Sequence record: OP978391.1
From: Escherichia phage HP3.2
Length of the DNA stretch: 64,000 nucleotides
Reading direction: 5' to 3' (one strand)
Part shown: positions 1-64,000 of the stretch, piece by piece
Layout: each line of letters opens with the position of its first letter
Position numbering within the stretch: position 1 is the first letter of the stretch
The notes under the pieces: model-generated
Database searches by the model: none
Told to the model about the DNA's origin: nothing
Seen by the model: the letters and a program-made list of their open reading frames with translations, nothing else
Position numbers and translations under genes: made by a program

Positions 1-150
1 GATGGATCTGATGTTCTGACAATTTCTAACTCTGCTGTGAATGCTCTTTTAATTAAGGCTATTCAGGAAATGAGTGAAGAAATTAAAGAATTGAAAACTC
101 CTTTCTTTACTAAAATTGCTCGCAAAATTAGTAAATATTTTAAATTCTAA
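1..150 (+). CDS. 3' end of upstream ORF, partial; likely C-terminus of the long tail fibre distal subunit (gene 37 position)
   Basis: Frame open from window edge to TAA at 148-150; lies immediately upstream of gene 38. Confidence 0.4.
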   Translation, partial: DGSDVLTISNSAVNALLIKAIQEMSEEIKELKTPFFTKIARKISKYFKF

Positions 151-156
151 CAACAA

Positions 157-171
157 GGGGGAAATGCCCCC
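157..171 (+). terminator. GC hairpin GGGGG-AAATG-CCCCC followed by TTT
   Basis: Perfect 5-bp G/C stem read directly; short T run after it. Confidence 0.3.
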
Positions 172-186
172 TTTGGAGTATAAATT

Positions 187-958
187 ATGGCAGTAGTTGG
201 TGTTCCTGGTTGGATTGGAAGTTCAGCCGCAAATGAAACAGGACAGCGCTGGATGAGTCAAGCGGCTGGTCAATTAAGATTGGGTGTTCCTTGCTGGATG
301 AGTCAATTTGCAGGTCGCTCACGAGAAATTATTCACAGACCATAACTTCAATGGTCAATGGTTCCGAGATAGATGTTTTGAGGCAGGTAGTGCACCTATA
401 GTGTTTAATATTACAGGTGATTTAGTATCATATTCTAAAGATGTTCCTTTATTCTTCATGTACGGAGATACACCGAATGAATATGTTCAGTTGAATATAC
501 ACGGCGTAACGATGTATGGACGTGGCGGTAATGGCGGTAGCAATAGTCCTGGTTCAGCTGGAGGTCATTGTATTCAAAACGATATTGGTGGGAGACTAAG
601 AATTAATAATGGCGGAGCTATTGCAGGCGGCGGTGGCGGCGGCGGCGGCGGATATTATTCTCCTTTTTCACAAATGAGATTGACCTTTGGCGGCGGTGGC
701 GGTCGTCCTTTTGGTGCGCCAGGCGGATCTATTGATATGCAATCAGGCGCGACTGGCGGTACTATTTCTGCACCTGGCTCAGGATCCGTGAATGGTATAT
801 ATAATGGTGGAAACGGCGGTGAAGTAGGTTCAGCGGGAGGTAGATGTAATATTCGTGGTCAAGGATATGAATACGATGGCGGAGCTGCCGGTTATGCCGT
901 CATAGGGTCTACGCCGACATGGCAAAACGTTGGAGCAATATATGGTCCAAGAGTATAA
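187..958 (+). pseudogene. 38: Gene 38 receptor-recognising adhesin (T2-type, glycine-rich), reading frame disrupted near 337-345
   Basis: ATG 187 gives MAVVGVPGWIGSS...SREIIHRP then TAA 343-345; rest (DHNFNGQWF...GGGGGGGGG...GPRV) is in the +1 frame (track ORF 308..958); SD GGAG upstream of 187. Confidence 0.6.
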
Positions 959-988
959 TTTGAATAAATATCCTTAAAAGGAGGGTCT

Positions 989-1645
989 ATGGCAGCACCT
1001 AGAATATCATTTTCGCCCTCTGATATTCTGTTGGGTGTTCTAGATCGCTTGTTCAAAGATAACGCTACCGGGAATGTTCTTGCTTCCCGGGTAGCTGTCG
1101 TAATTCTTTTATTTATGATGGCGATTGTTTGGTATAGGGGAGATAGTTTCTTTGAGTACTATAAGCAATCAAAGTATGAAACATACAGCGAAATTATTGA
1201 AAAGGAAAGAAATGCACGCTTTGAATCTGTCGCCCTGGAACAACTCCAGATAGTTCATATATCATCTGAGGCAGACTTTAGTGCGGTATATTCTTTCCGC
1301 CCTAAAAACTTAAACTATTTTGTTGATATTATAGCATACGAAGGAAAATTACCTTCAACAATAAGCGAAAAATCACTTGGAGGATATCCTGTTGATAAAA
1401 CTATGGATGAATATGCAGTTCATTTAAATGGACGTCATTATTATTCCGACTCAAAATTTGCTTTTTTACCAACTAAAAAGCCTACTCCCGAAATAAACTA
1501 CATGTACAGTTGTCCATATTTTAATTTGGATAATATCTATGCTGGAACGATAACCATGTACTGGTATAGAAATGATCATATAAGTAATGACCGCCTTGAA
1601 TCAATATGTGCTCAGGCGGCCAGAATATTAGGAAGGGCTAAATAA
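989..1645 (+). CDS. t: Holin t
   Basis: 218 aa, recognised as T-even holin; AAAGGAGG RBS upstream; follows gene 38. Confidence 0.93.
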   Translation: MAAPRISFSPSDILLGVLDRLFKDNATGNVLASRVAVVILLFMMAIVWYRGDSFFEYYKQSKYETYSEIIEKERNARFESVALEQLQIVHISSEADFSAVYSFRPKNLNYFVDIIAYEGKLPSTISEKSLGGYPVDKTMDEYAVHLNGRHYYSDSKFAFLPTKKPTPEINYMYSCPYFNLDNIYAGTITMYWYRNDHISNDRLESICAQAARILGRAK

Positions 1646-1918
1646 TTATTTGTTCGTATACATTTCTAGATATCGATATACACCCTCAAAACCCTCGTTG
1701 AATTCATCGATGAGGGTTTTCTTATCTTCTTGAGTTAATTCAGAAACAATTTTACGAAATGAATTCTGATTTAACTTTCTACCTTCATGCGTTACTCCAA
1801 TCTCATTAAGAAATGCAATAAAATTAGCACGATTCTCAACAATATCTTCTCTGGAAAATTTAATCAAAATAGATGCAACAGTAATAATTTCACGAACTGT
1901 ATCAATGTTTTTATTCAT
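1646..1918 (-). CDS. asiA: AsiA anti-sigma70 factor
   Basis: 90 aa MNKNIDTVREIITVASILIKF..., recognised as AsiA. Confidence 0.93.
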   Translation of the reverse strand: MNKNIDTVREIITVASILIKFSREDIVENRANFIAFLNEIGVTHEGRKLNQNSFRKIVSELTQEDKKTLIDEFNEGFEGVYRYLEMYTNK

Positions 1919-1930
1919 TAACTATACCAC

Positions 1931-2083
1931 TCAATTAGTTGACTTTGTTATAATATCATCAGACGCTTGATTTGTAAACTGGTCTGTGTTATTTTCTTCA
2001 AAAATTTTTTCTACGAATTCCTTGAACGACTCGCGTTCCTGAGCTACATTATGCTCGATTACCATTTCAAGATTATGACTCAT
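1931..2083 (-). CDS. Small ORF, about 50 aa (asiA.1 position)
   Basis: ATG overlaps arn stop in ATGA; contains the asiA promoter at its 3' end. Confidence 0.35.
   Translation of the reverse strand: MSHNLEMVIEHNVAQERESFKEFVEKIFEENNTDQFTNQASDDIITKSTN
1950..1979 (-). promoter_or_regulatory. Early sigma70-like promoter upstream of asiA
   Basis: Minus-strand GTTTAC -35, 18-bp spacer, TATTAT -10. Confidence 0.5.
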
Positions 2084-2358
2084 TCGAAATAATCTTCAAT
2101 TTCGTAATCATGGACATAAATCATTATAGTTTTTAATACATCATCAATACTTTTTCCTGGAGCTGGAATTACGTAAAAATATCCTGCTTTTGAGAGGTCT
2201 TTATAAGTTCCAATCAAGAAATCATTATTCTCAAGATGTAACTCTTCAACTAATTCATTGACAATTGAATGGTATAGGTTTGGTAGAAACTTATATAGCT
2301 TTTCTAGAATATCAATTTTGATTGTGTATTGAACCACAGACTGAGAATCAATAATCAT
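2080..2358 (-). CDS. arn: Arn anti-restriction (McrBC inhibitor) protein
   Basis: 92 aa acidic protein recognised as T4 Arn; position after asiA. Confidence 0.85.
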   Translation of the reverse strand: MIIDSQSVVQYTIKIDILEKLYKFLPNLYHSIVNELVEELHLENNDFLIGTYKDLSKAGYFYVIPAPGKSIDDVLKTIMIYVHDYEIEDYFE

Positions 2359-2441
2359 AGACCTTCCCCTTATGTTTCTGTTTGCGATTAGATTCTTTAA
2401 ACGCTTTCTTCTTATCCTTATGAACAGAAGCTTTATTAAAA

Positions 2442-2660
2442 TTATGCTTTGCGACTAAATTGTTCATAGTGCTGAATTACCTCTCTTAAACATTTGCATG
2501 TGAATGAAAACTTTTTAGCTACACCACATTCAAATATATGTTCTCTTAAATCACGTGTATCAGTATATCCCATCTCAACAATAAAATGCCTTATTAGATT
2601 TTTATCTTTATCATTGAGAGAATTAAAATAATCAGATTTTGAATTAATTTCCCTGGCCAA
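2442..2660 (-). CDS. Hypothetical protein, 72 aa
   Basis: Track ORF in arn-motA interval, co-oriented. Confidence 0.5.
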   Translation of the reverse strand: MAREINSKSDYFNSLNDKDKNLIRHFIVEMGYTDTRDLREHIFECGVAKKFSFTCKCLREVIQHYEQFSRKA

Positions 2661-2940
2661 ATTGAATCACCTTCAGTTGACGTTTTAGTTCTTTTATCAT
2701 TTCTTCGTTCATCGCAATATAAAGATCGCGTAAAGCAGGTTTTAACATTCCATTTACTGGAGAACTAAATGGACATACATAATCTTTTCCTACGAGCTTT
2801 TTGGTGAATTCCATATCACAGAACTGAAATGCCGGTTCATTGGCATAAATTCCCCAATTAGTTGACATCATTTTATTGGCATATTCCAACGCCTGGATTT
2901 GATTCTTAATTCCATCAATTTGAAACTTTTTAATATTCAT
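2644..2940 (-). CDS. Hypothetical protein, 98 aa
   Basis: Track ORF, co-oriented; start abuts stop of next ORF. Confidence 0.5.
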   Translation of the reverse strand: MNIKKFQIDGIKNQIQALEYANKMMSTNWGIYANEPAFQFCDMEFTKKLVGKDYVCPFSSPVNGMLKPALRDLYIAMNEEMIKELKRQLKVIQFGQGN

Positions 2941-3407
2941 TAGTAAAGGTCCTCAGAGTAAAGTTCTTTTTCACTACCACCACGTTCAATACGCACTTGT
3001 CCAGCGTAAGTTGCAATAATCATTGCTTCTTCACGTGTCCAGTAATTGCTATACTGGTCAATAAATCCTTGGTCTTCACCACAAACATGGTCTGATACAA
3101 GTTTATCACTTACCTGGTCAAGAACTTCAGCCATATCTTTAGAATAATGACGAGCACCAGGAATAACCAGAGTCCCACCATCTTTTAACTTAAAGCGGTT
3201 GGCTGCACACACAATTCGACGTTGATATTTTTCATTATTGTTCCAATGAGCTACTTGCCAACAGATTTCAGGAACCTCTTCTAAAACATCCTCTTCCGTA
3301 TATTCGGTGTAGTCGCCATAGGCCTGTAATTTAGCTGCTAGACTTTCTGGAGTTTCACGTAATAAAGCTAGGTCTAATAATTCAAGACGCTCTTTGAAGG
3401 TTTTCAT
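2940..3407 (-). CDS. Hypothetical protein, 155 aa
   Basis: Track ORF, co-oriented, tightly packed. Confidence 0.6.
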
Positions 3408-3559
3408 TTGGTTTCCTCAACACTTTTAATTTTTATAGCTTGTTTAGAACTTTCAAAGCATTGACAATATACTCTTACCGCATCAAACTGGTTGGCCGCT
3501 TTAAGATGGACTACACCTTCGCCGTTATAAAATTCTACGACAATTTTAAATGTTTTCAT
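3404..3559 (-). CDS. Small ORF, about 51 aa
   Basis: [20 protein letters not shown]...; ATGA overlaps at both ends with flanking genes. Confidence 0.35.
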
Positions 3560-3885
3560 TTAAACCATCCTTTAATACGTTGCCATAAAGTTTTCTGTTG
3601 AGCTTTGTTAACACCAATTGAACGAATAACTGGTTGAGATTCCTGGAATTCTTTATAATCAGCAAGGTAAATTTCGTAAGCTGCATCCGTAAATGAACTT
3701 ATCGCTGCCATAAAATTATTGCGAATACCTACTGGAGCATCTTTACTTTCACGAATAATCATGTATTTACCAGTCTTAATCTTTACAATAGTTCCAAGAT
3801 AAGCTCCATGGTACCAAATATCCCAACCCTCTTGAGTAGGTTCTGCACAACGACGAAGTTCATTAACAATTTCTAACTTGTTCAT
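3556..3885 (-). CDS. Hypothetical protein, 109 aa
   Basis: Track ORF immediately downstream of motA. Confidence 0.6.
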   Translation of the reverse strand: MNKLEIVNELRRCAEPTQEGWDIWYHGAYLGTIVKIKTGKYMIIRESKDAPVGIRNNFMAAISSFTDAAYEIYLADYKEFQESQPVIRSIGVNKAQQKTLWQRIKGWFK

Positions 3886-3895
3886 TATTTATTCC

Positions 3896-4531
3896 TCACA
3901 GTTCAGATGCTACAGTGATTACAGCTTCAATGTTTTCTGCCGAGCGTTTAATGTCAAGATACACATTACCGTTTTTAGCGATTTTACATGACATTCCGAT
4001 GTCAGTAAATTTCTGAATATGATGTTCCATCATTTTGTATCCAAAAATTCGCATATTTCCATTGTTGTTAATTTCAAAATTACGAATTCCGTGAGTGCGT
4101 TTTTCTAAAATAGCGAGATAGTTACTGCGGTAAGTTTCAACCTTTTTAAGAACAAATCCATTTTCATCTAAAAGTTTTAACATGAAGTCTTTATCTTCTT
4201 CCATATCAGAAGTAATCTCACGAGCTTTACGAGTTGCTCGTTTTTTCAGCAGTTCCGGAGCGTTTTCCTGTGCGTATAAAGTTGCTGCATTTGAAATAAT
4301 ATCCTGAGCTTCACCAGTAATGATTAATCCATCACCAGATTTCTCCACCAGGCCTTTTTTAATCAATACCCCAATATTACTATTAACTACTGCATTACCT
4401 AAATCTGGATGCACCTCACGAACTTCTGCGGCTGTAATGAAATCTTTCTTAGCAATGGTAATTAAAATCGCAGCAGTTTTTTCATTCAGAACATCGTTAG
4501 AAGCTTTGATGATGTAAGTTACTTTAGACAT
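3896..4531 (-). CDS. motA: MotA middle-transcription activator
   Basis: 211 aa MSKVTYIIKASNDVLNEKTAAIL..., recognised as MotA. Confidence 0.93.
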   Translation of the reverse strand: MSKVTYIIKASNDVLNEKTAAILITIAKKDFITAAEVREVHPDLGNAVVNSNIGVLIKKGLVEKSGDGLIITGEAQDIISNAATLYAQENAPELLKKRATRKAREITSDMEEDKDFMLKLLDENGFVLKKVETYRSNYLAILEKRTHGIRNFEINNNGNMRIFGYKMMEHHIQKFTDIGMSCKIAKNGNVYLDIKRSAENIEAVITVASEL

Positions 4532-4568
4532 TTTAATCTCCGTTTCAGTTCATTTATTTGATAGGTCT

Positions 4569-4597
4569 ATAGTATCATGTTTAAAGCAGAAGTAAAC
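4569..4597 (-). promoter_or_regulatory. Early sigma70-like promoter upstream of motA
   Basis: Minus-strand GTTTAC, 17-bp spacer, TACTAT; A/T-rich upstream region. Confidence 0.55.
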
Positions 4598-4636
4598 ACT
4601 TTTTTGCACTCTTTTTCAAGAGCTCTAATAAAGTAC

Positions 4637-4864
4637 TTACTTAATGTTCAGATTACGAACTTCGATTTCGTCTTCATGGGCAAAATCAAACTGTTTGAAT
4701 TCTGTGTCACCTTTAAATTTAAAAATCATTGTGAAGAAAGTCAGAACACCAGGTTTTTCTTCACGAACTCCACAGATATCATATTCAATACCATCTACAA
4801 CCAGTTTGTTAGCAGTCAGAGCATTTTTAGCTTTAACGATTTCGTTTTCGATTTTAAATTTCAT
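4637..4864 (-). CDS. Hypothetical protein, 75 aa (motA.1 position)
   Basis: Track ORF downstream of an early promoter; overlapping + strand ORFs judged spurious. Confidence 0.55.
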   Translation of the reverse strand: MKFKIENEIVKAKNALTANKLVVDGIEYDICGVREEKPGVLTFFTMIFKFKGDTEFKQFDFAHEDEIEVRNLNIK

Positions 4865-4914
4865 TTTTTGTATCTCCGGGTTGTTTGTTTCAGTTCATTT
4901 ATTTGATAGTTGTA

Positions 4915-4943
4915 TAGTACCACAGTATGCTTTGGTTGTAAAC
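4915..4943 (-). promoter_or_regulatory. Early sigma70-like promoter
   Basis: GTTTAC, 18-bp spacer, TACTAT; part of a repeated promoter/5'UTR cassette. Confidence 0.55.
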
Positions 4944-4974
4944 CGTTTTGTGAAAAAATTTTTGAAATAAAAAA

Positions 4975-4994
4975 GGGAGAGCCTCGGCTCTCCC
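4975..4994 (-). terminator. Intrinsic terminator hairpin (GGGAGAGC-CTCG-GCTCTCCC) with U run on the minus strand
   Basis: 8-bp stem, 4-nt loop, followed on the minus strand by TTTTTTATTT. Confidence 0.55.
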
Positions 4995-5000
4995 TAAAAT

Positions 5001-5150
5001 TACTGCATGACTGTGATAACTGTCATGATAACACGTTGAATTCCGAACGCAAGAAGACCTCCTGCTACGGCAGGAACAACACCTAAACCCGCCAGTAAAA
5101 TGCCACCAGATACTAATGCAGCGCTTGTGATACCAATGAATGGACTCATT
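5001..5150 (-). CDS. Small hydrophobic ORF, about 49 aa
   Basis: MSPFIGITSAALVSGGILLAGLGVV...; ATG overlaps gene 52 stop. Confidence 0.4.
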
Positions 5151-6474
5151 TGATTTCCTCTAAATCTTTGGTGTATTCTGTAACTACATCAGTAGTTTTC
5201 CAATATTCGTTTTCTTCTTTTTTGGCTTTAGCTTCTTCAGCAAGTTTCTTTGCTTCGTCGGAAGTCATATGAAAAATGTTCATTCCAACTAGTTTATCAA
5301 CATAAGAAGAATACATATCAATTTTAGAAAGTTCTTCGGTCAGTTCTTTGCGAGTTTTACCTTGTACAACAATTTCACCTGAAATTACTTTCTTAATGAA
5401 ATGTGCCTTGGCAAAAGCTAAACGAAATGCTGATTCAGTTTCTTTGATTTTGTTATCAATTCGTTTTTGGACATAAGTTTTACGAACTTCAACGAAGTCT
5501 TTGATTAAATCAACTACGTTATCGTAAACTTGCAGCTTTCCTTTCTCATTAATGACTGTAATATTCTGAGAACGACGCTCAATCAGTCCGAAGTCTTTCA
5601 TAATTTTTGCATGGCGTTCTTCTTCATTATCGCTCAAAGAGTATTCTTTTCGGAATTTAACTTTGAAGCCAAAGCCATGCTCACCACAAGCATCATCCCA
5701 TGTAATGAAGCCTTTATCTTCAAGTGGGTCTAAGATTTTACTCACGTAAGTTTCACGATCATACTTATATGGAATCTCAGTGATATGCATTTGAGTTCGT
5801 GAAGTAAACTTATATGTTCCACGAATTTCATATTGCCCATCAATTTCAACGACTTCACCACGAAATTCTGGGAATTCTACCTTCGGTTTAGTTACTTTCT
5901 TTCCTTGAAGAGCTTGCAGTACAGCTTTCTTGACAGAAGAAACACTATGAGGAAGAATGTAAGTTGCATAACCAGTTGCAATACCGGAAACGCCATTAAG
6001 AAGAACAGTAGGAATAACAGGCAAATAGAAAGCAGGCGGAATGTGTTCTTTATCTTGATGTACCGGAGCATATTCAGTATCTTTATATACGTTATAGAAA
6101 TTTTTACTTACACGAGCAAAAATATAACGACTTGCTGCTGCCTTTTGGACAGTACGAGAACCGAAGTTTCCTTGACCGTCTAACAGAGGAAAGTTATTAT
6201 TCCAAGTGTTAGCCATCAAAGCACCTGCGTCTTGCGCAGAGTTTTCACCATGATGATATCCAAGGTCCGCTACACCGCCTGCGATAGAAGCGAGTTTGTG
6301 AAACTTATCTTTATTTCCTCGTGCCAAATCAAGAGCTCGAGCAATAACAAATCGTTGAACTGGCTTAAATCCGTCAATCATATTTGGAATGGCACGATTT
6401 TCAACCGTGTACATAGCATAAGCCAATGCTTCATTATCAATGATACTTTTTAAATCACGATTATTCAGTTGCAT
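5146..6474 (-). CDS. 52: DNA topoisomerase II medium subunit gp52
   Basis: 442 aa GyrA-like protein, length and sequence match T4 gp52. Confidence 0.93.
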   Translation of the reverse strand: MQLNNRDLKSIIDNEALAYAMYTVENRAIPNMIDGFKPVQRFVIARALDLARGNKDKFHKLASIAGGVADLGYHHGENSAQDAGALMANTWNNNFPLLDGQGNFGSRTVQKAAASRYIFARVSKNFYNVYKDTEYAPVHQDKEHIPPAFYLPVIPTVLLNGVSGIATGYATYILPHSVSSVKKAVLQALQGKKVTKPKVEFPEFRGEVVEIDGQYEIRGTYKFTSRTQMHITEIPYKYDRETYVSKILDPLEDKGFITWDDACGEHGFGFKVKFRKEYSLSDNEEERHAKIMKDFGLIERRSQNITVINEKGKLQVYDNVVDLIKDFVEVRKTYVQKRIDNKIKETESAFRLAFAKAHFIKKVISGEIVVQGKTRKELTEELSKIDMYSSYVDKLVGMNIFHMTSDEAKKLAEEAKAKKEENEYWKTTDVVTEYTKDLEEIK

Positions 6475-6478
6475 AAAT

Positions 6479-6619
6479 TTACCATACTAGTGAATGTAGT
6501 GCCATAATAACATCAGAAATGAAAAGCACGACTTGAATTAATCCGAACATTATTCCGTAATATAATGCTATCAATAAAATAGCAAGGGCTAATGAATAGC
6601 CCAAGATTTTCTTAATCAT
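6479..6619 (-). CDS. Small hydrophobic ORF, about 46 aa
   Basis: MIKKILGYSLALAILLIALYYG...; overlaps preceding ORF stop. Confidence 0.4.
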   Translation of the reverse strand: MIKKILGYSLALAILLIALYYGIMFGLIQVVLFISDVIMALHSLVW

Positions 6620-6770
6620 TAGTAGATAACAACACAAATGTTAAATATGCACACATACCCTGGGCTAAAGCTTGTGAAAACACACTGCTAGCATCGATAC
6701 AGATAGTTAAAACACATGCTACTATCCAACAAATAAATGAAATAACTCCTAATAATTTTGCGATATTCAT
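6612..6770 (-). CDS. Small membrane protein, about 52 aa (ac-like position)
   Basis: MNIAKLLGVISFICWIVACVLT...; sits between 52 and stp where T4 has ac. Confidence 0.4.
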   Translation of the reverse strand: MNIAKLLGVISFICWIVACVLTICIDASSVFSQALAQGMCAYLTFVLLSTND

Positions 6771-6777
6771 ATTTTCC

Positions 6778-6858
6778 TCACTGGCGTCCGAAGACGCCTT
6801 TAGTTTTAAGATTATTACGATAGAACTGCATCACGTGTTCGTTGTGGAAATTACTCAT
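6778..6858 (-). CDS. stp: Stp peptide, 26 aa
   Basis: Translation [26 protein letters not shown] matches my recollection of T4 Stp; start overlaps ndd stop. Confidence 0.75.
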
Positions 6859-7316
6859 TAATATGCCTGCAAAACGAATTTAAAATTATCAGCCAACATA
6901 CGGTTCATTTCTTCAAGTGTTTGATACTCAGAATGATGATTACGAGTAAACGCTAAAGCTAACTGTCCTTTTCCAAATCCCGTCGTCAGAGGTTTCATCT
7001 TAGAAGCAGGCAGATAAAATACTGTGTATACCATATTGTTATTTGCAATAGTACGTGCAAGCTGAGACCGACGTTGACGAATATGACTTAGAACTGCACT
7101 GAATCCTTGCTTAGAACGCTGATTACCTACATAAAATCGTGCAGACACACATGGATTACTAAATGGACGACCATTTAATTTACTTACTAAAAAATAAAAT
7201 CCAGGTTTAGATAAAATATCTTTATGCGGAGTTCCCAAAAACCACTCACCACCCTTGATTGTACCAATAACAGTAGCGCCTGCATTATTCAGATCAGTAA
7301 CAGTCATGTATTTCAT
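6858..7316 (-). CDS. ndd: Ndd nucleoid disruption protein
   Basis: [26 protein letters not shown]... recognised; internal ATG with GAGGAAATTAAT RBS preferred over track start at 7370. Confidence 0.88.
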
Positions 7317-7350
7317 ATTAATTTCCTCTAAATTATTTTCTACTCCAAGG

Positions 7351-7370
7351 CCGCATGAATACGCGGCCAT
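7351..7370 (-). other. RNA hairpin GGCCGCATGAATACGCGGCC in the ndd 5' leader
   Basis: Inverted repeat read directly; explains the spurious N-terminal extension of the ndd track ORF. Confidence 0.4.
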
Positions 7371-7374
7371 TAAA

Positions 7375-7590
7375 TTAATCGTCGCAGTCGACGCTCAATT
7401 CCCAAAACTCTTCTACGGTATAAGTTTCAGTATCATTTTCAATACAGAAACGTTCATTACTGTTATTTGCTAAAGTAGCATTAACTGTCGGTTTCTCGCT
7501 AGTGCTCTTAAGAGGTGAAATACGAATTAACTGATCACCGTTATCTAAACAAAAAATTTCACCAACTTTTACATCTTTAAAAATTTTCAT
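7375..7590 (-). CDS. Hypothetical protein, 71 aa (ndd.1 position)
   Basis: Track ORF; RBS TGAGGTGAATT before ATG. Confidence 0.6.
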
Positions 7591-7598
7591 AATTCACC

Positions 7599-7709
7599 TC
7601 AAGGAATATAAAATCCGAATGCAGTTGTTGACCATCCCATCCAATATGGGAAATTTGCACCAATGTAAAACATGAGAATATAAAACCAACCGCTCAGCAA
7701 ATTCATCAT
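7599..7709 (-). CDS. Tiny hydrophobic ORF, about 36 aa
   Basis: MMNLLSGWFYILMFYIGANFPYWMGW...; ATGA overlap with upstream gene. Confidence 0.3.
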   Translation of the reverse strand: MMNLLSGWFYILMFYIGANFPYWMGWSTTAFGFYIP

Positions 7710-7903
7710 TTTACACCATTCCAAATTGTTTCAACTACGGATTTTAAACCATTTTGATGAATATCAATTCCGACTACTGTCATCAAATAGATTCCAACTA
7801 CAACTGAACCTAAGGCAAAAATCAGCATGAAAATGAATAAAGCCGGAAAAATATTATCGAAAAACCATTCAATAAATGTAAAAGCATTGCGTTTACGTTT
7901 CAT
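7706..7903 (-). CDS. Small membrane protein, about 65 aa
   Basis: Internal ATG with TGAGGAAAAT RBS preferred; hydrophobic core. Confidence 0.5.
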   Translation of the reverse strand: MKRKRNAFTFIEWFFDNIFPALFIFMLIFALGSVVVGIYLMTVVGIDIHQNGLKSVVETIWNGVK

Positions 7904-7910
7904 ATTTTCC

Positions 7911-8024
7911 TCACATAAATCCAAAGTAAACGTTTAATACATCAATCATTAAAACGATTGGGAATATACTCAAAACTATTAGTATTATAACTACATTCCA
8001 TATAGCTTTAATAATCTTTTTCAT
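7911..8024 (-). CDS. Small membrane protein, about 37 aa
   Basis: MKKIIKAIWNVVIILIVLSIF...; GGAGG RBS; start lies downstream of the early promoter. Confidence 0.45.
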   Translation of the reverse strand: MKKIIKAIWNVVIILIVLSIFPIVLMIDVLNVYFGFM

Positions 8025-8052
8025 TTTCTGTTCCTCCGTAGTTGATAGGGTA

Positions 8053-8082
8053 ATAGTACCACGGAAGAACAGTCTTGTAAAC
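8053..8082 (-). promoter_or_regulatory. Early sigma70-like promoter
   Basis: GTTTAC, 18-bp spacer, TACTAT. Confidence 0.55.
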
Positions 8083-8267
8083 AACTTTTTTAAAAATATT
8101 CGTAATAAATGTGAATACCAACTACTACCGCTGAAACCTGTGCAACCCACCACGCACAAGCAATAAGTACAGAATTCAAAATTTTCATAATAACCTCATC
8201 ACAAAAGTAAATGTTAAACAAATTACTGGAATACTAATTAACCAAACAAAACACCACCATAATGAAC

Positions 8268-8531
8268 TCATAGTTCAATCTCAACGATTTTCATTTCATT
8301 ACTATTAATAGCCTCTTTAAGACTATCTGAAAGAATTACATTCCAGTGGTCATTCATATGACCATTAACTAAGCGTGTAATTTCTTCAGGAGTTGAAAAA
8401 TAAGGCTGATCGGACTCCCAATGCGATAATCCTAAGCGAGTATAAATCATGCCTTCATCATCGCTAGAATATTCAACTGACACAAACTCATCAGTTATTT
8501 TATGCTTAGCATAATAAAATTTAAATTTCAT
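8268..8531 (-). CDS. Hypothetical protein, about 87 aa
   Basis: Start MKFKFYYAKH preferred; track N-terminal extension is translation of the promoter/UTR cassette. Confidence 0.6.
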   Translation of the reverse strand: MKFKFYYAKHKITDEFVSVEYSSDDEGMIYTRLGLSHWESDQPYFSTPEEITRLVNGHMNDHWNVILSDSLKEAINSNEMKIVEIEL

Positions 8532-8564
8532 TTTACTCTCCAAATCCGTATCAGTTGATAGTTG

Positions 8565-8594
8565 TATAGTACCACGGTCCTTGTGGTATGTAAA
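8565..8594 (-). promoter_or_regulatory. Early sigma70-like promoter
   Basis: GTTTAC, 18-bp spacer, TACTAT; repeated cassette. Confidence 0.55.
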
Positions 8595-8611
8595 CCATTT
8601 TGTGAAATTTT

Positions 8612-9169
8612 TTAAATGGAAAGATACCATCCGCTGTAGTTGCTTTTTCTTACAACCTTACGAAGGTCTTCTCTATCACCGATGAACTTCGGAGTGTATT
8701 GGATGACACCTGGATGAATTTCTTTAGTGTTGAATATAATTATACAGTCAGCGACTTGATGATTTAGAATGGGCCCTAGATTTATTCCAGAACCATATGG
8801 ATACTCTCCACTGCATCCTGTTGTCACCGAAATCCAACGTGAGTCAGTTTGATGTGTCTTAACTTCTACACGAAGCCCGCAGTATCTTGGATGCGCCAAT
8901 ACATCCCATGCATATGTGTACGGATCATCGACATCTTCTTGACCTTTGTTAACATACCCGCTCAGCCAATCTGCTACAAAAAACTCTGCGTACACAGCGA
9001 TACGGCATCTTTCGATAACTTCTGCCTTATCCTGATTTGGGTTTTGTTTTAAAGAGTATCTTGCAGTATCAACAATTTTGACCTTCATTTCACTAGTCAA
9101 GTCACTGTTCGATAGGGTAAATGTCGGAATCTGAAATAGTCTCTGTAACCCCGGATTCGTTTTCTGCAT
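8612..9169 (-). CDS. denB: DenB endonuclease IV
   Basis: 185 aa; sequence and position next to rIIB match T4 DenB. Confidence 0.85.
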   Translation of the reverse strand: MQKTNPGLQRLFQIPTFTLSNSDLTSEMKVKIVDTARYSLKQNPNQDKAEVIERCRIAVYAEFFVADWLSGYVNKGQEDVDDPYTYAWDVLAHPRYCGLRVEVKTHQTDSRWISVTTGCSGEYPYGSGINLGPILNHQVADCIIIFNTKEIHPGVIQYTPKFIGDREDLRKVVRKSNYSGWYLSI

Positions 9170-9236
9170 TTAAACTTTCCTTTTATGTCTGAATCACTAG
9201 TATTCATATAATAAATCATAATTTCTCTTAAAACAA

Positions 9237-9252
9237 AAGGGCCGAAGCCCTT
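9237..9252 (-). terminator. Hairpin AAGGGC-CGAA-GCCCTT (UUCG tetraloop on minus RNA), T-rich on both sides
   Basis: 6-bp stem with tetraloop read directly; between denB and the next ORF. Confidence 0.5.
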
Positions 9253-9255
9253 ATT

Positions 9256-9450
9256 TTATTTGAATTGTGCAATTCTTTTCTCTAGACATTCAGCATAAGA
9301 TTTCATTGAGATAAACTGCGAAAGTAACAGTTCTTGCTCAACTGCATTAACTGTTAGAAACTTTGCGCTTTCTAAAAATTTGCTCAGTGCATTAATTTTG
9401 AGCATTAATTGATCGTATTCTTCTTTTACTCGTGCTTGATAACCTAACAT
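9256..9450 (-). CDS. Hypothetical protein, 64 aa
   Basis: Track ORF flanked on both sides by identical AAGGGCCGAAGCCCTTATTT hairpins. Confidence 0.5.
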   Translation of the reverse strand: MLGYQARVKEEYDQLMLKINALSKFLESAKFLTVNAVEQELLLSQFISMKSYAECLEKRIAQFK

Positions 9451-9454
9451 AATT

Positions 9455-9470
9455 TTCCTTAGTTAAGGGC
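9455..9470 (-). terminator. Hairpin AAGGGC-CGAA-GCCCTT, second copy
   Basis: Identical to the 9237 copy; between rIIB stop and the 64-aa ORF. Confidence 0.5.
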
Positions 9471-9478
9471 CGAAGCCC

Positions 9479-10417
9479 TTATTTAAATTGTTCAGTAACG
9501 TCTTCAACTACTTCGTATTGGCAGGTACGCATTTTAGCATCGTTGTAATCAATCGGAATTGATACTACATCACGCGGATGTACTTTAACTTTTACAACTC
9601 GACTAGTTGAACTGCCAAAGTGACGAATATAAGATTTAGAACACACATGCAGACCACGAGAACAAGTTTGTGTATCATCGTCATTCACACGAGTACGTGG
9701 CATTTTAACTACTTTACCCGGACTGTTATCAAAGGTGTTTGAGTGACAGTCAAAGTAGTTGTCACGAACTACTTTCCAAGCATAGAAGTAACCATCTTCT
9801 GTAATTTCAATATCATTTGCTACCAAGAAATCAAAGAGTCGAGATACCGCTTTTTGGCTTGGGTTTTCCAGCAGATTTTCCAAGAACGGAAAATAAAATT
9901 CAAAGTTTTCACCTTTTTCCATCGAATCGAGAATACGATCAACCAGACCAGACCGTAATTCGATATTTTGATAGAACAAGCTTCCGCCTTCAATTCGAAC
10001 ATCACCAGAAATATATTTTTCAACAGCGCGACGAACATTAATTTTTTGTGCCGCTTCTTCCAACTTATCCGCTACAAGCAGATTAAGAATTTCCTGGAAG
10101 TTTGAATGAGTATTAGGAGTTGCGTTATAAGTTACACCGTCAACAGTAATTGAAATGAATTTTTTAGATGCATTCCAAATAATGTCAGATTTAGCAACTG
10201 GAGCAATAGCTACATCGCTATTAACTTTAACTGTAATATCACCGCTAATAGTAACTTTAGAGCGTTTAGCTTCTTCAGCATTTTTCAAAACACGACGGAT
10301 TGTGTCAACCGATACACCTTGCCAATCAGCCAATTCCTGTTGGGTGTAATTACCACTTGAATACAGCTTAACAATTTCAGCTTGTTCGTTTTTGGTCAGG
10401 CATTTAATATTGTACAT
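9479..10417 (-). CDS. rIIB: rIIB protein
   Basis: 312 aa; sequence and length match T4 rIIB. Confidence 0.93.
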   Translation of the reverse strand: MYNIKCLTKNEQAEIVKLYSSGNYTQQELADWQGVSVDTIRRVLKNAEEAKRSKVTISGDITVKVNSDVAIAPVAKSDIIWNASKKFISITVDGVTYNATPNTHSNFQEILNLLVADKLEEAAQKINVRRAVEKYISGDVRIEGGSLFYQNIELRSGLVDRILDSMEKGENFEFYFPFLENLLENPSQKAVSRLFDFLVANDIEITEDGYFYAWKVVRDNYFDCHSNTFDNSPGKVVKMPRTRVNDDDTQTCSRGLHVCSKSYIRHFGSSTSRVVKVKVHPRDVVSIPIDYNDAKMRTCQYEVVEDVTEQFK

Positions 10418-10428
10418 AATTTTCCTTA

Positions 10429-12606
10429 TTAGGCCGCAAGGGCCTTCATAGTTTTAGCGATTTGGGAAACTTCATCATCACTCAAAGAGTTACGATAACC
10501 GATGAAGTCGGAAACAATACGGAATTTCTTGGTAAACTCAGCAACCATTTTATCACTATTTTTTGAAGCATTACGTGATAATTCATCAAAGAGATTAGTT
10601 ACTGTCCAGATGTCATGACCGATGGTATCTTTTCCACCATTAAAATATACACCGCGCAATGAACTAACTATATTAGCGAGTCGTGTATATTCTTCAGAAA
10701 CTTCATCTGTACTGAAGTACTTCATCATAAAATCTAGTTCAGGATACTTGATAATTTTATCAATATATCGTTGAGCTGAACTTGAATAACCTACGTACTT
10801 ATCATAATCTACATCATCAAAAGCATCTACATATAAATCACGCAGAGTTTCAAAAATACATTGGCACTGACCGAGTTCTTTTACCTTTTTCTGCAAAAGC
10901 GGACGAATAACATAAAACTCATTAATGCCAATAAGATTAGCCATACGAATCAAAATATTCATAGATGGATGACAAAGAGATGTAGTACCATCCATAGAGA
11001 AAATATCAGAACGATGCATATACGCTACATACCCAGTAATTTCATCTGCTTCTGATGTGAGCGTAAATAATTCCTCTTTTTCCCAGCGCCCGTCTTTAAT
11101 TTCAAACTTAAATGCTGTAGCAGCTTTAGGACGAGGAGCTTTACTTTTAACTACCTTTGGAATATAGCTTTTAACTAAAGCTTCGATTTCTGACAAATAA
11201 TGAATGTTAACTTCATCACTTTCAAACATCGCCATAATATCAGGAAGCAAATCAATCTGCGATTCTACTTCTGGATTAATAAACAGAAGGCGTTCGTTGT
11301 GATGAATATTCAAAGTGTTATTAAATTCACTATCATCTAACGCATGTGCTAATCCACGGACAATATTAACACGATTTTTAATATTATCAATAACGATATT
11401 AATTTTTGTTGCATTAATACCAAACAGACGATAACTTGATGCAACGGCTGAAGTTTCATGACTTTGCTTAATGCGCTTCAGTCGAGGGTCAAGATTTACT
11501 TCATACACAACTCCTGCATTGCATAACTTACTATCAGGTTCAAACATGCTTTGCATCTTCTTATATGACAGATTTTTAGTCGTAAATTTGACTGAATTAC
11601 TAATCATATAATCTCGAGCAGAATATCCCATCTTCATCAATTCACGATATGTATGACGGGGAGATGTGGATTCTTTAAATCGTTTTACATCTTCATTAAA
11701 TGCTTTCTCACTGAGTTCTTTAACTCGTTCAATAATATTTTTACGAGTACGATCATCCAGTGAAAGAGCCTCGCGAGATGGAGCAATATCAAGTGAACCC
11801 ATTGGAAACTTAATGTAATTCACTTCATTGCGAATGCTTAGCCAGTTACGGTCTCTAATAACACCATCGATAGGATAAACAATACCGCCATAGATAGCAT
11901 ATAATCCACCACGATCAGGCCAGTATCTTTCTGGATTTACACCGTAATAGTCATCAAAATCCGGAAAATAATCAATTTCGCGGTCAAGACCATTAATGAT
12001 AGCCAAATCTTTGAATGGTCGCATGATATAAGAAACTTCATAAGCAAAGTTTCTAAAGTCTTTTTCTTCAACTGGAACTACGATTTCAATACCAGTTTTA
12101 TCATCTGGACCCATTTCTTTTACGAATGTAGGTTTAATCTGTGGACCATCACCATCCATGTAAGCTACATAACCACGAATTTCACCTTTATGATACGAAG
12201 TAATACTAAATGTATCAGTATAACTAAACGGAGATTTAGAACCTAAACCAAACCCGCCAATAAAGTCATTAGATTCAGCCTTAGATGAACTGAAGTATGA
12301 ATTATATAACCCAGGAGAATTATCATCACCCTGAATATCAAAATCACTCATACCCGGACCAAAATCTCGACAAACAAATCGCGGATCTAATCGTCCTGGA
12401 ACTTGTATGATAAATTTTTCAGGATTTCCATTAAGTGCATGGGCATCAATCATATTAGTAATTAATTCACGGACTACTGCACGAATCTTGTTTGTATACA
12501 AATCAGATGACAGAATTTTAAATACTTTAGGAGATGCTGTGATGCTAAATGCTTTTGATTTAGAACCATTGCCAAGAATTGTTTCTTTTTCAGTGGTGAT
12601 AATCAT
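10429..12606 (-). CDS. rIIA: rIIA protein
   Basis: 725 aa; sequence and length match T4 rIIA. Confidence 0.93.
10431..10445 (-). other. GC hairpin AGGCC-GCAAG-GGCCT at the rIIA/rIIB junction
   Basis: Inverted repeat read directly; overlaps the rIIA stop codon. Confidence 0.4.
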
Positions 12607-12616
12607 AATTTCCTCA

Positions 12617-12820
12617 TTAATTCATATTACGCTTAATAACTTCAGCAACTTCTAGTAATTCATCTTTAGTTGCAGTGTCGGATTGAATTTTATCTCTAAT
12701 ATCTTTAAAGCGGTTTTTAAATTCTTCGGCTTCTCCCATATCGAAAAAGCGTTGAATGATTCTATATTCTCGATGAACTGCTTTATCAAAAAGTTCTAAA
12801 TTTACTTTATATGATTTCAT
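12617..12820 (-). CDS. Hypothetical protein, 67 aa (rIIA.1 position)
   Basis: Track ORF immediately upstream of rIIA, co-oriented. Confidence 0.6.
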
Positions 12821-12845
12821 TTCAATATCCTCATTTGCCCAATTA

Positions 12846-12875
12846 ATTATACCACATCCTTGTGGTAAAGTAAAC
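12846..12875 (-). promoter_or_regulatory. Early sigma70-like promoter
   Basis: GTTTAC, 18-bp spacer, TATAAT; near-identical 30-mer recurs at 58660-58689. Confidence 0.55.
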
Positions 12876-14695
12876 TACTGGCTCATCCATTCTTTACGAA
12901 GGTCAGCATTATCTCCCATGAGCATTTCAAAAAGCTCTTTCCAGTTCTCAGGAAGTTTAACAACATCATATACTGGATTTTGAATCATCTCACGATATTC
13001 AGATTTTTCCAAAGAGCCAAGTCCTTTAATATAACGGATGCTATGTTTAGGTAGAGCATCTTTAGCACTCTCATATTCAGCGACTGTATAAAACCATTCT
13101 TGTTTTTTACCGACCTGAGCGATGATTACAGGAGTTTTGACAAAACGAATTCTTCCTTGCTCAAACAGTTCTGGCCAATTACTAAAAAACCCGAGCAGAG
13201 AAGGATAAATGCTTCCTAGACCATCATGGTCAGCATCAGTCATAATAGCGATATTATGATAATTCAAGTTTTCAGCTTTTTCACCGAGAACTAATCCAGT
13301 GATTGCGCAAATATCAAACAATTCTTTGTTTTTAAGCATATCAGCATATGACATACCCCAACTGTTGAGAACTTTACCGCGCAATGGATAACCACCATGA
13401 AGTTCTTTATCACGAACATCAATAAGATATCCGATAGCCGAATCACCCTCAGTCAAGAAAAGAGTAGTGTCAGCATCTTTACCACAAAGATTCGCTTTGA
13501 TATGTTTATGAACCTTAGCTTTAGAAGCCTTTTTAGCTGCTTTAGTTTCTGCTGCTTTTTCTGCCGCCAATTTACGAGCCAAAGCAGCTTCAATAATCGG
13601 CATTAGAATTGCTTCATTATTTAGAATAGCACGTGAAATCTTTTTAGCATCAAGTTGAATATGACTACGGATTTCACCAAATGGAGAAGTCAAACGCTCT
13701 TTAGTTTGAGAATCAAATCGCATGTTTTTCATATCACGGACAAACATAACGATAGTCAAACATTCTTTAACGCGTGCTTTAGTCACATCAATTTTGAACT
13801 TACGTTTGATTTGTGGAATAAGGTCTTCACAAATATCATCCATAACACAGTCAATGTGATGGCCACCATTCTTAGTATGAATGTTATTAACGTATGTTAA
13901 TTGACGAAAACCATCCGGTGAACGACCAACCGCAATAGAACAATTTTCTTGTTCTTGAACAATAGCATGCTCATCATATTGGCGTGCATATTTCTTAAAA
14001 TTGCCCTGAACCTTTTTACCATTAAAGGTAAATTGAATATCAGGATAAACTACTGCGAGTGTCTGGAGACGGTCCAGTGTAATGTCAAGATAAACCTGAG
14101 ACAGCTCATTAGTTTCAAATGACATAAAATCAGGAATGAAAGTAACACGAGTTCCTTTCCATTTTCCAGGAATATCTTCCCATGATTTATTTTCCATGCC
14201 ATTTGAACAACGAACTACAATATTATTTTGACCATCACCAGTTTCACCGACAAACATCACAGAAAAAATGTTTGTCAAACTAGAACCAACACCATTCATA
14301 CCACCGGTGACACGTTCTTTATCATCACCAAAGTTACCACCTGCTTTTGGAATAGTCCATGCAGCAACAGGACCAGGAATTTCTTCACCGGTAGGTGTTT
14401 TGACCATCGCTTGTGGAATACCGCGACCGTTATCTTCAACTGTTACTTGATTGTTTTTAATAGTAACATTAATTTTATTTGCGAATTTAAACTTAGTACG
14501 AATACCTTCATCTACTGAGTTATCGATAATTTCATCAATAAGCTTAACAAGACCAGGTACATACTGAACACTTTCCCATTTACCAAACAGAAAGCGCTCA
14601 TGCATTTCATTAGCAGAAGAGCCAATATACATGCCGCTACGCTTTTTGATATGTTCAATATCGCTCAGAATTTTAATTTCATTCTTAATCATCAC
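12875..14695 (-). CDS. 39: DNA topoisomerase II large subunit, single fused gene 39 (T2/T6 type, no gene 60 split)
   Basis: 606 aa with GyrB-like ATPase (EDNGRGIP) and Toprim regions in one ORF. Confidence 0.93.
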   Translation of the reverse strand: MMIKNEIKILSDIEHIKKRSGMYIGSSANEMHERFLFGKWESVQYVPGLVKLIDEIIDNSVDEGIRTKFKFANKINVTIKNNQVTVEDNGRGIPQAMVKTPTGEEIPGPVAAWTIPKAGGNFGDDKERVTGGMNGVGSSLTNIFSVMFVGETGDGQNNIVVRCSNGMENKSWEDIPGKWKGTRVTFIPDFMSFETNELSQVYLDITLDRLQTLAVVYPDIQFTFNGKKVQGNFKKYARQYDEHAIVQEQENCSIAVGRSPDGFRQLTYVNNIHTKNGGHHIDCVMDDICEDLIPQIKRKFKIDVTKARVKECLTIVMFVRDMKNMRFDSQTKERLTSPFGEIRSHIQLDAKKISRAILNNEAILMPIIEAALARKLAAEKAAETKAAKKASKAKVHKHIKANLCGKDADTTLFLTEGDSAIGYLIDVRDKELHGGYPLRGKVLNSWGMSYADMLKNKELFDICAITGLVLGEKAENLNYHNIAIMTDADHDGLGSIYPSLLGFFSNWPELFEQGRIRFVKTPVIIAQVGKKQEWFYTVAEYESAKDALPKHSIRYIKGLGSLEKSEYREMIQNPVYDVVKLPENWKELFEMLMGDNADLRKEWMSQ

Positions 14696-14745
14696 TTATC
14701 CTCGTTTGGTTTCGGGAATATTATACTCCGGTAATCATAAAGCTA

Positions 14746-14763
14746 AAGGCCCGAAGGCCTTTT
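14746..14763 (-). terminator. Hairpin AAAGGCC-CGAA-GGCCTTT
   Basis: 7-bp stem with tetraloop, T run downstream; between gene 39 start and the next ORF. Confidence 0.5.
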
Positions 14764-15031
14764 ATTTAAAACGAATAGTCGAATCCTTGAAGAATAGTCC
14801 AGAACATACTGTTCCTTCTACTTTCTGCCCAGTAGGTCCAATAGCACGAAATCCAGTATGCTGGAAATCATTTTCAGAGCAACCGAACCAATTATATCCA
14901 GTGATTTCAATATTAGTAAAACCACTTGAAGACAAAACTTTGGTTGCATTATCAGCATCAGTACATCCTATTAAAGACACTGCTAATACTAATGCTGCGA
15001 TAGAACGATTAATATATTTCATAATTTTCAC
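14762..15031 (-). CDS. Putative lipoprotein, 89 aa
   Basis: Signal peptide with lipobox-like LIGC near the N-terminus. Confidence 0.55.
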   Translation of the reverse strand: MKIMKYINRSIAALVLAVSLIGCTDADNATKVLSSSGFTNIEITGYNWFGCSENDFQHTGFRAIGPTGQKVEGTVCSGLFFKDSTIRFK

Positions 15032-15399
15032 TTAAATTTAATGGCTTGAAGAAGACTAATAACTCTCAAGCGGCTTCTTTCATCTTTAACTGTAAAAGAA
15101 AGAGGGTCACCAGATTTCATAGTGATAGTGCATTCAAAATCAAAATCTTCGGGAACTTCTTCGAATAGATTAAATTCTTCATCATATATTAGAACATTAC
15201 TCTGAAAACTGTGAAGAATTTTTCCGTCATTTCCAGATGCTGTACTAATCATTGTAACGTTATTACCTTTCATATCTTCAACGATAAATTCGCTTGTAGA
15301 TATTACATTACTAATAGAACCATTCCTATAAATAGCAGAAAATAGATATTTCTTTTCTTCACCTTCGCGAATGCGATATTTCTTACCGATTTTAAACAT
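15028..15399 (-). CDS. Hypothetical protein, about 123 aa
   Basis: ATG MFKIGKK preferred over track GTG start. Confidence 0.55.
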   Translation of the reverse strand: MFKIGKKYRIREGEEKKYLFSAIYRNGSISNVISTSEFIVEDMKGNNVTMISTASGNDGKILHSFQSNVLIYDEEFNLFEEVPEDFDFECTITMKSGDPLSFTVKDERSRLRVISLLQAIKFK

Positions 15400-15401
15400 A
15401 A

Positions 15402-15578
15402 TCACCCTTTAAGCAAGTCGTAAAAACCACCATTCACATGTCTAGGAGCGGAAACTAACCGAACAGCAATCCGATGACAATCAGGACATACATCAGTATC
15501 TCTTTCAGAAATTTTCTTGATTTTTTCGTATTCTTTTGCGCAGTCTTTTGATTGACATTTATAATCATAAAGCGGCAT
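15402..15578 (-). CDS. Small zinc-ribbon protein, FmdB-like (MPLYDYKC...C, CPDC)
   Basis: About 58 aa with two Cys pairs and the MPxY[DE]YxC N-terminal signature typical of FmdB-family zinc ribbons. Confidence 0.45.
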   Translation of the reverse strand: MPLYDYKCQSKDCAKEYEKIKKISERDTDVCPDCHRIAVRLVSAPRHVNGGFYDLLKG

Positions 15579-15580
15579 AA

Positions 15581-15994
15581 TTATTCCTTAAAGTGAGCTT
15601 TCAACATCTGATACAAGGACCATGCCTGTTCATCATTTTCAATAGTAACTTTCATTACAGGGAATTTAGATTGATCAATTATCGGTGCAGATTCTTCCTG
15701 CTCTTCAGCTGCCTGGTATGGATTTTCAACTTCATTAAAGAATTCAGCTTCATTCGATGAAAGCCAAATAAAATCTTCATCCAAAATATCTTTACCAGAA
15801 GATAGTACTAAATTTCCAGCAAATGACATAATTTTAATAGGACGCCCAAGAGCATCCACATCTAAAATTTTAAAAGGATGCATACCTAAACGGCGTGCAT
15901 AGATTCCGTTATCAGTATGGTCTTTAATAAAATTTTCTTGAGCTTGTTTATTTTTAAATTGATACCATTTATTAACTTCAAATTTAATAGCCAT
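15581..15994 (-). CDS. Hypothetical protein, 137 aa (goF position in T4)
   Basis: Track ORF; assignment by position and size only. Confidence 0.5.
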
Positions 15995-16212
15995 TAATAA
16001 ATTTCCTTCCAGTAAGTTGTACCATCTTCAGTGATTTCACGAAATACACCGTAAATTGGTTGTTTATCCCCAACCTTTTCATACACATAAACCGAAGTCA
16101 AGTGAGTAAACTTAGCAGTGTGTTCCTTTTGAACTACTACCAAATCTGGATCGAATAACACATCTTCAAATTCATCATTAGTGCAATTCTGAATAATTTT
16201 ACGTTTCATCAT
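15994..16212 (-). CDS. Hypothetical protein, 72 aa (cef position in T4)
   Basis: Track ORF; assignment by position and size only. Confidence 0.5.
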
Positions 16213-16383
16213 AATTTCCTCATTAATTGAACATTGGAGCGATGCGTTTCAGAAGAGTATCAGCGCACCTTTAACGAATTATCCATTTTATTCTCCAAGT
16301 TGTTTTCTGTATCAGTAGTTGATATTGATATAGTACCATAATCAACTACTGATGTATATAGTTTTATGAAAAAATTTTAAACT

Positions 16384-16875
16384 TTATGCATAGCGAGCTT
16401 TGCTGTAGTGTTTAATCCAACTTTCAGGAATGACTTTGTATGTTCCTAAAAATACCGCGTTGTATAACTTAACGCCATCTTCTACCCATTGATCAGTAAT
16501 GTATGCGCACATAGCGCGAGTACGCCGAGGAAGTGGTTGTCCACCTTCGATAAATTCAAACTCATAAGGAGCAATGAACTTAATAGCTTGACCGAGTTTC
16601 CACTTAAAGTCTACACCTACATGCGAAGTATCAATCGTTTCAATTCCTTTAGCGGGAACAGCTTTCAAAAACGCAGATTCAAGAAATTTCGCGCGAACAT
16701 AACCAAACTGAGGTTTAGACTTTCCATCTTTAGGAATGATACGCACTTTTACTTCAGAATCTTCATCTTTAACGCCGTGTTTAAGCTGAATGCTTACAAT
16801 TTCGACCAATTTTCCTGCTGCTTTAGAACGGGATTTATCAGATACACGAGCAATTTCACCAATATTAATAATCAT
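16384..16875 (-). CDS. motB: MotB transcription modifier
   Basis: 163 aa; sequence and position upstream of dexA match T4 MotB. Confidence 0.8.
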   Translation of the reverse strand: MIINIGEIARVSDKSRSKAAGKLVEIVSIQLKHGVKDEDSEVKVRIIPKDGKSKPQFGYVRAKFLESAFLKAVPAKGIETIDTSHVGVDFKWKLGQAIKFIAPYEFEFIEGGQPLPRRTRAMCAYITDQWVEDGVKLYNAVFLGTYKVIPESWIKHYSKARYA

Positions 16876-16919
16876 AGTTATCTCTCACTTGTTAAAAAGA
16901 TTTTATACTCCACAGGACC

Positions 16920-16949
16920 ATTATACTCTGGTCCCAAGAGTTTGTAAAC
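16920..16949 (-). promoter_or_regulatory. Early sigma70-like promoter upstream of motB
   Basis: GTTTAC, 18-bp spacer, TATAAT. Confidence 0.55.
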
Positions 16950-16951
16950 TA

Positions 16952-17497
16952 TTAATTCAAAATAGCTACCACCGCACTACGAGGTACTACACTAAAATCT
17001 CCTGCATGGACAACGTTCAGAAGCTCAACACCATCTTCAATCCACTGGTCTGTTACCCAACCACAGATAGGATTATCAAAAGGACGACGGATAGACACAG
17101 CAGCACACAACAGGTCTGTAGGGTCTTGTTCTTCAACTTCTTGGAACAGGATGAACTCATCTTCATAAACCAGGTTTTTCTTTATTTTGTTATTATCTAA
17201 CCGGCGACCGTGGATGACGTAAGATTTGTCAAACCACTCACTTTTGGCAAATTCTTCAACAATAAATTCGCCTTCGCCAAAAACATCAGTCAGAGTTTTA
17301 TGACCAGAAATCAAGGCATTAGTTTTAATTTTAGGTTCAACCAGTTTGTAGGTTTTGCCGATTTCAATAGCGGTAGTCATAGTAGGTTCCTTAATTTCCA
17401 GTGGTTTAACAGGGCATACATAAGTACTTACAACGTCAAAATCAATCAGTTTAGCTGCCGGATTCGGTGTGTATTCAGGATTATAATTAAATTTCAT
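16952..17497 (-). CDS. MotB paralog, 181 aa (motB.1 position)
   Basis: C-terminus VTDQWIEDGVELLNVVHAGDFSVVPRS parallels MotB ITDQWVEDGVKLYNAVFLGTYKVIPES. Confidence 0.6.
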   Translation of the reverse strand: MKFNYNPEYTPNPAAKLIDFDVVSTYVCPVKPLEIKEPTMTTAIEIGKTYKLVEPKIKTNALISGHKTLTDVFGEGEFIVEEFAKSEWFDKSYVIHGRRLDNNKIKKNLVYEDEFILFQEVEEQDPTDLLCAAVSIRRPFDNPICGWVTDQWIEDGVELLNVVHAGDFSVVPRSAVVAILN

Positions 17498-17499
17498 AA

Positions 17500-18000
17500 T
17501 TATCTCATTTCAATAAAATCTACAAGTTCAGCATGGGATTTACGGAACATTACTTGATGCCCGCCAATGATAACTTGGTCATCTGGTACTTCGTATACAG
17601 CAAGATAAAATCCTTTCGAAGCTAATTCTTCACGCTCTTCTCGTGTGAACCATCTCATCATATCATATTCACTAGCGAAAGCAAAATGATAAAGACCTAT
17701 AAACCATCCTGGAATATGATATTCTACTCCAACATAATCTTTCTTGAACTTAGTATTAATTACTATATTAGCGTTTTTAACTAATAGTTTATCTTCGTGT
17801 GGTAAAGGAATTCTTTTATTATTATCGCTATGATGCATAAAATTAGGTCTGTCATAACCTACGTGTAATAGCCACTCTTCGCTCCATGAATCTATTATAC
17901 TCCTGTACGGCGTTATTTGAACACAAAGATTTCGACGTATTGTTATAGCATCTTCATAATCAAGAATACTAAACGATGATTCAACACGATAAATTTTCAT
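17500..18000 (-). CDS. Hypothetical protein, about 166 aa
   Basis: Start MKIYRV with GAGGA RBS preferred over track start. Confidence 0.55.
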   Translation of the reverse strand: MKIYRVESSFSILDYEDAITIRRNLCVQITPYRSIIDSWSEEWLLHVGYDRPNFMHHSDNNKRIPLPHEDKLLVKNANIVINTKFKKDYVGVEYHIPGWFIGLYHFAFASEYDMMRWFTREEREELASKGFYLAVYEVPDDQVIIGGHQVMFRKSHAELVDFIEMR

Positions 18001-18027
18001 TTTATTATCCTCAGTAGCTATGGTGTT

Positions 18028-18057
18028 ATAATACCACAACTAACCGAGGAAGTAAAC
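18028..18057 (-). promoter_or_regulatory. Early sigma70-like promoter
   Basis: GTTTAC, 18-bp spacer, TATTAT. Confidence 0.5.
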
Positions 18058-18063
18058 AACTTT

Positions 18064-18747
18064 TTATCGTTTTGTTGGAAGAGATAGAGGATCGCAATCT
18101 TCCTCTGATGGAGCATCTTCAAGACCCATAGCATATCGCAAAGCGTACTTCATCATCAGGATGTCTTTCGCACAGTCATGAATAGAATCATGCGCAACGA
18201 ATCCATCTAAAGTTCCTTTTGGAAGAGGACACGTGGTCATATCACGAACAAGCAGAAGTGCTTCAATTCTGGTACGAATATCACGCTGATTCCAGAATTT
18301 ACATGGTTCTAACTTAAATGTGTCAAGCTCATTCTCAGAAACACCATTAAAACGTTGAATATCACGAATAAGATCGACTAAAATTGGAAAATCAAACGAC
18401 ATTCCACGGCACCAGCCTTGAGATTTCCAAGGATCGATATTATGTGCATTGATGTAATCATTAAATTTTGCAATACCATCGATAGTGCTTACATCTTCAT
18501 CTGATGGTGCAATATTTTTTCGAGCTTCAGGAGATTGATTCTTCCACCATTCGATAGTGCTTTTAGTAAAAAGACGATGTCCTTTTTGGCTTTTTAAATC
18601 AAACTTGATTTTAATGCCGCGTGAAACTAATTCATCAAATGTTTCAACTACTTCTGGATTAGGGTCAAAAGCAATTACAGCTAAATCAATAACAGCTGCT
18701 TTTTCACCACTTCCCATTGTTTCAAAATCTATAATAAAATCAAACAT
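18064..18747 (-). CDS. dexA: Exonuclease A (DexA)
   Basis: 227 aa MFDFIIDFETMGSG... (DEDD-type exonuclease motif), matches T4 DexA. Confidence 0.88.
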   Translation of the reverse strand: MFDFIIDFETMGSGEKAAVIDLAVIAFDPNPEVVETFDELVSRGIKIKFDLKSQKGHRLFTKSTIEWWKNQSPEARKNIAPSDEDVSTIDGIAKFNDYINAHNIDPWKSQGWCRGMSFDFPILVDLIRDIQRFNGVSENELDTFKLEPCKFWNQRDIRTRIEALLLVRDMTTCPLPKGTLDGFVAHDSIHDCAKDILMMKYALRYAMGLEDAPSEEDCDPLSLPTKR

Positions 18748-18989
18748 TAAATTTTCCTTGCTAAATCGCGAATTTGACCTACAGTATAATCTTGAATATA
18801 AACTTTATTAATAGGTTCATCAATAAATTTTGCCATAGATTCAATATCTTTTTGTATTTCTTCAAGACTGTATACTATCTTTAAAGCTTTTTCGCGAATA
18901 GTAATATTTTCAGGACCCTGATTTTCTTCAATGACAGTTTTAACATTTGTCATAAGAGATTTAAACTGGTACCAACTCAATTCAATCAT
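18747..18989 (-). CDS. Hypothetical protein, 80 aa
   Basis: Track ORF, translationally coupled to neighbours. Confidence 0.5.
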   Translation of the reverse strand: MIELSWYQFKSLMTNVKTVIEENQGPENITIREKALKIVYSLEEIQKDIESMAKFIDEPINKVYIQDYTVGQIRDLARKI

Positions 18990-19242
18990 TAATAATCGCC
19001 TTATAAAGATAGCTAATTTCGCCTAAAATATAATCATTGATTGTAACAGTTTTCACTTCACCACAAAAGAATTCTAACGCAATTAAATCTCGTTCAATTT
19101 CTTCTAATTGAAGCATCAACTTACTAGATTCTATTTTTACAGTTTCACGATTTTTGCTATAAGCAATTTCATAAATTTCGCTTACTTTATCTTGAAGAAG
19201 ATAAAACTGATCTTTAGTTATTTCCACGAATAGCTTCCTCAA
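18982..19242 (-). CDS. Hypothetical protein, 86 aa
   Basis: Track ORF between dda and dexA. Confidence 0.5.
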   Translation of the reverse strand: MRKLFVEITKDQFYLLQDKVSEIYEIAYSKNRETVKIESSKLMLQLEEIERDLIALEFFCGEVKTVTINDYILGEISYLYKAIIND

Positions 19243-19248
19243 ATTTAA

Positions 19249-20568
19249 TCATACATAAAACACATCATAACGACCACGGGTAACACCAACATAAAGAAGT
19301 TGTTGAGCCAATTCAGCATCTGCATAATGAATACAAGGCGTATAAATGAAAGCACGGTCTACAGACATGCCCTGTGCTTTATGGAATGTTGATGCAGGAA
19401 GTGCTTTCACTTTACTAAACTGTGATTTAGCATCCCAAAAATCACTCCATGGAGCTTTTCCGCCTTTGTTCCAATTTTTATAAGTTTCTGCCGTTTTACC
19501 TAAAAATAGGTTAAACTTATACAGTTCTTCATCAGATGAAATTATTTTAATCTTTTCACGATAATATTCATCATCGCCATAAGTTTCTACTGTTAAATCC
19601 CAATGACGAATTAAGTATTCTCCAGGAACACCACGAGCTTTAACAAACGTCGATGTATACTCTGCTTCTATAATACGAACTAATTGTCCGTTATTAAAAA
19701 TAATTTCTGGCACAGGCTTTCCATCAATTTTATATGTTTTAATTAATGGTTCCTGCATTACAATAATTTCACCGACAATAAAATCTTTATCAGTTTCAAA
19801 AATCTTTTTACGAATAATGCTATTTAACTTGTCAACAGATTTATTCGTAAATGCCATTACGCGATTTTCAAACAAATCATCTAGTGATTTTACGATTGAA
19901 AAATAATTTACCATAAAATCGCGTAAAGCGGTATCACCTGTAAATCCACGTACTCCATGCCCGTCAACAATTTTATCATAAATCCACTTACCGTTACGAA
20001 CGTCAGTAGCTACATCAATAATAGGAGCATTACTGCGTTTAACTTCAGTAAGTTCACACTGATAAAAATCTTTGTGTGTAAAGAATGGACTGATATAAGC
20101 AGTGTTTTCTCCTGGGTCAACAGGTCTAATCTGCTTATTATCACCTATTCCAATTATAGTACACCACGGCGGGATAGTTGAAAGCAGAATTTTAAATAGC
20201 TTTCTATCATACATTGACACTTCGTCGCAGATTAATACTCTGCATTTAGCTAAATCCGGTACTTCTTTTTGTTCAAAAAGAACGTTTTCTTCATATGTTA
20301 CTGGGTTAATTTTAAGAATGCTATGAATAGTACTTGCTTCTTTCCCTGATAGTTTTGAAAGAATCTTTTTAGCTGCATGAGTAGGAGCTGCTAAAATAAT
20401 ACCAGTTTCACCCGTAGATATTAAAGCTTCAATGATGAACTTAGTAAGAGTAGTCTTACCGGTACCAGCAGGTCCATTAATAGTTACATGATGTTTCTTT
20501 TCTTTAATAGCCCTCATAACGATGTTAAAGGCATTTTTCTGGCCTTCTGTCAAATCATCAAATGTCAT
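19249..20568 (-). CDS. dda: Dda DNA helicase (SF1)
   Basis: 439 aa; Walker A GPAGTGKTT; matches T4 Dda. Confidence 0.93.
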   Translation of the reverse strand: MTFDDLTEGQKNAFNIVMRAIKEKKHHVTINGPAGTGKTTLTKFIIEALISTGETGIILAAPTHAAKKILSKLSGKEASTIHSILKINPVTYEENVLFEQKEVPDLAKCRVLICDEVSMYDRKLFKILLSTIPPWCTIIGIGDNKQIRPVDPGENTAYISPFFTHKDFYQCELTEVKRSNAPIIDVATDVRNGKWIYDKIVDGHGVRGFTGDTALRDFMVNYFSIVKSLDDLFENRVMAFTNKSVDKLNSIIRKKIFETDKDFIVGEIIVMQEPLIKTYKIDGKPVPEIIFNNGQLVRIIEAEYTSTFVKARGVPGEYLIRHWDLTVETYGDDEYYREKIKIISSDEELYKFNLFLGKTAETYKNWNKGGKAPWSDFWDAKSQFSKVKALPASTFHKAQGMSVDRAFIYTPCIHYADAELAQQLLYVGVTRGRYDVFYV

Positions 20569-20876
20569 CGGAAAGTCCCTGCAATTGGAATACTAACAAT
20601 ACGCCCAGTATCTAGAATTCGTTGATATAATCTTTGTGTATCTACATCAGGCTTAACATGTTTAACTTCTATTTTATTAAACCAAAATTTACGTGGAGTC
20701 TCAACTAATCTTGGAATTCCTTTACCTAAAGCTAGTCGATACTGCTCTTTAAGAGTAGTAAATACTTTATCAGCAATCTCCCTTTCAAAAAATACAGCAG
20801 GACGATGTTCATCAAGTGGAACTGGCGCCGTAAATCCGTCTTTGTCTCGGTAAACTATCGCATATACATAAACCAT
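20565..20876 (-). CDS. Hypothetical protein, 103 aa (dda.1 position)
   Basis: Track ORF; stop overlaps dda start. Confidence 0.55.
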   Translation of the reverse strand: MVYVYAIVYRDKDGFTAPVPLDEHRPAVFFEREIADKVFTTLKEQYRLALGKGIPRLVETPRKFWFNKIEVKHVKPDVDTQRLYQRILDTGRIVSIPIAGTFR

Positions 20877-20877
20877 A

Positions 20878-21624
20878 TTATCCTCGGATAAGTTTAAAAA
20901 TTGAACAATTTAGCGGGTATCCTCTTTTCAGTTTAAGTTTATCAATAAAAGACAAATTTTGATACCGCTCTACACCTTGAATAATTTTATCACACATATC
21001 ATATTGCATTTCTGCTTCTGACAGCTTTTTCACAATTTTCCAATCCGAGCCTTTAAGAAGAACGTTCAATTTAACAACTTCAGCGCCTTCTGCTATGCGA
21101 GAACCATCAATACGTGCTTTAAGTGCTATAATCCTTAGCTTAATGTCAGAGGTCTGTTTTGATTTAGAAAGCTGAGAAATGTGTTCAATTCGGTTTTCAC
21201 GTTTTTTCTGTATAGCTTTAATTTGATTATAAGTCTTTTTGATTTTAGCCCATTTCTTTTCATCTAAATTTAGTTTATGAACTTTTTTCGCAGATGAACG
21301 ACCAATTCGCAAAGCAAATAAATCACGCTTTTCAATCAACTCTTCTAAAGTATAATCAGAACGAAATGTATTGTACTTTTTCTTTACTGCAATAACATTC
21401 CCTTTAATGTATCCAACGTTATTATCAAAACGTTCTAATGATAATTTCTCTCCTTCAATACGATTATCAAAAGGTTCTCCTGAGTAAGCGCAAACTTTCT
21501 GATCTAAAATGTTCTTAATGTAATTGAAGTCTAAGTTAAAATCTTTAGAACGTCTTTTAGCAGATGCCTGAGTATGCTCTAGACGACGTGTAATTTTACG
21601 AATTTGATTTTTAGACAGTTTCAT
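20878..21624 (-). CDS. srd: Srd-like protein (position and size of T4 srd)
   Basis: 248 aa basic protein between dda.1 and modA; assignment from recollection and position. Confidence 0.6.
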   Translation of the reverse strand: MKLSKNQIRKITRRLEHTQASAKRRSKDFNLDFNYIKNILDQKVCAYSGEPFDNRIEGEKLSLERFDNNVGYIKGNVIAVKKKYNTFRSDYTLEELIEKRDLFALRIGRSSAKKVHKLNLDEKKWAKIKKTYNQIKAIQKKRENRIEHISQLSKSKQTSDIKLRIIALKARIDGSRIAEGAEVVKLNVLLKGSDWKIVKKLSEAEMQYDMCDKIIQGVERYQNLSFIDKLKLKRGYPLNCSIFKLIRG

Positions 21625-21654
21625 ATTTTTCTCACGGACGGGTTAACTACTTAT

Positions 21655-21684
21655 ACTATAACATTTTTACTTCAGCTTGTAAAC
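21655..21684 (-). promoter_or_regulatory. Early sigma70-like promoter upstream of srd
   Basis: GTTTAC with TATAGT-like -10 about 18 bp away. Confidence 0.45.
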
Positions 21685-21740
21685 AACTTTATGAAAAATG
21701 CTTTAAAACTTTCATGGTATAATGAATCTAAGTCCTTCCA

Positions 21741-22343
21741 TTATAGATTAAATCCTTCAAAATCAAGAGTATAGATAGTGTATGTTGAATACTTTTTATA
21801 CTCGTATCTATCCGCAATTCTAAATACACTTCCAGCTGGTATCATTACTTCTTGTTCATCTGAAACTAATTCCATATTACGATAGCGATGGCTATCCGGA
21901 AACTTAAAACTCGGACTATATTCTTTACAACGTAAAGCTTTTATAGCATACTCCTGGAAATTAAACACCATAGGAGCTTTGAATTCAAAAATAACTTGTG
22001 TGTTGTATTCTAATCCAGAAGCAAAATGTAGAGCTATATTTTTATCATATGAAGCTGATACGACTTTATCAAATGTAATAATATCAATTCCTTGATTTAA
22101 CACCTGCTTAGTCTCAGCTGGAACACCTCTCCAAAGAGGTTTATCGTTTGGTTCCAAACGAGATTTGACTATTTCATTTAACCAAGAATGATCGTCTGGT
22201 TTATTAGTAATACAATGAATTAAAAGTTCAATTTCAGATAAATTAAATCCTTCAGAAAGTAATTCTTCACGAATAGAAGCACGCACAGATGCATCCATTG
22301 ATTTGATTTTAAAATCTTTTAATTGCATTGCTGAATATTTCAT
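21741..22343 (-). CDS. modA: ModA ADP-ribosyltransferase
   Basis: 200 aa; size, sequence and position match T4 ModA. Confidence 0.8.
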   Translation of the reverse strand: MKYSAMQLKDFKIKSMDASVRASIREELLSEGFNLSEIELLIHCITNKPDDHSWLNEIVKSRLEPNDKPLWRGVPAETKQVLNQGIDIITFDKVVSASYDKNIALHFASGLEYNTQVIFEFKAPMVFNFQEYAIKALRCKEYSPSFKFPDSHRYRNMELVSDEQEVMIPAGSVFRIADRYEYKKYSTYTIYTLDFEGFNL

Positions 22344-22963
22344 TCAACTACCTCAATATCATAAACTTTAAATGTTCCAAATGAATCGTGTAATTTTTCT
22401 TTTGAAATAGAAGTTATTCTATACTTTCCAATTGGAATCATCCATTCTTGTTCACGCACAATCATCATTAAGTTATCAGTACGCTCTGAATCTAATCCAT
22501 CAGTATCTTCATATGTATACTTAAATTCAGTATTAGGAGAAGAAAGTATAATATCGCTGATATGGTCAGAATAATTAAAAGCTTTATCAGTTTTTAAGCG
22601 AAATATTATTTCAGTGAAATACTCAACATAAGAAAAACCACATGCTGTGTGCAAACTAGTAGTAAATGAATCTACTCTGTTCGTTGAAAACACTTCTCCG
22701 ACTTGTAAATCTTTAATGAGTTCTTTTGTCGATTTTGATATACCACGATATAGCTGATAAGGCGATTTAGTTAAATGCTTTTTAACGATTTTATTCAACT
22801 GCCTATGAAGAGCTTCATTCTTTTTGGCTTCCATACATTGCCAAAGAATTGACTGTTCAAAGTCAGTAAATTTTTCACAGACCTTTTTATACATATCATA
22901 TTGAAAATCAACGCTTTCAGCTTTTATAGATAACTGTTCAACATCTGCGAGATTAATAATCAT
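22340..22963 (-). CDS. modB: ModB ADP-ribosyltransferase
   Basis: 207 aa; paralogous to ModA; position matches. Confidence 0.8.
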   Translation of the reverse strand: MIINLADVEQLSIKAESVDFQYDMYKKVCEKFTDFEQSILWQCMEAKKNEALHRQLNKIVKKHLTKSPYQLYRGISKSTKELIKDLQVGEVFSTNRVDSFTTSLHTACGFSYVEYFTEIIFRLKTDKAFNYSDHISDIILSSPNTEFKYTYEDTDGLDSERTDNLMMIVREQEWMIPIGKYRITSISKEKLHDSFGTFKVYDIEVVE

Positions 22964-22990
22964 GATAGCCTCCCGTATACTTCAGAAGCT

Positions 22991-23020
22991 ATCATATCAT
23001 CGTTAGAAAGGAAAGTAAAC
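22991..23020 (-). promoter_or_regulatory. Early sigma70-like promoter upstream of modB
   Basis: GTTTAC, 18-bp spacer, TATGAT. Confidence 0.5.
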
Positions 23021-23031
23021 AACTTTTTGAA

Positions 23032-23214
23032 TTATTTTGCCCAGGGAGCCCAGGGCGGAGGGTCAAGATGGTATGAAGCTAGTTCTTCTAGAAGAGCATC
23101 TGGGGCTTCAATTCCATAATTCTGTAATACTATACGGTACTCTTTCTTATAATCACTAGAATCATTCTGGTTATTCGTAGAATGATTATCTTCTAACATC
23201 TCAAATAAATCCAT
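23032..23214 (-). CDS. Hypothetical acidic protein, 60 aa
   Basis: Track ORF. Confidence 0.45.
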   Translation of the reverse strand: MDLFEMLEDNHSTNNQNDSSDYKKEYRIVLQNYGIEAPDALLEELASYHLDPPPWAPWAK

Positions 23215-23222
23215 ATTAATTC

Positions 23223-23705
23223 CTAGCGATAAAAACCAAAATGACGATTAGCTTCAATAATCTTTCTTTCTTCTTCGGACATTCTCCAGCGTAGTCCAAC
23301 ATCAAAATGAGCCCAGACCATCTTAACAAATGCATTTATATCTTTAATATCTTCAATAATGAATGTTTTACTTTTAGAAGGTTGACCTGCTAAATTAAGT
23401 GCTAATTTAACTTTATCGTCTTCAAACAGGGCAAAAAGACCATATTCATGAGCTCTTTTATAGCCTTTAATAGTTAAAGCTTCAGAAGAAGAAAACGGTG
23501 AATCAGTATTCTGTAAAATATCTTCAGTATGCTTTATAATTAGAATAACATTTTCTGGATATTTTCTTTCTTTTATATCTTTAATTAAAAGATCCGGATT
23601 TTCTGCTAAAGGAATAATTAATGAGCATTTTTTATCAAGTGCATTTACTGATTTACCTTCTTTAGACATAAATTCTATTGAATAATGTTTTGCTACTTCA
23701 ATCAT
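23223..23705 (-). CDS. Hypothetical protein, 160 aa
   Basis: Track ORF. Confidence 0.55.
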
Positions 23706-23862
23706 GTGATTTCCTTTTGCCTACTAATGGGCCGTCAGGAATTTTGTTTTCCTGGATATATTTCTCATTTTCTTCCATCATTTTACTGCCAATTTTAAGA
23801 AGCAAATCCAGTGCTTCATTTGCTTTAGCCTTGGCCTCTTCTAACGTCATATCTTTGTTCAT
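23698..23862 (-). CDS. Small ORF, about 54 aa
   Basis: [23 protein letters not shown]...; ATGA overlaps with flanking genes. Confidence 0.35.
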
Positions 23863-24062
23863 GATTTATCACCATAGATGTCTCTCATCAATTTAAGCGC
23901 TGAGCGTTCTAATTTCTTTTCTTTCTCAGCACTAATCATTGATTTCATCCATTCTTCCGATTCGTTCTGCATTTCTTTATTTGCTTGTTCAACCCAGCCA
24001 TCATCAATATACATTGAGTTTGGTCTATTGAACCATTCAAACATTTTCTTCAGAACTTTCAT
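23859..24062 (-). CDS. Hypothetical protein, 67 aa
   Basis: Track ORF. Confidence 0.45.
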
Positions 24063-24522
24063 TTGTTTTACCTAAAACAACAGTAGGAGCATCATCAAAT
24101 TCATGAATTTTTAGCAAATTTGGATGTAAACTATTCCATACAGAAGAAATAAAGTATGATAACGCATCTTCACTTGCAATTATAAATTTATTTCCTTTAT
24201 CTATTTTCCAACTATATAGTGAATCGTACGAATAAAAAGATAAAGGCTTATCATTATATTGTTCTGCGCTAACATTAATGTATTCGGATTTAGTAAATGC
24301 TTCAATTGCTCTAAATGGAATATTTGGTACAGTTTCAATAATACCAATCTTTTTAAGTTTTATTTCAGCATCTTCTGGAACTGGCATTGAAACGAAATTT
24401 TCTACGAGATACATTGGGTCACAATAACCCTTATCAATCATTACTGCTACAGTAATTGGAACATCTTTAGCAAATGACAAACTATTACTGCTAATATACA
24501 TTTCAAACAAAATCGCTTCCAT
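24037..24522 (-). CDS. Hypothetical protein, about 161 aa (mrh position in T4)
   Basis: Start MEAILFEMY preferred; assignment by position and size only. Confidence 0.45.
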
Positions 24523-24530
24523 AATTTTCC

Positions 24531-24914
24531 TCAATCACAAGATGTAGATGAACAACTAGAATCACAAGAACTTCCACATGAATCGCCCGTCCACACATGA
24601 ACAGGAACATTAGTATCATATGAATCAGAACTAGACTGTGTATTCTGCGTATTAGATGATGTAGGTGTTGACCAACGCCAAGGATTTTTATAATATTCCT
24701 GGGCTTCTTCATAAGTCATAGTAACCGCTTCTACTGTTCCATCTCCCATATAAACATATTCAACTACAGTTAAAGGAAGGTAGTCATTTGAAATAGGAAC
24801 TACACCTTCTCCGGGAGTTGTAGAGAAAAAATCCGTAAAGAAACTTTTAAACCAATTAAAGATAAACATTACAAAAAGCCTCTTTGAAATTCGACTCTTT
24901 GAAATCCACCCCAA
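24531..24914 (-). CDS. Membrane-anchored protein with Ser/Cys-rich C-terminal tail
   Basis: N-terminal hydrophobic segment; C-terminus ...[18 protein letters not shown]. Confidence 0.5.
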
Positions 24915-25081
24915 TCAGTGTATCGCATTTCAGCATTGAACTCGACTGAACCATCTGCATGCATCATGAATGAATGCGTGACGATATCACAATCCCAGCT
25001 TTTCATACCCCATTTATCAGAGATAGCTTTATCAAGAACCTTCTGGAGGTCTTCATTTGGTTTAATCCAGCGATTTAACAT
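24869..25081 (-). CDS. Hypothetical protein, 70 aa
   Basis: Track ORF downstream of an early promoter. Confidence 0.45.
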   Translation of the reverse strand: MLNRWIKPNEDLQKVLDKAISDKWGMKSWDCDIVTHSFMMHADGSVEFNAEMRYTDWGGFQRVEFQRGFL

Positions 25082-25107
25082 AGTGCTCTCCTCTATAAGA
25101 TAATTTT

Positions 25108-25137
25108 ATTATACCATACTCATTTTGGAAAGTAAAC
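25108..25137 (-). promoter_or_regulatory. Early sigma70-like promoter
   Basis: GTTTAC, 18-bp spacer, TATAAT. Confidence 0.5.
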
Positions 25138-25177
25138 CGGTAAAATGAAAAAAGGACTCCCGAAGGAGTCCTTGAAT

Positions 25178-25423
25178 TTATTCACCAGTTACTTTCCACA
25201 AATCTTCGTTTGCAGTAATCCATTCAGTACGTTGATTTTCTTCATATACTGTAGAATATGCTGCTTTTTCTGAAGGGAATATCTGATAATGAGCGCCAGA
25301 AATTTTGTGAACGTCAGAATAAAGAGGGAAAGCTACAGAAATTTCCTTTCCTTCAATTTTCTTATTTCCATCTAATTTTTGCTCAAATGTTTTAATATTA
25401 ACATAACCGCGAGTACTAGTCAT
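25178..25423 (-). CDS. soc: Soc small outer capsid protein
   Basis: 81 aa MTSTRGYVNIKTFEQKLDGNKKIEGKEI..., recognised as Soc. Confidence 0.88.
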   Translation of the reverse strand: MTSTRGYVNIKTFEQKLDGNKKIEGKEISVAFPLYSDVHKISGAHYQIFPSEKAAYSTVYEENQRTEWITANEDLWKVTGE

Positions 25424-25452
25424 GTAATTCTCCTTTATTTAAATTACATGAC

Positions 25453-25460
25453 TATTTATA
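25453..25460 (-). promoter_or_regulatory. Late promoter TATAAATA about 30 nt upstream of soc
   Basis: Exact TATAAATA on the minus strand; soc is a late structural gene. Confidence 0.5.
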
Positions 25461-25604
25461 ATAAATTCTTGCGGAACGTTAAAATACCCAATTTTAGTTA
25501 ATATAACAACATCACCGTTAATAATTACCGGAGAATAATCGGCTGGAGCATTAAACTTCCAATGAGCTCTAATATTATATCCATCAGAACCAAATGCTCA
25601 AAAA

Positions 25605-25618
25605 GCCGGTCTCCCGGC
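25605..25618. terminator. Bidirectional terminator-like hairpin GCCGG-TCTC-CCGGC flanked by AAAA and TTTTT
   Basis: Inverted repeat with A run upstream and T run downstream read directly. Confidence 0.5.
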
Positions 25619-25644
25619 TTTTTGCCATGCATAAAAATCAAATT

Positions 25645-25845
25645 TCATTTTGAATGCTCTATAATTAATTTTAAGGCTTCTTCATGCACCTTACCTAATT
25701 GTATATGTCCAGTTTTAATTGTGTAAGCTTTGTGGAGCTGATTAGATAGGAGCTCGTATGTGAGCTCCTTGTCATAATTTTTAAATAGCTGGTCAATACG
25801 TTTCTTGTGGGCTTTCTTAAGCTGGCGTTTATTTAAACGAGCCAT
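25645..25845 (-). CDS. Hypothetical basic protein, 66 aa
   Basis: Track ORF immediately downstream of gene 56. Confidence 0.5.
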   Translation of the reverse strand: MARLNKRQLKKAHKKRIDQLFKNYDKELTYELLSNQLHKAYTIKTGHIQLGKVHEEALKLIIEHSK

Positions 25846-26363
25846 TAATAACCTCGGTCTTGACGAGCGAAGTTTTCAGCATTTTTCAGATAATAAAGTT
25901 TAAAGATTTCTTCAGCCGTAAGACCGAGACCTTGGAACATGTTCAGAACGAAATGAAGAATATCAATCATTTCGAATTTAATTTCCAATTGGTCTTGTGG
26001 TGACAAATCAGTAATTAGAGTTTCACGACGTTCACCATGCTGCGACTTCCAAGGCTTCCATACAGCAGATGCATCTTTTTCACCATTGCTCATACCACCA
26101 AGAGAAGTCAATAGTTCGCGGAATTCATCATCAATGTAATCTTTCTGATTACGCAGCCAATCGACAACTTCGCCTGCAGTAGCCAAATCATCAGGATGAC
26201 GGTTATATTCAGGTTTATCTTTAGCTAAACGAACCTGCAAAGATTTCTGCATATCAAGCATAACTTGCAGCGGGTCTTTTTCATCACCGAGAATATCCCA
26301 GTATTCATTTTGAGCTTTATCAGCGCCTTCGATCAGTTGACTACATTCGTTAAAGTAAGCCAT
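25845..26363 (-). CDS. 56: dCTP pyrophosphatase gp56
   Basis: Start MAYFNEC with AAGGA RBS preferred; sequence matches T4 gp56. Confidence 0.88.
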   Translation of the reverse strand: MAYFNECSQLIEGADKAQNEYWDILGDEKDPLQVMLDMQKSLQVRLAKDKPEYNRHPDDLATAGEVVDWLRNQKDYIDDEFRELLTSLGGMSNGEKDASAVWKPWKSQHGERRETLITDLSPQDQLEIKFEMIDILHFVLNMFQGLGLTAEEIFKLYYLKNAENFARQDRGY

Positions 26364-26423
26364 TATTTTTCCTTTCAATTCATTAATAAGTTAAATAATT
26401 ATATCATTTGAGTATGTAAGCAA

Positions 26424-27763
<1,340 letters not shown>

Positions 27764-27788
27764 TATATCATCCTCAGCAATTTATTTT

Positions 27789-27818
27789 ATAATACCATAA
27801 CAAGCTGAGAAAGTAAAC
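27789..27818 (-). promoter_or_regulatory. Early sigma70-like promoter upstream of the 186-aa ORF
   Basis: GTTTAC, 18-bp spacer, TATTAT. Confidence 0.5.
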
Positions 27819-27862
27819 AAATTTATGAAATTTGTGATAAATATTAATTTAAAGGAGGACAT

Positions 27863-28063
27863 ATGGCACAAAAATTAATGGCACTTGTTAATGCCATAAA
27901 AGGTAATAAAAAACGTATAGCTTTTACTATTTCTGCTATGGTAGGAATTTTACTCTGGAATTTTGTTTTATCACCAATTGCTATTGCTCATGGTGTTAAT
28001 ATTCCAGTAATTACTCTTGATACATTCGTAGATCTAGCATTTGCTTTAGTTGGGTTAATTTAA
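27863..28063 (+). CDS. Small membrane protein, 66 aa, on the plus strand
   Basis: Strong AAGGAGG RBS; two hydrophobic segments; convergent with gene 61, stops overlap. Confidence 0.5.
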   Translation: MAQKLMALVNAIKGNKKRIAFTISAMVGILLWNFVLSPIAIAHGVNIPVITLDTFVDLAFALVGLI

Positions 28064-29088
28064 ATCTTGGCATATTTAGATAACCGCATTTTAGCCATCA
28101 ACCCTTGGGCAATATTATTTTTCATATATTCCATAATTTGTTCAGGGGTTGCACCTTCCTTTCTAATCATATCATTAACATCTTTTGATTTCCAGGGAGA
28201 TTTATCCCAAAACATAACTCTTTCTCCTGCATCAACTAATTTAGTCATTCGTTTGATAGTGTCAGGGTGACGAGGTTCATTATCTAAAACCCACACTCGT
28301 CTATCTTTAAATGGAACAACTTCTAGGTCTAATTGACCACCCGTAATAGCTATACCATTTTCAATAAAAAGTGAATCTATAGGTCCTTCTAGAACATATA
28401 CATCACCATCTTTAACTCGTTCGACTCCATATATTTTTGTTGCCTCAGGATAAGCTTTAATGGTGATATATTTTTGAGGAGCATCTTTCTTTAATGCACG
28501 TCCTTGAAAAGACTCAGCTTTTCCATTAGCATTATAAATTGGAATAACAAGACGAGGCTCAGAAATTTCCTTTTTGTATGTTCCTGGTGCTATGCTATTA
28601 ACTAATTTAGGCCATTCGGTTGTAAACCAAAGATATTTCCATTTATCATTTGGAATACAACGAGCTTTTACATATTTTATAATTGGATGGTCTTCCGCCA
28701 GTTTATCTAATCTAACGCATGACGGAAGAGATTTAATTATTTTCTTCTCAGGTTGTTTAGGAAGTTCTTTAGGTTTTTCTACTGGACGACTTTTACCTTT
28801 TTCTTTTCTTATTTCAAAGATATACTCACGATATAAATCAGGTTCAAACTCCTTTAAATATATTCCGATTGGTGCATGATAGTTACAGTTATAACAATGA
28901 ATATTTCCTTCATTATTATCACCATAATACCATCCACGGGCTTTATTTTGGTCGGTTTTTGAATCTCCACACACTGGGCATCTAAACCGTAATTTAAAAG
29001 TTGAACTATTATTTACTTGTGTGAATTTAGGTAAATGAGCTAATGCACGATACGCAAACTCATTATCAATCCAAGGTATTGATGACAT
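28060..29088 (-). CDS. 61: DNA primase gp61
   Basis: 342 aa; zinc ribbon CPVC...CYNC and Toprim region; matches T4 gp61. Confidence 0.93.
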   Translation of the reverse strand: MSSIPWIDNEFAYRALAHLPKFTQVNNSSTFKLRFRCPVCGDSKTDQNKARGWYYGDNNEGNIHCYNCNYHAPIGIYLKEFEPDLYREYIFEIRKEKGKSRPVEKPKELPKQPEKKIIKSLPSCVRLDKLAEDHPIIKYVKARCIPNDKWKYLWFTTEWPKLVNSIAPGTYKKEISEPRLVIPIYNANGKAESFQGRALKKDAPQKYITIKAYPEATKIYGVERVKDGDVYVLEGPIDSLFIENGIAITGGQLDLEVVPFKDRRVWVLDNEPRHPDTIKRMTKLVDAGERVMFWDKSPWKSKDVNDMIRKEGATPEQIMEYMKNNIAQGLMAKMRLSKYAKI

Positions 29089-29090
29089 TT

Positions 29091-29255
29091 TTACTCTTCT
29101 TTTTCTTTAGATTCCTCTTTTTTCTTTTTAGGAATCTGTTCAGGACCTTTATTTACTACAGCGCCTGATGTTGTTCCAGTAGAGATATTTTCAGGATTAC
29201 CACCTGAATCTCCAGCGACCATATCTTCTTTAATAAATTCTTTAAATGTTTTCAT
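29091..29255 (-). CDS. Small ORF, about 54 aa (61.1 position)
   Basis: MKTFKEFIKEDMVAGDSGGNPEN...; lies between gene 61 and the 208-aa ORF. Confidence 0.45.
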   Translation of the reverse strand: MKTFKEFIKEDMVAGDSGGNPENISTGTTSGAVVNKGPEQIPKKKKEESKEKEE

Positions 29256-29256
29256 A

Positions 29257-29883
29257 TTAACCTCTATTCATAAAAGCATTAAAAATTTGGTCATCAATAG
29301 AAACATTTACTTTAGACTGTTTTTCGGATGGTAATTCATATCCACATATTACAATTTTGTGATCAATATCAAAATACACAGAAGCAATATGATTAATGCT
29401 GCTTTCAGTAAAGTCTAAATCAACATCAATATCTTTTTGACCAAAGCCCAAAGGATAAATAATGCGAGTAATTCGATTATCTTTAACAAAGATTCCACCG
29501 ACATACTCTGTACTGCGTTTAAAGTCTACACGCCGACGAAATGAAAAATATTCAGGCTCTTTATGAGCTCGGCTCATAGGGCACAACGAATAACTAGAAT
29601 AAGAGATGTCAAATCCTACGCCTTCAATATGAACTAAATTGTCATGATTAAACCAATTATAATCATATGCCAAGTCCATTAGATTGTCATATGTGAAAGG
29701 CACCGGATTAACATCATTGGTCACAAGCATATAATTAGCAACTGCTATAATTTCATTATTTTTAACGAATACAAACCGTGATTGATGCGAATGGCCTGGA
29801 CCTGCGTTTTCACGATTAATGATATAACACTGGGCACCTTTATATTTGTACGTGTCTTTACACTTGTGCATTTGATAAAGCAT
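29257..29883 (-). CDS. Hypothetical protein, 208 aa (61.2 position)
   Basis: Track ORF; position corresponds to T4 61.2. Confidence 0.6.
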   Translation of the reverse strand: MLYQMHKCKDTYKYKGAQCYIINRENAGPGHSHQSRFVFVKNNEIIAVANYMLVTNDVNPVPFTYDNLMDLAYDYNWFNHDNLVHIEGVGFDISYSSYSLCPMSRAHKEPEYFSFRRRVDFKRSTEYVGGIFVKDNRITRIIYPLGFGQKDIDVDLDFTESSINHIASVYFDIDHKIVICGYELPSEKQSKVNVSIDDQIFNAFMNRG

Positions 29884-30176
29884 TATTCACCTACCACTTC
29901 AGCGATGATATTTTTATTATTAAAGTTTTTATCGCAATACAGAACATAATTATACTGCATTACACCACCAGACTTAAGCTGTTTTTGCACTTCAGCTTTC
30001 ATTTCAGGACGATCACGTTCAACGATATTCATAATATCTGCTTCAATTTGAGTTTCAACTTCAGTCTGATCCGCAGTCATAGACCATTCGCACAAATCTT
30101 TGTCATAACCCGCCATAGCAGGCTGAGCAGCGCAAGAAGATAAAGCAAAAATTGCAGCAAAGATAAATTTTTTCAT
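29883..30176 (-). CDS. sp: Spackle periplasmic superinfection-exclusion protein
   Basis: 97 aa with signal peptide MKKFIFAAIFALSSCAAQPAMA; matches T4 Sp. Confidence 0.82.
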   Translation of the reverse strand: MKKFIFAAIFALSSCAAQPAMAGYDKDLCEWSMTADQTEVETQIEADIMNIVERDRPEMKAEVQKQLKSGGVMQYNYVLYCDKNFNNKNIIAEVVGE

Positions 30177-30204
30177 GATAATCTCCTCAGTAGTTTATGT
30201 TTAT

Positions 30205-30234
30205 ATAGTATCTCAATTTCCAATAAAAGTAAAC
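30205..30234 (-). promoter_or_regulatory. Early sigma70-like promoter upstream of sp
   Basis: GTTTAC, 18-bp spacer, TACTAT. Confidence 0.5.
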
Positions 30235-30236
30235 AG

Positions 30237-30536
30237 TTATTTTAAAACTTTTGCGTAATCACATGTTACAAACTGTTTCTCTAACTTGGCGATTTTACGA
30301 AAGTATCTTTTGCATTGACGAATCTGTCGCTTTGTAGGGCGCACAGCAAACTTAATAAATTCCACTCGACCAAATGGAGGGCTTTCTTCTGCCGGAATAT
30401 CTAATACTAATTCCCACGTATCTGCAATAAGTGCTTTGAATTGAGTATTTTTCCTGACATTATACGGAGTAGGTTTAAATAAAACGATATGCATATTATC
30501 CTCGGCAATCCACTTCACATACCTTCTTGTCATCAA
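30237..30536 (-). CDS. Hypothetical protein, 99 aa (61.4 position)
   Basis: Track ORF. Confidence 0.55.
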   Translation of the reverse strand: MMTRRYVKWIAEDNMHIVLFKPTPYNVRKNTQFKALIADTWELVLDIPAEESPPFGRVEFIKFAVRPTKRQIRQCKRYFRKIAKLEKQFVTCDYAKVLK

Positions 30537-30678
30537 TGAAAGCTTTAACTAGTGCTTTATTAACTTCAGCATATTGAGTAGTAGCCCATTGAACGTCATC
30601 TTTCATCATTGTGATCTCTTTAGTAAACATGCTTTCATTCTTAAACCACCCCATAAAAACTACCTTTACCAATTCCAT
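30496..30678 (-). CDS. dmd: Dmd antitoxin (inhibitor of RnlA/LsoA)
   Basis: 60 aa MELVKVVFMGWFKNESMFTKEITMMKDD..., recognised as Dmd. Confidence 0.82.
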   Translation of the reverse strand: MELVKVVFMGWFKNESMFTKEITMMKDDVQWATTQYAEVNKALVKAFIDDKKVCEVDCRG

Positions 30679-30707
30679 AACAATCTCCTCATTTAACCAA
30701 CAAGACT

Positions 30708-30737
30708 ACTATACCATAGTCTTGTCAGCTTGTAAAC
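30708..30737 (-). promoter_or_regulatory. Early sigma70-like promoter upstream of dmd
   Basis: GTTTAC with TATAGT-like -10. Confidence 0.45.
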
Positions 30738-32164
30738 TAAAATTTTAATTCATTTGCCAAAGCATCTAACTGAGCTCGAGTCGATTCGTTTCTTTGATAG
30801 CGATTCTGCTCAGCTTGTATCTGTTGTGAACCTGCTACCTCACTCACTTCAGTTGGAGTAGAATCTTGTTCAATTTCTACCCATTTCTGATTTCCTTTTT
30901 GAACACCCATCAAAAACTTATTCCATTTATTCTTATCACCATATCGTGATTTGATTTGCTTAATAAGTTGTTGTTCAGCAGCTGCTAACTCCTCGGTTTC
31001 AATGACCGCAAGCATAAAATCAGCTGTTGCTGGAAGACCGGCAGATTCTGCGATATCACTCATGTTAACATCAGAAGAATCCCAAGCTTGTTTACCAACC
31101 TGTGCTGCAGTCCAAAGAACAGTTTCGGTTTCAACAGCCAGAGCACGCAATTCCTCTGCAATAGCTTTAACAGTTGTGTAACTATTTTCTGAATAAACTC
31201 GGATGCGACAAGATTTACAAATACCTAGATAGTCGACAATAATGATTGTTGGAACAAAATTCTTCTTGAGCTTCAATTCGTTTAAAAGTGATCGAAATGT
31301 ATTAGCGTCTGCTCCACCAGTAGGATACTGTTTAACGATTAAACGACCGAGAGTAGATTTCTCGCGCCATTTTTCCATTTTTCCTTTATACTCAGCGTAA
31401 GAAATATGCCCGTCATCAATGTCATCAAGAGAAACATCAAGCATATTAGCATCAATACGTTTAGCACAGACTTCTTCTGCCATTTCCATGGAGATATAAA
31501 GAACGTTATGACCAAGCTGCAAATAATCTGCTGCTAATGAACAAAGTCCTAATGACTTACCAACGTTAACACCAGCCATTAAAACGTTCAGTGTTCCAGT
31601 TTCAGCTCCGCCTTTAGTAATTTTGTTTAGAATTCTGAGTTTAAATGGAACCTTACGAGCTTTATTCATATAAGATAGCCAACGCGCTTCATAGTCATCC
31701 ATCCAATCATGACCAACGTAGCTATCAAATGAAATTGATAATGCTTGGCGCATGATGTCAGGAATAGCACCTACATCTGGCATTTTCTTATTTCGTTTTT
31801 CCGGAGGAAGCTCAGCATTAGTTTGAATTTCGATTATTTTAGACGTAGCATTAAACATCGCCCTTTGCTGAACATATTTTTCTGTTTCTTTTACTAACCA
31901 GCTGTGGTCTTCCGGAGAATCAGCCAGTTTTGAAATAAGTGTTTTTACACCAGAATATTCTGTTTCAGTAAATGAACTATTTTCTAATGCAACATTTAAC
32001 GCATTAATAGATGGAACGCTATGATACTCATTGACATGAGATTTAATTAATTTGAATGTATTTTTAGCTGGACCACTTTCAAAATATTCTGAATCCATAT
32101 ATGGCCAAACTTTTGAAAAATAAGCTTGATCAAATATGAGATGAGAAAGAATAATTTCTACCAC
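30737..32164 (-). CDS. 41: Replicative DNA helicase gp41
   Basis: 475 aa DnaB-family; Walker A GVNVGKS; matches T4 gp41. Confidence 0.93.
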   Translation of the reverse strand: MVEIILSHLIFDQAYFSKVWPYMDSEYFESGPAKNTFKLIKSHVNEYHSVPSINALNVALENSSFTETEYSGVKTLISKLADSPEDHSWLVKETEKYVQQRAMFNATSKIIEIQTNAELPPEKRNKKMPDVGAIPDIMRQALSISFDSYVGHDWMDDYEARWLSYMNKARKVPFKLRILNKITKGGAETGTLNVLMAGVNVGKSLGLCSLAADYLQLGHNVLYISMEMAEEVCAKRIDANMLDVSLDDIDDGHISYAEYKGKMEKWREKSTLGRLIVKQYPTGGADANTFRSLLNELKLKKNFVPTIIIVDYLGICKSCRIRVYSENSYTTVKAIAEELRALAVETETVLWTAAQVGKQAWDSSDVNMSDIAESAGLPATADFMLAVIETEELAAAEQQLIKQIKSRYGDKNKWNKFLMGVQKGNQKWVEIEQDSTPTEVSEVAGSQQIQAEQNRYQRNESTRAQLDALANELKF

Positions 32165-32173
32165 ACTTACTCC

Positions 32174-32536
32174 TTAAAAGAATTTAAACTTTTTCTTTGA
32201 CCTTTTATTAAATGCATCTTGTAGTTGCATTGTAATACATTTTTCTACATGAGGAGCTAACTCAGCTTTTCTTTCTTGGTCAAGAACAGCAAAGTCCATT
32301 ACGACTTTTCCATCAACCCAATCTAATTTTGTCACATACACAATGTGTGTAGAACCATCTTCTAGTTTAATGACAATCTCCTGGATAACATTTTCCATAG
32401 CGGATTTAATTATCTTAAGAGACTCATTAAAAAGACGTTCTTTTCTTTCTTCTTCCCCCTCCGAAGAGGGGGATTCATCGATAATTTCTAGATCTAAGTC
32501 TAAATCATCTTTATTCATTAAATTCTTCCATATCAC
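32174..32536 (-). CDS. 40: gp40-like protein (position of T4 gene 40)
   Basis: 120 aa acidic N-terminus; lies between uvsX and 41. Confidence 0.55.
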   Translation of the reverse strand: MIWKNLMNKDDLDLDLEIIDESPSSEGEEERKERLFNESLKIIKSAMENVIQEIVIKLEDGSTHIVYVTKLDWVDGKVVMDFAVLDQERKAELAPHVEKCITMQLQDAFNKRSKKKFKFF

Positions 32537-33692
32537 TTAACTGTTCGAGGTCAGTTTCTAAATCAGCAGCTGATTTACTTTTACTTTCTGGAGATTTAAA
32601 TTTTTCAACCTTTGAGTTAATCAATTCATCAACTTCAGCTTCAACAATTTCATTACTATCAATAGCACCTAACTGATAAGCACGTTTAATAGCATCTCGG
32701 AATGGTTGATGCTTAAATAAAGGACCCCAGAATGTAGTGCAGTTAGTATCTTTTGCACGCCAAGATTTTTCTTCGCGAATCATCTCGCCGGTTTCTTCGT
32801 CAAGAAATTCACGAGCATACCAACCATTCTTAGGTTTTACTACAAATCCTAATTCTAGAGCCATATCTAACAATCCAGAATAAGGATCGATACCACCGTC
32901 AAATTTAACATCAATAAAGAATTTACTTTTTTCTTTAACGGTACGAGATTTTTCTACATTTAGAACAAATTGATACCCCTGAAGATCAGAACCATCTTTA
33001 ATCTGACGCTTACCGATAATGAATACGGTATCAGCCGAATACATTACGCCTGTACCACCTGTCATCACGGTTTTACTAAACATTTCAATTGTTTCAATTG
33101 TATGGTTAACCGCAACGCATGGAATATTTTTAATGCTAAAATAAGGAGTAACGATACGGAATAATGACTTCAGTGATTTAGCACGAGTCATATCTGCCAC
33201 AGATTTTTCATTCAAGGCATCTTCAGTTTCTTTCTTAGAAGCCATATTACCAATTGAATCGATGAATACAATAACTTTTTCACCACGCTCAATAGCTTCA
33301 AGCTGATTCACCATATCAATTTTCAGCTGTTCAACTGATTGAATTGGCGTATGAATTACACGTTCCGGGTCAACTCCCATGGATCGCAAATAAGCTGGAG
33401 TAATACCAAATTCGCTATCATAGAATAGACAAACCGCGTCAGGATATTTGTTCAAATATGCCGCAACCATAGTCAAAGACATATTTGATTTAAAGTGTTT
33501 AGAAGGCCCTGCAAAAATAGTTAAACCAGACTGCATACCGCCATCAATCGCACCAGAAATAGCGATATTAAGCATTGGAATTTTTGTACGAATTACATCC
33601 TTTTCATTAAAGAATTTAGATGTAGTCAGTTCAGCAGTCATTTTAGAAGTGGAAGCTTTAATCAAACGGGATTTTAAATCTGCAATAGACAT
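32511..33692 (-). CDS. uvsX: UvsX recombinase
   Basis: 393 aa RecA-like; matches T4 UvsX. Confidence 0.93.
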   Translation of the reverse strand: MSIADLKSRLIKASTSKMTAELTTSKFFNEKDVIRTKIPMLNIAISGAIDGGMQSGLTIFAGPSKHFKSNMSLTMVAAYLNKYPDAVCLFYDSEFGITPAYLRSMGVDPERVIHTPIQSVEQLKIDMVNQLEAIERGEKVIVFIDSIGNMASKKETEDALNEKSVADMTRAKSLKSLFRIVTPYFSIKNIPCVAVNHTIETIEMFSKTVMTGGTGVMYSADTVFIIGKRQIKDGSDLQGYQFVLNVEKSRTVKEKSKFFIDVKFDGGIDPYSGLLDMALELGFVVKPKNGWYAREFLDEETGEMIREEKSWRAKDTNCTTFWGPLFKHQPFRDAIKRAYQLGAIDSNEIVEAEVDELINSKVEKFKSPESKSKSAADLETDLEQLSDMEEFNE

Positions 33693-33769
33693 TCATTTTT
33701 TCCATAGGCATCATTATATTTTCCTCACTGGTTAAAGATATAGTAATTATAACACAATAAATTTAGGCA

Positions 33770-34615
33770 TTAATCAACTGCTATTGGATGAATAGCATTA
33801 AACTTATGAAATGCTTCTGATTTTTCTTTACGCGAAACACACATGCGAAGAACCTTTAATGGCTCGTCTTCTTCACCCAACGATTTTCGTTTTTCAATAT
33901 TCGATGTTTTCCAACGAGCTTGCTCTGGAAACTCTCTATTGATTTGCTCAAGCGCTCTATTATGTTTAGAATTACTACGAATTGAACTACACCCACCGGG
34001 AGCGTGTGATTTTCCAGATACAACTAGATATTTGAACAAGGCCAAATGCGGATAACCTTGATTAATTAAATTGAGAAATGCATACATATCTTCGCATAAA
34101 TCAATTTTTCCATACCCAATTTGTTCTGTCGTAAGTTTTCCGAGGTCATACCATGTATTCGTGAATCCATATGAGTTTTCACGATAATTGCCCCAAGATG
34201 AAGTAATTTTAAAAATTGGTAGACGAGCATGACCGTGATAATACCCGCAATCCATGGCATCTTCAACGTATTGAATTAATTCATAGAACTGTTCACGAGT
34301 TAATTGATTAATTTTATCTACACGCCGTTTATCGTCTCTCTTTCGTATTGAACTCATACGAATAGTAGTATCATCAATCATCCAGATTCGTTGACCTGCA
34401 TACATATCAGTAATTGCTTTACGAGTACCGGCAATTCCATTAACATCATCAGGAATAGTTACAATTTTAGCTCTAGACCCATAAGCATCATAATAAGCTT
34501 TTTCTTCGTGTTCACGCACCACAATATGGGGTTCATAATCAGTCGGAAACATATTAAGGGCAGAAACTGCCCCGACACGTTGATAACTTGGAATTACGAA
34601 TTGAATCATTTCCAC
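33770..34615 (-). CDS. Glucosyltransferase in the beta-gt slot; likely beta-glucosyl-HMC alpha-glucosyltransferase of T2/T6 type
   Basis: 281 aa between uvsX and gene 42; shorter than and unlike T4 beta-gt; assignment by position and lineage context. Confidence 0.5.
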   Translation of the reverse strand: MEMIQFVIPSYQRVGAVSALNMFPTDYEPHIVVREHEEKAYYDAYGSRAKIVTIPDDVNGIAGTRKAITDMYAGQRIWMIDDTTIRMSSIRKRDDKRRVDKINQLTREQFYELIQYVEDAMDCGYYHGHARLPIFKITSSWGNYRENSYGFTNTWYDLGKLTTEQIGYGKIDLCEDMYAFLNLINQGYPHLALFKYLVVSGKSHAPGGCSSIRSNSKHNRALEQINREFPEQARWKTSNIEKRKSLGEEDEPLKVLRMCVSRKEKSEAFHKFNAIHPIAVD

Positions 34616-35346
34616 TCACCTTTATAGTCTTTTTTCACAATATGAGTTTCGCCAGTATTCCACCAATGATCAACCAAATAAAAATGACGAGAATATACAT
34701 GAAGACTTCCAACATTCCATATAATAGAACCTGCTTTATACTGACGAGTTGAATCGCCTGCATTCAAATCAGATACTAATTTATCTAATACGTATTTTTG
34801 CCATGCATAATCATTACGGAATCCGAAGACCACGTCATTTGAGCGCATGCTTACTACCGCATTGACTTTCTTATCACGAATCAAGTACTGTACTGTATTA
34901 GTACACATGAAATCTGACATACCATCTTTATTGTAGTCAAACTGCATAGATGGACGAGTATAAATCATGATACCACGTCGAGAATCAGGATTTTGACCAA
35001 GTTCAGCTAAACACATATCATACTGGGCATAGTTATCTTCTGACCAAATAGCCCAACCATAATTCGAGTTAATTTCGCCTTTAGAAGATGCTACCTGCTG
35101 CCAAATCTTTGGTGTTTCACCTGGAATATCTTTAACAAACAAACTCTTAGATTTATACCATTCAAGTTCACGCTGAATGTATTCATCATTAAGAGCGCCA
35201 AAAATAAACGGTTCATCTGCTACAAATGATGCGCCAATAATTTCAATAGTTTTAACACCAGTTTTATCAACTACGAAATCTTTTTCTTTTAATGCAAGCC
35301 CCAAATGAAGACGGATTTCTTCAACTGTCATAGAGTCACTAATCAT
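34606..35346 (-). CDS. 42: dCMP hydroxymethylase gp42
   Basis: 246 aa thymidylate-synthase-like; matches T4 gp42. Confidence 0.93.
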   Translation of the reverse strand: MISDSMTVEEIRLHLGLALKEKDFVVDKTGVKTIEIIGASFVADEPFIFGALNDEYIQRELEWYKSKSLFVKDIPGETPKIWQQVASSKGEINSNYGWAIWSEDNYAQYDMCLAELGQNPDSRRGIMIYTRPSMQFDYNKDGMSDFMCTNTVQYLIRDKKVNAVVSMRSNDVVFGFRNDYAWQKYVLDKLVSDLNAGDSTRQYKAGSIIWNVGSLHVYSRHFYLVDHWWNTGETHIVKKDYKGEWK

Positions 35347-35353
35347 TTAAACC

Positions 35354-35503
35354 TCAATTGATACATTCATATTTAACTTGTAACAGTAATAAACTCCAAC
35401 CTAAAATAATAGTTGGAATCATAAGAGGAACCGTTACACTATAGTATATACTTATTATAATCATCAAGATTAAAAGCAACACTGCTATAATTTTGCTTTT
35501 CAT
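35354..35503 (-). CDS. Small hydrophobic ORF, about 49 aa
   Basis: MKSKIIAVLLLILMIIISIYYSV...; ATGA overlap with imm stop. Confidence 0.4.
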   Translation of the reverse strand: MKSKIIAVLLLILMIIISIYYSVTVPLMIPTIILGWSLLLLQVKYECIN

Positions 35504-35751
35504 TCCTTCTCTCTGATGATAATTACTTGATTTGGCTGTGCAGACTTTTTAGTTTCACCCGCAATTGACCAAATAAATGTAATAAACCAACCAATAATTG
35601 ACCAGTTAAACAGTAAAGATGTGAAAAAGATTCCTACTGTCGATTTTGACCCACGCATCAAGGCGATAAACCATGGAAGCATGTATATAATAATAGCCAA
35701 CACACCTGAAACTAAAACCATAAAAATTGAACCTGTTACTAAAGTTTCCAT
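35500..35751 (-). CDS. imm: Imm superinfection immunity protein
   Basis: 83 aa two-TM membrane protein; matches T4 Imm. Confidence 0.82.
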   Translation of the reverse strand: METLVTGSIFMVLVSGVLAIIIYMLPWFIALMRGSKSTVGIFFTSLLFNWSIIGWFITFIWSIAGETKKSAQPNQVIIIREKE

Positions 35752-35758
35752 ATTTTCC

Positions 35759-36139
35759 TCACTTAGTCAAATTTTTTACACATGAATTATAAGAATTCAC
35801 TACATACTCCATCGGAGCATTTTTACCAGTACGCCATTGGTAATTATTGGCCCAATTAGCCCAAAGCTCGGCGCAGTAGTTTTCAATTTTTTCTTCGCGT
35901 GTAATTACATCCGAATTACGATATGCTTGAGCAGATTCATCTGGACGAATAGCCTCGTCAAAATTCGCCTGCATTTGTTCTACTGTCTGTTTTGGAGCTT
36001 CTTTATAACACTTGACATTAGGATTATAAAATTTGCTTGAACAGTTTACAATTTTTCCTACATCAGACTGATTTACTACCGGTCCTTGAGCTACACAACC
36101 AGTAAGACCTAATGCAATAACCAAAATAGCGATTTTCAT
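35759..36139 (-). CDS. Putative lipoprotein, 126 aa
   Basis: Signal peptide with lipobox LTGC. Confidence 0.55.
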   Translation of the reverse strand: MKIAILVIALGLTGCVAQGPVVNQSDVGKIVNCSSKFYNPNVKCYKEAPKQTVEQMQANFDEAIRPDESAQAYRNSDVITREEKIENYCAELWANWANNYQWRTGKNAPMEYVVNSYNSCVKNLTK

Positions 36140-36149
36140 AATAATTTCC

Positions 36150-36386
36150 TCAAATACAAGTAGTAATTACTCCAGTAGTGCTTATGCAGGTATTACCCAT
36201 TTGCACACCTAAAGATCCATTTGTATTCACATGAAGATTATCATCAATTTTAACTGATATTTTACCATTAGTGTGAATAACAGTGCTAGATTCAATCACA
36301 GGTTGAGTATCATTTTCAACACTAACAAATGGAACTGCTGCTAATGCAACTAAACAAACTGCTAAGCAACCCATAACAATTTTCAT
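36150..36386 (-). CDS. Small secreted or membrane protein
   Basis: Start MKIVMGCLAVCLVALAAVPF with shared GGAG RBS cassette; signal-peptide-like. Confidence 0.5.
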   Translation of the reverse strand: MKIVMGCLAVCLVALAAVPFVSVENDTQPVIESSTVIHTNGKISVKIDDNLHVNTNGSLGVQMGNTCISTTGVITTCI

Positions 36387-36423
36387 TTTATTCTCCAAAT
36401 CCGTATCAGTAGTTGATAGTTGT

Positions 36424-36453
36424 ATAGTACCATGGAAGAACAGAGATGTAAAC
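36424..36453 (-). promoter_or_regulatory. Early sigma70-like promoter
   Basis: GTTTAC, 18-bp spacer, TACTAT; repeated cassette. Confidence 0.55.
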
Positions 36454-36539
36454 AGTTTTGTGAAAATTTTTTAGGGAATTCTAAATGTCCAGAATCATCT
36501 GTTTTTCATAAGTATAGATTTATATTACTTGTATGAAAA

Positions 36540-36557
36540 AGGGACCCGGAGGTCCCT
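36540..36557 (-). terminator. Intrinsic terminator hairpin GGGACC-CGGA-GGTCCC downstream of gene 43
   Basis: Stem-loop followed by TTTTTC on the minus strand. Confidence 0.5.
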
Positions 36558-36569
36558 AGATTTATTCTA

Positions 36570-39266
36570 TCAGCCAAACAGGAAGTCTAACGAAGCTTTT
36601 TCTTCATAGTCCATACCAGCCGATTCACACATGCCCGCAAGCGGTTTAACAAACGATTTTTGGAACAAAGTTGAGTAGTCAATCCAAGACAGTACGTCAG
36701 AACGAATTTCTTTTGGAAGTTCTGTACCCGACGGCCAAGCAATGCATTTGTCACCAAATGGATTTCCTTCACGCAATGGAAGAACCATTACTTTATTTCC
36801 ATCCAAAATTGGAGCTACACCTAAACCGCTAACAGCTCGACGATAAGTTAGCACACCACGAATATGGAACGGACATTTAAATCCTGGCCAACCTTTATCA
36901 TCATATTTCGCTATATCGTTCGCAGTTTTTACTTCAGCAATAACTTTATAGTCGAGTTGACGATATTCTTTCTCGAAGTTCTTGTAATATTCTTGGACAG
37001 ACTCTTCACCTTCCTGAAGAATACGACGAATACTTTCTTCGAGAGCTTCTTGTACTGCTTTTGGTGTTGAACTCTGCTGAGTTTCCATACCCATGATTTT
37101 TAGATGCGGTTCAGCAAATCGTTTATCTTCCATATCATAAACGTTCAGAGCATAACGCTTTTTCGCTTTCCAAAATCCACCAATACCCTTTGAACCAAGT
37201 GGAGGGCAAGAAATAGCTTCACGGTCCATATGCATCAGATGCTCGCGGTTATTCATATAATCACATAACTCACGATATGCAACATCAATCATAGGTTCCA
37301 TCTTTTTCTTACCGAACTGATTCATAAATTCAACCAAATCGTTCTGCTCTTTGAATCGGTCAAGACCAACTTTTTCAATAACTTTATCTACACAAACATA
37401 TACCGAATCAGTATCACCTGCTGCAATGAAATCTTCGCCATTAGTTCCGCATACTTTATTCAGATATTCATTAATTTTACGAGCAATCCACTGAATACCA
37501 ACTTGGCCAAAAATTGTGATAGCAGTAGCATTTCGCAAATCATAGTAACGGAAATGAATATTACCAAGAGCACCATAAAGACTGTTAATGAGAATTTTAC
37601 GGTTCAGCTGATTTGTGTTAGCAAGTGTAGCAGCTTTTTCACATTCTTCAATCAAACTATTGAGAACAGATTCAGTATAATTCGACAGTTCATTTAAGAA
37701 ATCATCACTGAACTTAACATATCGTTCAACTTCTGGTTTAGTTGAACAAGACCCTGCGCCTTTCATAATAATCTTTTTAATAGCTTCGGCATTCATTTCT
37801 TCAGCGAACATTTTCTTTTTCCAGTCTTTACGCTGGAAAAATACTTTAGCGATTTCCTTTGGAATGATACCTTCTTGATGCTTATCATACATCCATCCAT
37901 TCGGAGAACAAGAATATTCTTCACTTGGCTTAGGAGCTGTTCCTGCGATATATTCATGAATTGGATGAACTTTAAATTGTCCACGAATAGTCTCAGGACT
38001 AATGTTAACCTGACGAATAATGCTCGGATACAGAGACGTCAAGTCAAAACTCATAATATATCGACGAGCAATTGGTTTAGGTTCAAACACAAATGCACCC
38101 GGAAAACTCTGTTTAACATGCGAACCTTGTTGAGGAATAACCTTATGTTCACCTTTCAATGAGTTAAAAATAATAGCATCCCAAGTTTTAATAGGACTCA
38201 TTACACCAGAAAAAGGCATTTTAGCATAATAAGACATACTTAAAACTAGATCGATAAACCCGCGAATTTTATCAATTGCTTGAACTGATTCTACGTCAAT
38301 GATGTTATAACTAATGTATCGTTGATGATTAGTCTCACGAAGTTTATTAATAGGACCATCATACGGTAATTTACCTTTTTTGGTTTCATGTTGAGCAACT
38401 GATTCCAAAGAGAATGACGGCAAATTAGTAAAAGCGAATTTCTTGTACAAATCTAAATAATCAAGAATAGATACGCCATCAATAGAATAAATTTCTTTGC
38501 TACCGTACATATTTTGAATTAGTTTAGATTTTACTCGACCGATTGGAGAGAAGCGTTTCATACTACGTTCACCGAGAACCATTTTAACACGATTCATGAT
38601 ATACGGAACGTCAAATCCCTCAATATTCCAACCAGTAAAAATAGCAGGTCGTTTCTGTTCCCAGAGATTGATATATTCCATGAGCATATCACGCTCATTA
38701 TCGAATGGCATATAAATTACTCGGTCAAGAATTTCTTGAGGAACTTCATCACCACCTTCACAGTCAAGCTTAGCAGCTAACTTTGCATCCCATTTTGATA
38801 CTGAACCGTACATTGAATTCAAAAGGTCGAAAACATAAAAACGATCATCAATTGAATCATAATGAGTAATAGCATCAATTTCATATTCTGCTTTCATTGG
38901 GTCAGGAAATTTATCACCAGTAACCTCAATGTCACAGTTAGCTACACGAACAAATTTTCGGTCATAAACAATTTCTGAACCATATGTATCACTGATATAA
39001 GCGAGTTTAAAATCGTTCATACCGAGAGCTTCGAGACCGATGTCTTCCATTCGTTTCATCCAATCTCGAGCATCTTTCATTGATGGAAATTTTTGAGGAG
39101 CGCAGTTTTTACCATAGATGTCTTTGTATTTTGACTCTTCCTTACAATGCCTAAACATAGTCGGAAGATATTCTACTTCACGAGTACGTTCCTTTCCGTT
39201 TTCATCAATATAACGTTCAACAATGTTATTTCCGACTGTTTCAATAGAGATATAAAATTCTTTCAT
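36570..39266 (-). CDS. 43: DNA polymerase gp43 (family B)
   Basis: 898 aa; motif YGDTDS present (GDTDSVYV); matches T4 gp43. Confidence 0.96.
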   Translation of the reverse strand: MKEFYISIETVGNNIVERYIDENGKERTREVEYLPTMFRHCKEESKYKDIYGKNCAPQKFPSMKDARDWMKRMEDIGLEALGMNDFKLAYISDTYGSEIVYDRKFVRVANCDIEVTGDKFPDPMKAEYEIDAITHYDSIDDRFYVFDLLNSMYGSVSKWDAKLAAKLDCEGGDEVPQEILDRVIYMPFDNERDMLMEYINLWEQKRPAIFTGWNIEGFDVPYIMNRVKMVLGERSMKRFSPIGRVKSKLIQNMYGSKEIYSIDGVSILDYLDLYKKFAFTNLPSFSLESVAQHETKKGKLPYDGPINKLRETNHQRYISYNIIDVESVQAIDKIRGFIDLVLSMSYYAKMPFSGVMSPIKTWDAIIFNSLKGEHKVIPQQGSHVKQSFPGAFVFEPKPIARRYIMSFDLTSLYPSIIRQVNISPETIRGQFKVHPIHEYIAGTAPKPSEEYSCSPNGWMYDKHQEGIIPKEIAKVFFQRKDWKKKMFAEEMNAEAIKKIIMKGAGSCSTKPEVERYVKFSDDFLNELSNYTESVLNSLIEECEKAATLANTNQLNRKILINSLYGALGNIHFRYYDLRNATAITIFGQVGIQWIARKINEYLNKVCGTNGEDFIAAGDTDSVYVCVDKVIEKVGLDRFKEQNDLVEFMNQFGKKKMEPMIDVAYRELCDYMNNREHLMHMDREAISCPPLGSKGIGGFWKAKKRYALNVYDMEDKRFAEPHLKIMGMETQQSSTPKAVQEALEESIRRILQEGEESVQEYYKNFEKEYRQLDYKVIAEVKTANDIAKYDDKGWPGFKCPFHIRGVLTYRRAVSGLGVAPILDGNKVMVLPLREGNPFGDKCIAWPSGTELPKEIRSDVLSWIDYSTLFQKSFVKPLAGMCESAGMDYEEKASLDFLFG

Positions 39267-39324
39267 AGATATTCCTTAGTTTATAGCCCGAGTTATTAGG
39301 CTCTTGATATATTATACTCCAAAT

Positions 39325-39342
39325 AAGGGGCCGAAGCCCCTT
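39325..39342 (-). terminator. Hairpin AAGGGGC-CGAA-GCCCCTT upstream of gene 43
   Basis: 7-bp stem with tetraloop read directly. Confidence 0.5.
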
Positions 39343-39344
39343 GC

Positions 39345-39566
39345 TTAAATTAGTACTATTTGTCGGTGAAAAATTGTCATTCCATCTGCATTAATTGACT
39401 TAACGACTGCAGTAAAGTGTTTTTGTTCTGGGTGAATTAATTTTTGAAATTCTACCTGAAATTTTAGTTGAAGGTTTTCTGGTAAATCGAAAAGTGTTTC
39501 TGTTGCAGAAAGATTATATTTTTCTTTAAGAGACGCCATGTATTCTTGCGGAGTTATAGCAGTCAT
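39345..39566 (-). CDS. Hypothetical protein, about 73 aa, between regA and 43
   Basis: Start MTAITPQEY overlapping regA stop; weak RBS. Confidence 0.4.
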   Translation of the reverse strand: MTAITPQEYMASLKEKYNLSATETLFDLPENLQLKFQVEFQKLIHPEQKHFTAVVKSINADGMTIFHRQIVLI

Positions 39567-39567
39567 A

Positions 39568-39936
39568 TTAATTACCAATCGTATATTTAGGAACGAGTTT
39601 CCATTCATGTTTTTGTTTAAAAGAAATAACTCGGAAATTATTAGTTAAATCTTTCATAAAAGTTCTTTGACCAGGAACGATTTCAATCAGTCCCCAATCT
39701 TCTAACAGCCATGCAATCGAATCACGACGAACTTCATCTTCTTCTGTCATTTCAACTTGGCGACCATCCATACGAAGCATTTCTTTAAAATGAACGATAT
39801 AGTATAGTCCTTTTTTCTGAAGAATATGACAGGACTGATACAGAACTTTATCTTTATTATTAGCAATTCCCATACGAGTCAAAGTTTCTTTTACTTTCAG
39901 AAAATCTTCAGGTTTTTTAAGAGTAATTTCAATCAT
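39568..39936 (-). CDS. regA: RegA translational repressor
   Basis: 122 aa MIEITLKKPEDFLKVKETLTRMG..., recognised as RegA. Confidence 0.9.
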   Translation of the reverse strand: MIEITLKKPEDFLKVKETLTRMGIANNKDKVLYQSCHILQKKGLYYIVHFKEMLRMDGRQVEMTEEDEVRRDSIAWLLEDWGLIEIVPGQRTFMKDLTNNFRVISFKQKHEWKLVPKYTIGN

Positions 39937-39937
39937 T

Positions 39938-40501
39938 TTACCATTCCAATGCTAGTTTTTTGAGTTGTTTCTGTTCTTTTACGTTCTTAGTCACTTCTTT
40001 CAAAAAATCATCCGTGACTAAACCTTTTAGTTCTTTTAATACTAAAGATAGTTTTCCATTTTTAGTAAGAATTGATTTATAGTTAATTGCATCATTTGTA
40101 TTAACTTGATACCGCTTAGCAAGTAACTTAATAATCAATACTTCGGTGGAATCTTCAACCAGTTTTGCCCATTTACCATATCTTTTACCCCGAGGAACAG
40201 CAGCCATCAGATAATTAAAATGAGCTTCATCACTTAATCCAGAACCGATTAAATTCATAGCATATACAGCTGGCATGCACTCTGGAAATTGTGATAATGC
40301 ATTCTCAACCATGTATTTTGAATAATCTTTTTGAGCAATAGAGCATTTAGTTTTATTATTAATAGCTCCAATTATTTCAAAAAACTCATTTTCAGCTTTT
40401 TCTTTAAAAGAATCAGCAGCGGATTGGACAGCTGTCCAATCTTTTGAATACCAAGCAACTTGATGCTCGTTTAATTGAATATCATCTTCAAATAAGCTCA
40501 T
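39938..40501 (-). CDS. 62: Clamp loader small subunit gp62
   Basis: Start MSLFEDD gives 187 aa; position between regA and 44. Confidence 0.82.
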
Positions 40502-40502
40502 A

Positions 40503-41462
40503 TCACTTCCACTGCATTTCACATGCTAACTGAATGAAAAGATAAGCTAAATGCAATTCAGTATTAGCTGCAATACCATGATACTGATTATTTTCGCCGA
40601 CAATTTCGTACATACGAATAATACTCTGCGGAGTTACACGTGAATAGATTTCTTCGGCAAGTTTACCTACGAACCACGAATAATCAGCTGCATATTTTGG
40701 TGCTAAAGCTCTGAGTTGTTTAACATCTTTATTTTTGAGAGACTCAAGAACATCATCAATAGCACCACGATCGTTAGTAACCAGTGATAAAATACCAGCA
40801 TCCAAAACACCTTTAGATGAATAACTATCGAGCTCGCCAATAGTTTTACGAAAATCAGGAAAATTCTTTTTAACCAAAGCTGCTACAACTTTCATATCAG
40901 CTATAGCAATTCCTTCATGCTTACAGATTTCAGTCAATCGACGAATCATCTGCTTCATCATTTCAATTTTATCTTCATCGGTCGGTTGACCGAACGTAAT
41001 AACTCGGCAGCGTGACTGAAGTGGTTTAATAATACCATCAATATTGTTAGCAGTAATAATAATACTACAGTTTGAACTATAAGCTTCCATAAAGGAACGA
41101 AGATGTCGCTGAGACTCTGCTAATCCTGAGCGGTCAAATTCATCAATAACGATTACTTTTTGACGACCATCAAATGAAGCGGCGCTGGCAAAATTAGTCA
41201 AAGGACCGCGAACGAAATCAATTTTACAATCTGATCCATTCACAAACATCATATCAGCATTTACATCATGACACAATGCTTTTGCTACAGTTGTTTTACC
41301 TGTTCCTGGAGAAGGAGAATGAAGAATAATATGTGGAATCTTACCTTTACTTGTAATAGATTTAAAGGTTTCTTTATCAAAGGCGGGAAGAATACATTCA
41401 TCGATAGTAGATGGACGATATTTCTGTTCAAGAATGTGTTCTTTTTCATTTACGGTAATCAT
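40503..41462 (-). CDS. 44: Clamp loader ATPase gp44
   Basis: Walker [10 protein letters not shown]; AAA+ fold; start MITVNE with GAGGA RBS. Confidence 0.93.
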
Positions 41463-41494
41463 AATTTCCTCATTCAAGTTTTAGTGTAAATTAT

Positions 41495-41512
41495 AAAGGG
41501 CCGAAGCCCTTT
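41495..41512 (-). terminator. Hairpin AAAGGGC-CGAA-GCCCTTT between 45 and 44
   Basis: 7-bp stem with tetraloop. Confidence 0.5.
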
Positions 41513-41513
41513 A

Positions 41514-42200
41514 TTAAAAATCGTGGGTAGAATCAGCTTCAAGAGCTACCACATAATTCGCGTGTTCACCTTCAAATTTAGCAGCACCTTGTTTACCTTT
41601 TGCCCAGAGCAGAAGTTTATAATTTCCTGGTTGCATTTTCATATTTGCCATATTGATAATGAAATTAAATGTATTTTCACCATCATAATCACCAAGAGTC
41701 AAAGAATATTTAACACGGGTCAGAGCAGAATCTTCTACTTTATTAAAACCGTTAATTACGATTTTACCTTCTTTTACCGTGATAGCAATTGTATCAATTT
41801 GCAGACCACGAGATACACGCAACAGTTGTTGAAGGTCTTCAGCTTTAATTTCAGTAACAACAGATGCTACCGGAAATGGAATTGGTTTATTAGGAGCAAC
41901 TACTGTACTCGGATCGGCTGCTGGCCAAAAAATTGTTGAACGAGCATCAGCAATTTTAATATTTCCATCTTCTGACTGGGAAATTTCTGCATCATCATTA
42001 ACTAGCGACAGAATACCGAGAAAACCGTTCAAATCGTAAATTGCTACATCAAAATCAATAACGTCAGAAATATTTGCTTCCGCGTAAGTTGTACCATTAA
42101 CTGCGCGAGTCATAATAAATTGACCGGATTTAAGCATAATGCCAGAGTTAATAGTAGCGAAATTTTTCAAAATATTCAGTGTATCTTTAGACAGTTTCAT
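41514..42200 (-). CDS. 45: Sliding clamp gp45
   Basis: 228 aa; matches T4 gp45. Confidence 0.93.
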   Translation of the reverse strand: MKLSKDTLNILKNFATINSGIMLKSGQFIMTRAVNGTTYAEANISDVIDFDVAIYDLNGFLGILSLVNDDAEISQSEDGNIKIADARSTIFWPAADPSTVVAPNKPIPFPVASVVTEIKAEDLQQLLRVSRGLQIDTIAITVKEGKIVINGFNKVEDSALTRVKYSLTLGDYDGENTFNFIINMANMKMQPGNYKLLLWAKGKQGAAKFEGEHANYVVALEADSTHDF

Positions 42201-42255
42201 GTAATTTCCTTCAATTCAAATGAGATTTAATTTTATAACTAATTTAATAAAGCAA

Positions 42256-42645
42256 TTAACGATTAAAATCAGTTGCGATTGTTTCGGCAACAATTTGTGC
42301 AGCAACAATCAGACGTTCATCTGCATTACCACAATAATCATCTTCAAGGCGTTCACCACATGAAGTCATAATAAATTTAGCACCGGCGTTTAGGGATTCT
42401 GTAGTATGTTTGCGCATTAGTTCAATCCATTTATTACTTACTTCACGATCGATAGCTTCATAATACGCATGACGAGCAGGTGCAGATTTAATTTTGTTCT
42501 GAATAACTTCCATTGCGTTATCAGAAAGAGACAAAACCCATGCTCGACGAATTTTATTTTGGTTTTGTGGATTTGATTCAGAACGCACGTGTTTTGGCTG
42601 AATATCTTTTACATCAACAGTATAATTCACAGTAATTTTAGTCAT
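42256..42645 (-). CDS. rpbA: RpbA RNA polymerase-binding protein
   Basis: 129 aa; position upstream of gene 45. Confidence 0.75.
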
Positions 42646-42654
42646 AATACACCT

Positions 42655-42843
42655 TTAGTCATAATAATCAGTAACAGTCCAAGCTTCATTTCTATTGGAC
42701 ATTATTTTTGTATATTCTGCTTTAAATGCATTCCTAAGCATAGATTCAGTAACTATATGCTCTTCATTAGAAAAATTATTTCTCAGAATATATCGTTTTA
42801 TTTCAGGAAAAGTTAATAAATGCTGTCCAGTTGAATATTCCAT
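42655..42843 (-). CDS. Hypothetical protein, 62 aa (45.2 position)
   Basis: Track ORF. Confidence 0.5.
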   Translation of the reverse strand: MEYSTGQHLLTFPEIKRYILRNNFSNEEHIVTESMLRNAFKAEYTKIMSNRNEAWTVTDYYD

Positions 42844-42898
42844 GTTTTTCCTCCATAGAGATTATACTCTAATAAATTAAAGCATAATCTCTTATAAA

Positions 42899-44608
42899 TT
42901 AAACCATTACAGTAAATCGACCAACTTTCTTCATTTGAAGATGCTGACCATATTCTTGCGGGTCATGGTCTTTATGCGAAATTATAAAAACATTAGTGTT
43001 TTTCATTGAATTTATAATATTAGCTACACCTTTAATACCTTCGGCATCAAATGACCCATCAAACACTTCATCAAGAATTAATGTACTAATACTAACACCA
43101 GATACGATAGAAGCAATATCACGCCAAGTAAATAAAAGAGCAATATCAATTCGTGCCTTTTCACCTTCACTAAATGAAGCATAACTAAAATCTTCACGAC
43201 CACGGGATTTAATTGTCTCATTAAATTCTTCATCTAATGTAAACACATAATCCGCTTCCATTATTTTAAGATAATGGTTAATCTGCTTATTAAATAATGG
43301 AATGTACTTTTTAATAATAGCACCTTTAATACCAGAATCTTTGAGCATATCAGTCAAAATTCCTCGGTGGTATTTTTCCATTACTAAATTAGTTTTTGTC
43401 TTAACAATTTTATCAAGTTCTTCTTGAAGCAGTGCTATTTCATCAGCATGGTCAATAAACTCGGATGATGCTTTTTCTATAGCTGCTTTAACTTTTTTAG
43501 CTTTATCTACTGTCGTGATTAGAGATTGCTTTTTATTGCGAATATCATTTGCCAACGACTGCTGGGTTTTAATATTATCTCGGTATTCATCAACAAGAAC
43601 TTTTAAATTATCACGGTGCGTTGAAAGCTGTTCAAACGAATGCGTACATTCAGAAACTTTATCTTTAATTTTAGAAACAACTTTATCACCGGAACTTAAT
43701 TGTGACAAACAGGTTGGACATAATCCACCTTCGTGATACATATTAATGACTTTATTATACGAGTCAATTTTTGATTTAATTAAAACTGCTTCTTGACCGA
43801 TTTTATTAAATGCATCAGTCGGGTCTTCATCTAAAACAATATTAACTAATCTTTCATTAGCTTCTTCTATTTCCGATTTTAGCGTTCTAGCTTCTTTTGC
43901 CAAATCATCATACATATTTTGTAGACGAGTAAGGTTGTCACCCGTTAATTTTTTCTGGCGTTCAACGTTATCATTATATATTTTAATTTGTTGGATAATA
44001 CTATCTTTTTTAACATCAAGCACTTGGTTTTGTGAATTTAATTCACGTATTAGTGCTTTATTAAGCTTATCCATTTCAGCTAATGTTCCTACCTCAAGCA
44101 GGTCTTCCACAAGCTTTCTTCGCGCAGGGGTCGACAAACCCATGAAAGGGGTATACCCTGCTGTACCAAGGACAACAATCTGCTTGAAACTGGCATATGA
44201 CATTCCGATAAGCTGTTCAAATTCTGCTTGGAAATCTTTACTGCTGGCAGATTCATTAAGACGTGTACCGTTAACGGTGATTTCGAAAACGTTTGGTTTT
44301 TGTCCTCTTTTGATATAGTACTTTTTCTCATCATATTCCATCCACAGTTCAACTAAAAGTTCTTTCTTATTTGTGCTGTTTATTAATTGACCTTTCTTAA
44401 CATCACGAAATGGTTTACCGAAAAGTCCGAAAGTAATGGCTTCTAACATCGTAGATTTACCACCGCCATTTTTACCTGTGATTAAGGTCTTTTGGACTTT
44501 ATCTAATTGGATATCGATAAAATTTTGCCCCTCGAATCCATCATCATCTTTAACGTCCATTTCGACTTCAAGCCTGAGTCCAGCATTGTTAAATTCATCT
44601 AAAGTCAT
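42899..44608 (-). CDS. 46: Recombination nuclease subunit gp46 (Rad50/SbcC-like)
   Basis: 569 aa; Walker A GKNGGGKST; coiled-coil middle with CPTC zinc hook. Confidence 0.9.
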   Translation of the reverse strand: MTLDEFNNAGLRLEVEMDVKDDDGFEGQNFIDIQLDKVQKTLITGKNGGGKSTMLEAITFGLFGKPFRDVKKGQLINSTNKKELLVELWMEYDEKKYYIKRGQKPNVFEITVNGTRLNESASSKDFQAEFEQLIGMSYASFKQIVVLGTAGYTPFMGLSTPARRKLVEDLLEVGTLAEMDKLNKALIRELNSQNQVLDVKKDSIIQQIKIYNDNVERQKKLTGDNLTRLQNMYDDLAKEARTLKSEIEEANERLVNIVLDEDPTDAFNKIGQEAVLIKSKIDSYNKVINMYHEGGLCPTCLSQLSSGDKVVSKIKDKVSECTHSFEQLSTHRDNLKVLVDEYRDNIKTQQSLANDIRNKKQSLITTVDKAKKVKAAIEKASSEFIDHADEIALLQEELDKIVKTKTNLVMEKYHRGILTDMLKDSGIKGAIIKKYIPLFNKQINHYLKIMEADYVFTLDEEFNETIKSRGREDFSYASFSEGEKARIDIALLFTWRDIASIVSGVSISTLILDEVFDGSFDAEGIKGVANIINSMKNTNVFIISHKDHDPQEYGQHLQMKKVGRFTVMV

Positions 44609-45624
44609 TGTGTTGCCTCTACATATAGCTGATTTGCATATTGAATAAGTGCTTCACGGTCAGAATCAGTGATGTCTGGAATTGCATTAATATACTCTTC
44701 CATTAATGTCTGAAGCGATTGGACTTCAACTTCTTCACTGTCATCTGACTCGACAGAGTTATCAATCTTTGACACAACTCGTAATGAATGCACAACTTTT
44801 TCTAGTTCAGATTCGAACTTCGTTAGATTTTTGTCTACTTCAGTTACTATAACACGTACTGATAGATTTGTAAAATCTTTATAGTCAATTTTTCCTTTAA
44901 ATGGATAATGAATTCTACGATGCCAGGTAGTATTGTTTGGAATAAATTCCATTCGTTCTGTTTCTGTATCAAACATCCAGAACCCGCGAGGGTCATTCTC
45001 GTCACCTGCAGTTAGTGTCCATGGTGTCCCAATATATCTGACGTTAGCAGCCTCAGAGATAGTATGGAAGTGACCAGACCACACTTCTTTATAAGTCTTA
45101 AGGAAATCAGGTTCAAGACCATGAGATTTCATTCCTTTATAAAAATAAAATCCATTCAGTTCCCAGTGACCAACACAAAAAGAAGCAGATGAAGTTTTGA
45201 TGTGCTCAAGAATTTCACCAGTATTTTCTTCACACATCCAAGGAATTAAATCAATTAAACATCCGTCAAAATCTACTGTAGTAGGCTTATCATATACTTT
45301 AACATTAGGATATTTAGCCAAAAGCTCAGTAGAGGCATTTGGATGCATTACATTTTTGTAGTGGAGATCGTGATTTCCTACAATAGTATGTAATGTGATT
45401 CCAGCGTCATCAAGCATTTGAACTATTTCACGGGCAAACTCCATAGTTTTATGCGTGATCGCTTTTCGTACATCAAAAATATCACCGTATTGAATCCATA
45501 CAGTAATTCCATTTTTCTTAGAATATTCTATCGCTTGCTTAATTCCATCAATTTGAATACCGCGAATCCATTCATCATCAGCTTTAACACCTAAATGCCA
45601 ATCACCTAAATTTAAAATTTTCAT
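44605..45624 (-). CDS. 47: Recombination nuclease subunit gp47 (Mre11/SbcD-like)
   Basis: 339 aa; phosphoesterase motifs GDWHLG, GNHD; ATGA overlap with gene 46. Confidence 0.9.
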   Translation of the reverse strand: MKILNLGDWHLGVKADDEWIRGIQIDGIKQAIEYSKKNGITVWIQYGDIFDVRKAITHKTMEFAREIVQMLDDAGITLHTIVGNHDLHYKNVMHPNASTELLAKYPNVKVYDKPTTVDFDGCLIDLIPWMCEENTGEILEHIKTSSASFCVGHWELNGFYFYKGMKSHGLEPDFLKTYKEVWSGHFHTISEAANVRYIGTPWTLTAGDENDPRGFWMFDTETERMEFIPNNTTWHRRIHYPFKGKIDYKDFTNLSVRVIVTEVDKNLTKFESELEKVVHSLRVVSKIDNSVESDDSEEVEVQSLQTLMEEYINAIPDITDSDREALIQYANQLYVEATQ

Positions 45625-45761
45625 ATATCAAGAACCGTCATTGAAATGCAAAATAAAATTATTGAAATAAATCCATCTGGAGTGCTAAAGAACCCAATCC
45701 AACATGCTCTAGTGAATAGATAAAACGCGAGAAAAAGTATCACATATCCAAGAAATATCAT
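45621..45761 (-). CDS. Small hydrophobic ORF, about 46 aa (47.1 position)
   Basis: MIFLGYVILFLAFYLFTRACWIGFF...; stop overlaps gene 47 start. Confidence 0.4.
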   Translation of the reverse strand: MIFLGYVILFLAFYLFTRACWIGFFSTPDGFISIILFCISMTVLDI

Positions 45762-45784
45762 TATATCAAACTCCGTATAAAGCT

Positions 45785-45802
45785 AAAGGGCCGAAGCCCT
45801 TT
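45785..45802 (-). terminator. Hairpin AAAGGGC-CGAA-GCCCTTT after alpha-gt
   Basis: Same 18-mer as at 41495; overlaps the alpha-gt stop codon. Confidence 0.5.
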
Positions 45803-47003
45803 ATTTTGTAATAATGTCAAACTGTTCTTTAAAGCAGAAGCTTGAATCTTGATGCTGATACAAAAATTCATATGCTTTTTCTCGCTCACGGTCATAAAGA
45901 GCTCGGTCAGATGACAGTTCTTTAATACGCTCGAATGTTGATTCCATGCCATTTTCATCAAACCAAATGATACCGCTATCATGCGAGGTCAAAGGAGTAT
46001 TATCAACACGGAATTTTAAATTTTCGCCAGTAGATTTCCAGAAAACAGGAATTGTACCGCAAGCACCTAATTCAAGATGAGTATATTCTAGTGAGCGTTG
46101 TAAGTATTTCTGGTTAAGTTTACTCAACTGATATCCAAAGCCAGATTTACTCATTCGTTCAAGCATTTCACTATTAATATAACAATCTAGGATTTGTGCC
46201 GGTTGATTCGGCGTGAGATTCATTTTATCGATCTCACGATTACCGTAATATTCATACGGAATACCTTTTTCCTTAATTGCAATAAAAGCAGGGGAACGTT
46301 CAAGACCTTCCATTACAGTGGATTTACCAGCAGGTTTTAAGAATTTTTCGTGAAAATCAAACATCTGGTAAAAACCTTTCCATGTAGTCGTACGACCAAT
46401 CCAACGATTGATATTCATGTTAATTTCAGAAACATCTTTCCAGTAGGTTGATCGAACTTTCGCAATATCCATAGGAGGCTGAAAATTATATACTGTTGGT
46501 GCTTCTTCAATATCATCAAACAGAGAAACAGTTTCTGGATACCATTCTTTCATCAGAACTTTATTAAAATCGCCATTATCAGAATGACTAAAAATAACAT
46601 CAGCTCGACGAACAGTTTCTTCTAATCCCAAATTTCGACGCAAAGAAAGAACAGAATGATCATGCTGATAAACTACAACACGAATAGAAGGTTTAATATT
46701 ATCTAAAAGTTTTTTATAGTTATTAATCGTGGCTTCTTGAACGGAAGTAGCAGGAACAGAATTAATAATTAGAATATCACAATCATTTACCAGCTTAAGT
46801 GCTTTATCGTATTCTTTAGCTAAAATAACTGGAATTGAAAATGATTTGTGGTCATGAGAACTTGTACGAGTAAATGATTTATCTTTAGCATAAACCAAAG
46901 TTACTTCATGACCATTCTTAATAAACCAATCACGTTGCTCGAGTGAGAATTTTGTTACACCACAACCTTCAAGACCTCGAGCCATAAAAATACATACTTT
47001 CAT
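45801..47003 (-). CDS. agt: DNA alpha-glucosyltransferase
   Basis: 400 aa; matches T4 alpha-gt in length, sequence and position after gene 47. Confidence 0.9.
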   Translation of the reverse strand: MKVCIFMARGLEGCGVTKFSLEQRDWFIKNGHEVTLVYAKDKSFTRTSSHDHKSFSIPVILAKEYDKALKLVNDCDILIINSVPATSVQEATINNYKKLLDNIKPSIRVVVYQHDHSVLSLRRNLGLEETVRRADVIFSHSDNGDFNKVLMKEWYPETVSLFDDIEEAPTVYNFQPPMDIAKVRSTYWKDVSEINMNINRWIGRTTTWKGFYQMFDFHEKFLKPAGKSTVMEGLERSPAFIAIKEKGIPYEYYGNREIDKMNLTPNQPAQILDCYINSEMLERMSKSGFGYQLSKLNQKYLQRSLEYTHLELGACGTIPVFWKSTGENLKFRVDNTPLTSHDSGIIWFDENGMESTFERIKELSSDRALYDREREKAYEFLYQHQDSSFCFKEQFDIITK

Positions 47004-47053
47004 TTAATATCCTCTTTGTTTTGGTTTATTTTACCAAAAATTTATAAAGCAAT

Positions 47054-47073
47054 ATAGGAGCCGAAGCTCCTAT
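47054..47073 (-). other. Hairpin ATAGGAGC-CGAA-GCTCCTAT
   Basis: 8-bp stem with CGAA loop upstream of alpha-gt. Confidence 0.4.
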
Positions 47074-47246
47074 CCACATAATACGCCATACAAAGGCTCA
47101 TTAGAGCTTCTAAATTTTCTGCGCCTATATGTTATAGTTCCTTCTGCTTTAGCTTTATCGTAAGACTCTTTAAAGCGTCTCATCATTTCTACTTTAGAGG
47201 AACGAATTTTATTATAATCTATTTCAGAAGTCTGGGTGTTCATCTT

Positions 47247-47453
47247 TCATAACTGCCACCATTTTTTGACTTGATAAGAATCAACCCACACTTTCATATT
47301 AGGGTCTGCTCTTACAATAGGAGGATTAACTTCTTTAATTGAACTATCATGGTATTCTTTTTCAGAAATTTTCACACAAAGATGACCATTCAAAGATTCA
47401 GTAAATCCTGCATTAATTTTAAGACGCTTGAATTTTACGTGTGTAAGCATCAA
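47247..47453 (-). CDS. Hypothetical protein, 68 aa
   Basis: Track ORF. Confidence 0.45.
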   Translation of the reverse strand: MMLTHVKFKRLKINAGFTESLNGHLCVKISEKEYHDSSIKEVNPPIVRADPNMKVWVDSYQVKKWWQL

Positions 47454-47736
47454 TCATATCCTCAATCTGCGATCTAGTAGTCTTCCAAAGAATACTGATG
47501 AGTTCATCGTTATATGGCTGTTTTAGAATATCCCGACTTTTCTTGATAGCATATTCGTATTGAGCAAAATTATTATTTTCAGCTGCGATCTGAGCGTGCT
47601 TATAAAGACGATTCAGTTCGCGTTTATTTTTAGACAATAACTTATTTGCTTTTCTTTCTGCTTCAAGACGGTTCTTTTCTTCAATAGAAGAAATAAGCTT
47701 TTTCACTTCATCATTAATTTCGGGTTTATCAGTCAT
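47419..47736 (-). CDS. Hypothetical protein, 105 aa
   Basis: Track ORF, predicted helical. Confidence 0.5.
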   Translation of the reverse strand: MTDKPEINDEVKKLISSIEEKNRLEAERKANKLLSKNKRELNRLYKHAQIAAENNNFAQYEYAIKKSRDILKQPYNDELISILWKTTRSQIEDMIDAYTRKIQAS

Positions 47737-47737
47737 A

Positions 47738-47956
47738 TTATTTCTCTAATATAAAATAAAAATCATCATCTGTTAAATGATACCGATAGTTTAATTCTAC
47801 ACCATTAGATTTAAAAGCGGTATCATACGGATTTTCTGGATCAATATCAATGTCAAGAGCTAAAACTTCCCTGAGATACATTTTAAGTAAATAGGGAATA
47901 GCTTCAACTTCAGGTATTTCTTCCAAGAATCCGGAGAGGTTAATCGTTAGCCTCAT
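47738..47956 (-). CDS. Hypothetical protein, 72 aa
   Basis: Track ORF downstream of gene 55. Confidence 0.5.
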
Positions 47957-48497
47957 ATAAAAAATCCAAACTAGGAGAATCGTCTACAACACTTTTCTTT
48001 TCAGCCCCCGGTGTTCTATAGGTTGATTCTTCGTAATGCGTCATTTTATCGTAGATGTCTTGAATAAAAGTTTCATCTACTAACGCAACCATATCGTCGT
48101 CACGACTGTCATAGACATTGTGAACGAAGTAACTGTATTTCTTTGCAACTTCCTTACGTTCTTTTTTAATACGTTGGACGAATGCATTAAAACAAGCTTG
48201 AGTTATATATGCATGCGGGTTTTTATATTTCGTTTCATCAAAATTGTGAAGCCCCTTAATAGAAGCTTCTATACCATCTGCAATCATTTCTTGTTTCCAA
48301 GACTGGGTGTATCCTGAAAAGTTGAAACGTTTAGATAAGCCTTCTGCAATAAGCATAATGGCTAATCCGATAGTATCATTCTGACGAACTACTTTATTTG
48401 GGTCTTTATTATTTGCTAATTCTGTTTTCCAATCAATAATAGCTTGTAAAAGCTCTTTATTGTTTACGTAATTATATTTAGGCTTAGTTTCTGACAT
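47940..48497 (-). CDS. 55: Late sigma factor gp55
   Basis: Start [10 protein letters not shown] gives 185 aa; matches T4 gp55. Confidence 0.9.
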
Positions 48498-48575
48498 TTT
48501 CACCTCTTAGCTCAATTCATAGATCTATTATATCATAATATTTGAAGATCTATCTTAAAGCATAGAGGATATCAG

Positions 48576-48845
48576 TTATCTAAGTAAGCAGTATGCTTGG
48601 AATACTTTCTCCATCATCTTTTTAAATTCATGAATATCTATATAATGACTAGTTAGATCAGCATGATATAAAAAGTCTAAAAACTTTTCATGTGTACTAA
48701 CATATTCACTTTCATTTAATTCAGAAACATGGCTTTCCCAATATCCAACACCAGTCTTATTTGGGAAAAATGAAATTTTCATGTATTGGTCAACATAGAA
48801 AATGCCATAATTTTCAATAGTAATAGAAATATTAATAAATTTCAT
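48576..48845 (-). CDS. Hypothetical protein, 89 aa
   Basis: Track ORF. Confidence 0.5.
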   Translation of the reverse strand: MKFINISITIENYGIFYVDQYMKISFFPNKTGVGYWESHVSELNESEYVSTHEKFLDFLYHADLTSHYIDIHEFKKMMEKVFQAYCLLR

Positions 48846-49057
48846 ACATTCATCAACTTAGCCGCTTCAAGAGCTGCATCTAGTGAATCAAATTGGTCAA
48901 CATATTCAATCAATTCGCCGTAATTGGCATATAACCACCATTGGCTAAATTCATACTCAAGAATGAATCCATTTCCTTCAATTTGAGTTAAACCACTGCC
49001 GTTTGTATTTACTTCATACCCAGCAAGACGTAAATCGTTAATAAGAGCTTCATTCAT
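48842..49057 (-). CDS. Hypothetical acidic protein, 71 aa
   Basis: Track ORF. Confidence 0.5.
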   Translation of the reverse strand: MNEALINDLRLAGYEVNTNGSGLTQIEGNGFILEYEFSQWWLYANYGELIEYVDQFDSLDAALEAAKLMNV

Positions 49058-49059
49058 AA

Positions 49060-49386
49060 TTATGCCTTAGTAATTTTCAGGTCAGCAAATTTTTTCTTGC
49101 GTTGATTTTTCATGCGACGAATAGTTTTATCGGAAATTTCATGCTTTTGATAAGCTTTAGATTCTACACCAAAAGCTTTAACATCAAATTCTGACAAGAT
49201 ATATTGAACCAACAATTCACGGACAGTATTGCGTCCAATCTTCTGATCATTCTGTTTCATCGTCTGATGAAGCTCTTTTTCCCATTTATCCAAAATTTGA
49301 GGAGTTACAATATCGCCTTTTTCTAGCAAAGAAACTACTTTATCATATGCGTAAGAATTGATGGCGTTTTTAATTTGAATAGTCAT
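49060..49386 (-). CDS. Hypothetical protein, 108 aa
   Basis: Track ORF. Confidence 0.5.
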   Translation of the reverse strand: MTIQIKNAINSYAYDKVVSLLEKGDIVTPQILDKWEKELHQTMKQNDQKIGRNTVRELLVQYILSEFDVKAFGVESKAYQKHEISDKTIRRMKNQRKKKFADLKITKA

Positions 49387-49425
49387 ACATTATCCTCAAT
49401 TACGTTAAAATTTTATTATCCAAAA

Positions 49426-49441
49426 AAGGGCCGAAGCCCTT
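49426..49441 (-). terminator. Hairpin AAGGGC-CGAA-GCCCTT
   Basis: Third copy of the 16-mer seen at 9237 and 9455. Confidence 0.5.
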
Positions 49442-49640
49442 AGCTAAACTTTTTGGCACCCTTCCAGCCTTCGTACATCATTGCGACTGACAATGACAAA
49501 GCTCCTTCACATGCTGTGTACTTATTATTCCAGAACCAATTTAGAAAAACTTCATCCTCAATACCATTGTGTTTCATGTTCTGGAAAAATTTGGCGCGTT
49601 CTTCAGCAATTCGCTGCGATAATTTAGATTCAGGATTCAT
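49440..49640 (-). CDS. Hypothetical protein, 66 aa
   Basis: Track ORF. Confidence 0.5.
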   Translation of the reverse strand: MNPESKLSQRIAEERAKFFQNMKHNGIEDEVFLNWFWNNKYTACEGALSLSVAMMYEGWKGAKKFS

Positions 49641-49772
49641 TTAAATTTCCCAATTGCCATTTTCATCAATAAATTTAATCCAGTCATTTACTGACCACTT
49701 AGTTGTATCGCCTTTTGGAGTAACATTTAAAGTATATAACCCCTGCTTAAAAAGCATTCGTTTGATATTCAT
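49641..49772 (-). CDS. Small ORF, about 43 aa
   Basis: Start MNIKRMLFKQ with GAGGAAAAT RBS preferred over longer track ORF. Confidence 0.35.
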   Translation of the reverse strand: MNIKRMLFKQGLYTLNVTPKGDTTKWSVNDWIKFIDENGNWEI

Positions 49773-49779
49773 ATTTTCC

Positions 49780-50073
49780 TCAGCTATAACGATAACACTC
49801 GTTTGATTTACGTTTAGCAACTCGTTGAGAAGTATTATAATCAAAATCATCGTCAATGTAAACTGATTTTTTCAACTTTCTTACTTCACCGCGTAATTGA
49901 CGATTTAACTCATCTTTAACTTCTGAATCAATACCTTTCATTCTACGCCATTTATCTGAGCGAAAAATGTTTTCAACCATATCTTTATGACTTACACCAT
50001 CAGGAGCTTTACGCTTTCCGAAATAGTCATAATCACGAACTTTCAAGTCTTTACGACGATACGTTTTACCCAT
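49780..50073 (-). CDS. Hypothetical basic protein, about 97 aa
   Basis: Start MGKTYRRKDLKV preferred. Confidence 0.45.
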   Translation of the reverse strand: MGKTYRRKDLKVRDYDYFGKRKAPDGVSHKDMVENIFRSDKWRRMKGIDSEVKDELNRQLRGEVRKLKKSVYIDDDFDYNTSQRVAKRKSNECYRYS

Positions 50074-50242
50074 GGAGTTTAATTTCCTTAGCAACTGAAC
50101 TAAATGCAGCACGATCGCAAATCAAGCGTTTATTCCATTTAAGTAAAGTATAGTGAACCTCAAAATCATCTACTGCTGTAACAATAACGATATGTCCATT
50201 AACACGATAATACTGATCTCTTTTAATCTCTTTATCAACCAT
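50066..50242 (-). CDS. Small ORF, about 58 aa
   Basis: MVDKEIKRDQYYRVNGHIVIV...; GAGGA RBS; downstream of an early promoter. Confidence 0.4.
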   Translation of the reverse strand: MVDKEIKRDQYYRVNGHIVIVTAVDDFEVHYTLLKWNKRLICDRAAFSSVAKEIKLHG

Positions 50243-50272
50243 ATCAATTCCTCAAAGGCAATTCATATGTTA

Positions 50273-50302
50273 ATAATACCACGGTTTGAACTTGTTGTAA
50301 AC
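50273..50302 (-). promoter_or_regulatory. Early sigma70-like promoter
   Basis: GTTTAC, 18-bp spacer, TATTAT. Confidence 0.5.
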
Positions 50303-50383
50303 AACTTTGTGAAAAATATTTTAGGGAATGATAAGAAGGGAACGATAACTTAGAATGGTAATATACAGAATGTGAGAAAGAAA

Positions 50384-50397
50384 GGCCCAGAGGGCCC
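50384..50397 (-). other. GC hairpin GGCCC-AGA-GGGCC
   Basis: Inverted repeat read directly. Confidence 0.35.
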
Positions 50398-50400
50398 GTC

Positions 50401-50732
50401 TTAATCTTCTATGATATCTCTATCATATCCAAGTGAAATGAGAGTTTCTTTGAAGTGTTTAATGTTCTTTTGTCTAGAATCATTAATGAAAATGACTGGA
50501 TAACGAATGTTAAGAGATGTGAATCCAGCACGTTTAGCAAGAGATACAATCAGTGGACGATCATACTCAATCTTACCATTATTTGTAAGAACTTTATAGA
50601 AAGTAAAAGGAGCATTGAGCTCCTTTAGAAGTTTTGTAACTGATTGACATCCAGGACAACGACCTACTTCTTCGGGGATGCCATAGATTTCAATCTTATT
50701 CTTTAAGTTCGAGTTTTGTTCCACGAGAAATA
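50401..50732 (-). CDS. Thioredoxin-fold CxxC protein (glutaredoxin-like); start uncertain, no in-frame ATG after the upstream gene stop
   Basis: KIEIYGIPEEVGRCPGCQ motif; candidate GTG start with AAGGA RBS; track ATG would overlap the upstream gene by about 150 nt. Confidence 0.45.
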
Positions 50733-51007
50733 ATTCCTTGATAAGCCCAGTATGGCGGGTTAACAGAATCCTCACCAGAGTTTTCTTCAGGAAAATAAAC
50801 CTGGATAACAAATCCAGATGCATCAAAGGTAAAATAAACCGTAGGCAGTTCACCTAACAATTCGGCACGAGCATTAATTTCTTCGAGATCTCGTTCACGT
50901 CCAGCCCAAAAACTAGGATTTAGACTACATTCGTAAAAATAATAGTCATTACCGAACATATCAAAACCCTTCCAACTCTCTACCACATACCGCTCAAAAC
51001 TAATCAT
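50696..51007 (-). CDS. Hypothetical protein, 103 aa
   Basis: Track ORF. Confidence 0.5.
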   Translation of the reverse strand: MISFERYVVESWKGFDMFGNDYYFYECSLNPSFWAGRERDLEEINARAELLGELPTVYFTFDASGFVIQVYFPEENSGEDSVNPPYWAYQGIISRGTKLELKE

Positions 51008-51009
51008 AA

Positions 51010-51225
51010 TTAAGCCTTTTTATCAAGAACAGAATTCAGCTTGTTAGTAATTTTATCCAGACGCTCATTGAACTCGCTAGAAGATAAACTCTTTTCTGGA
51101 GAAATCAAACTAATCACGAAAAATATAGCAATAAAAGGAATAAGGAAAATAGCTCCAACTGCCATAAACAGAAAGAACGTTACAGTTGTAAGAAAATCAG
51201 CTAAACCTTTACGAAATTTATACAT
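51010..51225 (-). CDS. Small membrane protein, 71 aa
   Basis: Hydrophobic N-terminal segment. Confidence 0.5.
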   Translation of the reverse strand: MYKFRKGLADFLTTVTFFLFMAVGAIFLIPFIAIFFVISLISPEKSLSSSEFNERLDKITNKLNSVLDKKA

Positions 51226-51340
51226 ATTTTACCCTTAATTGATTAACCAAGCATTGATAAGCACTAAACTATACTGCGAATAAAATTCTGGACCAAAATG
51301 AAAAATCATATCATTTATAGTATCCATAATGTAATTCAAT

Positions 51341-51814
51341 TTAATCATGTGTCCACACCCCATCGGTATTTGACCAAAGTCGCTGATTATCTGATCCTCG
51401 CCACAGCTTTTTGGTCGGAAGATTTTTCTCATACTTCCCATCAATAATAACATCAACATATTTAAGCATTTCTAGTTGTTTAATATCTTCAAACTTATAT
51501 CCTGTCCACAACCAAATGTCTTTCTCAGGAAATCTTGCTTTAACCCAAGAAACTAAATTTGAAATCTCTTCTCGGTTCTGTGGATAAAGTGGGTCACCAC
51601 CGGTTAAGGTAAGGCCTTGGATATACGATTTGCTTAAATGGGACGCAAGTTCTTTAACGGTATTCATAGTGAATAACTGTCCGTTACGAGCATTCCAAGT
51701 ACTACGATTATAACAACCTTCGCATTTATGCAAACATCCAGTGACGAAGAGAACGACCCTACATCCAGGGCCGTTAACGAAATCGCATGGATAAATTCTA
51801 TCATAATTCATCTT
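51341..51814 (-). CDS. nrdG: Anaerobic ribonucleotide reductase activating enzyme NrdG (radical SAM)
   Basis: Start MNYDRIYPCDF; CxxxCxxC cluster CLHKCEGC. Confidence 0.88.
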   Translation of the reverse strand, partial: KMNYDRIYPCDFVNGPGCRVVLFVTGCLHKCEGCYNRSTWNARNGQLFTMNTVKELASHLSKSYIQGLTLTGGDPLYPQNREEISNLVSWVKARFPEKDIWLWTGYKFEDIKQLEMLKYVDVIIDGKYEKNLPTKKLWRGSDNQRLWSNTDGVWTHD

Positions 51815-52433
51815 TATATTTCCAAGTATATCCCTTATGAATAGATTGAATTCCTTTGCAACATTTATAAACAGCAGAATGAAAAAATCCTGCATTTCTT
51901 ATTTCAGTTGCTCCAGTTAGTTCTATTGTATTTCCGTCTGGTGAATAGCCAATAACCGTTTTGGTGTTAAAGCGATTTCTAGAACTATTTTTGATATGCT
52001 CTTTATGACTAGTAGACAAAGTTCTTCCTGTTAGCCCATCAGATATCCTTTTTCCAAAATCATCAGGAAGAGTTACTTTAGACCTAGCTATGCTCATTAG
52101 CTTCTTAGTTTTATCGCTTCTTTTTGCGCCACGCTGATTTTCAAATTTCTTAGCTTTTGCATACGCGTATTGTGAAGAAGTAACTTTTCTATGCTTACTA
52201 TTACTCATTATCCAATATGCATCATACATCTTTCCACCATATATTTTAGCCAATAAATGGTGAGCAGTATAGTGGGCCTTATAAGTTAAAAATACTAAGT
52301 TGTCTAAATCATCTGAACCACCCATACTTCTTGGAATTATATGATGAAGTTCATACCCGGCTTTAGTTTGACGGGGCTTAGATGGGTGTTCAGCAGAATT
52401 AACTAGATTTGAATAGATTCTGTCATAATTCAT
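51801..52433 (-). CDS. HNH homing endonuclease (mob-type) inserted between nrdD and nrdG
   Basis: HNH motif ELHHIIPRSMGGSDDLDNLVFLTYKAHYTAHH; N-terminus MNYDRIY duplicates the nrdG start. Confidence 0.8.
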   Translation of the reverse strand: MNYDRIYSNLVNSAEHPSKPRQTKAGYELHHIIPRSMGGSDDLDNLVFLTYKAHYTAHHLLAKIYGGKMYDAYWIMSNSKHRKVTSSQYAYAKAKKFENQRGAKRSDKTKKLMSIARSKVTLPDDFGKRISDGLTGRTLSTSHKEHIKNSSRNRFNTKTVIGYSPDGNTIELTGATEIRNAGFFHSAVYKCCKGIQSIHKGYTWKYKDEL

Positions 52434-54247
52434 TGGTGTTTAACCCTATGCATGATTTCTTTATTTTTACCGAGATTAAATCCGCGTTCGTTCGGGTTTC
52501 CCAAATAACCGCATGTTCTTCTTATTGTGTTCATCTTTTTAGGATCAGTTTCTCCACAAATAGAACAAACAAACCCGTTTTCAGTAGGAGTCATTTCATG
52601 GGTACTTCCACACGTAAAACATTTATCTACTGGCATATTAACACCAAAATAATCTAAATGTTGTGCAGCATAATCCCATACAGCCTCAAGACCTTTTAAG
52701 TTATTTTTCATATCAGGAAGTTCAACATAAGAAATGTGACCACCTGTTGCAATGAAATGATACGGGGCTTCGCGAGAAATCTTTTCAAACGGAGTAATAT
52801 TTTCTTCTACTGAAACATGGAAACTGTTAGTGTACCAGCCTTTATCAGTAACATCCTTTACACTTCCATATTTTTCTGTATCAAGTTTACAGAAGCGATA
52901 GCAAAGGTTTTCAGCAGGAGTAGAATACAAGCTAAAAGCAAACCCAGTTCTTTCAGTCCACTGTTTAAGACGAGCATTCATTTTAGTTAAAATTTCCTGT
53001 CCAATATCACGACCGACAAGAATATTCAATTCGTGAATACCAATGTATCCTAAAGACACTGAACTTCTACCATTTTTAAATAACTCAATTATATCGTCAT
53101 CAGGTTTAAGACGAACCCCGAATGCACCTTCTTGGTAAAGAATAGGAGCAACAGTCGCTTTAACTCCTTTTAAGGAACTAATTCTACACATCAAAGCTTC
53201 AAAACATAAATCCATTCGCTCATTGAATAATTTAACAAATTTCTGTTCATTGAACTGTGTTCCAATATAAGAATCCAACGCAATACGAGGAAGATTCAGT
53301 GTTACAACACCAAGATTATTACGTCCATCAAGAATTTCATTACCAGTCGAATCTTTCCATACGCTCAAGAAACTACGGCAACCCATTGGAGAAACAGGAA
53401 CAGATGAACCAGTGATAGCTTTATTGTTCTTAGCTGAAATAATATCAGGATACATCCTTTTGCTTGCACACTCTAGAGCAAGCTGCTTAATATCATAGTT
53501 CGGATCGTCTTTATAAAGATTAACACCTTCTTCAACAAACATAACAAGCTTAGGGAAAATAGGAGTTATCCCATCACGACCAAGACCTTTAATACGATTT
53601 TTCAGAATTGCTTTCTGAATCATTCGTTCAGTCCAGTCAGTTCCCGTACCAAATGTAATTGTTACAAAAGGTGTTTGTCCGTTTGAACTAAAGAGAGTAT
53701 TTACTTCATATTCATAAGCTTGGAATGCATCGTATACGTCTTTTTCTGTTTTAGATTGAGCATAATTCAACGCATCAGCGATTTGCCATTTTTCTGCATC
53801 CTCAATATGTTTTGCATATGTGCGTTTAACATAAGGAGAAAGTACTTTATCTACATTCGCAAAAGTCGTTCCGCCATATTGATGGGAAGCAACCTGTGCA
53901 GTAATTTGTGCCATAATTGCAGTAGCAACACCGATTGATTTAGGAGTTTCAATCTGCGCATTACCAAGCTTAAATCCGTTCTCAAGCATTCCTTTTAAAT
54001 CTACTAAACAACAATTAGTAAATGGAAGAGCAGGGGAATAATCAATATCATGGAAATGAATAATTCCGCTTTCATGCGCTTTCATAATAAAAGACGGGAC
54101 CATATTTTTGGCAATGTGTTTAGACACAATACCAGCCATAAGGTCCCGTTGAGTTGGAAAAACACGAGAATCTTTATTAGCATTCTCGTTCAAAAGGTCT
54201 TTATTAGTTTTATGAATCAATCCTTCAATTTCTTTTTCAATTGTCAT
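52430..54247 (-). CDS. nrdD: Anaerobic ribonucleoside-triphosphate reductase NrdD, intronless
   Basis: 605 aa continuous ORF; matches T4 NrdD length. Confidence 0.93.
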   Translation of the reverse strand: MTIEKEIEGLIHKTNKDLLNENANKDSRVFPTQRDLMAGIVSKHIAKNMVPSFIMKAHESGIIHFHDIDYSPALPFTNCCLVDLKGMLENGFKLGNAQIETPKSIGVATAIMAQITAQVASHQYGGTTFANVDKVLSPYVKRTYAKHIEDAEKWQIADALNYAQSKTEKDVYDAFQAYEYEVNTLFSSNGQTPFVTITFGTGTDWTERMIQKAILKNRIKGLGRDGITPIFPKLVMFVEEGVNLYKDDPNYDIKQLALECASKRMYPDIISAKNNKAITGSSVPVSPMGCRSFLSVWKDSTGNEILDGRNNLGVVTLNLPRIALDSYIGTQFNEQKFVKLFNERMDLCFEALMCRISSLKGVKATVAPILYQEGAFGVRLKPDDDIIELFKNGRSSVSLGYIGIHELNILVGRDIGQEILTKMNARLKQWTERTGFAFSLYSTPAENLCYRFCKLDTEKYGSVKDVTDKGWYTNSFHVSVEENITPFEKISREAPYHFIATGGHISYVELPDMKNNLKGLEAVWDYAAQHLDYFGVNMPVDKCFTCGSTHEMTPTENGFVCSICGETDPKKMNTIRRTCGYLGNPNERGFNLGKNKEIMHRVKHQ

Positions 54248-54717
54248 TTTAAACTCTTTCTAAGCTGCTTCTTAAATGAAGCTATTAACTGTGTTTTAGT
54301 GTCAGATTCATTATATTCAAATCCTCTTTGAAGCATCTCAGCCATCATTTCCTCTTTTCCTAAACGAGAAAATTCCTTTGATTTATCTCCAATAAAGTTA
54401 GGGTGAATATTATTTTGGGTGTAATCGGATTTTAAATAAGTAAGTAAATTTTCTAACCATTCAAGATAATCAACACCTTGTCCCTTTAAGCCAGAACGAT
54501 TAAATTTATGCTTCATTTGACCTTCTGCGGCATTGCAGAGATTACAAAGCAATCCACGTACCTTTCCTGCTTTTGGTCCATTTAATTCATGATCATGGTC
54601 AAGGTGATTAGCTTGAACATCAGGATTTAGTTCTCGTTGGCAAATTAAGCATTTACCGTTTTGTGCATTATAAAATTTCTGTTTTTCTTCTTTGTATAAT
54701 TTGCCAGTCAATAACAT
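54244..54717 (-). CDS. 49: Endonuclease VII (gp49) Holliday junction resolvase
   Basis: 157 aa; zinc-binding Cys pairs and HNH-like LDHDHE motif. Confidence 0.82.
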   Translation of the reverse strand: MLLTGKLYKEEKQKFYNAQNGKCLICQRELNPDVQANHLDHDHELNGPKAGKVRGLLCNLCNAAEGQMKHKFNRSGLKGQGVDYLEWLENLLTYLKSDYTQNNIHPNFIGDKSKEFSRLGKEEMMAEMLQRGFEYNESDTKTQLIASFKKQLRKSLK

Positions 54718-54758
54718 AATAAACCCTTACCTTAAATAGATAAGGGTATTTATTATTT

Positions 54759-55244
54759 TCAAGTATTGTAAAACATTTGATTCAATCGCTTATATTGCCG
54801 AATCTTTTGGTCAGAAAAAGAAATTTGGGTTTCAAGCCATTCAATATATTCTGCCGCAGCTTGCATCAAATTTCCTTCATAGCCATCGTTATTTTCTTGT
54901 GCAGCTAATTTAGCTAATGCGTATGAAATACGTTCACCTTGAAAATCGGCTTTAGGCTTCTGAACAACTTGATTAGTTCGCTCTACAACTTCTTCAATTT
55001 CGCCATTTTCAATGGATTCAGTATTCCACAAGCACCAATACGTAATTGGCTTATCGTAGATGTTAATAATCTTTCCGTCGGAAAGTTCAATTTCAATAAT
55101 TCCAGTATCAGGCTCTATATCATCTTCACATTCTTTTGCAAGTTCACGAACTTTAAAGACAGTACCTGCACTAAGTTCCGGCCAGTAATTACACAGCCCT
55201 GTATCAGCACGATTAATTCTAAACCACTTATCTACTGTAATCAT
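54759..55244 (-). CDS. Hypothetical protein, about 161 aa (possible PinA by size and position)
   Basis: Internal start MITVDKWF gives 161 aa; lies between 49 and nrdC. Confidence 0.4.
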   Translation of the reverse strand: MITVDKWFRINRADTGLCNYWPELSAGTVFKVRELAKECEDDIEPDTGIIEIELSDGKIINIYDKPITYWCLWNTESIENGEIEEVVERTNQVVQKPKADFQGERISYALAKLAAQENNDGYEGNLMQAAAEYIEWLETQISFSDQKIRQYKRLNQMFYNT

Positions 55245-55366
55245 GTCCCATCTCCATATCAATTAAGTCATTTATCGTTGGTTCATTATATATTGTTTCT
55301 TCATCAGTGTAAACCGGTTCTTCCGGCTCTGGCTCTACAGTTTCCCATCTAGCCGCCCACCAAGGT

Positions 55367-55576
55367 TTAACCCCGAAGCTTATTAAGTTCTTCATAATCA
55401 ATCCAAGATTCTAGTCCTGATGGCAGGTCACATTCAATTTCCCAAAGAAGTTCTTCAATTTTCTGAAGACGATCTAGTTCTTCGGCTGGAATAGTAACCA
55501 TTGACGGAGCTCGTGATACATTAATATCGTAAATCATATTTACCCCAGTTTGACCATGCAATCGCCGTATTTCCAC
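55367..55576 (-). CDS. Hypothetical protein, 69 aa
   Basis: Track ORF. Confidence 0.45.
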   Translation of the reverse strand: MEIRRLHGQTGVNMIYDINVSRAPSMVTIPAEELDRLQKIEELLWEIECDLPSGLESWIDYEELNKLRG

Positions 55577-55755
55577 TTAGAAATAGACTTTTCGCCATTA
55601 GAATAATAAACTTCGAGTTTAGCACGATTATTTTTAATTTGAATAACCTTGGCTGTCATCAAAGTTCCATACCCATAATAAACTGCAACTTCATCACCTA
55701 CATATACCGCGCTTCCGCGGTAATCATGAATATAGTCAGTTCCTTCGAGCATCAT
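55540..55755 (-). CDS. Hypothetical protein, 71 aa
   Basis: Track ORF. Confidence 0.45.
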   Translation of the reverse strand: MMLEGTDYIHDYRGSAVYVGDEVAVYYGYGTLMTAKVIQIKNNRAKLEVYYSNGEKSISKWKYGDCMVKLG

Positions 55756-56015
55756 TTAAAATATTCTCGCAGTTGGTCAAATCCACCAATATGACTTCCA
55801 TCAGGAGCAAATACCTGAGGCATTGTCAAGCCGATTTGAGTATCACGACCTAGTTTAGTCAGAAGCTCAGCGATTTTCTCATCATCAAAAACACCTTTTT
55901 CCGGCATAATGTTGATAAATTCAAACGGCTGTTTCTTCACAGTCAAAAGACGTTTTGCATTATCGCAATACACGCATTTATGAATGTTGCTATCATAACC
56001 ATATACTTTAAACAT
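55752..56015 (-). CDS. nrdC: Thioredoxin/glutaredoxin NrdC
   Basis: 87 aa with CVYC active site; matches T4 NrdC. Confidence 0.85.
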   Translation of the reverse strand: MFKVYGYDSNIHKCVYCDNAKRLLTVKKQPFEFINIMPEKGVFDDEKIAELLTKLGRDTQIGLTMPQVFAPDGSHIGGFDQLREYFK

Positions 56016-56016
56016 A

Positions 56017-56259
56017 TTATTCCTTAATTCCTAGTACTTGTTTAAAAGTCTCGTCGTAATCAAGACTTTGGCCCGTTTGTTCTTTATGTTTGTATATAAT
56101 ATCACTTACTTCTGATAGCATATTTTTATATGAACGAGTTAAAGCAGATTTAAGCACGCTGTATCTATCAGGAAATTTACCGTGTTCATTATAATAAGCT
56201 ATTGCTAATTCACGGACTGCCTTTTCAGCAGCCTCCATATATTCTTTACGCTTGGTCAT
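56017..56259 (-). CDS. Hypothetical protein, 80 aa
   Basis: Track ORF. Confidence 0.5.
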
Positions 56260-56261
56260 TT

Positions 56262-56651
56262 TTAATCCAAAATATTATTAGGCATTGGTTGAACACTCAC
56301 AAGTTCTTTAAAGAACTCAGTAGAGTCAGGCAATTTAACCATTTCCGGAGCATGCTTACTGAATTTATGTTTACATTGACGGCATTTATATTCAAGCTCT
56401 GGTTTACGCCAGTTAATCAACTGAACTTGTTCAGTACCGCATTCAGGGCAATTAGGAACGTTTTTAGAAGCTCTTTCACGTCGTTCAACCATAGCCATAA
56501 TAGCATCCCATGCTGGAGGTTTAAAATCTAAATCGTCGCAGCCGTGAATCTTTCCACGCATTTCCATATCATCTTCCTCACCAGCCATAATAATTTTAAT
56601 TAAACTGGAATTACTTGAAGCTGCAATGTCTTCTAATAAACGCTTTTTCAT
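56262..56651 (-). CDS. Zinc-ribbon protein, 129 aa
   Basis: CPECG...CRQC Cys pairs. Confidence 0.5.
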
Positions 56652-57577
56652 TTCAATACCTCAATAGCATTACGTAAACCATTTGCTTTTGCATTAAGAG
56701 CTTTTAACAATTTGGTGTGTTCTGCAATTTGGGCTTCAACTTCAATCAAACGGGCATTGAGATATTCACGTTCTTCACTCAGATTATCAACCTTTTCTAC
56801 TTTAGGCTCTTTTACAACTGTCTTATATGTATTAGGGTTCTTCAGTTTAATTAGAATGCGTGAACTGTATAACATTGAACCATTATCTTCGGTTTCGTCA
56901 TACATTTCCACTACGTCCATAATTTTTAACATCATGCGGAGTTTATAAGACAACGAACGAATAGTTTTGTTGTGCTTATTAATTTCTTTAGCTGTCATGG
57001 TGCCAAGATTACGTGAGTAATAATAAGGAACCTGGATATTAATTAATACTGATGAACCACCTGGCTTGTGTGTTACTTCATCAGCAATAACCCAGTCCTT
57101 AACATGAACTGTATTTGTACGGTCATCGCCCGCGGTAAATAGTTTGCGAGCATGCTTAAAAAGCATATTCACTTGGTCATTGAATTGACAAGCAAATTTA
57201 TCAGCAAATTTAGTTTCAGGAATGGTAGAAAACCAATCAGCCAAATGAGTCTTTTTAACATCATTAACAATAGTAAATTCAACCAAATCGGTTATAGATG
57301 TCTCAGATTTAATGAAGCTCGGCTTCATAAAGTTTTTAATGTTCTCATGAGCTACAGTAGAAGATAACATACGAGAACGTTTAAACCATTCAAGCAAATT
57401 GCCTAACGAATGAGAATAAGCGTTTTGAGTATCTTTACAGATATGATTTTCCTGACCAACATATTGAAGGAAATCACGAAGAATATTATTGATTACTGCT
57501 CTGTGCCCGATCTGATAATTACGGTGTTTAGTAATAAGACTGTCAAAATAATCAATATAATGTTTACGAGTTTTCAT
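56648..57577 (-). CDS. Tandem paralog A (309 aa) with C-terminal coiled coil
   Basis: N-terminus MKTRKHY and motif LFKHARKL shared with paralogs B and C. Confidence 0.6.
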   Translation of the reverse strand: MKTRKHYIDYFDSLITKHRNYQIGHRAVINNILRDFLQYVGQENHICKDTQNAYSHSLGNLLEWFKRSRMLSSTVAHENIKNFMKPSFIKSETSITDLVEFTIVNDVKKTHLADWFSTIPETKFADKFACQFNDQVNMLFKHARKLFTAGDDRTNTVHVKDWVIADEVTHKPGGSSVLINIQVPYYYSRNLGTMTAKEINKHNKTIRSLSYKLRMMLKIMDVVEMYDETEDNGSMLYSSRILIKLKNPNTYKTVVKEPKVEKVDNLSEEREYLNARLIEVEAQIAEHTKLLKALNAKANGLRNAIEVLK

Positions 57578-57629
57578 ATTCTTCTCACTTGGTTAATGGT
57601 TTATACTCCGAGCCATCCTTGGCTTTAAA

Positions 57630-58631
57630 TTACTTAATTAACTGTAAAGCTTGTTCAAGACGATCAAGACGATTAACGGATTCTTCCCAAATCTTTTTAG
57701 CCTGCTCATATTCTTTCTGCGCTTTATTAGAAATTTCTAGAACTTCTTTATAAGCTTTTTCTAGTGCAATAACTTCTGGACGAATTTCTACTGGTTCAGG
57801 CGAATCGTCAAGACATTCCATTAGTTCCTCAAGGGTAGTTTCTTCTTTAGGAGTATTCACAATTTCATCACATTTTTGTTGGTAAATTTCTTTATCAGTC
57901 GGTGAGTACGCACACTTTACTTCACGGAGACTAACTACAATTTTATATCCTTCCCAACCGCATATATTCTTAAAAGGATAAGTATGAATATTTTCTACTG
58001 TTTCCATACAAAGTAATGCGGTCTCTAACTGACGAGTTATATCGCTAGCAATTGAGAAAAATTTATTAATGTTCTTTTGATTAGCTTCTGGTGTAAAAAA
58101 TTCATAATTCACAAAAATAGCTGCTTTATTTTTATCAAGCTCATATTCTTTTATGATAATCATATCAGAAGCCCAAGGATGGATTTGACGATAATCACCA
58201 TAGCATAATTTAGAAGCTGATTTTAGAATTTGCTTCTTGAAAAGTCTAAAATTACTAATCCAACGACGAGTAAAAATATTCTCAGGGTCTTCTTTATTAT
58301 TAAGATGATAAGAATTAACATCACCGAACCAACTGTATCCTACTACATCTTTAGTTCGTTTAATTTCTTTCCCAAATTTACCAAGAATATCTTGATTAAC
58401 TAAATATGAAAGAAGACGAGAACCTTTAAAAGTTTCCTTAATATCATCTTTATATTCGCGACTAGAAATTTTATGAACTTCATGAATAAATTTGCTTGAA
58501 GAAACAATACTTGCATCAATATTATTGAGCCATTGATTGATAATGGAAATAACACTATTCTGACTAAACACAGGTTTAACTTTATCATCAATAACGCTAT
58601 TGAATGATTTGATATATTCGTTACGAGTCAT
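57630..58631 (-). CDS. Tandem paralog B (about 333 aa) with C-terminal coiled coil
   Basis: Start MTRNEY with GAGGAG RBS; motif LFKKQILKSASKL aligns with paralog C. Confidence 0.6.
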   Translation of the reverse strand: MTRNEYIKSFNSVIDDKVKPVFSQNSVISIINQWLNNIDASIVSSSKFIHEVHKISSREYKDDIKETFKGSRLLSYLVNQDILGKFGKEIKRTKDVVGYSWFGDVNSYHLNNKEDPENIFTRRWISNFRLFKKQILKSASKLCYGDYRQIHPWASDMIIIKEYELDKNKAAIFVNYEFFTPEANQKNINKFFSIASDITRQLETALLCMETVENIHTYPFKNICGWEGYKIVVSLREVKCAYSPTDKEIYQQKCDEIVNTPKEETTLEELMECLDDSPEPVEIRPEVIALEKAYKEVLEISNKAQKEYEQAKKIWEESVNRLDRLEQALQLIK

Positions 58632-58659
58632 ATTAATCTCCTCAGTAGAAAGTAAGAAC

Positions 58660-58689
58660 ATTATACCACATCCTTGTGGCAAAGTAAAC
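58660..58689 (-). promoter_or_regulatory. Early sigma70-like promoter
   Basis: GTTTAC, 18-bp spacer, TATAAT; near-identical to the 12846 promoter. Confidence 0.5.
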
Positions 58690-59711
58690 TAGTTTAGTGC
58701 ATTTAGTGCGTTGTTCAGTTTAGAACGTTGCTTCGTAAGATTTTTGACTTTTTCTTGAGCTTTTTCTAGCATCTTTTCAGCTTCTAACACTTCATTAGTT
58801 GCTTTAACGAGTTCATCATCTACTGCCTTGATAGACTTCTCAATCGCATCCGCGTGCCATTTTTCAACAGGTTTAAGACTCGGATTTTCAACAGGAAGAA
58901 AATTCACTTTATTGAATTTCCATGTATCTTTATTACCTGAACTATACATCCAAAATTTAGGATCGTTTGATGAGTAATTGGATAAATTTAAGATATCTTG
59001 CACTTCCTGCTTTTTCTCTTGCGGGACTTCGTCCTTTCTCAAAAAATCGTATTTAAATGAAACGATCATATCAAGTTCATACGTTGTTGTATGTTCCCAA
59101 TTTCGCTCAAAATGAGGTAAAATCTTAGACTGAACCGCGGCAACTACATCCATATACTTAAATGCTTCTGTCAACTGTGATTTAAGGCATTCACAAATTG
59201 AAAGAGAATTTTTTGTATTAGGTTTAAAGCTAATTCGTGCAGTTCTGTTATTTTCTTTTAATGGTCTTACTTCCATCTGAAGAGTATAACCATCAAATTT
59301 CAGATTCTTTAAGTTAATATCAGAACCTTTTAATCGACTAGCAGTAGACAAAATTTGCTTTAATTGTTTACGGAATAGAGCAATAAATCTCCATTCAATA
59401 CGATAATGATTTGGATTGAAAAATCCAGATGATAAATCGACCTTACTCTGACCAACACCTTGAACAAATAGAGGATTTTTATAATCAATAGTTTTACAGA
59501 AATCGGTGAGCTGTTCACGAGCAGTCATTTGAGTAATATACCCAGCTTCATTAAAATTACGCACCCATTCACTGCTGTTCAGATGTTTAAAGGCGTGAAT
59601 GGAACAATTAACTTTACCAAGGTCTAAATTATTTTCGCACAAAAATGTCATAGCATCACGAGTATAGCTGGCATTACGAACCATATCTTCAATTTGAGAA
59701 CGAGTTTTCAT
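58689..59711 (-). CDS. Tandem paralog C (340 aa) with C-terminal coiled coil
   Basis: MKTRSQ N-terminus; motif LFRKQLKQILSTASRL. Confidence 0.6.
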   Translation of the reverse strand: MKTRSQIEDMVRNASYTRDAMTFLCENNLDLGKVNCSIHAFKHLNSSEWVRNFNEAGYITQMTAREQLTDFCKTIDYKNPLFVQGVGQSKVDLSSGFFNPNHYRIEWRFIALFRKQLKQILSTASRLKGSDINLKNLKFDGYTLQMEVRPLKENNRTARISFKPNTKNSLSICECLKSQLTEAFKYMDVVAAVQSKILPHFERNWEHTTTYELDMIVSFKYDFLRKDEVPQEKKQEVQDILNLSNYSSNDPKFWMYSSGNKDTWKFNKVNFLPVENPSLKPVEKWHADAIEKSIKAVDDELVKATNEVLEAEKMLEKAQEKVKNLTKQRSKLNNALNALN

Positions 59712-59719
59712 GGTGTTCC

Positions 59720-60628
59720 TTAAGATTTAAGTAAATCGATAATTTTAATTAACTTTTCACGCTCAGATTTAGCTTTACTACTCAGTCCAGATAGTCTGAA
59801 AATTTCATCATCATATTGTTGAATAGAAATATTCAGCTCTTCAATTTGCTTATTAAAATAATCAATTTGCTCAGAATGTTTTTCATTACTACGAACTGGT
59901 ACAGGTTTTGTAGGCAATTTAGTTGAACTGGATTCATCCGGGCGATAAATTAAAATACAACTTGAACCAATAGGGCATTTTGCACCAGATGAATATTCTA
60001 ATGTTCCGGCTTCTTTTAAAACTTCAAAAGCTAAACAGAGATGATGCCCCATATTAACATAATCTGTAGAGTGAGCTCTGATATAATAATCATCGCCACG
60101 AATACTAAATTTAAAGCATTTAAGGTCTTCTGTATTATTGGTCTTAAAAATCATTTGTTTATCTAGACCTTTAGCTAATCGAGCGCCTAATGCTAATAAT
60201 CGTCGTTGATTTTCCCACAAATCTGCGATCATTTGGTCAAATGATAATTTCGGCATTAATCGACCATAAAGGTCATATCCTTTATTATAATTGCGAAGGA
60301 TTTCACTCGCATTAATACGAGACAACGCTCCAATTTTATTAAGGGCTTTCATGATGCGATTAGATAAACCCATTCCAGACCCGTTTGTTCGTTGTAAATG
60401 TTTATCTAATCCAAACCCAATATCAACTTTAAATTTATCTAAAATTTCAGCATGAACATCTCTGTCAATAACATTCAAATCCAAAGTTGGGTTAAATCTA
60501 TGAAAAAATTTATCTGGCTCTCCACGACGAAGTACAGTCCATTCATTCAATTTTTTATTAACTAAAGATTTAATTACTGCATTGACATTATTAATTACTA
60601 CTGACATATTTTCCTCACTCAATTTCAA
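59720..60628 (-). CDS. Tandem paralog D (302 aa) with C-terminal coiled coil
   Basis: Weaker similarity (LWENQRRLLALGARLAKG); same architecture. Confidence 0.55.
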   Translation of the reverse strand: MKLSEENMSVVINNVNAVIKSLVNKKLNEWTVLRRGEPDKFFHRFNPTLDLNVIDRDVHAEILDKFKVDIGFGLDKHLQRTNGSGMGLSNRIMKALNKIGALSRINASEILRNYNKGYDLYGRLMPKLSFDQMIADLWENQRRLLALGARLAKGLDKQMIFKTNNTEDLKCFKFSIRGDDYYIRAHSTDYVNMGHHLCLAFEVLKEAGTLEYSSGAKCPIGSSCILIYRPDESSSTKLPTKPVPVRSNEKHSEQIDYFNKQIEELNISIQQYDDEIFRLSGLSSKAKSEREKLIKIIDLLKS

Positions 60629-61022
60629 TTTTACTAAATATACAGAATAAGATGGAACAGACTATATAAGCACCACACACAGATTGAACTAATACCATTC
60701 CAAAGAACCAAACAATATTATCAAACAATGTCTGTTTTACGTCGAAAGGACGTAAACTTACAGTAATATTATCGCCTTTTTCTATTGATGAATACATCTC
60801 TGGTGAAATATATTCGCTAAATCTATAACCGTCTTTGAGTTCATATACAGCAATAAACGATAAACTAGACCCCTTTCCTTGAGTTCCTGTAAAGGTATTA
60901 ACTACAGTAACATCATAATCTTTATAATGCATATAATCATTAATTGCGTAATAACCATATGCAACTACTACACATAAACAACATATCAATAAATTCAATC
61001 TTTTAATTATCAACTGTTTCAT
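60615..61022 (-). CDS. Membrane protein, 135 aa
   Basis: N- and C-terminal hydrophobic segments. Confidence 0.55.
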   Translation of the reverse strand: MKQLIIKRLNLLICCLCVVVAYGYYAINDYMHYKDYDVTVVNTFTGTQGKGSSLSFIAVYELKDGYRFSEYISPEMYSSIEKGDNITVSLRPFDVKQTLFDNIVWFFGMVLVQSVCGAYIVCSILFCIFSKIEIE

Positions 61023-61077
61023 AATAATCTCAATTAAAAGGGCTTAGAACCATTATACCATCCTTGGTATAAAGCGG

Positions 61078-61605
61078 TTATGCGAGTACCGTCTTTAACC
61101 GTTCTTCAAACTTCCGAAGAGTATTTTGGCGTTCAGCTCTTTGCTTTTTGTAAGTTTCAATACGCTCTGAAATGAGAGTGTATCGTTCATTTACTGATTC
61201 TTTCATAAAATCAGGAATTTCACGAGAAGCTTTAATCTCATCAAATTTATCAATAACAGCTTGCTCTTCAGCAATTAAGTTATCATACATCAAAATATCT
61301 TTCTTGATGAACTCAATATCTTCTTGAGTTACACGAGATAATTTAGATGCTTTATCCTTTTTGTACTGTTCGTTAGTATCACGAGACCAGTGTAATGTAC
61401 GATTTTTATTCGTATTCTTGTAAATTTCTACAATACCAATCTCATCGATAATAACGATCCAATTCCAACGAGATTTGTAAATTTGTCCTCCGTCAACCGT
61501 GATTTCACCTCCGATTGAGATGTCATTAAAGAACTTGCTTTGTGCTTCAGATTTAAATTTACCATCGTTGTAATTTACCAGGTTGAAAATATCTTTAGCG
61601 TTCAT
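61078..61605 (-). CDS. Hypothetical protein, 175 aa
   Basis: Track ORF with its own early promoter. Confidence 0.55.
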   Translation of the reverse strand: MNAKDIFNLVNYNDGKFKSEAQSKFFNDISIGGEITVDGGQIYKSRWNWIVIIDEIGIVEIYKNTNKNRTLHWSRDTNEQYKKDKASKLSRVTQEDIEFIKKDILMYDNLIAEEQAVIDKFDEIKASREIPDFMKESVNERYTLISERIETYKKQRAERQNTLRKFEERLKTVLA

Positions 61606-61633
61606 TTTGTGTTCCTCCGTAGTTGATAGTTGT

Positions 61634-61663
61634 ATAGTACCACAGAGGAACAGTCTTGTAAAC
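61634..61663 (-). promoter_or_regulatory. Early sigma70-like promoter
   Basis: GTTTAC, 18-bp spacer, TACTAT. Confidence 0.55.
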
Positions 61664-61665
61664 CA

Positions 61666-61980
61666 CTAAAAGAAACTTCTTTCACAATTTTTTCCACTGA
61701 ACCATGCGCTTACCGCTTTCTTAGTCTCAGGAGCAGTGTTATCCATAAACCATTCAAAGGCAGCCTTTTTATGATTCTGGAGGGCTTCTCGGGCTTTAAT
61801 CTGCTCACGGTCTATTAACACTAACATATGAGCCTTTCTTGTCACCAAGGGCTTCTTATGATTCTTGGAGTATTCCCAGTCATTTGTCCAACGCATTGTC
61901 GTTGCGAACTGATGAACCGCGTCTTTAATTTTAGTTTCGTAAATTTCACGAGCCTTTGAGTATAACATCACTACCTCCAT
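61666..61980 (-). CDS. Hypothetical protein, 104 aa
   Basis: Track ORF. Confidence 0.5.
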   Translation of the reverse strand: MEVVMLYSKAREIYETKIKDAVHQFATTMRWTNDWEYSKNHKKPLVTRKAHMLVLIDREQIKAREALQNHKKAAFEWFMDNTAPETKKAVSAWFSGKNCERSFF

Positions 61981-62069
61981 TTACCAGTTTAATTCTAATC
62001 ATCTTTTTGATGGCAGTCCATATAATCTATTTCTGAACTGCCTTTTTGTCATAGAAGGCCTCTTATGAA

Positions 62070-63038
62070 TTATTTCAGAAGAGTAACCTCAGCGATTTCT
62101 TCCCAACCGTTTTTGTCGGTCATAATAAAGTCAGCAAGATAAAGTGCAGTACGCAGTGAAACATTGCGTAAACGATTAACATTGACTTTCATCCATGATA
62201 ATGCTTTATAAGTTTCTTCATCAGAAAGACCGCGTTTTTGCATCATGTCAGTTGAAAGAATAACATCTTCAACCCTGACCATAATTTCTTCATTAGTGTG
62301 AACACCCAAATCTAAATAAACCGAGCGGGAAACTAATGCTTGTAAATGTGGAGCAAGTTTAGTACCACGGTCTAATTCGCGGTCAATGTCAACGTTTGTG
62401 ATAAAAACAATCGTTCCTTTAAATTCAAACTCACGCTCAATGCCTTTTTCTTCTAAGTAAGAAGATGCAGTGCTCCAGCAGACTTTGCGGGTCTCTCCGG
62501 TGTCCAGAGCAGCTTTCAGAAGATTAAGAATGTCCATATCAGAGAAAACATCCACATCATCAATCAAAAGTACAGAATTCTCTTCACGATTATTCCAAAG
62601 CTGCTCATAAAGACCAATACCAGAGATTTTACCATTAATGCTTTTATATTCAATGTATCCAATATCATTTGCTTTATTTAAAGCTTTATCTAAAGAATAC
62701 GTTTTACCAATACCCGCCGCACCAGAGATAATTAATGAACGAATGTTTCCGTTAATAATACCATTCGTCATCATTCCCATAACATTAAATCTTTTATTAA
62801 TGCGGGTTTTCATATCTTCATACGATTCTTTAACTTCTTCAACTTTTACACCATCATATGAAATGTCTGATTTGTAAACCCAAACACCGCGACGCTTACC
62901 GTCAATTTCAACAAAAACTTTACCATCTCCTTGTGCATCTACCGGAGCATTATCTGGGAACCATTCACCTAAGAGCTCAAAAGTTCCAGAGATTTCTTTA
63001 CCGAAGTAGATACCCTTATTGATAGTTACAGTTTTCAT
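62070..63038 (-). CDS. P-loop NTPase (AAA-like ATPase)
   Basis: Start MKTVTINKG; Walker A GAAGIGKT and Walker B LLIDDVD. Confidence 0.6.
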   Translation of the reverse strand: MKTVTINKGIYFGKEISGTFELLGEWFPDNAPVDAQGDGKVFVEIDGKRRGVWVYKSDISYDGVKVEEVKESYEDMKTRINKRFNVMGMMTNGIINGNIRSLIISGAAGIGKTYSLDKALNKANDIGYIEYKSINGKISGIGLYEQLWNNREENSVLLIDDVDVFSDMDILNLLKAALDTGETRKVCWSTASSYLEEKGIEREFEFKGTIVFITNVDIDRELDRGTKLAPHLQALVSRSVYLDLGVHTNEEIMVRVEDVILSTDMMQKRGLSDEETYKALSWMKVNVNRLRNVSLRTALYLADFIMTDKNGWEEIAEVTLLK

Positions 63039-63072
63039 TTTATTCTCCAAATCCGTATCAGTTGATAGTTGT

Positions 63073-63102
63073 ATAGTACCATAAAGCTTTATGCTTGTAA
63101 AC
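63073..63102 (-). promoter_or_regulatory. Early sigma70-like promoter upstream of the ATPase gene
   Basis: GTTTAC, 18-bp spacer, TACTAT; repeated cassette. Confidence 0.55.
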
Positions 63103-63133
63103 AATTTTGTGAAAAATTTTTGAAATAAAAAAA

Positions 63134-63151
63134 GGGAGCCCGAAGGCTCCC
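63134..63151 (-). terminator. Intrinsic terminator hairpin GGGAGCC-CGAA-GGCTCCC with U run on the minus strand
   Basis: 7-bp stem followed on the minus strand by TTTTTTTTATTTC. Confidence 0.55.
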
Positions 63152-63153
63152 TA

Positions 63154-64000
63154 TCATTTATAATAACTTCGGTGGTTTTCAAGATAAACCCTCTCAAGGA
63201 AGTCATCCCAAAAACCCATGTCTACTTTTTGCTGCATACCGTTCTTAGAAGCTTCAGTAGATGCTGCTTCTACTTGATCGACCACATCTTCCAAAAACTC
63301 TTGAACCGTTTTAAATGGATGTTTACCCAACTTCACGTCGAGAATAAATGGAGCATCTTGGAGTGGATAAACCAAGTCACCAGTTTTGTAAATTTCCAAT
63401 AGTTGGAGTCCACCACGGCAAGCATGACTCATAGCTTTCCAGTCAATACCTTCATTGGCTTCGGCCTTACGAGCACGTTCACCGTATTCAGCATCTAATT
63501 TGTTCAGTGACTGCTTAAGCTCAATAAGAGAAAGCGTTGTCTGATATTTACGACCCAACACTGTGTAGAACGTCTGTGGGCCTGTTTTCTCATGATTATG
63601 GAACACCCATTCACAGAATTCGTTTTCTGGAAGACGATGCTTAATATCTTCAACTTTAGTACGACGCTGCTTAATAGAACCATCTTCTTGGTAATCAACC
63701 CATTGCTCAGGGATTTGATTAACTACTTTCAATACATCACGTAATGCAGCCAAACGAGAACCCTTAACGCCGTATTTAGAAGCTTGCTTACGGACATATC
63801 CTAAATAGGATTTCATGTTAGTCGTATAAAAACGAGAACGGTTGTCTTGAATAAACTTCCACACATCAGGCAAATCAGATTTAACCACTAGTTCAGGTGG
63901 AGTGTGAAGCATATCTAACGCTACAGTTTCACCATCTGCTGCTAATTTAAAGAAATATTTAAGACTGTATAGTTCATGGTCAATATCATCTTTAGTGTTT
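63154..64000 (-). CDS. Hypothetical protein, partial; frame stays open to the window edge
   Basis: Track ORF 63154..63912 has no in-frame stop upstream to position 64000. Confidence 0.5.
   Translation of the reverse strand, partial: NTKDDIDHELYSLKYFFKLAADGETVALDMLHTPPELVVKSDLPDVWKFIQDNRSRFYTTNMKSYLGYVRKQASKYGVKGSRLAALRDVLKVVNQIPEQWVDYQEDGSIKQRRTKVEDIKHRLPENEFCEWVFHNHEKTGPQTFYTVLGRKYQTTLSLIELKQSLNKLDAEYGERARKAEANEGIDWKAMSHACRGGLQLLEIYKTGDLVYPLQDAPFILDVKLGKHPFKTVQEFLEDVVDQVEAASTEASKNGMQQKVDMGFWDDFLERVYLENHRSYYK

Follow-up and report, generated by a model that had tools for sequence, protein, structure and literature searches.

An 11-bp deletion splits the gene 38 adhesin of an HP3-lineage Escherichia phage across two reading frames

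In the 64,000-nt stretch of Escherichia phage HP3.2 analysed here (OP978391.1; hereafter the window), gene 38, which encodes the tail-fibre adhesin, is split across two reading frames by one clean 11-bp deletion. Weighing the evidence set out below, we lean towards the view that this deletion is present in the sequenced DNA—be it spontaneous, engineered, or kept by co-infection or complementation—and that it constitutes a null adhesin allele.

Layout of the split gene 38 locus

The locus is gene 38 of the T2/T6 adhesin type and sits between gene 37 and the holin gene t, the position that gene 38 holds in relatives by synteny. The 3’ end of gene 37, encoding the distal long-tail-fibre subunit, occupies positions 1..150 of the plus strand (stop TAA at 148-150), as supported by synteny with the annotated gp37 CDSs of Pinarejo, HP3.1, C2-3, and RB14. 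On the same strand follow a putative regulatory stretch read from the sequence, namely an intergenic GC hairpin (GGGGGAAATGCCCCC; 157-171) and a presumed GGAG ribosome-binding site (175-178), 8 nt before ATG187. The region comprising both (157..178) was invariant across five of five aligned phages, and a scan for terminator-like elements flagged the hairpin, too, on the minus strand. Downstream, the neighbouring holin gene t (989..1645, plus strand) is intact, forming a 218-aa ORF that agrees with the annotations of relatives.

ATG187 opens a 52-codon reading frame (ORF1; MAVVGVPGWIGSS...SREIIHRP) that stops at TAA 343-345. Based on the ORF list, Pfam, a structural model, and the positions of its tryptophans, this first gene 38 fragment (187..345, plus strand) comprises gp38 residues 1-50, an out-of-frame R and P, and the stop. 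The second fragment (302..958, plus strand; ORF2) was delineated by a frame and start-codon survey, Pfam PF05268, and PDB homologues. It lies in the +1 frame (position mod 3 = 2), which is open over 302-958, bounded by a stop at 299-301 and by TAA 956-958 at its end. The zero frame and the +1 frame overlap by 14 codons, the zero frame ending in CCA TAA C. The ORF2 product contains glycine-rich segments, and the native gp38 reading within it, D55-V260 (338-955, plus strand, followed by TAA 956-958), covers the remnant of a beta-hairpin, a capping helix, a beta-helix, and a polyglycine sandwich with hypervariable loops. An earlier sequence-only reading had described an adhesin gene divided between two frames, and the coordinates it gave proved exact to the base.

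A single 11-bp deletion accounts for the split

Alignment with Pinarejo, HP3.1, C2-3, and RB14 showed the window to lack one clean run of 11 bp, directly following its position 335. In the references, the site has the sequence ...GAAATTATTCA[CACGCTTGGAG]CAGACCATAAC..., where the bracketed 11 nt are missing from the window relative to HP3, HP3.1, Pinarejo, C2-3, and RB14. Because a 2-nt CA/CA microhomology flanks both ends, the placement of the gap is ambiguous by 2 nt, and the missing 11 bp can be written as CACGCTTGGAG or, equivalently, as ACGCTTGGAGC or CGCTTGGAGCA. At the resulting junction (335..338, plus strand), codons T51-A54 are removed. Re-insertion of the 11 nt restored a gene of 783 nt that matches Pinarejo gp38 at every base; over 851 bp, the gap is the sole difference from Pinarejo. 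The best megablast matches likewise spanned 862 bases as compared to 851 in the query, with 549 of 50,697 phage records matching.

The deletion site is unique sequence, neither a homopolymer nor part of the GGC repeats. Outside the gap, gene 38 carries no other decay or substitution relative to Pinarejo (one further base differs from HP3.1), which points to a recent deletion event. The indel considered in the sequence-only reading was borne out, its size of 11 bp rather than a single base and its location in unique sequence being refinements that came from the alignment. That reading had envisaged T2 and T6 as references; the nearest ones turned out to be the HP3 lineage and Pinarejo instead.

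A Cas9 origin was considered as well. The intact sequence offers a TGG PAM (protospacer CGAGAAATTATTCACACGCT) that would direct a cut within the deletion, 1 nt from its left edge, a position compatible with CRISPR escape or knock-out. By our own estimate, ~1.6 PAM-consistent Cas9 cuts are expected by chance in an interval of such size; we therefore gave the coincidence no weight and regard it as non-discriminating.

The frame break falls between two structural domains

ORF1 matched Pfam PF21721 (Gp38_N) along its entire profile (1-40 of 40; E = 3e-21) and ORF2 matched PF05268 (GP38) over positions 7-218 of 218 (E = 1.5e-68), implying that the two-frame layout is no chance pattern. All three tryptophans W9, W22, and W37 fall within ORF1, and W9 and W22 are invariant in 55 homologues. 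Together with the position between genes 37 and t, the Pfam domains agree with the T2-type gp38 tail-fibre adhesin initially recognised from the sequence. A T4-type gp38, an assembly chaperone absent from the virion, was rejected: the two adhesin domains were the sole Pfam matches, and the partner gp37 possesses a self-cleaving, intramolecular Peptidase_S74 chaperone domain of its own, which argues for an adhesin. Specifically, the C-terminal 382 aa of HP3.1 gp37 matched Peptidase_S74 (E = 1.9e-11) and, at a borderline level, gp37_trimer (E = 2e-4).

Sequence homologues with solved structures in the PDB included 9v85_A, a GFP-gp38 fusion (E = 2e-79), and 6f45_D, Salmonella phage S16 gp38 with gp37 (E = 2e-49). 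S16 gp38 begins with a bundle of three helices that inserts its apical tryptophans into gp37 (PMC6851490), followed by a short linker, a beta-helix, and a polyglycine sandwich with hypervariable receptor-binding loops (PMC6851490; PMC12032242). AlphaFold2, applied to the closest intact homologue in the databases (98% identical), gave a model (pLDDT 88, pTM 0.79) with helices at residues 10-18, 23-29, and 38-40, then a beta-hairpin (48-52 and 55-58, turning at G53-A54) and the capping helix at 60-70. Since the deletion removes T51-A54, ORF1 comprises the complete gp37-docking domain plus half a strand, with the native reading of ORF2 resuming at D55, and the frame break coincides with both the Pfam domain boundary and the first beta-hairpin past the attachment domain.

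Across 39 aligned family representatives, the block holding T51-A54 is the best conserved stretch of the N-terminal half: conservation reaches 90% or more at G53 and A54, N59 never varies, and gaps occur there in 0 of the 39 representatives. The locus hence retains the attachment domain with its tryptophans and the glycine-rich body domain, and what distinguishes it from the family is the loss of a single continuous ORF. As judged from its sequence, it would be classed as a disrupted allele or pseudogene of the T2-type gp38 family and not, as written, as a functional member.

Set beside known systems, the nearest intact copies of the receptor-recognising adhesin of T2/T6/Ox2/M1-type phages are those of Pinarejo (PP925831), HP3.1 (OK275722), and C2-3. 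Their gp38 is the same gene, at the same position between 37 and t and with both Pfam domains; relative to such intact gp38 copies (about 256-266 codons), the window lacks 11 bp and its frame is broken after codon 50. The S16 gp38-gp37 structure (6F45) and 9V85 share the predicted architecture of attachment domain, beta-helix, and polyglycine-II sandwich (PMC6851490; model). Unlike S16 gp38, the window encodes attachment domain and body in different frames; the hypervariable loops differ too, as expected for a different receptor.

The deletion allele is unique among public sequences

The junction sequence had no exact match in viral, metagenome, or genome contig collections. A BLAST search of phage records with a 90-nt junction probe returned 271 records aligning across the site. 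Among the 271, every best-ranked match covered 101 nt as compared to 90 in the window, at 89.1% identity—equalling the 11-nt gap—and no full-length match to the probe in these phage records scored above them. Accordingly, 271 of 271 site-spanning phage records keep the 11 nt and a single frame. The same probe gave one match in E. coli genomes, which also contained the 11 nt, and none in plasmids (BLAST).

At the protein level, exact look-ups of the ORF1 product and of the products from four possible ORF2 starts found no match, and no database homologue was naturally split at the deletion site. Intact gp38 copies consist of one ORF of about 250-266 codons, all aligned homologues being continuous across the site. 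Our literature search retrieved neither an HP3 derivative with a gene 38 deletion nor a naturally frameshifted gp38 adhesin. The 11-bp lesion itself is therefore new and unique among the public sequences searched.

The allele is predicted to be null for the adhesin

Assuming that the recent 11-bp deletion with its CA microhomology flanks is present in the sequenced DNA of this HP3-lineage phage, ribosomes initiating at ATG187 would make only a 52-residue peptide, consisting of the three-helix domain that docks onto the gp37 tip, then R-P and the stop. The receptor-binding body, D55-V260 in the +1 frame, would be devoid of a start signal of its own, and would either be unmade or be made but untethered to the fibre. 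In a survey of in-frame ATG, GTG, and TTG codons together with 20 nt upstream, the 5’ end of ORF2 offered no ATG and no convincing consensus ribosome-binding site. Weak restart candidates were limited to TTG308, preceded at 6 nt by a weak GGATGAG motif, and GTG401, with an AGG-rich stretch upstream. Neither was retained: restart at TTG308 would give a product with ten foreign residues and half of the first hairpin missing, and restart at GTG401 one without residues 1-75, including the capping helix, and both products would be untethered to gp37.

The T2-type gene 38 deletion phage DT2(delta g38) forms plaques only with gp38 supplied in trans (PMC12892980). Like DT2(delta g38), the window represents a T2-type long tail fibre without a functional gp38, for which the expected phenotype is likewise no plaques unless gp38 is provided in trans; in DT2(delta g38), however, the whole gene was removed by design, whereas the window carries an 11-bp frameshift that leaves the attachment domain expressible. 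Given that gene 38 is essential in the T2-type system, the allele as written would be null. From this essentiality and from the conservation of the gene, we infer a loss of gp38 function.

HP3 and HP3.1 depend on OmpA and LPS (PMC8092219), and the allele would be null for the long-tail-fibre adhesin that partners these receptors. A phage with only the deletion allele would be expected neither to adsorb nor to form plaques unless it co-infects with wild type or receives gp38 in trans. The lesion would not act as the genuine host-range mutation entertained in the sequence-only reading: the allele reads as null, parting the gp37-attachment domain from the receptor-binding body in a gene that is essential in T2-type phages (PMC12892980).

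The window as a sibling of HP3.1

Throughout its 64 kb, the window matches HP3.1 (OK275722) and HP3 (NC_041919 / KY608967) almost base for base. Its position 1 corresponds exactly to HP3.1 coordinate 64001, so the two records share their linearisation as well as their length over the first 64 kb, which suggests that the window derives from a sibling genome of HP3.1, possibly processed through the same pipeline. As compared to HP3.1, the window differs at the gene 38 site, at three single-base positions (672, 27486, and 45949), by one 3-bp contraction, and by one recombination patch. At both positions within the window where HP3 and HP3.1 differ (672 and 27486), it carries the HP3 base. This leaves four window-specific changes: the gene 38 deletion, an ATC contraction, a D352G substitution, and a Mosigvirus-like patch.

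Real deletion or artefact

The exact diff between the window and HP3.1 over 64 kb contained no homopolymer or scattered error-type indel, and the sole other small indel was an in-frame contraction of an ATC repeat from three units to two. The assembly therefore looks accurate, and the exact 64-kb comparison with HP3 and HP3.1 ruled out a generally poor assembly quality. The marks of an artefact, namely a homopolymer or repeat site or many other indels, were not seen at the deletion site. None of the other window-specific changes closes a reading frame, as expected of genuine mutations in a phage that replicates, and they look biological; among the window-specific differences, the gene 38 deletion is the only one to break a frame. 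Spontaneous or break-repair deletions of T-even phages typically have such microhomology at their flanks. We infer from these observations that the deletion resides in the DNA rather than stemming from the assembly.

Against a real deletion speaks that the gene is essential in T2-type phages, a null allele being unexpected in a plaque-purified stock; its occurrence would thus favour an error, or else a minority or complemented variant. Also, the junction is found in no other public sequence searched, so that it is attested by this record alone. We accordingly take seriously, as a lesser but substantial possibility, that the gap arose by mistake during assembly, consensus calling, or editing of the record and that the phage gene is intact, with 260 codons as in HP3 and Pinarejo. 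In favour of such an error are the essentiality of the gene (PMC12892980), its base-perfect state apart from the gap, and the uniqueness of the deletion allele among all public sequences searched; artefact-like frameshifts also exist in deposited gp38 sequences (HP3 RefSeq; the aberrant C-termini of Bp7 and RZ). Those known gp38 artefacts, however, are found in repeats rich in GGC or at the circularisation junction of a record, whereas the present 11 bp lie in non-repetitive sequence, unlike the usual homopolymer or repeat error. Moreover, a k-mer assembler would not be misled by a microhomology of just 2 nt, and the other differences from HP3.1 are single-base changes, an in-frame repeat contraction, or a recombination patch.

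If the deletion is real, as we favour, the phage might conceivably still be infectious, either because the ORF1 attachment domain is complemented by a re-initiated body (from TTG308 or GTG401) or because adsorption proceeds without gp38, through the short tail fibres or an uncapped gp37 tip. We regard this as improbable. The break does fall almost exactly between two structural domains, TTG308 and GTG401 do come with a weak GGATGAG and an AGG-rich upstream stretch, respectively, and the remaining changes private to the window suggest a lineage that has evolved under selection. Yet ORF2 is served by no ATG and no consensus ribosome-binding site, bodies initiated at TTG308 or GTG401 would be defective with nothing to tether them to gp37, loss of gp38 from a T2-type fibre prevents plaque formation (PMC12892980), and databases hold no naturally split homologue. 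Marginally lower still we rate an HP3 derivative that infects without a covalently intact gp38, using either a two-piece adhesin divided exactly where the attachment domain meets the body or fibres capped only by the 52-residue domain plus another adsorption route. Were it true, the T2-type tip adhesin would be dispensable or functional when split.

The least probable explanation is that the two ORFs are translated as one adhesin through a programmed +1 ribosomal frameshift or a bypass within 302-345. The 14-codon overlap ahead of a zero-frame stop (CCA TAA C) would permit it, and T-even phages are known to use recoding elsewhere, as in the gene 60 bypass. But no relative has the split arrangement, the 271 of 271 site-spanning phage records being uninterrupted. 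Within 302-345, there is no +1 slippery motif, as CCA before TAA cannot re-pair on CAU, and codon-by-codon inspection revealed no upstream Shine-Dalgarno-like stimulator. Nor did the sequence contain matched take-off and landing codons that would restore the frame, and RNA folding was no better than in shuffles (z = 0.20). A +1-shifted gp38 product, expected to carry the junction peptide EIIHRPNFNGQW, would still miss the conserved T51-A54. With neither recoding signals nor conservation of the split, the earlier ranking of an indel or genuine mutation above recoding holds. The lesion is an ordinary frameshift, be it a knock-out lesion or a sequence error, and no recoding device.

Implications for HP3-lineage stocks and records

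HP3 and HP3.1 are therapeutic candidate phages that feature in animal models and cocktail design (PMC8092219, PMC9127763). A null adhesin allele in this lineage would mean one of two things: either the stock is heterogeneous or defective, with consequences for potency and lot release, or the record is erroneous, with consequences for annotation and for host-range prediction from the gp38 sequence (PMC12032242). The practical weight of the finding thus lies in the quality control of phage banks and stocks and in annotation; scientifically, it would be notable only if a clonal deletion stock proved infectious.

Gene 38 frame errors in other records

The HP3 record (NC_041919 / KY608967) belongs to the same lineage, and its gene 38 is likewise annotated as two ‘tail fiber protein’ CDSs, FDH36_gp001 and gp279. 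There, the split is due to four surplus bases (GGCG) at the circularisation junction, situated exactly at the ends of NC_041919 inside a GGC (polyglycine) repeat that corresponds to window position ~643/644. The surplus bases are absent from HP3.1, Pinarejo, and the window, which has its own lesion ~300 bp upstream; the HP3 record, in turn, keeps the 11 nt. Sequence comparison indicates that the GGCG surplus is almost certainly an assembly artefact.

Gene 38 frame errors are not rare in public data and cluster in GGC repeats. The gp38 C-termini of Bp7 (P0079) and vB_EcoM_RZ (P0116) are aberrant and apparently frameshifted, starting within glycine-rich segments. Further, a 303-aa entry from an E. 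coli assembly (P0034) has a Peptidase_S74 domain, as in the gp37 C-terminus, fused to gp38 sequence.

The HP3 artefact also bears on the numbering of a published mutation. At window 671-673 (base 672), the HP3.1 change reported as ‘Gln9 to Arg9’ (PMC8092219) equals Q166R of full-length gp38, in the hypervariable segment that follows the long run of glycines, and the window has the ancestral Q. The published numbering differs because it counts along the C-terminal CDS fragment that the artefact creates in the HP3 record. HP3.1 was described as carrying ‘just two SNPs’ (PMC8092219), which do not include a change at window 27486, where HP3 and the window have C and HP3.1 has T (G to D in the hypothetical protein HP3 gp219 / HP31_0139).

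Other differences in the genome

Between 44387 and 44627 (about 44.39-44.63 kb), the window contains a Mosigvirus (RB69/G2285)-like patch of 97-98% identity in a genome that is otherwise HP3-identical. The patch touches the minus-strand gene 46 ORF (42899-44608), next to gene 47 (44605-45624, minus strand). An internal deletion of ~453 bp removes 46.1 and most of 46.2, and gp46 (SbcC/Rad50-like) carries, joined in frame immediately ahead of IDIQLDK, the initial ~26 codons of a Mosigvirus-type 46.2. In the fusion, the N-terminus MTLDEFNNAGLRLEVEMDVKDDDGFEGQNF thereby replaces VKNFKLNRVRYQNIMSVGGNP and adjoins the Walker A motif. This fusion is unique: all of the best-ranked phage records matched the 67-aa query in two pieces spanning 654 nt.

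Both DNA glucosyltransferase genes of the window genome carry private changes relative to HP3 and HP3.1. At ~34369, the minus-strand ORF for beta-glucosyl-HMC-alpha-glucosyltransferase has lost one ATC unit, shortening IDDDTT to IDDTT (residue ~81-83), and at 45949, the minus-strand alpha-glucosyltransferase ORF bears the non-synonymous substitution D352G. These changes might reflect selection on DNA modification.

Follow-up and report, generated by a model that had tools for sequence, protein, structure and literature searches.

A probable recent nonsense pseudogene of soc.1 and its terminator-like hairpin in Escherichia phage HP3.2

In bacteriophage T4, an intrinsic terminator is defined by a GC-rich stem, a 4-nt loop and a run of U residues directly after the stem. 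Intrinsic terminators have been described in the 5' ends of the coding regions of segF and mobE, that of mobE giving ~30% termination (Edgell, Gibb & Belfort, 2010; PMC2988022). Both sit in live genes, whose expression they are thought to limit (PMC2988022), and the gene downstream of such an intragenic terminator is unaffected because it keeps its own promoter. In the T4 sequence, the segF element reads GACGCC-GAAA-GGCGTC-TTTTGG and lies ~45 nt after the stop of gene 56, inside segF. T2 carries soc.1 and soc.2 where T4 has segF (Belle, Landthaler & Shub, 2002, cited in PMC5931544), and in T4, soc is translationally occluded on early transcripts (Macdonald, Kutter & Mosig, 1984, cited in PMC2988022 and PMC3014915). 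T-even genomes have also provided an example of quasi-palindrome mutation, in which a multi-nucleotide change perfects an imperfect inverted repeat; a review of quasi-palindrome template switching (PMC7202029) cites Ripley (1982) for the case of T4 rIIB, one of the systems that first brought the mechanism to light.

Here we describe an interrupted ORF on the minus strand, at 25439–25648 of a 64,000-nt stretch of Escherichia phage HP3.2 (OP978391.1; the whole stretch is called the window, and its allele the HP3 allele). We think it likely that this ORF is a recent nonsense pseudogene of soc.1, in which a hairpin native to the gene was perfected, probably by a template switch, into a terminator-like motif. 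Its components all belong to known kinds, namely pseudogenes, mutations of quasi-palindromes and terminators inside genes of T-even phages.

The soc.1 locus and its interrupted frame

All genes at this locus read on the minus strand, in the order dam, gene 56, soc.2, soc.1 and soc. Gene 56 (dCTPase), annotated at 25845–26363, lies upstream of soc.2, an intact 66-aa ORF at 25645–25845 (annotated as soc.2 in Shfl2 and T6; PHROG 5782). The interrupted soc.1 is followed by the intact gene for the small outer capsid protein, soc (25178–25423), recognized both as an ORF and by annotation. An 801-bp query around the soc.1 interval was 100% identical to Escherichia phage HP3 (NC_041919, KY608967) and to the separate record of its derivative HP3.1, and 97–99% identical to many T2-type Tequatrovirus genomes; the RefSeq record of HP3 carries no annotation in the soc.1 interval. 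The order 56/soc.2/soc.1/soc is annotated, or has its counterpart, in Shfl2, T2, T6, RB18 and PP01, and the ORF lies where soc.1 typically does, with soc immediately downstream and gene 56 on its upstream side, whether soc.2 intervenes or not. The locus is a T2-type arrangement and not a degraded T4-type one. Homologs came from the GenBank collection of phages and from four Logan contigs; scans of IMG/VR, with an exact pattern and with the Soc.1 protein, gave 2–3 loci, and an Rfam search of 25000–26500 at a permissive E-value gave no credible match.

Translation of 25648–25439 on the minus strand bore out the description given in the first-pass annotation: 16 codons, MKFDFYAWQKAGRPAF, are followed by a TGA and by 52 further codons in the same frame, AFGSDGYNIRAHWKFNAPADYSPVIINGDVVILTKIGYFNVPQEFIINSHVI, which end at a TAA (25441–25439). 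As also described there, the soc.1 ATG (25648–25646) overlaps the soc.2 TGA (25647–25645) as ATGA, the second part holds no in-frame ATG, GTG or TTG, and the T4-type late promoter of soc, TATAAATA, is located in the 3' end of the ORF, at 25460–25453, within the last soc.1 codons. The suspicion that this is a decaying gene was well founded. Both halves are soc.1, of which T2, T6, PP01, Shfl2 and RB18 have intact copies (69 aa); alignment with T2 and T6 placed a CGA at the position of the HP3 TGA, and the halves are not unrelated genes.

Intact Soc.1 matched the Pfam family DUF7422 (PF24197) over its full length with E = 3e-46, and also PHROG 5773; an intact homolog scored 155.8 bits against DUF7422, for which the curated cut-off is 27. 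The 52-residue second half from HP3 by itself matched DUF7422 positions 18–69 (E = 1.8e-31, 108.5 bits), so an open stretch of this length is not a product of chance. Since the second half alone fits DUF7422 and the alternative frame fits nothing (the 38-aa ORF that some gene finders call at soc.1 had no family match), the two halves belong to one gene. A functional member of DUF7422 would have an uninterrupted frame of about 67–74 codons; the HP3 frame is broken at codon 17, and because of this TGA it is a pseudogene of the family. HP3 shares with soc.1 of T2-type Tequatrovirus the gene itself, its place between soc.2 and soc, its internal hairpin and the soc late promoter embedded in it, and differs from it by R17* (TGA) and S16F, which are the sole differences in a comparison with PP01 Soc.1 (97% identity). 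As a consequence of R17*, only a 16-residue peptide can be made: translation, coupled to that of soc.2 via the ATGA, would stop after 16 residues, leaving the 52-codon remainder untranslated. From an alignment of seven sequences, AlphaFold2 gave only a poor model of Soc.1 (mean pLDDT 63, pTM 0.48), and the labels ‘head protein’ and ‘virion structural protein’ attached to Soc.1 and Soc.2 found no support in the material examined.

The origin of the stop is evident from its relatives. Codon 17 is CGA (Arg17) in the intact soc.1 of T2, T6, PP01, Shfl2 and RB18, and AAA (Lys; Mosigvirus) or CCN (Pro) in distant homologs. Codons 15–17 read GCT AGT CGA in Shfl2, T2, T6 and PP01, GCT AGT TGA in phage 107 and GCT TTT TGA in HP3, where the premature stop occupies 25598–25600. 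Allele frequencies were obtained with a 54-nt probe as exact matches among the 205 phage records in which the segment is present: GCT AGT CGA was found in 73, GCT AGT TGA in 19 (17 named phages, from several countries) and GCT TTT TGA in three, all of them HP3 or HP3.1, with the TGA stop present in at least 22 of the 205. Because most relatives bear a sense codon at this position (CGA, AAA or CCN), the comparison indicates that the HP3 stop is derived, by a C-to-T transition that converted CGA (Arg17) to the opal codon TGA.

Phages with a TGA allele share, at the 3' end of gene 56, a haplotype of their own. YUEEL01, whose TGA is embedded in a 3' half that otherwise resembles Shfl2, is a mosaic in which the crossover falls shortly after the stop. 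The simplest account of the TGA alleles would be one origin, followed by recombination. In the five TGA-bearing sequences that were translated, the second 52 codons were free of further lesions, as a very recent nonsense mutation would predict; decay of soc.1 beyond the stop has not progressed, and readthrough at a low level is conceivable. Divergence within the TGA clade is ~0.6%; dN/dS within the clade is powerless at this level of divergence.

By several signs, soc.1 is a dispensable, T2-type accessory gene. In phage Maryam, soc.1 is broken by different nonsense mutations, W30* and R60*; frameshifted variants occur among the database proteins (P0005, P0009 and P0011), and one Mosigvirus copy has a 1-nt deletion in its A-run and uses a later ATG. 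Its loss in HP3 is tolerated because the gene is dispensable, being absent from T4 and broken in other ways in other phages. Nor is the nonsense mutation polar on soc, as the soc late promoter sits downstream of the stop, within the dead 3' part; it is only at this promoter that homology between T4 and T2-type genomes resumes.

The soc.1 hairpin and the HP3-specific T-run

The first-pass annotation had placed a hairpin immediately 5' of the TGA, and one was found there: GCCGG-GAGA-CCGGC on the minus strand (25618–25605), with a core stem of 25618–25614 and 25609–25605 around a GNRA-type loop, GAGA (25613–25610). The stem is flanked by A5 at 25623–25619 and T5 at 25604–25600, the last T being the first base of the TGA. 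With these flanks it forms a perfect inverted repeat, CAAAAAGCCGG / GAGA / CCGGCTTTTTG (25599–25624), whose 11-nt arms (25599–25609 and 25614–25624) are 100% complementary and 4 nt apart; no other perfect inverted repeat of the hairpin type in the window is as long. As RNA, the 41-nt stretch that contains it folded at -19.3 kcal/mol, with z = -4.8 relative to shuffles.

That annotation had also considered a terminator inserted into the gene, and here it was mistaken, the hairpin being native to soc.1 and present in all intact homologs examined. A stem-loop is found at codons 10–15 in 11 of 11 distinct homologs, down to 58% protein identity, and also in contigs in which soc.1 follows gene 56 directly, without soc.2. 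Most of the stem follows from the peptide alone, in that four of the six pairs are made by first or second bases of the codons for Ala-Gly-x-Pro-Ala (GCN GGN NNN CCN GCN); the codons for Ala-Gly-Arg-Pro-Ala are self-complementary, and those for Gln-Lys, CAA AAA, supply the upstream A-run. Cleavage by RegB at the loop sequence GGAG was considered and dropped; the loops of distant homologs are UCGU, ACGA and ACGU, without GGAG.

The T-run directly 3' of the stem (25600–25604), made up of the TTT of codon 16 and the T of the TGA, is specific to HP3. It is new in HP3 and arose by substitution, not insertion, codon 16 having changed from AGT to TTT, and only the three HP3/HP3.1 records match it exactly. 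The steps leading to it can be followed in the complementarity of the right flank to CAAAAAGCCGG, which is 8/11 for TAGTCG (T2 type), 9/11 for TAGTTG (107 type) and 11/11 for TTTTTG (HP3); the inverted-repeat search accordingly scored 100% in HP3 and 82% in phage 107, and Shfl2 fell under its reporting level. Along with the stop, the C-to-T change gave the repeat one more distal pair, leaving a 2 × 2 mismatch bubble between paired bases. The tandem AG-to-TT change of HP3 fills that bubble exactly, the TT being the complement of the A-run.

Soc.1 varies most at residue 16 (S, I, T, N, A or F); among the 205 records, single-step intermediates between AGT and TTT were not found, and the TTT is confined to one lineage. 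We consider that AG to TT is most likely a templated quasi-palindrome correction, made in a single template-switch event, a judgement drawn from one occurrence; in the HP3 lineage, such an event at a hypervariable codon would have completed the complementarity of the arms at once. The same sequence would result if two substitutions had occurred independently or if a terminator had been selected for. As with the mutations of T4 rIIB, a multi-nucleotide change has perfected an imperfect inverted repeat in a T-even genome; the HP3 case differs in being a natural variant recognized by comparing genomes, rather than a selected reversion of a reporter.

The terminator-like motif and competing explanations

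In sequence, the HP3 motif conforms to a canonical intrinsic terminator of the T4/E. coli type, with GCCGG-GAGA-CCGGC followed by UUUUU; the 107-type and T2-type alleles are without the U-tract. The energy of the stem is -9.3 kcal/mol for the core (5 bp GC) and -14.5 with the A/U extension, values that compare with -14.6 kcal/mol for the soc terminator (25152–25173, minus strand; a UUCG-loop hairpin followed by a T run) and -10.7 for the 39.1 terminator, a T4-type terminator listed in the literature. The hairpin lies 26 nt after the soc.2 stop, at the end of a transcription unit, and upstream of the soc late promoter. A scan of the window for terminator-like motifs (perfect 5-bp GC-rich stem, 3–8-nt loop, T-rich tail) gave 18 overlapping hits, which represent 15 distinct motifs, against 0.6 expected in shuffles, and most had loops of the UUCG type; of the eight other motifs on the minus strand, five lie 2–13 nt past a stop codon, outside same-strand ORFs. 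A generic terminator scan did not list the soc.1 hairpin, which we attribute to A-T pairs that absorb the T-run into the stem.

If active, the hairpin may halt, ahead of soc, part of the early and middle transcription that arrives from gene 56 and soc.2. This raises the possibility that the T-run, and perhaps the stop, were selected in order to insulate late soc from such transcription. The motif fits the sequence definition of T4-type terminators and their typical location, and both steps in the HP3 lineage increase pairing. In T4, moreover, a terminator is present at the equivalent site, just after gene 56 inside segF, and like the HP3 motif it has a GC stem, a 4-nt GNRA loop and a T-run, and lies tens of nucleotides into the next ORF. 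Given this equivalent placement, HP3 can be regarded as having converged on the T4 layout of early unit, terminator-like hairpin, late promoter and soc. The two cases differ in that the host gene is dead in HP3, that the T-run is recent and lineage-specific, and that the HP3 motif is a candidate terminator.

Selection is nevertheless rather unlikely to have shaped the motif. The T-run is present in one lineage (three records) and missing from the 17 other named TGA phages and from all intact copies, and the mutational mechanism predicts the same change without selection. Its benefit is also doubtful, because translation of soc from upstream transcripts is already blocked. RNA from upstream forms a 14-bp helix over the soc start site (25417–25454, minus strand; -20 kcal/mol, z -5.3), which covers the soc AUG and the end of the Shine-Dalgarno sequence. 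In RNA that starts late, after TATAAATA, the 5' arm is lost and the helix does not form (-3.5 kcal/mol, z 0). The occlusion hairpin documented for T4 soc is the same as that in HP3, covering the AUG and Shine-Dalgarno sequence and being disrupted by a start at the late promoter; it is a neighbour of the soc.1 hairpin and distinct from it. With this block in place, a further terminator upstream of soc would be largely redundant. Mutational correction of a native hairpin remains our preferred explanation of the T-run.

More doubtful is the proposal that the soc.1 stem-loop is a conserved cis-acting RNA element, serving as an attenuator, as a 3'-end stabiliser or as a boundary between early 56 and late soc. 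Its basis is the behaviour of the two stem pairs that lie at third codon positions and are free to vary. These show only double changes, no one-sided changes and one mismatch: U-A replaces C-G in GiZh as well as in two metagenomic lineages, and G-C replaces A-U in three. Overall, 98.5% of alignment cells are paired, and the covariation score was reached by none of 500 shuffles. This suggests that pairing of the stem is maintained in soc.1, but it is suggestive only, as the sample is small, independent lineages are few, four of the six pairs are fixed by codons, and template switching between the arms of a palindrome could itself yield apparent compensatory changes. If the proposal were true, pairing would have been kept across genera by compensatory synonymous changes, as a functional equivalent of the T4 segF terminator, and the HP3 hairpin would have been upgraded to a full terminator once the nonsense mutation lifted the constraint from the protein, which would make the locus a living instance of a terminator recruited from a hairpin in coding sequence.

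Of the stop codons, UGA is the one most prone to leak in E. coli, and the TGA might be recoded, read by a near-cognate Trp-tRNA or by a suppressor, so that full-length Soc.1 would still be functional. The 52 downstream codons are open in the same frame, and residue 17 is variable (R, K or P), such that a substitution there could be tolerated. Recoding is nonetheless improbable. Most relatives lack the stop, codon 17 being exactly CGA in 73 records and AAA or CCN in distant homologs; the HP3 tRNA cluster (75–105 kb scanned) contains 11 tRNAs, none with the anticodon UCA; and the open frame is accounted for by the recency of the mutation. Programmed readthrough calls for a stop conserved among homologs with an open downstream frame and for a 3' stimulator or suppressor tRNA, and the homologs compared and the tRNA cluster scanned showed neither; the hairpin cannot stimulate readthrough, lying as it does upstream and not downstream of the stop. 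The first-pass annotation, which had ranked readthrough as less likely on the strength of the letters alone, was right on this point. Frameshifting by +1 or -1 on U UUU UGA was also rejected: it cannot help, because both halves already share a frame, and the +1 frame ends after ~24 codons and has no family match.

The C-to-T change that makes the stop also turns TCGAGC into TTGAGC, a -35-like hexamer, and could on that ground have been selected for a better -35, creating a new sigma-70 promoter in a terminator/promoter composite of the PeSL kind. The hexamers TTGAGC-16 nt-TATAAT (25574–25601, minus strand) match at 10 of 12 positions with a 16-nt spacing and directly follow the hairpin, and PeSL composites are known in T4-like phages. 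However, such matches are frequent in this AT-rich DNA, with 17 sites scoring 9/12 or better where shuffles gave 10 ± 3; TTGAGC-N16-TATAAT does not fit the T4/PST PeSL consensus TTTACW-N17-TAYWAT; the -10 consists of Gly-Tyr-Asn codons and is not conserved in distant homologs; an A/T-rich upstream element is absent; and the site is intragenic, whereas PeSL are intergenic. Promoter creation is on this evidence a slightly poorer prospect even than recoding, and the hexamers are probably due to chance. A middle promoter with a MotA box, sought by eye, was rejected; at 21 nt, the candidate GGCTTTT is too distant from the -10.

An error of sequencing or assembly in the HP3 record is very improbable: errors are common in homopolymers such as the T-run, but the difference is a substitution and not an indel, the separate HP3.1 record is identical, and the TGA occurs in 19 further records from independent laboratories. 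The first-pass annotation had thought a remnant of the T4 homing-endonuclease gene plausible. We can virtually dismiss a remnant or excision scar of this GIY-YIG gene, segF, which T4 carries between 56 and soc; segF replaces soc.1 and soc.2 in T4, a BLASTP comparison of Soc.1 with SegF found no similarity (E = 0.51 over 8 residues), DUF7422 matches the ORF over its full length, and T2-type phages have intact soc.1 and soc.2 here.

Implications for soc.1 and T-even phages

The findings have little importance beyond annotation, the points of curiosity being the series of three alleles and the possible role of a conserved stem-loop. For annotation, the interval 25439–25648 in HP3, and its counterpart in ~17 related phages, is a soc.1 pseudogene, and the ‘transmembrane protein’ called in an alternative frame in some records is not a gene. 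For the T-even phages, the locus offers a natural example in which an accessory gene was lost by a CGA-to-TGA change and a coding hairpin then underwent what was probably a quasi-palindrome correction. If the motif does terminate transcription, HP3, 107 and PP01 would constitute a natural allelic series, with perfect, 9/11 and 8/11 arms respectively, and this series could be used to gauge how pairing between the U-tract and the A-tract affects the strength of a terminator in infected cells.

Variation among soc.1 alleles

Phage vB_EcoM_Maryam carries a soc.1 gene with stop codons at W30 and R60 and with Arg17, the codon lost to TGA in the HP3 pseudogene, intact; this inactivation is independent. 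The Maryam record is 113 kb long, yet is called complete. In the Mosigvirus Shigella phage Shf125875 (L011, 333-556), the A-run 5' of the hairpin is one nucleotide short (AAAA vs AAAAA), and because of this deletion the usual soc.1 ATG is out of frame; the gene is annotated from the following ATG (MAKAGRPA...). This allele keeps the hairpin. The allele of phage YUEEL01 is a mosaic, sharing its upstream haplotype and TGA with the HP3/107 group of TGA-bearing alleles and its downstream part with Shfl2, whose soc.1 is intact, which places a crossover no more than ∼60 nt 3' of the TGA. The original phage T2 entry, 'ORF soc.1' (UniProt Q94MW2), describes a protein of 40 aa that leaves the family frame past residue 23, whereas current T2 genome records give a full-length Soc.1 of 69 aa; the short version is probably a frameshift error of the early sequence.

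Elsewhere in the 754-nt comparison, the sole further change specific to HP3 was in Soc itself, where residue 2 (codon 2, 25418-25420; 25421-25423 region) is Thr (ACT), against Ala (GCT) in all of the phages compared.

Annotation of the locus

A 38-aa ORF with a TTG start lies in the +1 frame of the dead soc.1 (minus strand, 25525-25641; 860-976 and 349-456 in phage records L003 and L024, respectively); in phages 107 and CHD2BS1 its annotation reads 'putative transmembrane protein' or 'hypothetical protein'. It matches no family, and appears to be an artefact of gene calling in the space that the soc.1 pseudogene leaves empty. In RefSeq records, that of HP3 among them, and in PHROGs (PHROG 5773 and 5782), the names given to Soc.1 and Soc.2 are 'head protein', 'virion structural protein' or 'small outer capsid protein'. 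In Pfam, Soc.1 is DUF7422. In the material examined we saw no evidence of a structural role for either protein, and the structural labels apparently go back to what the two loci are called (soc.1 and soc.2), and spread from there. The RefSeq taxonomy line for HP3 (NC_041919) reads 'Caudoviricetes; Rosemountvirus'. In sequence and gene order the phage is a T2-type Tequatrovirus (Straboviridae).

Terminator-like hairpins in soc.1 and across the window

Soc.1 residues 1-15 (MKFDFYAWQKAGRPA) are almost invariant in alignment A3. The first 26 nt of the gene (columns 1-26, codons 1-9; 25623-25648) are near-identical even among homologues of only ∼58-62% identity, and synonymous changes are rarer there than in the remaining gene. 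Read on the plus strand, the hairpin (25599-25624) has TTTTTGCC after it in all T2-type phages, since soc.1 codons 9-10 are CAA AAA; a putative opposite-facing terminator-like motif is thus present even in intact Tequatrovirus soc.1 genes. In distant homologues the antisense motif is weaker (CTTCTG or TTTCTG).

The T4 '56/segF' terminator, GACGCC-GAAA-GGCGTC-TTTTGG (minus strand, 2700-2745 of the T4 record L004), lies about 45 nt past the gene 56 stop, within the first ∼25 codons of segF, and has in common with the soc.1 hairpin a GNRA-type loop. A scan of the 64-kb window for GC-rich hairpins with a T-run found 15 distinct motifs against 0.6 expected; the set consists of short stems closed by a UUCG or CGAA tetraloop (9238-9466, 14747, 36556, 39340, 41497, 45787, 49440, 50396 and 63151). 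Several form bidirectional pairs, and of the eight minus-strand motifs other than the soc.1 hairpin, five sit 2-13 nt past a stop codon. These motifs are presumably the regular terminators of the phage.

Predicted occlusion of the soc start site

RNA folding predicts that a transcript started upstream forms a 14-bp helix at 25417-25454 (minus strand; −20 kcal/mol, z −5.3), whose pairs take in both the AUG of soc and the final G of the gene's Shine-Dalgarno sequence. The helix is lost from RNA begun 3' of the late promoter TATAAATA (−3.5 kcal/mol, z 0). This predicted behaviour in HP3 agrees with the published occlusion mechanism for T4 soc.

Follow-up and report, generated by a model that had tools for sequence, protein, structure and literature searches.

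The short open reading frames (ORFs) packed between the replicative helicase and DNA primase genes of Escherichia phage HP3.2 raise the question of whether they form a single counter-defence cluster, in which genes of no assigned function can be read from the company they keep. A preliminary description of this DNA had recognised Spackle and Dmd here and had proposed, from co-location, that three neighbouring ORFs of 208, 99 and about 54 aa, to which it could assign no function, were candidates for counter-defence roles. The DNA analysed is a 64,000-nt window of record OP978391.1. Over the interval in question (29091-30678) identity is 100% to phage HP3 and 97.6% to T4, and 630 phage records show a match. 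The interval contains five ORFs, all on the minus strand and in T4 gene order, which as judged from the sequence are conserved genes rather than chance ORFs. In the direction of transcription, the interval and its conserved flanks read as follows:

30737-32164, minus strand: gene 41, replicative helicase (conserved flank; T4 annotation), 474/475 identical to T4 gp41
30708-30737, minus strand: T4-type early promoter of the dmd-tifA unit (GTTTACA, 17-nt spacer, TATAGT, TG extension)
30496-30678, minus strand: dmd (61.5), 60 aa, Pfam PF17587 (E=1.6e-46), 60/60 identical to T4 Dmd
30237-30494, minus strand: tifA (61.4), 85 aa, Pfam DUF7279 (PF23945, E=3e-20), 82/85 identical to T4
30200-30234, minus strand: second T4-type early promoter-like element (GTTTAC at 30234, followed by TACTAT), in the 60-bp gap upstream of sp
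29883-30176, minus strand: sp (61.3), Spackle, 97 aa, Pfam PF25676 (E=2.8e-45), 94/97 identical to T4
29257-29883, minus strand: adfA (61.2), 208 aa, Pfam PF23813 (E=4.2e-137), 205/208 identical to T4
29091-29255, minus strand: 61.1, 54 aa, identical to T4 gp61.1
28060-29088, minus strand: gene 61, DNA primase (conserved flank; T4 annotation), 340/342 identical to T4 gp61

The dmd stop codon is separated from tifA by 1 nt, the adfA start and the sp stop codon overlap by 1 nt, and gene 61 is packed tightly behind 61.1, with the 61.1 stop codon 2 nt ahead of the gene 61 ATG and the gene 61 Shine-Dalgarno sequence within the 61.1 coding sequence. The promoter ahead of dmd scores 10/12 with TG in a consensus scan, and its -35 element (GTTTAC at 30737) overlaps the gene 41 stop codon; an early promoter upstream of dmd is reported to drive dmd and 61.4 (Srikant 2022, PMC9391042). 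In the second element the -10 was assigned by reading of the sequence. Together the two would divide the interval into two early units of transcription: P-dmd-tifA, and P-sp-adfA-61.1, which possibly extends into gene 61. Across 28900-30900 a terminator scan found none and a motif search found no late promoter (TATAAATA), while an Rfam scan of 27000-32500 returned no RNA family. In T4 time-course data Dmd, TifA, Spackle and AdfA belong to the early RNA and early protein classes.

The interval between genes 41 and 61 of HP3 is the published anti-TA and exclusion island of T4, and as such is already known. The T4 dmd-tifA-sp-adfA region has the same genes, order and promoter arrangement, and the two islands differ only in alleles, through substitutions in TifA, AdfA and Sp. 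The proteins are 96-100% identical, and at this level of identity the HP3 functions of Dmd, TifA, AdfA and Spackle are transferred from their T4 counterparts, for which they were established by experiment. The region was named the 'anti-TA island', and its remaining genes anti-toxin candidates, by Srikant, Guegler and Laub (eLife 2022, PMC9391042). Each of the four island products would bind and neutralise one specific protein. Dmd is an antitoxin mimic that inhibits the RnlA and LsoA toxins (PMC9391042), and its identification in the preliminary description, like that of Spackle, is borne out by the Pfam matches and T4 identities listed above.

The ORF described as 99 aa long with no assignable function is TifA, a published inhibitor of ToxN. 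Experiments have shown that T4 TifA is a protein that inhibits the ToxN endoribonuclease, inhibition at the protein level extends to the TifA homologues of T2, T4, T6 and RB69, and dmd and tifA are adjacent in the same four phages; the published features of TifA also include a central positive cluster and a place directly after dmd within a single early operon (PMC9391042). The HP3 protein matches PF23945 at 72.3 bits (cut-off 24.5) and carries 9 K/R within residues 50-72. Its differences from T4 (V69A, E82K, I83V) all fall in the C-terminal extension and leave the central basic cluster intact. The start is the ATG at 30494, which is preceded by a GAGGA Shine-Dalgarno sequence and gives 85 aa as in the T4 annotation. 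The 99-aa frame (30237-30536, TTG start) was rejected: its added length is a mechanical extension of the frame and runs 41 nt into dmd.

Spackle is secreted to the periplasm, where it inhibits the tail lysozyme gp5 when other T-even phages superinfect (PMC7677548). The HP3 Sp sequence shows an N-terminal signal peptide, MKKFIFAAIFALSSCAAQPAMA, ending AMA|GY, and the differences from T4 are T8A, A13S and K53E.

The 208-aa ORF, likewise described as without assignable function, is AdfA (anti-DarT factor A), which was reportedly described by LeRoux and colleagues in 2022. A homology search of this protein had been proposed as a check and gives the AdfA family over its full length (454.8 bits, cut-off 27; residues 1-208 on profile positions 1-211 of 211), and the gene lies between sp and 61.1 as in T4. 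AdfA acts on the DNA ADP-ribosyltransferase DarT1 (PMC9391042, PMC11257639), and is reported to bind DarT and to rescue phage from DarTG1 (PMC11257639). Which allele it carries at a single residue determines its activity. The RB69 AdfA specificity residue R164 aligns with His165 of both HP3 and T4 AdfA, and on this alignment HP3 carries the DarT1-neutralising allele (the equivalent of RB69 R164H). Of the three substitutions relative to T4 (N161S, I162S, P190S), S161 and S162 adjoin the specificity residue and are each unique to HP3 among 15 representatives; AdfA sequences form just 16 clusters, all at least 67% identical. A structure predicted from 15 sequences has a mean pLDDT of 68, and a Foldseek search with it against the PDB gave nothing at E<0.3; the fold yielded no mechanistic insight. 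The T4 adfA deletion has no phenotype against DarTG1, even without adfN (PMC11257639), and the natural target of AdfA is therefore uncertain.

The surmise that co-location marks counter-defence genes was thus right for AdfA and TifA, although both are published and so not new; it does not carry over to the 54-aa gp61.1, as set out below. For annotation, two 'hypothetical proteins' of most deposited records become AdfA and TifA, with tifA at 85 aa. The island would set which toxin-antitoxin defences can be overcome by HP3, which we take to be a therapeutic candidate against ExPEC, and the unusual AdfA residues near the specificity site may alter the range of DarT variants neutralised. [quoted passage not shown]

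The distribution of 61.1 sets it apart from its neighbours. It lies directly upstream of the primase gene in all six Straboviridae genomes inspected, and is the only gene of the interval kept beside the primase in all four distant phages among them (RB69, Vibrio XZ1, Acinetobacter Mokit and Aeromonas L9-6); in Aeromonas L9-6 the order is 40-41-61.1-61, with zero island genes. A tblastn search finds 61.1 in 1,485 phage records spanning Escherichia, Klebsiella, Acinetobacter, Aeromonas and Vibrio phages, with which the 16 clusters of AdfA contrast. Thus 61.1 is a Straboviridae backbone gene that stands outside the accessory set, and the counter-defence genes fill a variable slot between 41 and 61.1. 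The case illustrates that guilt by association can mislead within an island. RB69 carries a split long form of the gene.

The variability of that slot also allows the co-location to be read as meaningless, with the 41-61.1 junction acting as a permissive insertion hotspot (a hyperplastic region) for small early genes. Its content ranges from none in L9-6 through four genes in T4 and HP3 to ten in RB69, the last including imm, imm.1 and four unknown ORFs; Spackle and Imm target other phages rather than host defences, and the T4 adfA deletion is without phenotype (PMC11257639). However, three of the four T4/HP3 genes inhibit TA toxins, far above a random draw of T4 early genes, and the pairing of dmd with tifA persists across T2, T4, T6 and RB69 (PMC9391042). 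We regard a meaningless co-location as unlikely, if well short of negligible. The hotspot view complements the favoured explanation, of a known island beside a backbone gene, rather than excluding it.

The clue to what 61.1 encodes comes from the capsid. The core of gp61.1 is homologous to gp23 residues ~62-101, which comprise the gp21 cleavage site and the N-arm. In a blastp comparison the two proteins share 17/37 identities with no gaps, and a 55-member family HMM run against the six-frame translation of the HP3 genome finds only gp61.1 itself and gp23 (52.6 bits, E=5.5e-15), the next match falling at E=2.2. Searched against the PDB, the family profile gives significant matches to gp23 chains only (E=1.6e-10, residues 63-100). 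The link is significant only in these genome-scale and PDB-scale searches with the broader profile: when a T-even 61.1 profile was run exhaustively against 1.84 billion representative proteins, it returned 51 family members and no capsid protein at E<=1e-3. The shared stretch is gapless over ~40 residues and follows the pattern E-x-x-[IV]-x-G-D-x-G-x-N-x-x-N-I-A-x-G-x-T-S-G-A-V-x-x-x-G-P, taking in P3 and P1 of the cleavage site and the basic residues past GP. The proteins differ in that gp61.1 lacks the entire HK97-fold body and has a poly-Lys tail, and in a family signature (DMVAGDSGG and NKGPE in gp61.1; AEIGGDHGY and QIGPA in gp23).

By this comparison, gp61.1 looks like a free-standing paralogue of the gp23 maturation site and N-arm/N-fist segment. 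It can be divided into an N-terminal decapeptide (residues 1-10, MKTFKEFIKE) that resembles a capsid-targeting sequence (CTS), a central portion (11-38) that corresponds to the N-terminus of mature gp23 (N-arm/N-fist), and a Lys/Glu-rich tail (39-54). For every pair of phages compared, identity between gp61.1 and gp23 falls within 37-53%, indicating that the paralogy is ancient. Comparison of each 61.1 core with the N-arm of its own phage's gp23 is uninformative as to tracking, since the gp23 segment is 95-97% identical among T4, RB69 and the Acinetobacter phage and is too uniform to show it. Across at least 120 distinct cores and ~1,500 genomes an invariant G/D/G/G/P set is retained at 40-50% overall identity, and the KKKK tail is kept across the family. 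The T4 and HP3 proteins are identical, the single nucleotide change between their genes being synonymous.

Secondly, gp61.1 carries candidate signals for prohead targeting and maturation. The conserved Glu of the family lines up with Glu65 of gp23, which stands at P1 of the maturation cut. Of the 120 distinct cores 115 keep this Glu, 111 of them with L/I/M/V/F at P3, in agreement with the published gp21 motif L/I-X-E; I8-K9-E10 of gp61.1 both fits the motif and aligns with the gp23 cut site L63-T64-E65. The N-terminal pattern MK[TS][FY]x[ED]F occurs in only 4 of 2,258 candidate HP3 ORFs, gp61.1 among them; the other three are of internal-protein type, two of them annotated in PHROG as internal head/virion proteins. 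A CTS is reportedly a feature of the T4 internal proteins, as described by Mullaney and Black in 1996. Targeting depends critically on its positions 4 and 7 and processing on 8 and 10, and all four are conserved in gp61.1. Residues 1-7 are identical to those of IPI (MKTFKEF), residues 1-10 match IPII and IPIII at 8/10 including positions 4, 7, 8 and 10 (IPIII, MKTYQEFIAE), and an L/I-x-E gp21 site closes the decapeptide in IPI-III and gp61.1 alike. However, internal proteins are poorly conserved, basic, 8-20 kDa in size and encoded at hypervariable loci, whereas gp61.1 is 5.9 kDa, has a family-conserved core and a fixed site beside the primase, and there is no report of it in virions. As the genome is AT-rich, base composition may account in part for a short, MK-rich N-terminus, and the L/I-x-E motif may persist simply by common descent with gp23.

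These features suggest a route for the T-even protein, in which an internal-protein-type targeting decapeptide precedes the gp23-like segment. The decapeptide would recruit gp61.1 to the prohead scaffolding core, where gp21 would cut after Ile8-Lys9-Glu10 to release a 44-aa peptide of 4.6 kDa; the peptide could then modulate head assembly, or ride in the head as internal proteins do. We rate targeting to the prohead and cleavage by gp21 as just short of an even prospect. Extended to the whole family, the proposal is that gp61.1 proteins are an unrecognised component of T4-type head morphogenesis, delivered to the prohead core by a CTS in T-even phages or by a folded ~100-aa N-terminal domain in other Straboviridae and cleaved by gp21; this we advance tentatively, the balance leaning against it. 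It counts against the targeting model that in 85 of the 120 family members, among them most relatives in other genera, such a folded N-terminal domain of ~100 aa, of unknown fold, stands in place of the CTS. Residues 66-105 of gp23 lie inside the unexpanded prohead and probably touch the scaffold. The 61.1 RNA belongs to the early class together with those of ipI-III and gene 40, the protein products of which build up late. gp61.1 is predicted to be disordered (core pLDDT ~50). Further points against the model are that the interval has no late promoter, that the protein was not detected in a T4 time-course whole-cell proteome, in which just one good tryptic peptide would be expected from it, and that no gp61.1 term appears in the supplementary files consulted for a T4 virion mass-spectrometry study.

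If the proposal is true, the gp61.1 peptide would compete with or complement the N-terminal region of gp23, or would remain in the head, to be ejected, and the family would connect the propeptide junction of gp23 in evolution with the internal-protein CTS. Head-length mutations map to the N-terminal region of gp23, and Soc binds there.

The same signals could instead serve a counter-defence effector, for example a packaged peptide injected with the DNA, as IPI* is to block the GmrSD restriction enzyme. Together with sp and adfA the gene is transcribed from an early promoter and its RNA is early, the T4 internal proteins that share its targeting sequence have been portrayed as defence proteins of diverse kinds, gp23-derived peptides trigger host suicide systems such as Gol-Lit, and Srikant et al. 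count the remaining genes of the region among anti-toxin candidates (PMC9391042). Against this, 61.1 is kept across distant genera and beside the primase even where there is no island, and its core is near-invariant rather than fast-evolving. Neither a patchy distribution nor similarity to a known defence or anti-defence component was found: scans of Pfam (also at E up to 10), NCBIfam and PADLOC gave no match, and hence no tie to such families. We therefore consider a counter-defence role for gp61.1 improbable. The preliminary description had held that purely metabolic or structural roles would speak against its proposal, and the homology to gp23 comes close to a structural role for gp61.1. 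A role as a Lit/Gol decoy was set aside, since the Gol determinant, which we take to lie at about gp23 residues 93-122, falls mostly downstream of the segment homologous to gp61.1.

Its position suggests a further reading, that gp61.1 is an accessory of the primase-helicase primosome whose Lys-rich tail binds DNA, the capsid likeness being an old coincidence of descent. The gene is strictly upstream of 61 in all six genomes, the 2-nt stop-to-ATG spacing in T4 and HP3 suggests translational coupling, and the KKKK tail is a family feature. However, in the distant phages a terminator-like hairpin and a promoter-like sequence lie between 61.1 and the primase, so the coupling is not general, and since gene 40, which encodes the head-vertex chaperone, also sits within the 'replication' cluster, position alone is no guide to function. 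gp61.1 has no similarity to any replication protein, and a primosome role does not account for the conserved L/I-x-E site or the CTS-like N-terminus. We find it distinctly improbable. That 61.1 has no protein function at all, being a fragment, now decaying, of a duplicated gene 23 or a leader ORF that feeds ribosomes to a weak gene 61 start, would fit its small size, predicted disorder and absence from the T4 proteome, the gene 61 Shine-Dalgarno sequence within it and the split RB69 form, but is highly improbable given the amino-acid conservation over at least 120 cores and ~1,500 genomes with its invariant G/D/G/G/P, the hairpins that part it from the primase in distant phages and the purely synonymous divergence between T4 and HP3.

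The favoured reading of gp61.1, as the product of a backbone gene related to gp23, offers a modest new lead on a protein that has been 'hypothetical' since the T4 genome was sequenced, and the head-assembly hypothesis that goes with it is testable. Few phage assembly pathways have been studied as intensively as that of the T4 head.

The window corresponds to Escherichia phage HP3: over positions 29000-30800, identity is 100% with HP3 records and 97.6% with T4, and matches occur in 630 phage records. The unannotated GenBank HP3 record KY608967.1 has UNVERIFIED status and is assigned to 'Rosemountvirus' in its taxonomy line, although its sequence is plainly Tequatrovirus, which looks like a database labelling error. 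Every gene of the interval lies on the minus strand in the T4 order 41, dmd (61.5), 61.4, sp (61.3), 61.2, 61.1, 61, and the five ORFs of the preliminary description are located where it placed them. The 99-aa length it gave for 61.4 comes from a TTG-extended reading that would overlap dmd by 41 nt; translation starts at the ATG at 30494, with a GAGGA ribosome-binding site, to give the 85-aa product annotated in T4. Spacing is tight: dmd and 61.4 are 1 nt apart, as are 61.2 and 61.1; a 2-nt gap follows 61.1 before gene 61, and sp and 61.2 share 1 nt. Two intergenic gaps contain T4-type early promoter-like elements:

30737, minus strand, GTTTAC, in the 58-bp gap upstream of dmd
30234, minus strand, GTTTAC, in the 60-bp gap upstream of sp

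No terminator, late promoter or Rfam family was found in the 41-61 interval.

Dmd and Spackle had been recognised correctly (60/60 and 94/97 residues identical to T4); Spackle, as described in PMC7677548, acts in the periplasm to inhibit the gp5 lysozyme of superinfecting phage. The 208-aa and 61.4 products, taken to be without assignable function and proposed as counter-defence candidates, are AdfA and TifA. As their functions have been reported, the proposal was right for these two genes and already published, and the finding in that form is known, including the concept of an 'anti-TA island'. The 85-aa protein matches DUF7279 and is identical to T4 gp61.4 at 82/85 positions. Srikant, Guegler & Laub (eLife 2022, PMC9391042) renamed gp61.4 TifA, reporting that T4 escapes toxIN by dmd-tifA amplification, that TifA function requires translation and survives recoding of the gene, that ToxN is its interaction partner, and that tifA disruption lowers plating ~100-fold on chromosomal toxIN. 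The same paper credits the identification of gene 61.2 as AdfA to LeRoux et al. 2022. In T4 time-course data dmd, tifA, sp and adfA are all early at both the RNA and protein level.

The 208-aa protein is a full-length hit to Pfam PF23813 (Anti-DarT factor A; E=4e-137), with three substitutions relative to T4 gp61.2. The homology search suggested for it returned a very narrow family, 16 clusters with identities of at least 67%, all T-even-like; the fold is predicted with moderate confidence, and a search with it found no structural relatives. AdfA acts through interaction with DarT1, and the single change R164H turns on neutralisation by RB69 AdfA (PMC11257639). Since RB69 R164 aligns with His165 of HP3 and T4, HP3 AdfA has the neutralising-type residue. 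Within adfA codons 160-165 (window 29400-29417) HP3 encodes Ser161 and Ser162, whereas Asn161 is present in 14/15 family representatives and position 162 is Ile or Asn in every representative except HP3 (n=15). The N161S and I162S pair, unique among the 15 cluster representatives, lies three to four residues ahead of His165, the position aligned with the DarT1-specificity residue, in what is predicted to be the same helix, and could be an arms-race variant.

The one unassigned member is 61.1 (54 aa), which differs in kind from its neighbours and offers a modest new lead: the counter-defence candidacy held for AdfA and TifA but is unsupported for gp61.1, where homology indicates the capsid instead. 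HP3 gp61.1 is identical to that of T4, has no match in Pfam, NCBIfam or PADLOC, and searches found no literature on its function, although relatives are labelled 'major capsid (domain-containing) protein' in several databases. A gapless alignment pairs its residues 2-38 with T4 gp23 57-93 (17/37 identities). A family HMM built from 55 diverse members, none of them capsid proteins, and run unfiltered against the entire HP3 genome translated in six frames gave two significant matches, gp61.1 itself and gp23 (52.6 bits, E=5.5e-15; next E=2.2), while an independent profile run against all PDB sequences had T4 gp23 chains as its sole matches (residues 63-100, E=1.6e-10). Thus gp61.1 is homologous to the maturation-site/N-arm region of gp23. 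In a co-variation comparison of 61.1 cores with cognate N-arms the gp23 segment is almost invariant, and identity is 37-53% in every pairing; the paralogy is ancient.

E10, the Glu conserved in the family, lines up with gp23 Glu65, and the gp21 prohead protease cleaves gp23 directly after that residue. The family Glu is kept in 115/120 distinct family cores, with L/I/M/V/F two residues before it in 111/115, in agreement with L/I-X-E, the motif published for gp21. In gp23 the homologous stretch (66-105) is a flexible N-terminal region that lies inside the shell of the unexpanded prohead, probably touching the scaffolding core, and the head-length mutations A66D, A94V and G97S map to it; once the shell has expanded it forms the N-arm and N-fist, making inter-capsomer contacts and part of the Soc site.

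[quoted passage not shown] The first ten residues of IPIII suffice to load foreign proteins into T4 heads, with residues 4 and 7 controlling targeting and 8 and 10 processing; gp61.1 keeps all four, and these positions also align with gp23 F59, F62, L63 and E65. In 132 kb of T4/HP3 sequence IPI, IPII and IPIII are the only other carriers of the CTS-like pattern, and across the whole HP3 genome only 4/2,258 candidate ORFs begin MK[TS][FY]x[ED]F. In its sequence gp61.1 combines an N-terminal motif of IP type with a conserved L/I-x-E site. The other three HP3 carriers lie outside the window (HP3 genome 36472-36729, 36806-37039 and 40438-41001, plus strand; 85, 77 and 187 aa) and are not T4 IPI/II/III: two belong to PHROG internal head/virion protein families and one has no assigned role. 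They exemplify a polymorphic set of injected internal proteins.

Short forms of the 61.1 family (27/120) often start with CTS-like MKxFxEF..E, and long forms (85/120) carry an N-terminal domain of ~100 aa whose fold is confidently predicted (pLDDT >90 over residues 1-70) and for which no recognisable structural relative was found. For the gp23-like core alone, disorder is predicted, which fits an arm that takes on order when it binds. In RB69 the long form is split into ORF032c and a 92-aa 61.1. Some relatives (P0036, P0051, P0053) continue after the core and a KKKK tail with a second CTS-like motif (M..FKQFVE.LEA) and another ~100-aa domain, and long-form structural relatives also occur within proteins of 387-913 aa (BFVD A0A411BBR2, A0A1B1IT15, A0A6J7WVK5, A0A7S5R3P1). 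These extended relatives may be fusions with other head proteins.

We tentatively propose, with slightly less than even confidence, that gp61.1 is drawn into the prohead core and undergoes gp21 cleavage after Glu10, which would release a 44-aa, 4.6-kDa peptide that might modulate head assembly or be retained in the head and ejected like the IPs. The lack of a late promoter in the interval argues against this proposal, yet ipI-III and gene 40 belong to the same early RNA class and their proteins accumulate late. Also against it, T4 time-course proteomics did not detect gp61.1, for which only one good tryptic peptide is expected, and the T4 virion mass-spectrometry supplement searched does not mention it.

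Location beside the island genes is weak evidence for the function of 61.1. Relatives occur in 1,485 phage records by tblastn (Escherichia, Klebsiella, Acinetobacter, Aeromonas, Vibrio and other phages), and a long-form profile retrieves 1,739 proteins. The homologue lies directly upstream of primase in Vibrio Schizotequatrovirus, Acinetobacter Hadassahvirus, Aeromonas Biquartavirus and RB69; the Aeromonas order is 40-41-61.1-61, with dmd, tifA, sp and adfA all absent. Because 61.1 keeps this position with or without the island genes, it is a conserved-backbone gene, and counter-defence/exclusion genes fill the variable slot between 41 and 61.1. The ten genes of the RB69 interval (L011 3318-6899), including imm and imm.1 adjoining sp, mark this slot as hyperplastic; four ORFs there have no known role (032c, 033c, 040c, 041c). 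The same adjacency would suit a primosome accessory factor, although the regulatory link to primase varies by lineage, since a GC-rich hairpin separates the two genes in the Vibrio (L005 2640-2750), Acinetobacter (L006 2620-2695) and Aeromonas (L007 2660-2735) phage loci, compared with 2 nt in T4/HP3. The Vibrio hairpin is followed by TATAAT, which is promoter-like. Among the other readings of gp61.1, an injected or decoy counter-defence peptide is less probable than the proposed head peptide, and a leader ORF or remnant is unlikely.

Elsewhere in the window, a 186-aa ORF (27203-27763, minus strand) lies between dam and dam.1, overlapping the dam start by 1 nt; it is absent from T4 and present in 163 phage records including T2. 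Its similarity to type II restriction endonucleases is weak (PADLOC REase_II E=9e-5; Pfam DpnII E=0.0045, below cut-off), and a GATC-type nuclease-like protein beside the phage Dam methylase would be of interest. Downstream of uvsX, a 281-aa ORF (33770-34615, minus strand) matches a TET-associated glycosyltransferase (PF20691, E=7e-10). Because it occupies the position of segA and beta-glucosyltransferase in T4, HP3 may decorate hydroxymethylcytosine differently from T4.

Follow-up and report, generated by a model that had tools for sequence, protein, structure and literature searches.

The gene between nrdD and nrdG of Escherichia phage HP3 is mobC, a known element that shows clear signs of recent homing at the genomic level but does not represent a new kind of system. 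mobC is a free-standing Mob-family HNH gene that is probably mobile together with the 5' end of nrdG, and the likeness between the starts of the two genes is probably coincidental, yet used in recombination. The genomic evidence points to MobC being mobile now or recently, including a transfer between phage genera with different hosts. The new content is modest and consists of an account of the mobC start that combines coincidence with exchange, the cross-genus transfer, and a linked nrdG tract as candidate target region. The window, i.e. the whole stretch of 64 kb that was analysed, matches Escherichia phage HP3 at 100% identity; HP3 is a T4-like phage of the genus Tequatrovirus, and nrdD, mobC and nrdG all lie on the minus strand of the window. 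The features of the locus are the following:

52430..54247, minus strand: nrdD, anaerobic ribonucleotide reductase (RNR) large subunit, 605 aa, no intron (Pfam NRDD, E 1e-171)
51801..52433, minus strand: mobC, free-standing HNH Mob-family homing endonuclease gene, 210 aa (identity to T4 and locus; Pfam HNH)
52413..52433, minus strand: repeat copy 1, codons 1-7 of mobC, ATGAATTATGACAGAATCTAT; its ATG overlaps the nrdD TGA
51341..51811, minus strand: nrdG, anaerobic RNR activase, 156 aa (Pfam Fer4_12 and Radical_SAM)
51791..51811, minus strand: repeat copy 2, codons 1-7 of nrdG, ATGAATTATGATAGAATTTAT; it contains the mobC stop
51697..51811, minus strand: mobC-linked nrdG tract, nrdG nt 1 to ~115 (at least 98% identity in mobC-carrying records only)
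51512..51691, minus strand: Jiaodavirus-like nrdG segment, nt 121-300, an older co-conversion tract (mismatch counts against Merci and RB51)

The 3' end of nrdD reads CAC CAA TGA and the mobC ATG shares its TG, giving ATGA at 52433..52430. The mobC stop TGA (51803..51801) lies in codons 3-4 of nrdG, inside ATGAATTATGA, and the two genes overlap by 11 nt with the nrdG start set at 51811. This start gives an nrdG of 471 nt as in T4; a start at 51895, in a longer mechanical ORF, was rejected. Genes of 471 nt starting with MN[YF]DR[IF]Y are found in T4, in RB51 and at 30 IMG/VR loci. The first seven codons of mobC, ATGAATTATGACAGAATCTAT, and of nrdG, ATGAATTATGATAGAATTTAT, both encode MNYDRIY and differ at 2 of 21 positions (19/21 match). 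Within the 64-kb window the 21-nt start pattern is found at two sites when up to 3 mismatches are allowed, just these two starts, against a chance expectation of 0.01 sites in shuffled sequence. The sequence-only reading had described both gene overlaps, the near-identical starts and a free-standing HNH homing endonuclease gene, and in all these respects it was accurate. The position of repeat copy 1 corresponds to that of the nrdG start in empty-site phages. A scan for sigma-70 promoters and terminators gave no excess over shuffled expectation. Searches for T4 late promoters returned 1-mismatch late motifs, none informative for mobC, and the single MotA-like box found is located inside nrdG and is equally uninformative for mobC; none of the SD-like or promoter evidence for mobC was decisive. 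Further Mob paralogues were sought in the 64-kb window and none was found.

The HNH ORF (52433..51801) and T4 mobC, a long-known gene (T4 MobC, NP_049689; formerly ORF 55.10), are orthologues. The two genes are identical at 632 of 633 nt and 209 of 210 amino acids (S142N) and syntenic between nrdD and nrdG; gene, locus, length, the ATGA and the 11-nt overlap are all the same in both phages. The HP3 nrdD lacks the I-TevII intron that is present in nrdD of T4, and otherwise no difference was seen beyond S142N. MobC matches the Pfam HNH profile PF01844 with 26.9 bits (cut-off 21.4) and has kept all invariant columns of the family (E28, H30, H31, P34, G38, G39, N45, H54 and H58). An AF2 model of the protein has good confidence over ~100 N-terminal residues and low confidence in the C-terminal half. 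In this model residues 3-12 form a confident helix, with a mean pLDDT of 92 over residues 1-10. The best fold match of the model in the PDB is I-HmuI, the HNH nicking endonuclease encoded by an intron of SPO1 (PDB 1u3e); this Foldseek match is weak and partial (E 4e-3, probability 1.0, 82 aligned columns, TM 0.22-0.26), and I-HmuI is intron-encoded whereas MobC is free-standing. The primary source on the locus is reportedly the SegH/Hef paper of Sandegren et al. 2005. In a 2022 preprint segH (GIY-YIG) was described in place of mobC in related genomes. A review placed mobC between nrdG and nrdD as a free-standing HNH gene with its activity listed as ND and its target as unknown, and stated a 24-bp overlap with the upstream ORF (PMC2988022). 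In HP3 and in RefSeq, however, the overlap with nrdD is 4 nt. Other literature found on mobC cited the gene or restated its position, nothing more.

mobC shows presence/absence polymorphism with empty sites among close relatives, as expected of a homing endonuclease gene. In RB51 the nrdD TGA directly overlaps the nrdG ATG, and in empty alleles nothing separates the nrdD stop from the nrdG start (ATGA); compared to such an allele, the insertion consists of the mobC ORF plus a replaced nrdG start and contains no intron sequence. The sequence-only reading had proposed a search for empty sites at the nrdD-nrdG junction. With a 200-nt probe spanning the RB51-type junction and matched end to end, 567 phage records were found to have the uninterrupted junction, compared to 31 records with mobC. 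The empty site is the majority state, and a situation in which all relatives carry the gene clearly does not exist. The 31 mobC records represent about 17 natural isolates; in each of them mobC is at least 99.2% identical in DNA, and no sequence falls between 60% and 99%. Among 32 nrdG loci from IMG/VR none had an endonuclease gene, and a MobC search of IMG/VR returned one, remote, match. The mobC ORF was intact in all eight mobC loci examined. The only amino-acid changes seen in MobC were Y3F, S40P and S142N, none of them at an invariant family position, and mobC is 99.5-100% identical across backbones whose nrdD genes are 73-96% identical.

The starts of mobC and nrdG have been exchanged by recombination with the recipient in Jiaodavirus, a genus of phages that infect Klebsiella and whose nrdD is 72.9% identical to that of HP3. 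These phages have a DUF7415 ORF between nrdD and nrdG, directly upstream of the position of mobC and nrdG. In the empty allele, as in Merci, nrdG starts with ATGAATTTCGACAGAATCTACCC... (MNFDRIYPS). mobC is present in three Jiaodavirus phages, Boboto, Wolf and Shark, which come from two laboratories. In Boboto and Wolf the gene differs from T4 mobC over its 633 nt in codon 3 alone (2 nt, TAT to TTC); Shark has the same codon 3 change and four further silent changes. The resulting mobC start, ATGAATTTCGACAGAATCTA (MNFDRIY), is that of the local empty-site nrdG, and everything upstream of codon 3 is recipient sequence that is absent from the T4-type locus. Given this recipient codon and upstream sequence, the left crossover lies within GACAGAATCTA (codons 4-7). 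At the other end, nt 1 to ~115 of Boboto nrdG are T4-type, with 2 mismatches, and from nt 121 to its end the gene shows no difference from Merci; in Wolf the 5' ~115 nt are likewise T4-type and the remainder equals the local empty allele. From both junctions it follows that the moved unit consisted of mobC from about codon 4 plus the 5' end of nrdG, and that mobC took over the former nrdG start. The demonstration of a left crossover inside these 21 nt covers one transfer lineage only; the junction is common to the three phages and may go back to a single event.

The exchanged nrdG tract is also tied to mobC in other genomes. T4-type nrdG nt 1-120 was found at an identity of at least 98% solely adjoining mobC, and a search for footprints of mobC loss, i.e. 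empty sites that retain this tract, returned none. The nrdG gene of T4 and HP3 is a mosaic, in which nt 1-120 are private to mobC-carrying genomes, nt 121-300 are Jiaodavirus-like and nt 301-471 are of Tequatrovirus type. The middle segment has 14 mismatches in 180 nt compared to Jiaodavirus Merci and 79 in 180 compared to Tequatrovirus RB51, and from nt 301 to its end T4 nrdG differs from RB51 at 1 position. In the SHFML-11 group the flanks of mobC show an nrdD end of SegH type together with 16 nt left over from the ordinary nrdD end, and on the nrdG side a 'PCC' patch that is likewise of SegH type. A nearly invariant mobC core therefore occurs in at least three flank contexts. Horizontal transfer of mobC has thus been accompanied by co-conversion of adjoining host sequence. 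The first ~115 nt of nrdG are a candidate region for the MobC target; a search for the target site by way of polymorphism patterns did not locate it.

The likeness of the two starts in HP3 and T4 appears to be mostly a coincidence of two protein families. Mob-family genes elsewhere start with MNYQKIY, VNYEKIY, MNYQHIY, MNYQAIY or MNYEKIY, at loci that are unrelated to nrdG (after nrdA, topoisomerase, gp2 and terS, and also in ICP1), and metagenomic MobC homologues have similar starts in contexts without nrdG. All 1.84 billion cluster representatives were scanned for the family, yielding 13,297 matches at E <=0.001. Among the best 148 of these representatives 98 had a start of the MNYxxIY type, with MNYQRIY or MNYQKIY commonest. 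Position 4 in these 98 starts is Q in 48, K in 13, E in 13 and D in 2; position 5 is K in 41 and R in 35 (R or K in 76/98). At position 3, 116 family representatives have Y in 98 cases and F in none. One member of the family, P0069, which is located between the baseplate genes gp5 and gp6, starts exactly with MNYDRIY. A claim based on 12-18 homologues, that D-R at positions 4-5 proves capture, was rejected in view of these numbers (R5 in 35/98, and MNYDRIY native once). On the other side, MN[YF]DR[IF]Y is the native NrdG start across T4-like phages. The native starts of both families account for 6 of 7 shared residues with no need of capture, and D4 alone is unusual. The starts of T4-type mobE and of nrdG match at 17 of 21 nt. 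After its start MobC continues with SNLVNSA, which is in the family register xxL[IV]xxA, showing that no residues have been added.

A start that was captured from nrdG is found in another endonuclease at the same site. This second Mob-like endonuclease, of 278-279 aa, occupies the nrdG site in 22 Tequatrovirus and 10 Jiaodavirus records, among which Ozark, UFV-AREG1 and SmallBear, and is labelled 'mobC' in the record of Yersinia phage PST. It resembles MobC in its HNH-type core (EAHHVLPKS...NIVNL...DHALAH) and in its end, ..GYNWKYINEL*, which falls within the nrdG start in the register also used by MobC. However, only the HNH core of ~60 aa can be aligned to MobC, at 38% identity, and the C-terminus of this endonuclease has a Pfam match to an I-HmuI/NUMOD-like domain. 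In both genera its first 13 codons equal the start of the local empty-allele nrdG at 39 of 39 nt, followed by sequence of its own, and a paralogue in T6, between genes 47 and 46, has a different N-terminus. The start of the 278-279-aa endonuclease is unambiguously a captured nrdG start: 13 nrdG codons have replaced a different native N-terminus, compared to the 7 codons concerned in MobC. KP27 (Slopekvirus) has a MobC-like gene of 44% identity directly upstream of nrdG, with the native start MNYQKIY, while its nrdG start is T4-like.

The sequence-only reading had taken the repeat as the signature of a homing endonuclease that captured or duplicated the initiation region of its host gene. This holds for Jiaodavirus mobC and for the 278-279-aa endonuclease, both of which start with nrdG codons of the recipient, but the repeat in HP3 and T4 is not itself such a signature because the Mob family natively starts alike. 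In its full form this explanation says that the endonuclease arrived without these codons and that its first seven codons were copied from the nrdG initiation region at insertion. The 19 matching nt and the shared MNYDRIY are in line with it, as are the rarity of D4 (2/98 MNYxxIY-type starts in the family), the clear capture of 13 codons by the larger endonuclease and the agreement of T4 mobC codons 4-7, GACAGAATCTAT, with codons 4-7 of Jiaodavirus nrdG at 11 of 12 nt. It is nevertheless an unlikely explanation for HP3: MobC (SNLVNSA) is exactly in register with a family that natively has MNY[QEK][KR]IY followed by xxL[IV], which leaves room for at most a like-for-like swap, and P0069 has MNYDRIY between baseplate genes while the KP27 gene adjoins nrdG yet retains its native start. 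The native start MNY[QEK][KR]IY and the exact MNYDRIY at an unrelated locus make capture unneeded to explain HP3. The opposite view, that the two families merely begin alike and that the likeness was never used in recombination or expression, is very improbable. It agrees with the native state of both N-termini, with the unrelated start of SegH at the same site, and with the expectation that identical peptides under AT-rich codon usage match at 19/21 nt. It does not account for Jiaodavirus mobC, where recipient codon 3 (TTC/F, seen in 0/116 family representatives) is the sole difference between the 633-nt mobC of Boboto or Wolf and that of T4, and all upstream sequence is that of the recipient.

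It has also been considered that mobC is defunct or domesticated, and that its patchy distribution and mosaic flanks result from ordinary T-even recombination or from mobilisation in trans by SegH or the 278-279-aa endonuclease. The listing of MobC activity as ND (PMC2988022) would fit such a gene, and T4 I-TevIII is reported to be mobilised in trans by MobE (PMC2790892). Furthermore, mobC alleles recombine with SegH-type flanks and the 'PCC' nrdG patch, as in the SHFML-11 group. A decaying remnant would, however, show frameshifts and intermediate divergence, while mobC is intact at 8/8 loci and at least 99.2% identical in 31 records, its identity is kept at 99.5-100% over backbones with 73-96% nrdD identity, and its linkage with the private nrdG tract is complete. 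The intact and near-identical state of mobC makes this explanation quite unlikely.

The favoured reading, in which mobC moves together with the nrdG 5' end, can be worked out as follows. The mobile unit would start at about codon 4-8 of mobC and would bring along a new 5' end for nrdG, of at least ~115 nt. Since Mob proteins natively start with MNY[QEK][KR]IY and NrdG with MN[YF]DRIY, the first 21 nt of the two genes are homologous by coincidence, and the left crossover at entry of the cassette could fall inside this homology. The old nrdG start of the recipient, whose ATG is coupled to the stop codon before it, would then become the mobC start, and the donor nrdG 5' end would become the new nrdG start. 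Genomes without mobC are presumably cut by MobC within the first ~115 nt of nrdG or close to them, after which repair of the double-strand break would copy the cassette (homing). In T-even recipients nrdD may provide the left homology, and the 21-nt start homology may suffice where the upstream gene is a different one. The geometry of the ATGA suggests that translation of mobC is coupled to nrdD termination, and nrdG translation may re-initiate at its own ATG, which precedes the mobC stop by 8 nt. A selfish gene at a translationally coupled junction would in this way take the old start codon and deliver a replacement, a form of junction preservation in which all three genes would stay expressed.

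A further step, proposed here tentatively and with some reserve, is that the chance match of the N-termini serves as a built-in left arm of 21 nt, by which the mobC cassette could home scarlessly and in frame into phages with an unrelated upstream gene. The cassette would be portable because both its arms are nrdG sequence. As the long nrdD homology would usually provide the left arm in Tequatrovirus recipients, the 21-nt arm may matter only rarely. If this proposal is true, the transfer from Tequatrovirus to Jiaodavirus, i.e. from Escherichia to Klebsiella phage, would be such a case. MobC would then be currently active, cross genera and target the first ~115 nt of nrdG, and the nrdG 5' end would be a contested hot spot for at least three mutually replacing endonucleases. 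For interpretation from sequence alone the locus holds a caution: where a repeat is seen at the edge of an insertion, two protein families may happen to begin alike, and no duplication need have occurred.

SegH, found in PP01, ACG-C40 and Pu-Krd-SF5, occupies the same nrdD/nrdG junction as mobC, and its stop likewise overlaps the nrdG ATG. Unlike MobC, it belongs to the GIY-YIG enzymes, an unrelated catalytic family, and has a start of its own (MHRYYIIY) that overlaps a diverged nrdD 3' end. As seen from SF5 and SF4, an isogenic pair, SegH co-converts ~70 nt of the nrdD 3' end, not the nrdG 5' end. Within the Mob family, MobE of T4 is similar to MobC in having a native N-terminus of the MNYQKIY type (mobE of RB6) and in being encoded by a promoter-less cassette within a ribonucleotide reductase operon. 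It differs from MobC, to which it is ~30% identical, in its location between nrdA and nrdB, in targeting nrdB and in a start that is unlike that of the downstream gene. Homing by MobE has been shown experimentally, whereas MobC activity is listed as ND. The start of MobE overlaps the upstream stop as UAAUGA (PMC2988022).

The site of mobC, between nrdD and nrdG, is also occupied by a second Mob-like HNH endonuclease, of 278-279 aa, found in 22 records from Tequatrovirus and 10 from Jiaodavirus. Two of the fetched loci (L-handles, own coordinates) show its position:

L003:1002-1841, minus strand, 278-279-aa endonuclease of phage Ozark, at the site of mobC
L008:929-1765, minus strand, the same type of gene in phage SmallBear, at the site of mobC

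The gene for this enzyme opens with 13 codons of the recipient nrdG. MobC and the second endonuclease have a common end register, the latter terminating in ..GYNWKYINEL-stop, while its alignment with T4 MobC is confined to the HNH core. Despite this limited similarity, the gene is labelled 'mobC' in the record of Yersinia phage PST.

Two tracts were distinguished within nrdG:

nrdG codons 6-19, 'IYPCCFVNG' patch, in loci L003, L008, L041, L042, L044 and L051
window 51512-51691, minus strand, Jiaodavirus-like tract, nrdG nt 121-300

The patch combines a D10C substitution at a conserved NrdG position with silent changes. It goes with SegH in PP01 and ACG-C40, with the second endonuclease, and with a subset of mobC alleles (those of Shark and the SHFML-11 group), and was found neither in the SegH-carrying Pu-Krd-SF5 nor in empty alleles. 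The patch may represent a cleavage-immunity variant. In T4 and HP3, nrdG nt 121-300 showed 92% identity to Klebsiella Jiaodavirus nrdG versus 56% to other Tequatrovirus nrdG; this is an old foreign tract adjoining mobC.

Pu-Krd-SF5 (L058) and Pu-Krd-SF4 (L059), siblings from one source, differ at the locus only by SegH and by the recoding of ~70 nt at the 3' end of nrdD, and are identical throughout nrdG and 950 nt downstream. On this comparison the difference is a very recent gain or loss of SegH, and it suggests that SegH acts on the nrdD side. A SegH-type nrdD end was also encountered upstream of mobC:

L044:1434-1447 region, upstream junction of mobC in SHFML-11, also in BEU50 (L053)

Between it and mobC, both phages keep 16 non-coding nt left over from the ordinary nrdD end. 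The join falls on 10 identical nt, CATGCATAGG, that occur in the SegH start (ATGCATAGG) as well as in codons 598-600 (MHR) of ordinary nrdD; this identity may reflect chance or another capture.

A MobC-like gene was found in Klebsiella phage KP27:

L006:2501-3142, MobC-like gene, 44% identical to MobC

It is located directly 5' of nrdG, with nrdD 1.5 kb off, and its start, MNYQKIY, is still the native one. Over its first 21 nt (ATGAATTATATTAGAATTTAT), KP27 nrdG is closer to the T4 mobC-linked start than to Slopekvirus-like empty alleles (ATGAACTTTGACCGCATCTAC).

In the window the nrdG frame is open for 84 nt 5' of the real start, within mobC (51811-51895, minus strand), resulting in the annotation of an over-long nrdG of 555 nt in some records (e.g. 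Wolf_ER13, L050:169-723) and a too short one in others (Ozark, SHFML-11). According to a review of T4 mobile elements (PMC2988022), mobC overlaps the ORF upstream of it by 24 bp, with an RBS lying 27 nt upstream; by current coordinates, and by the N-terminus conserved in the family, the overlap with nrdD is the 4-nt ATGA. HP3 nrdD (52430-54247, minus strand) is uninterrupted, unlike T4 nrdD with its group I intron and I-TevII, and consequently matches T4 in two pieces, ~1 kb longer; 215Ecol030PP is of intermediate length. Upstream lies a further gene:

window 54244-54717, minus strand, gene 49 (endonuclease VII), overlapping the nrdD start

This overlap is 4 nt, within a run of overlapping genes that are probably translationally coupled.
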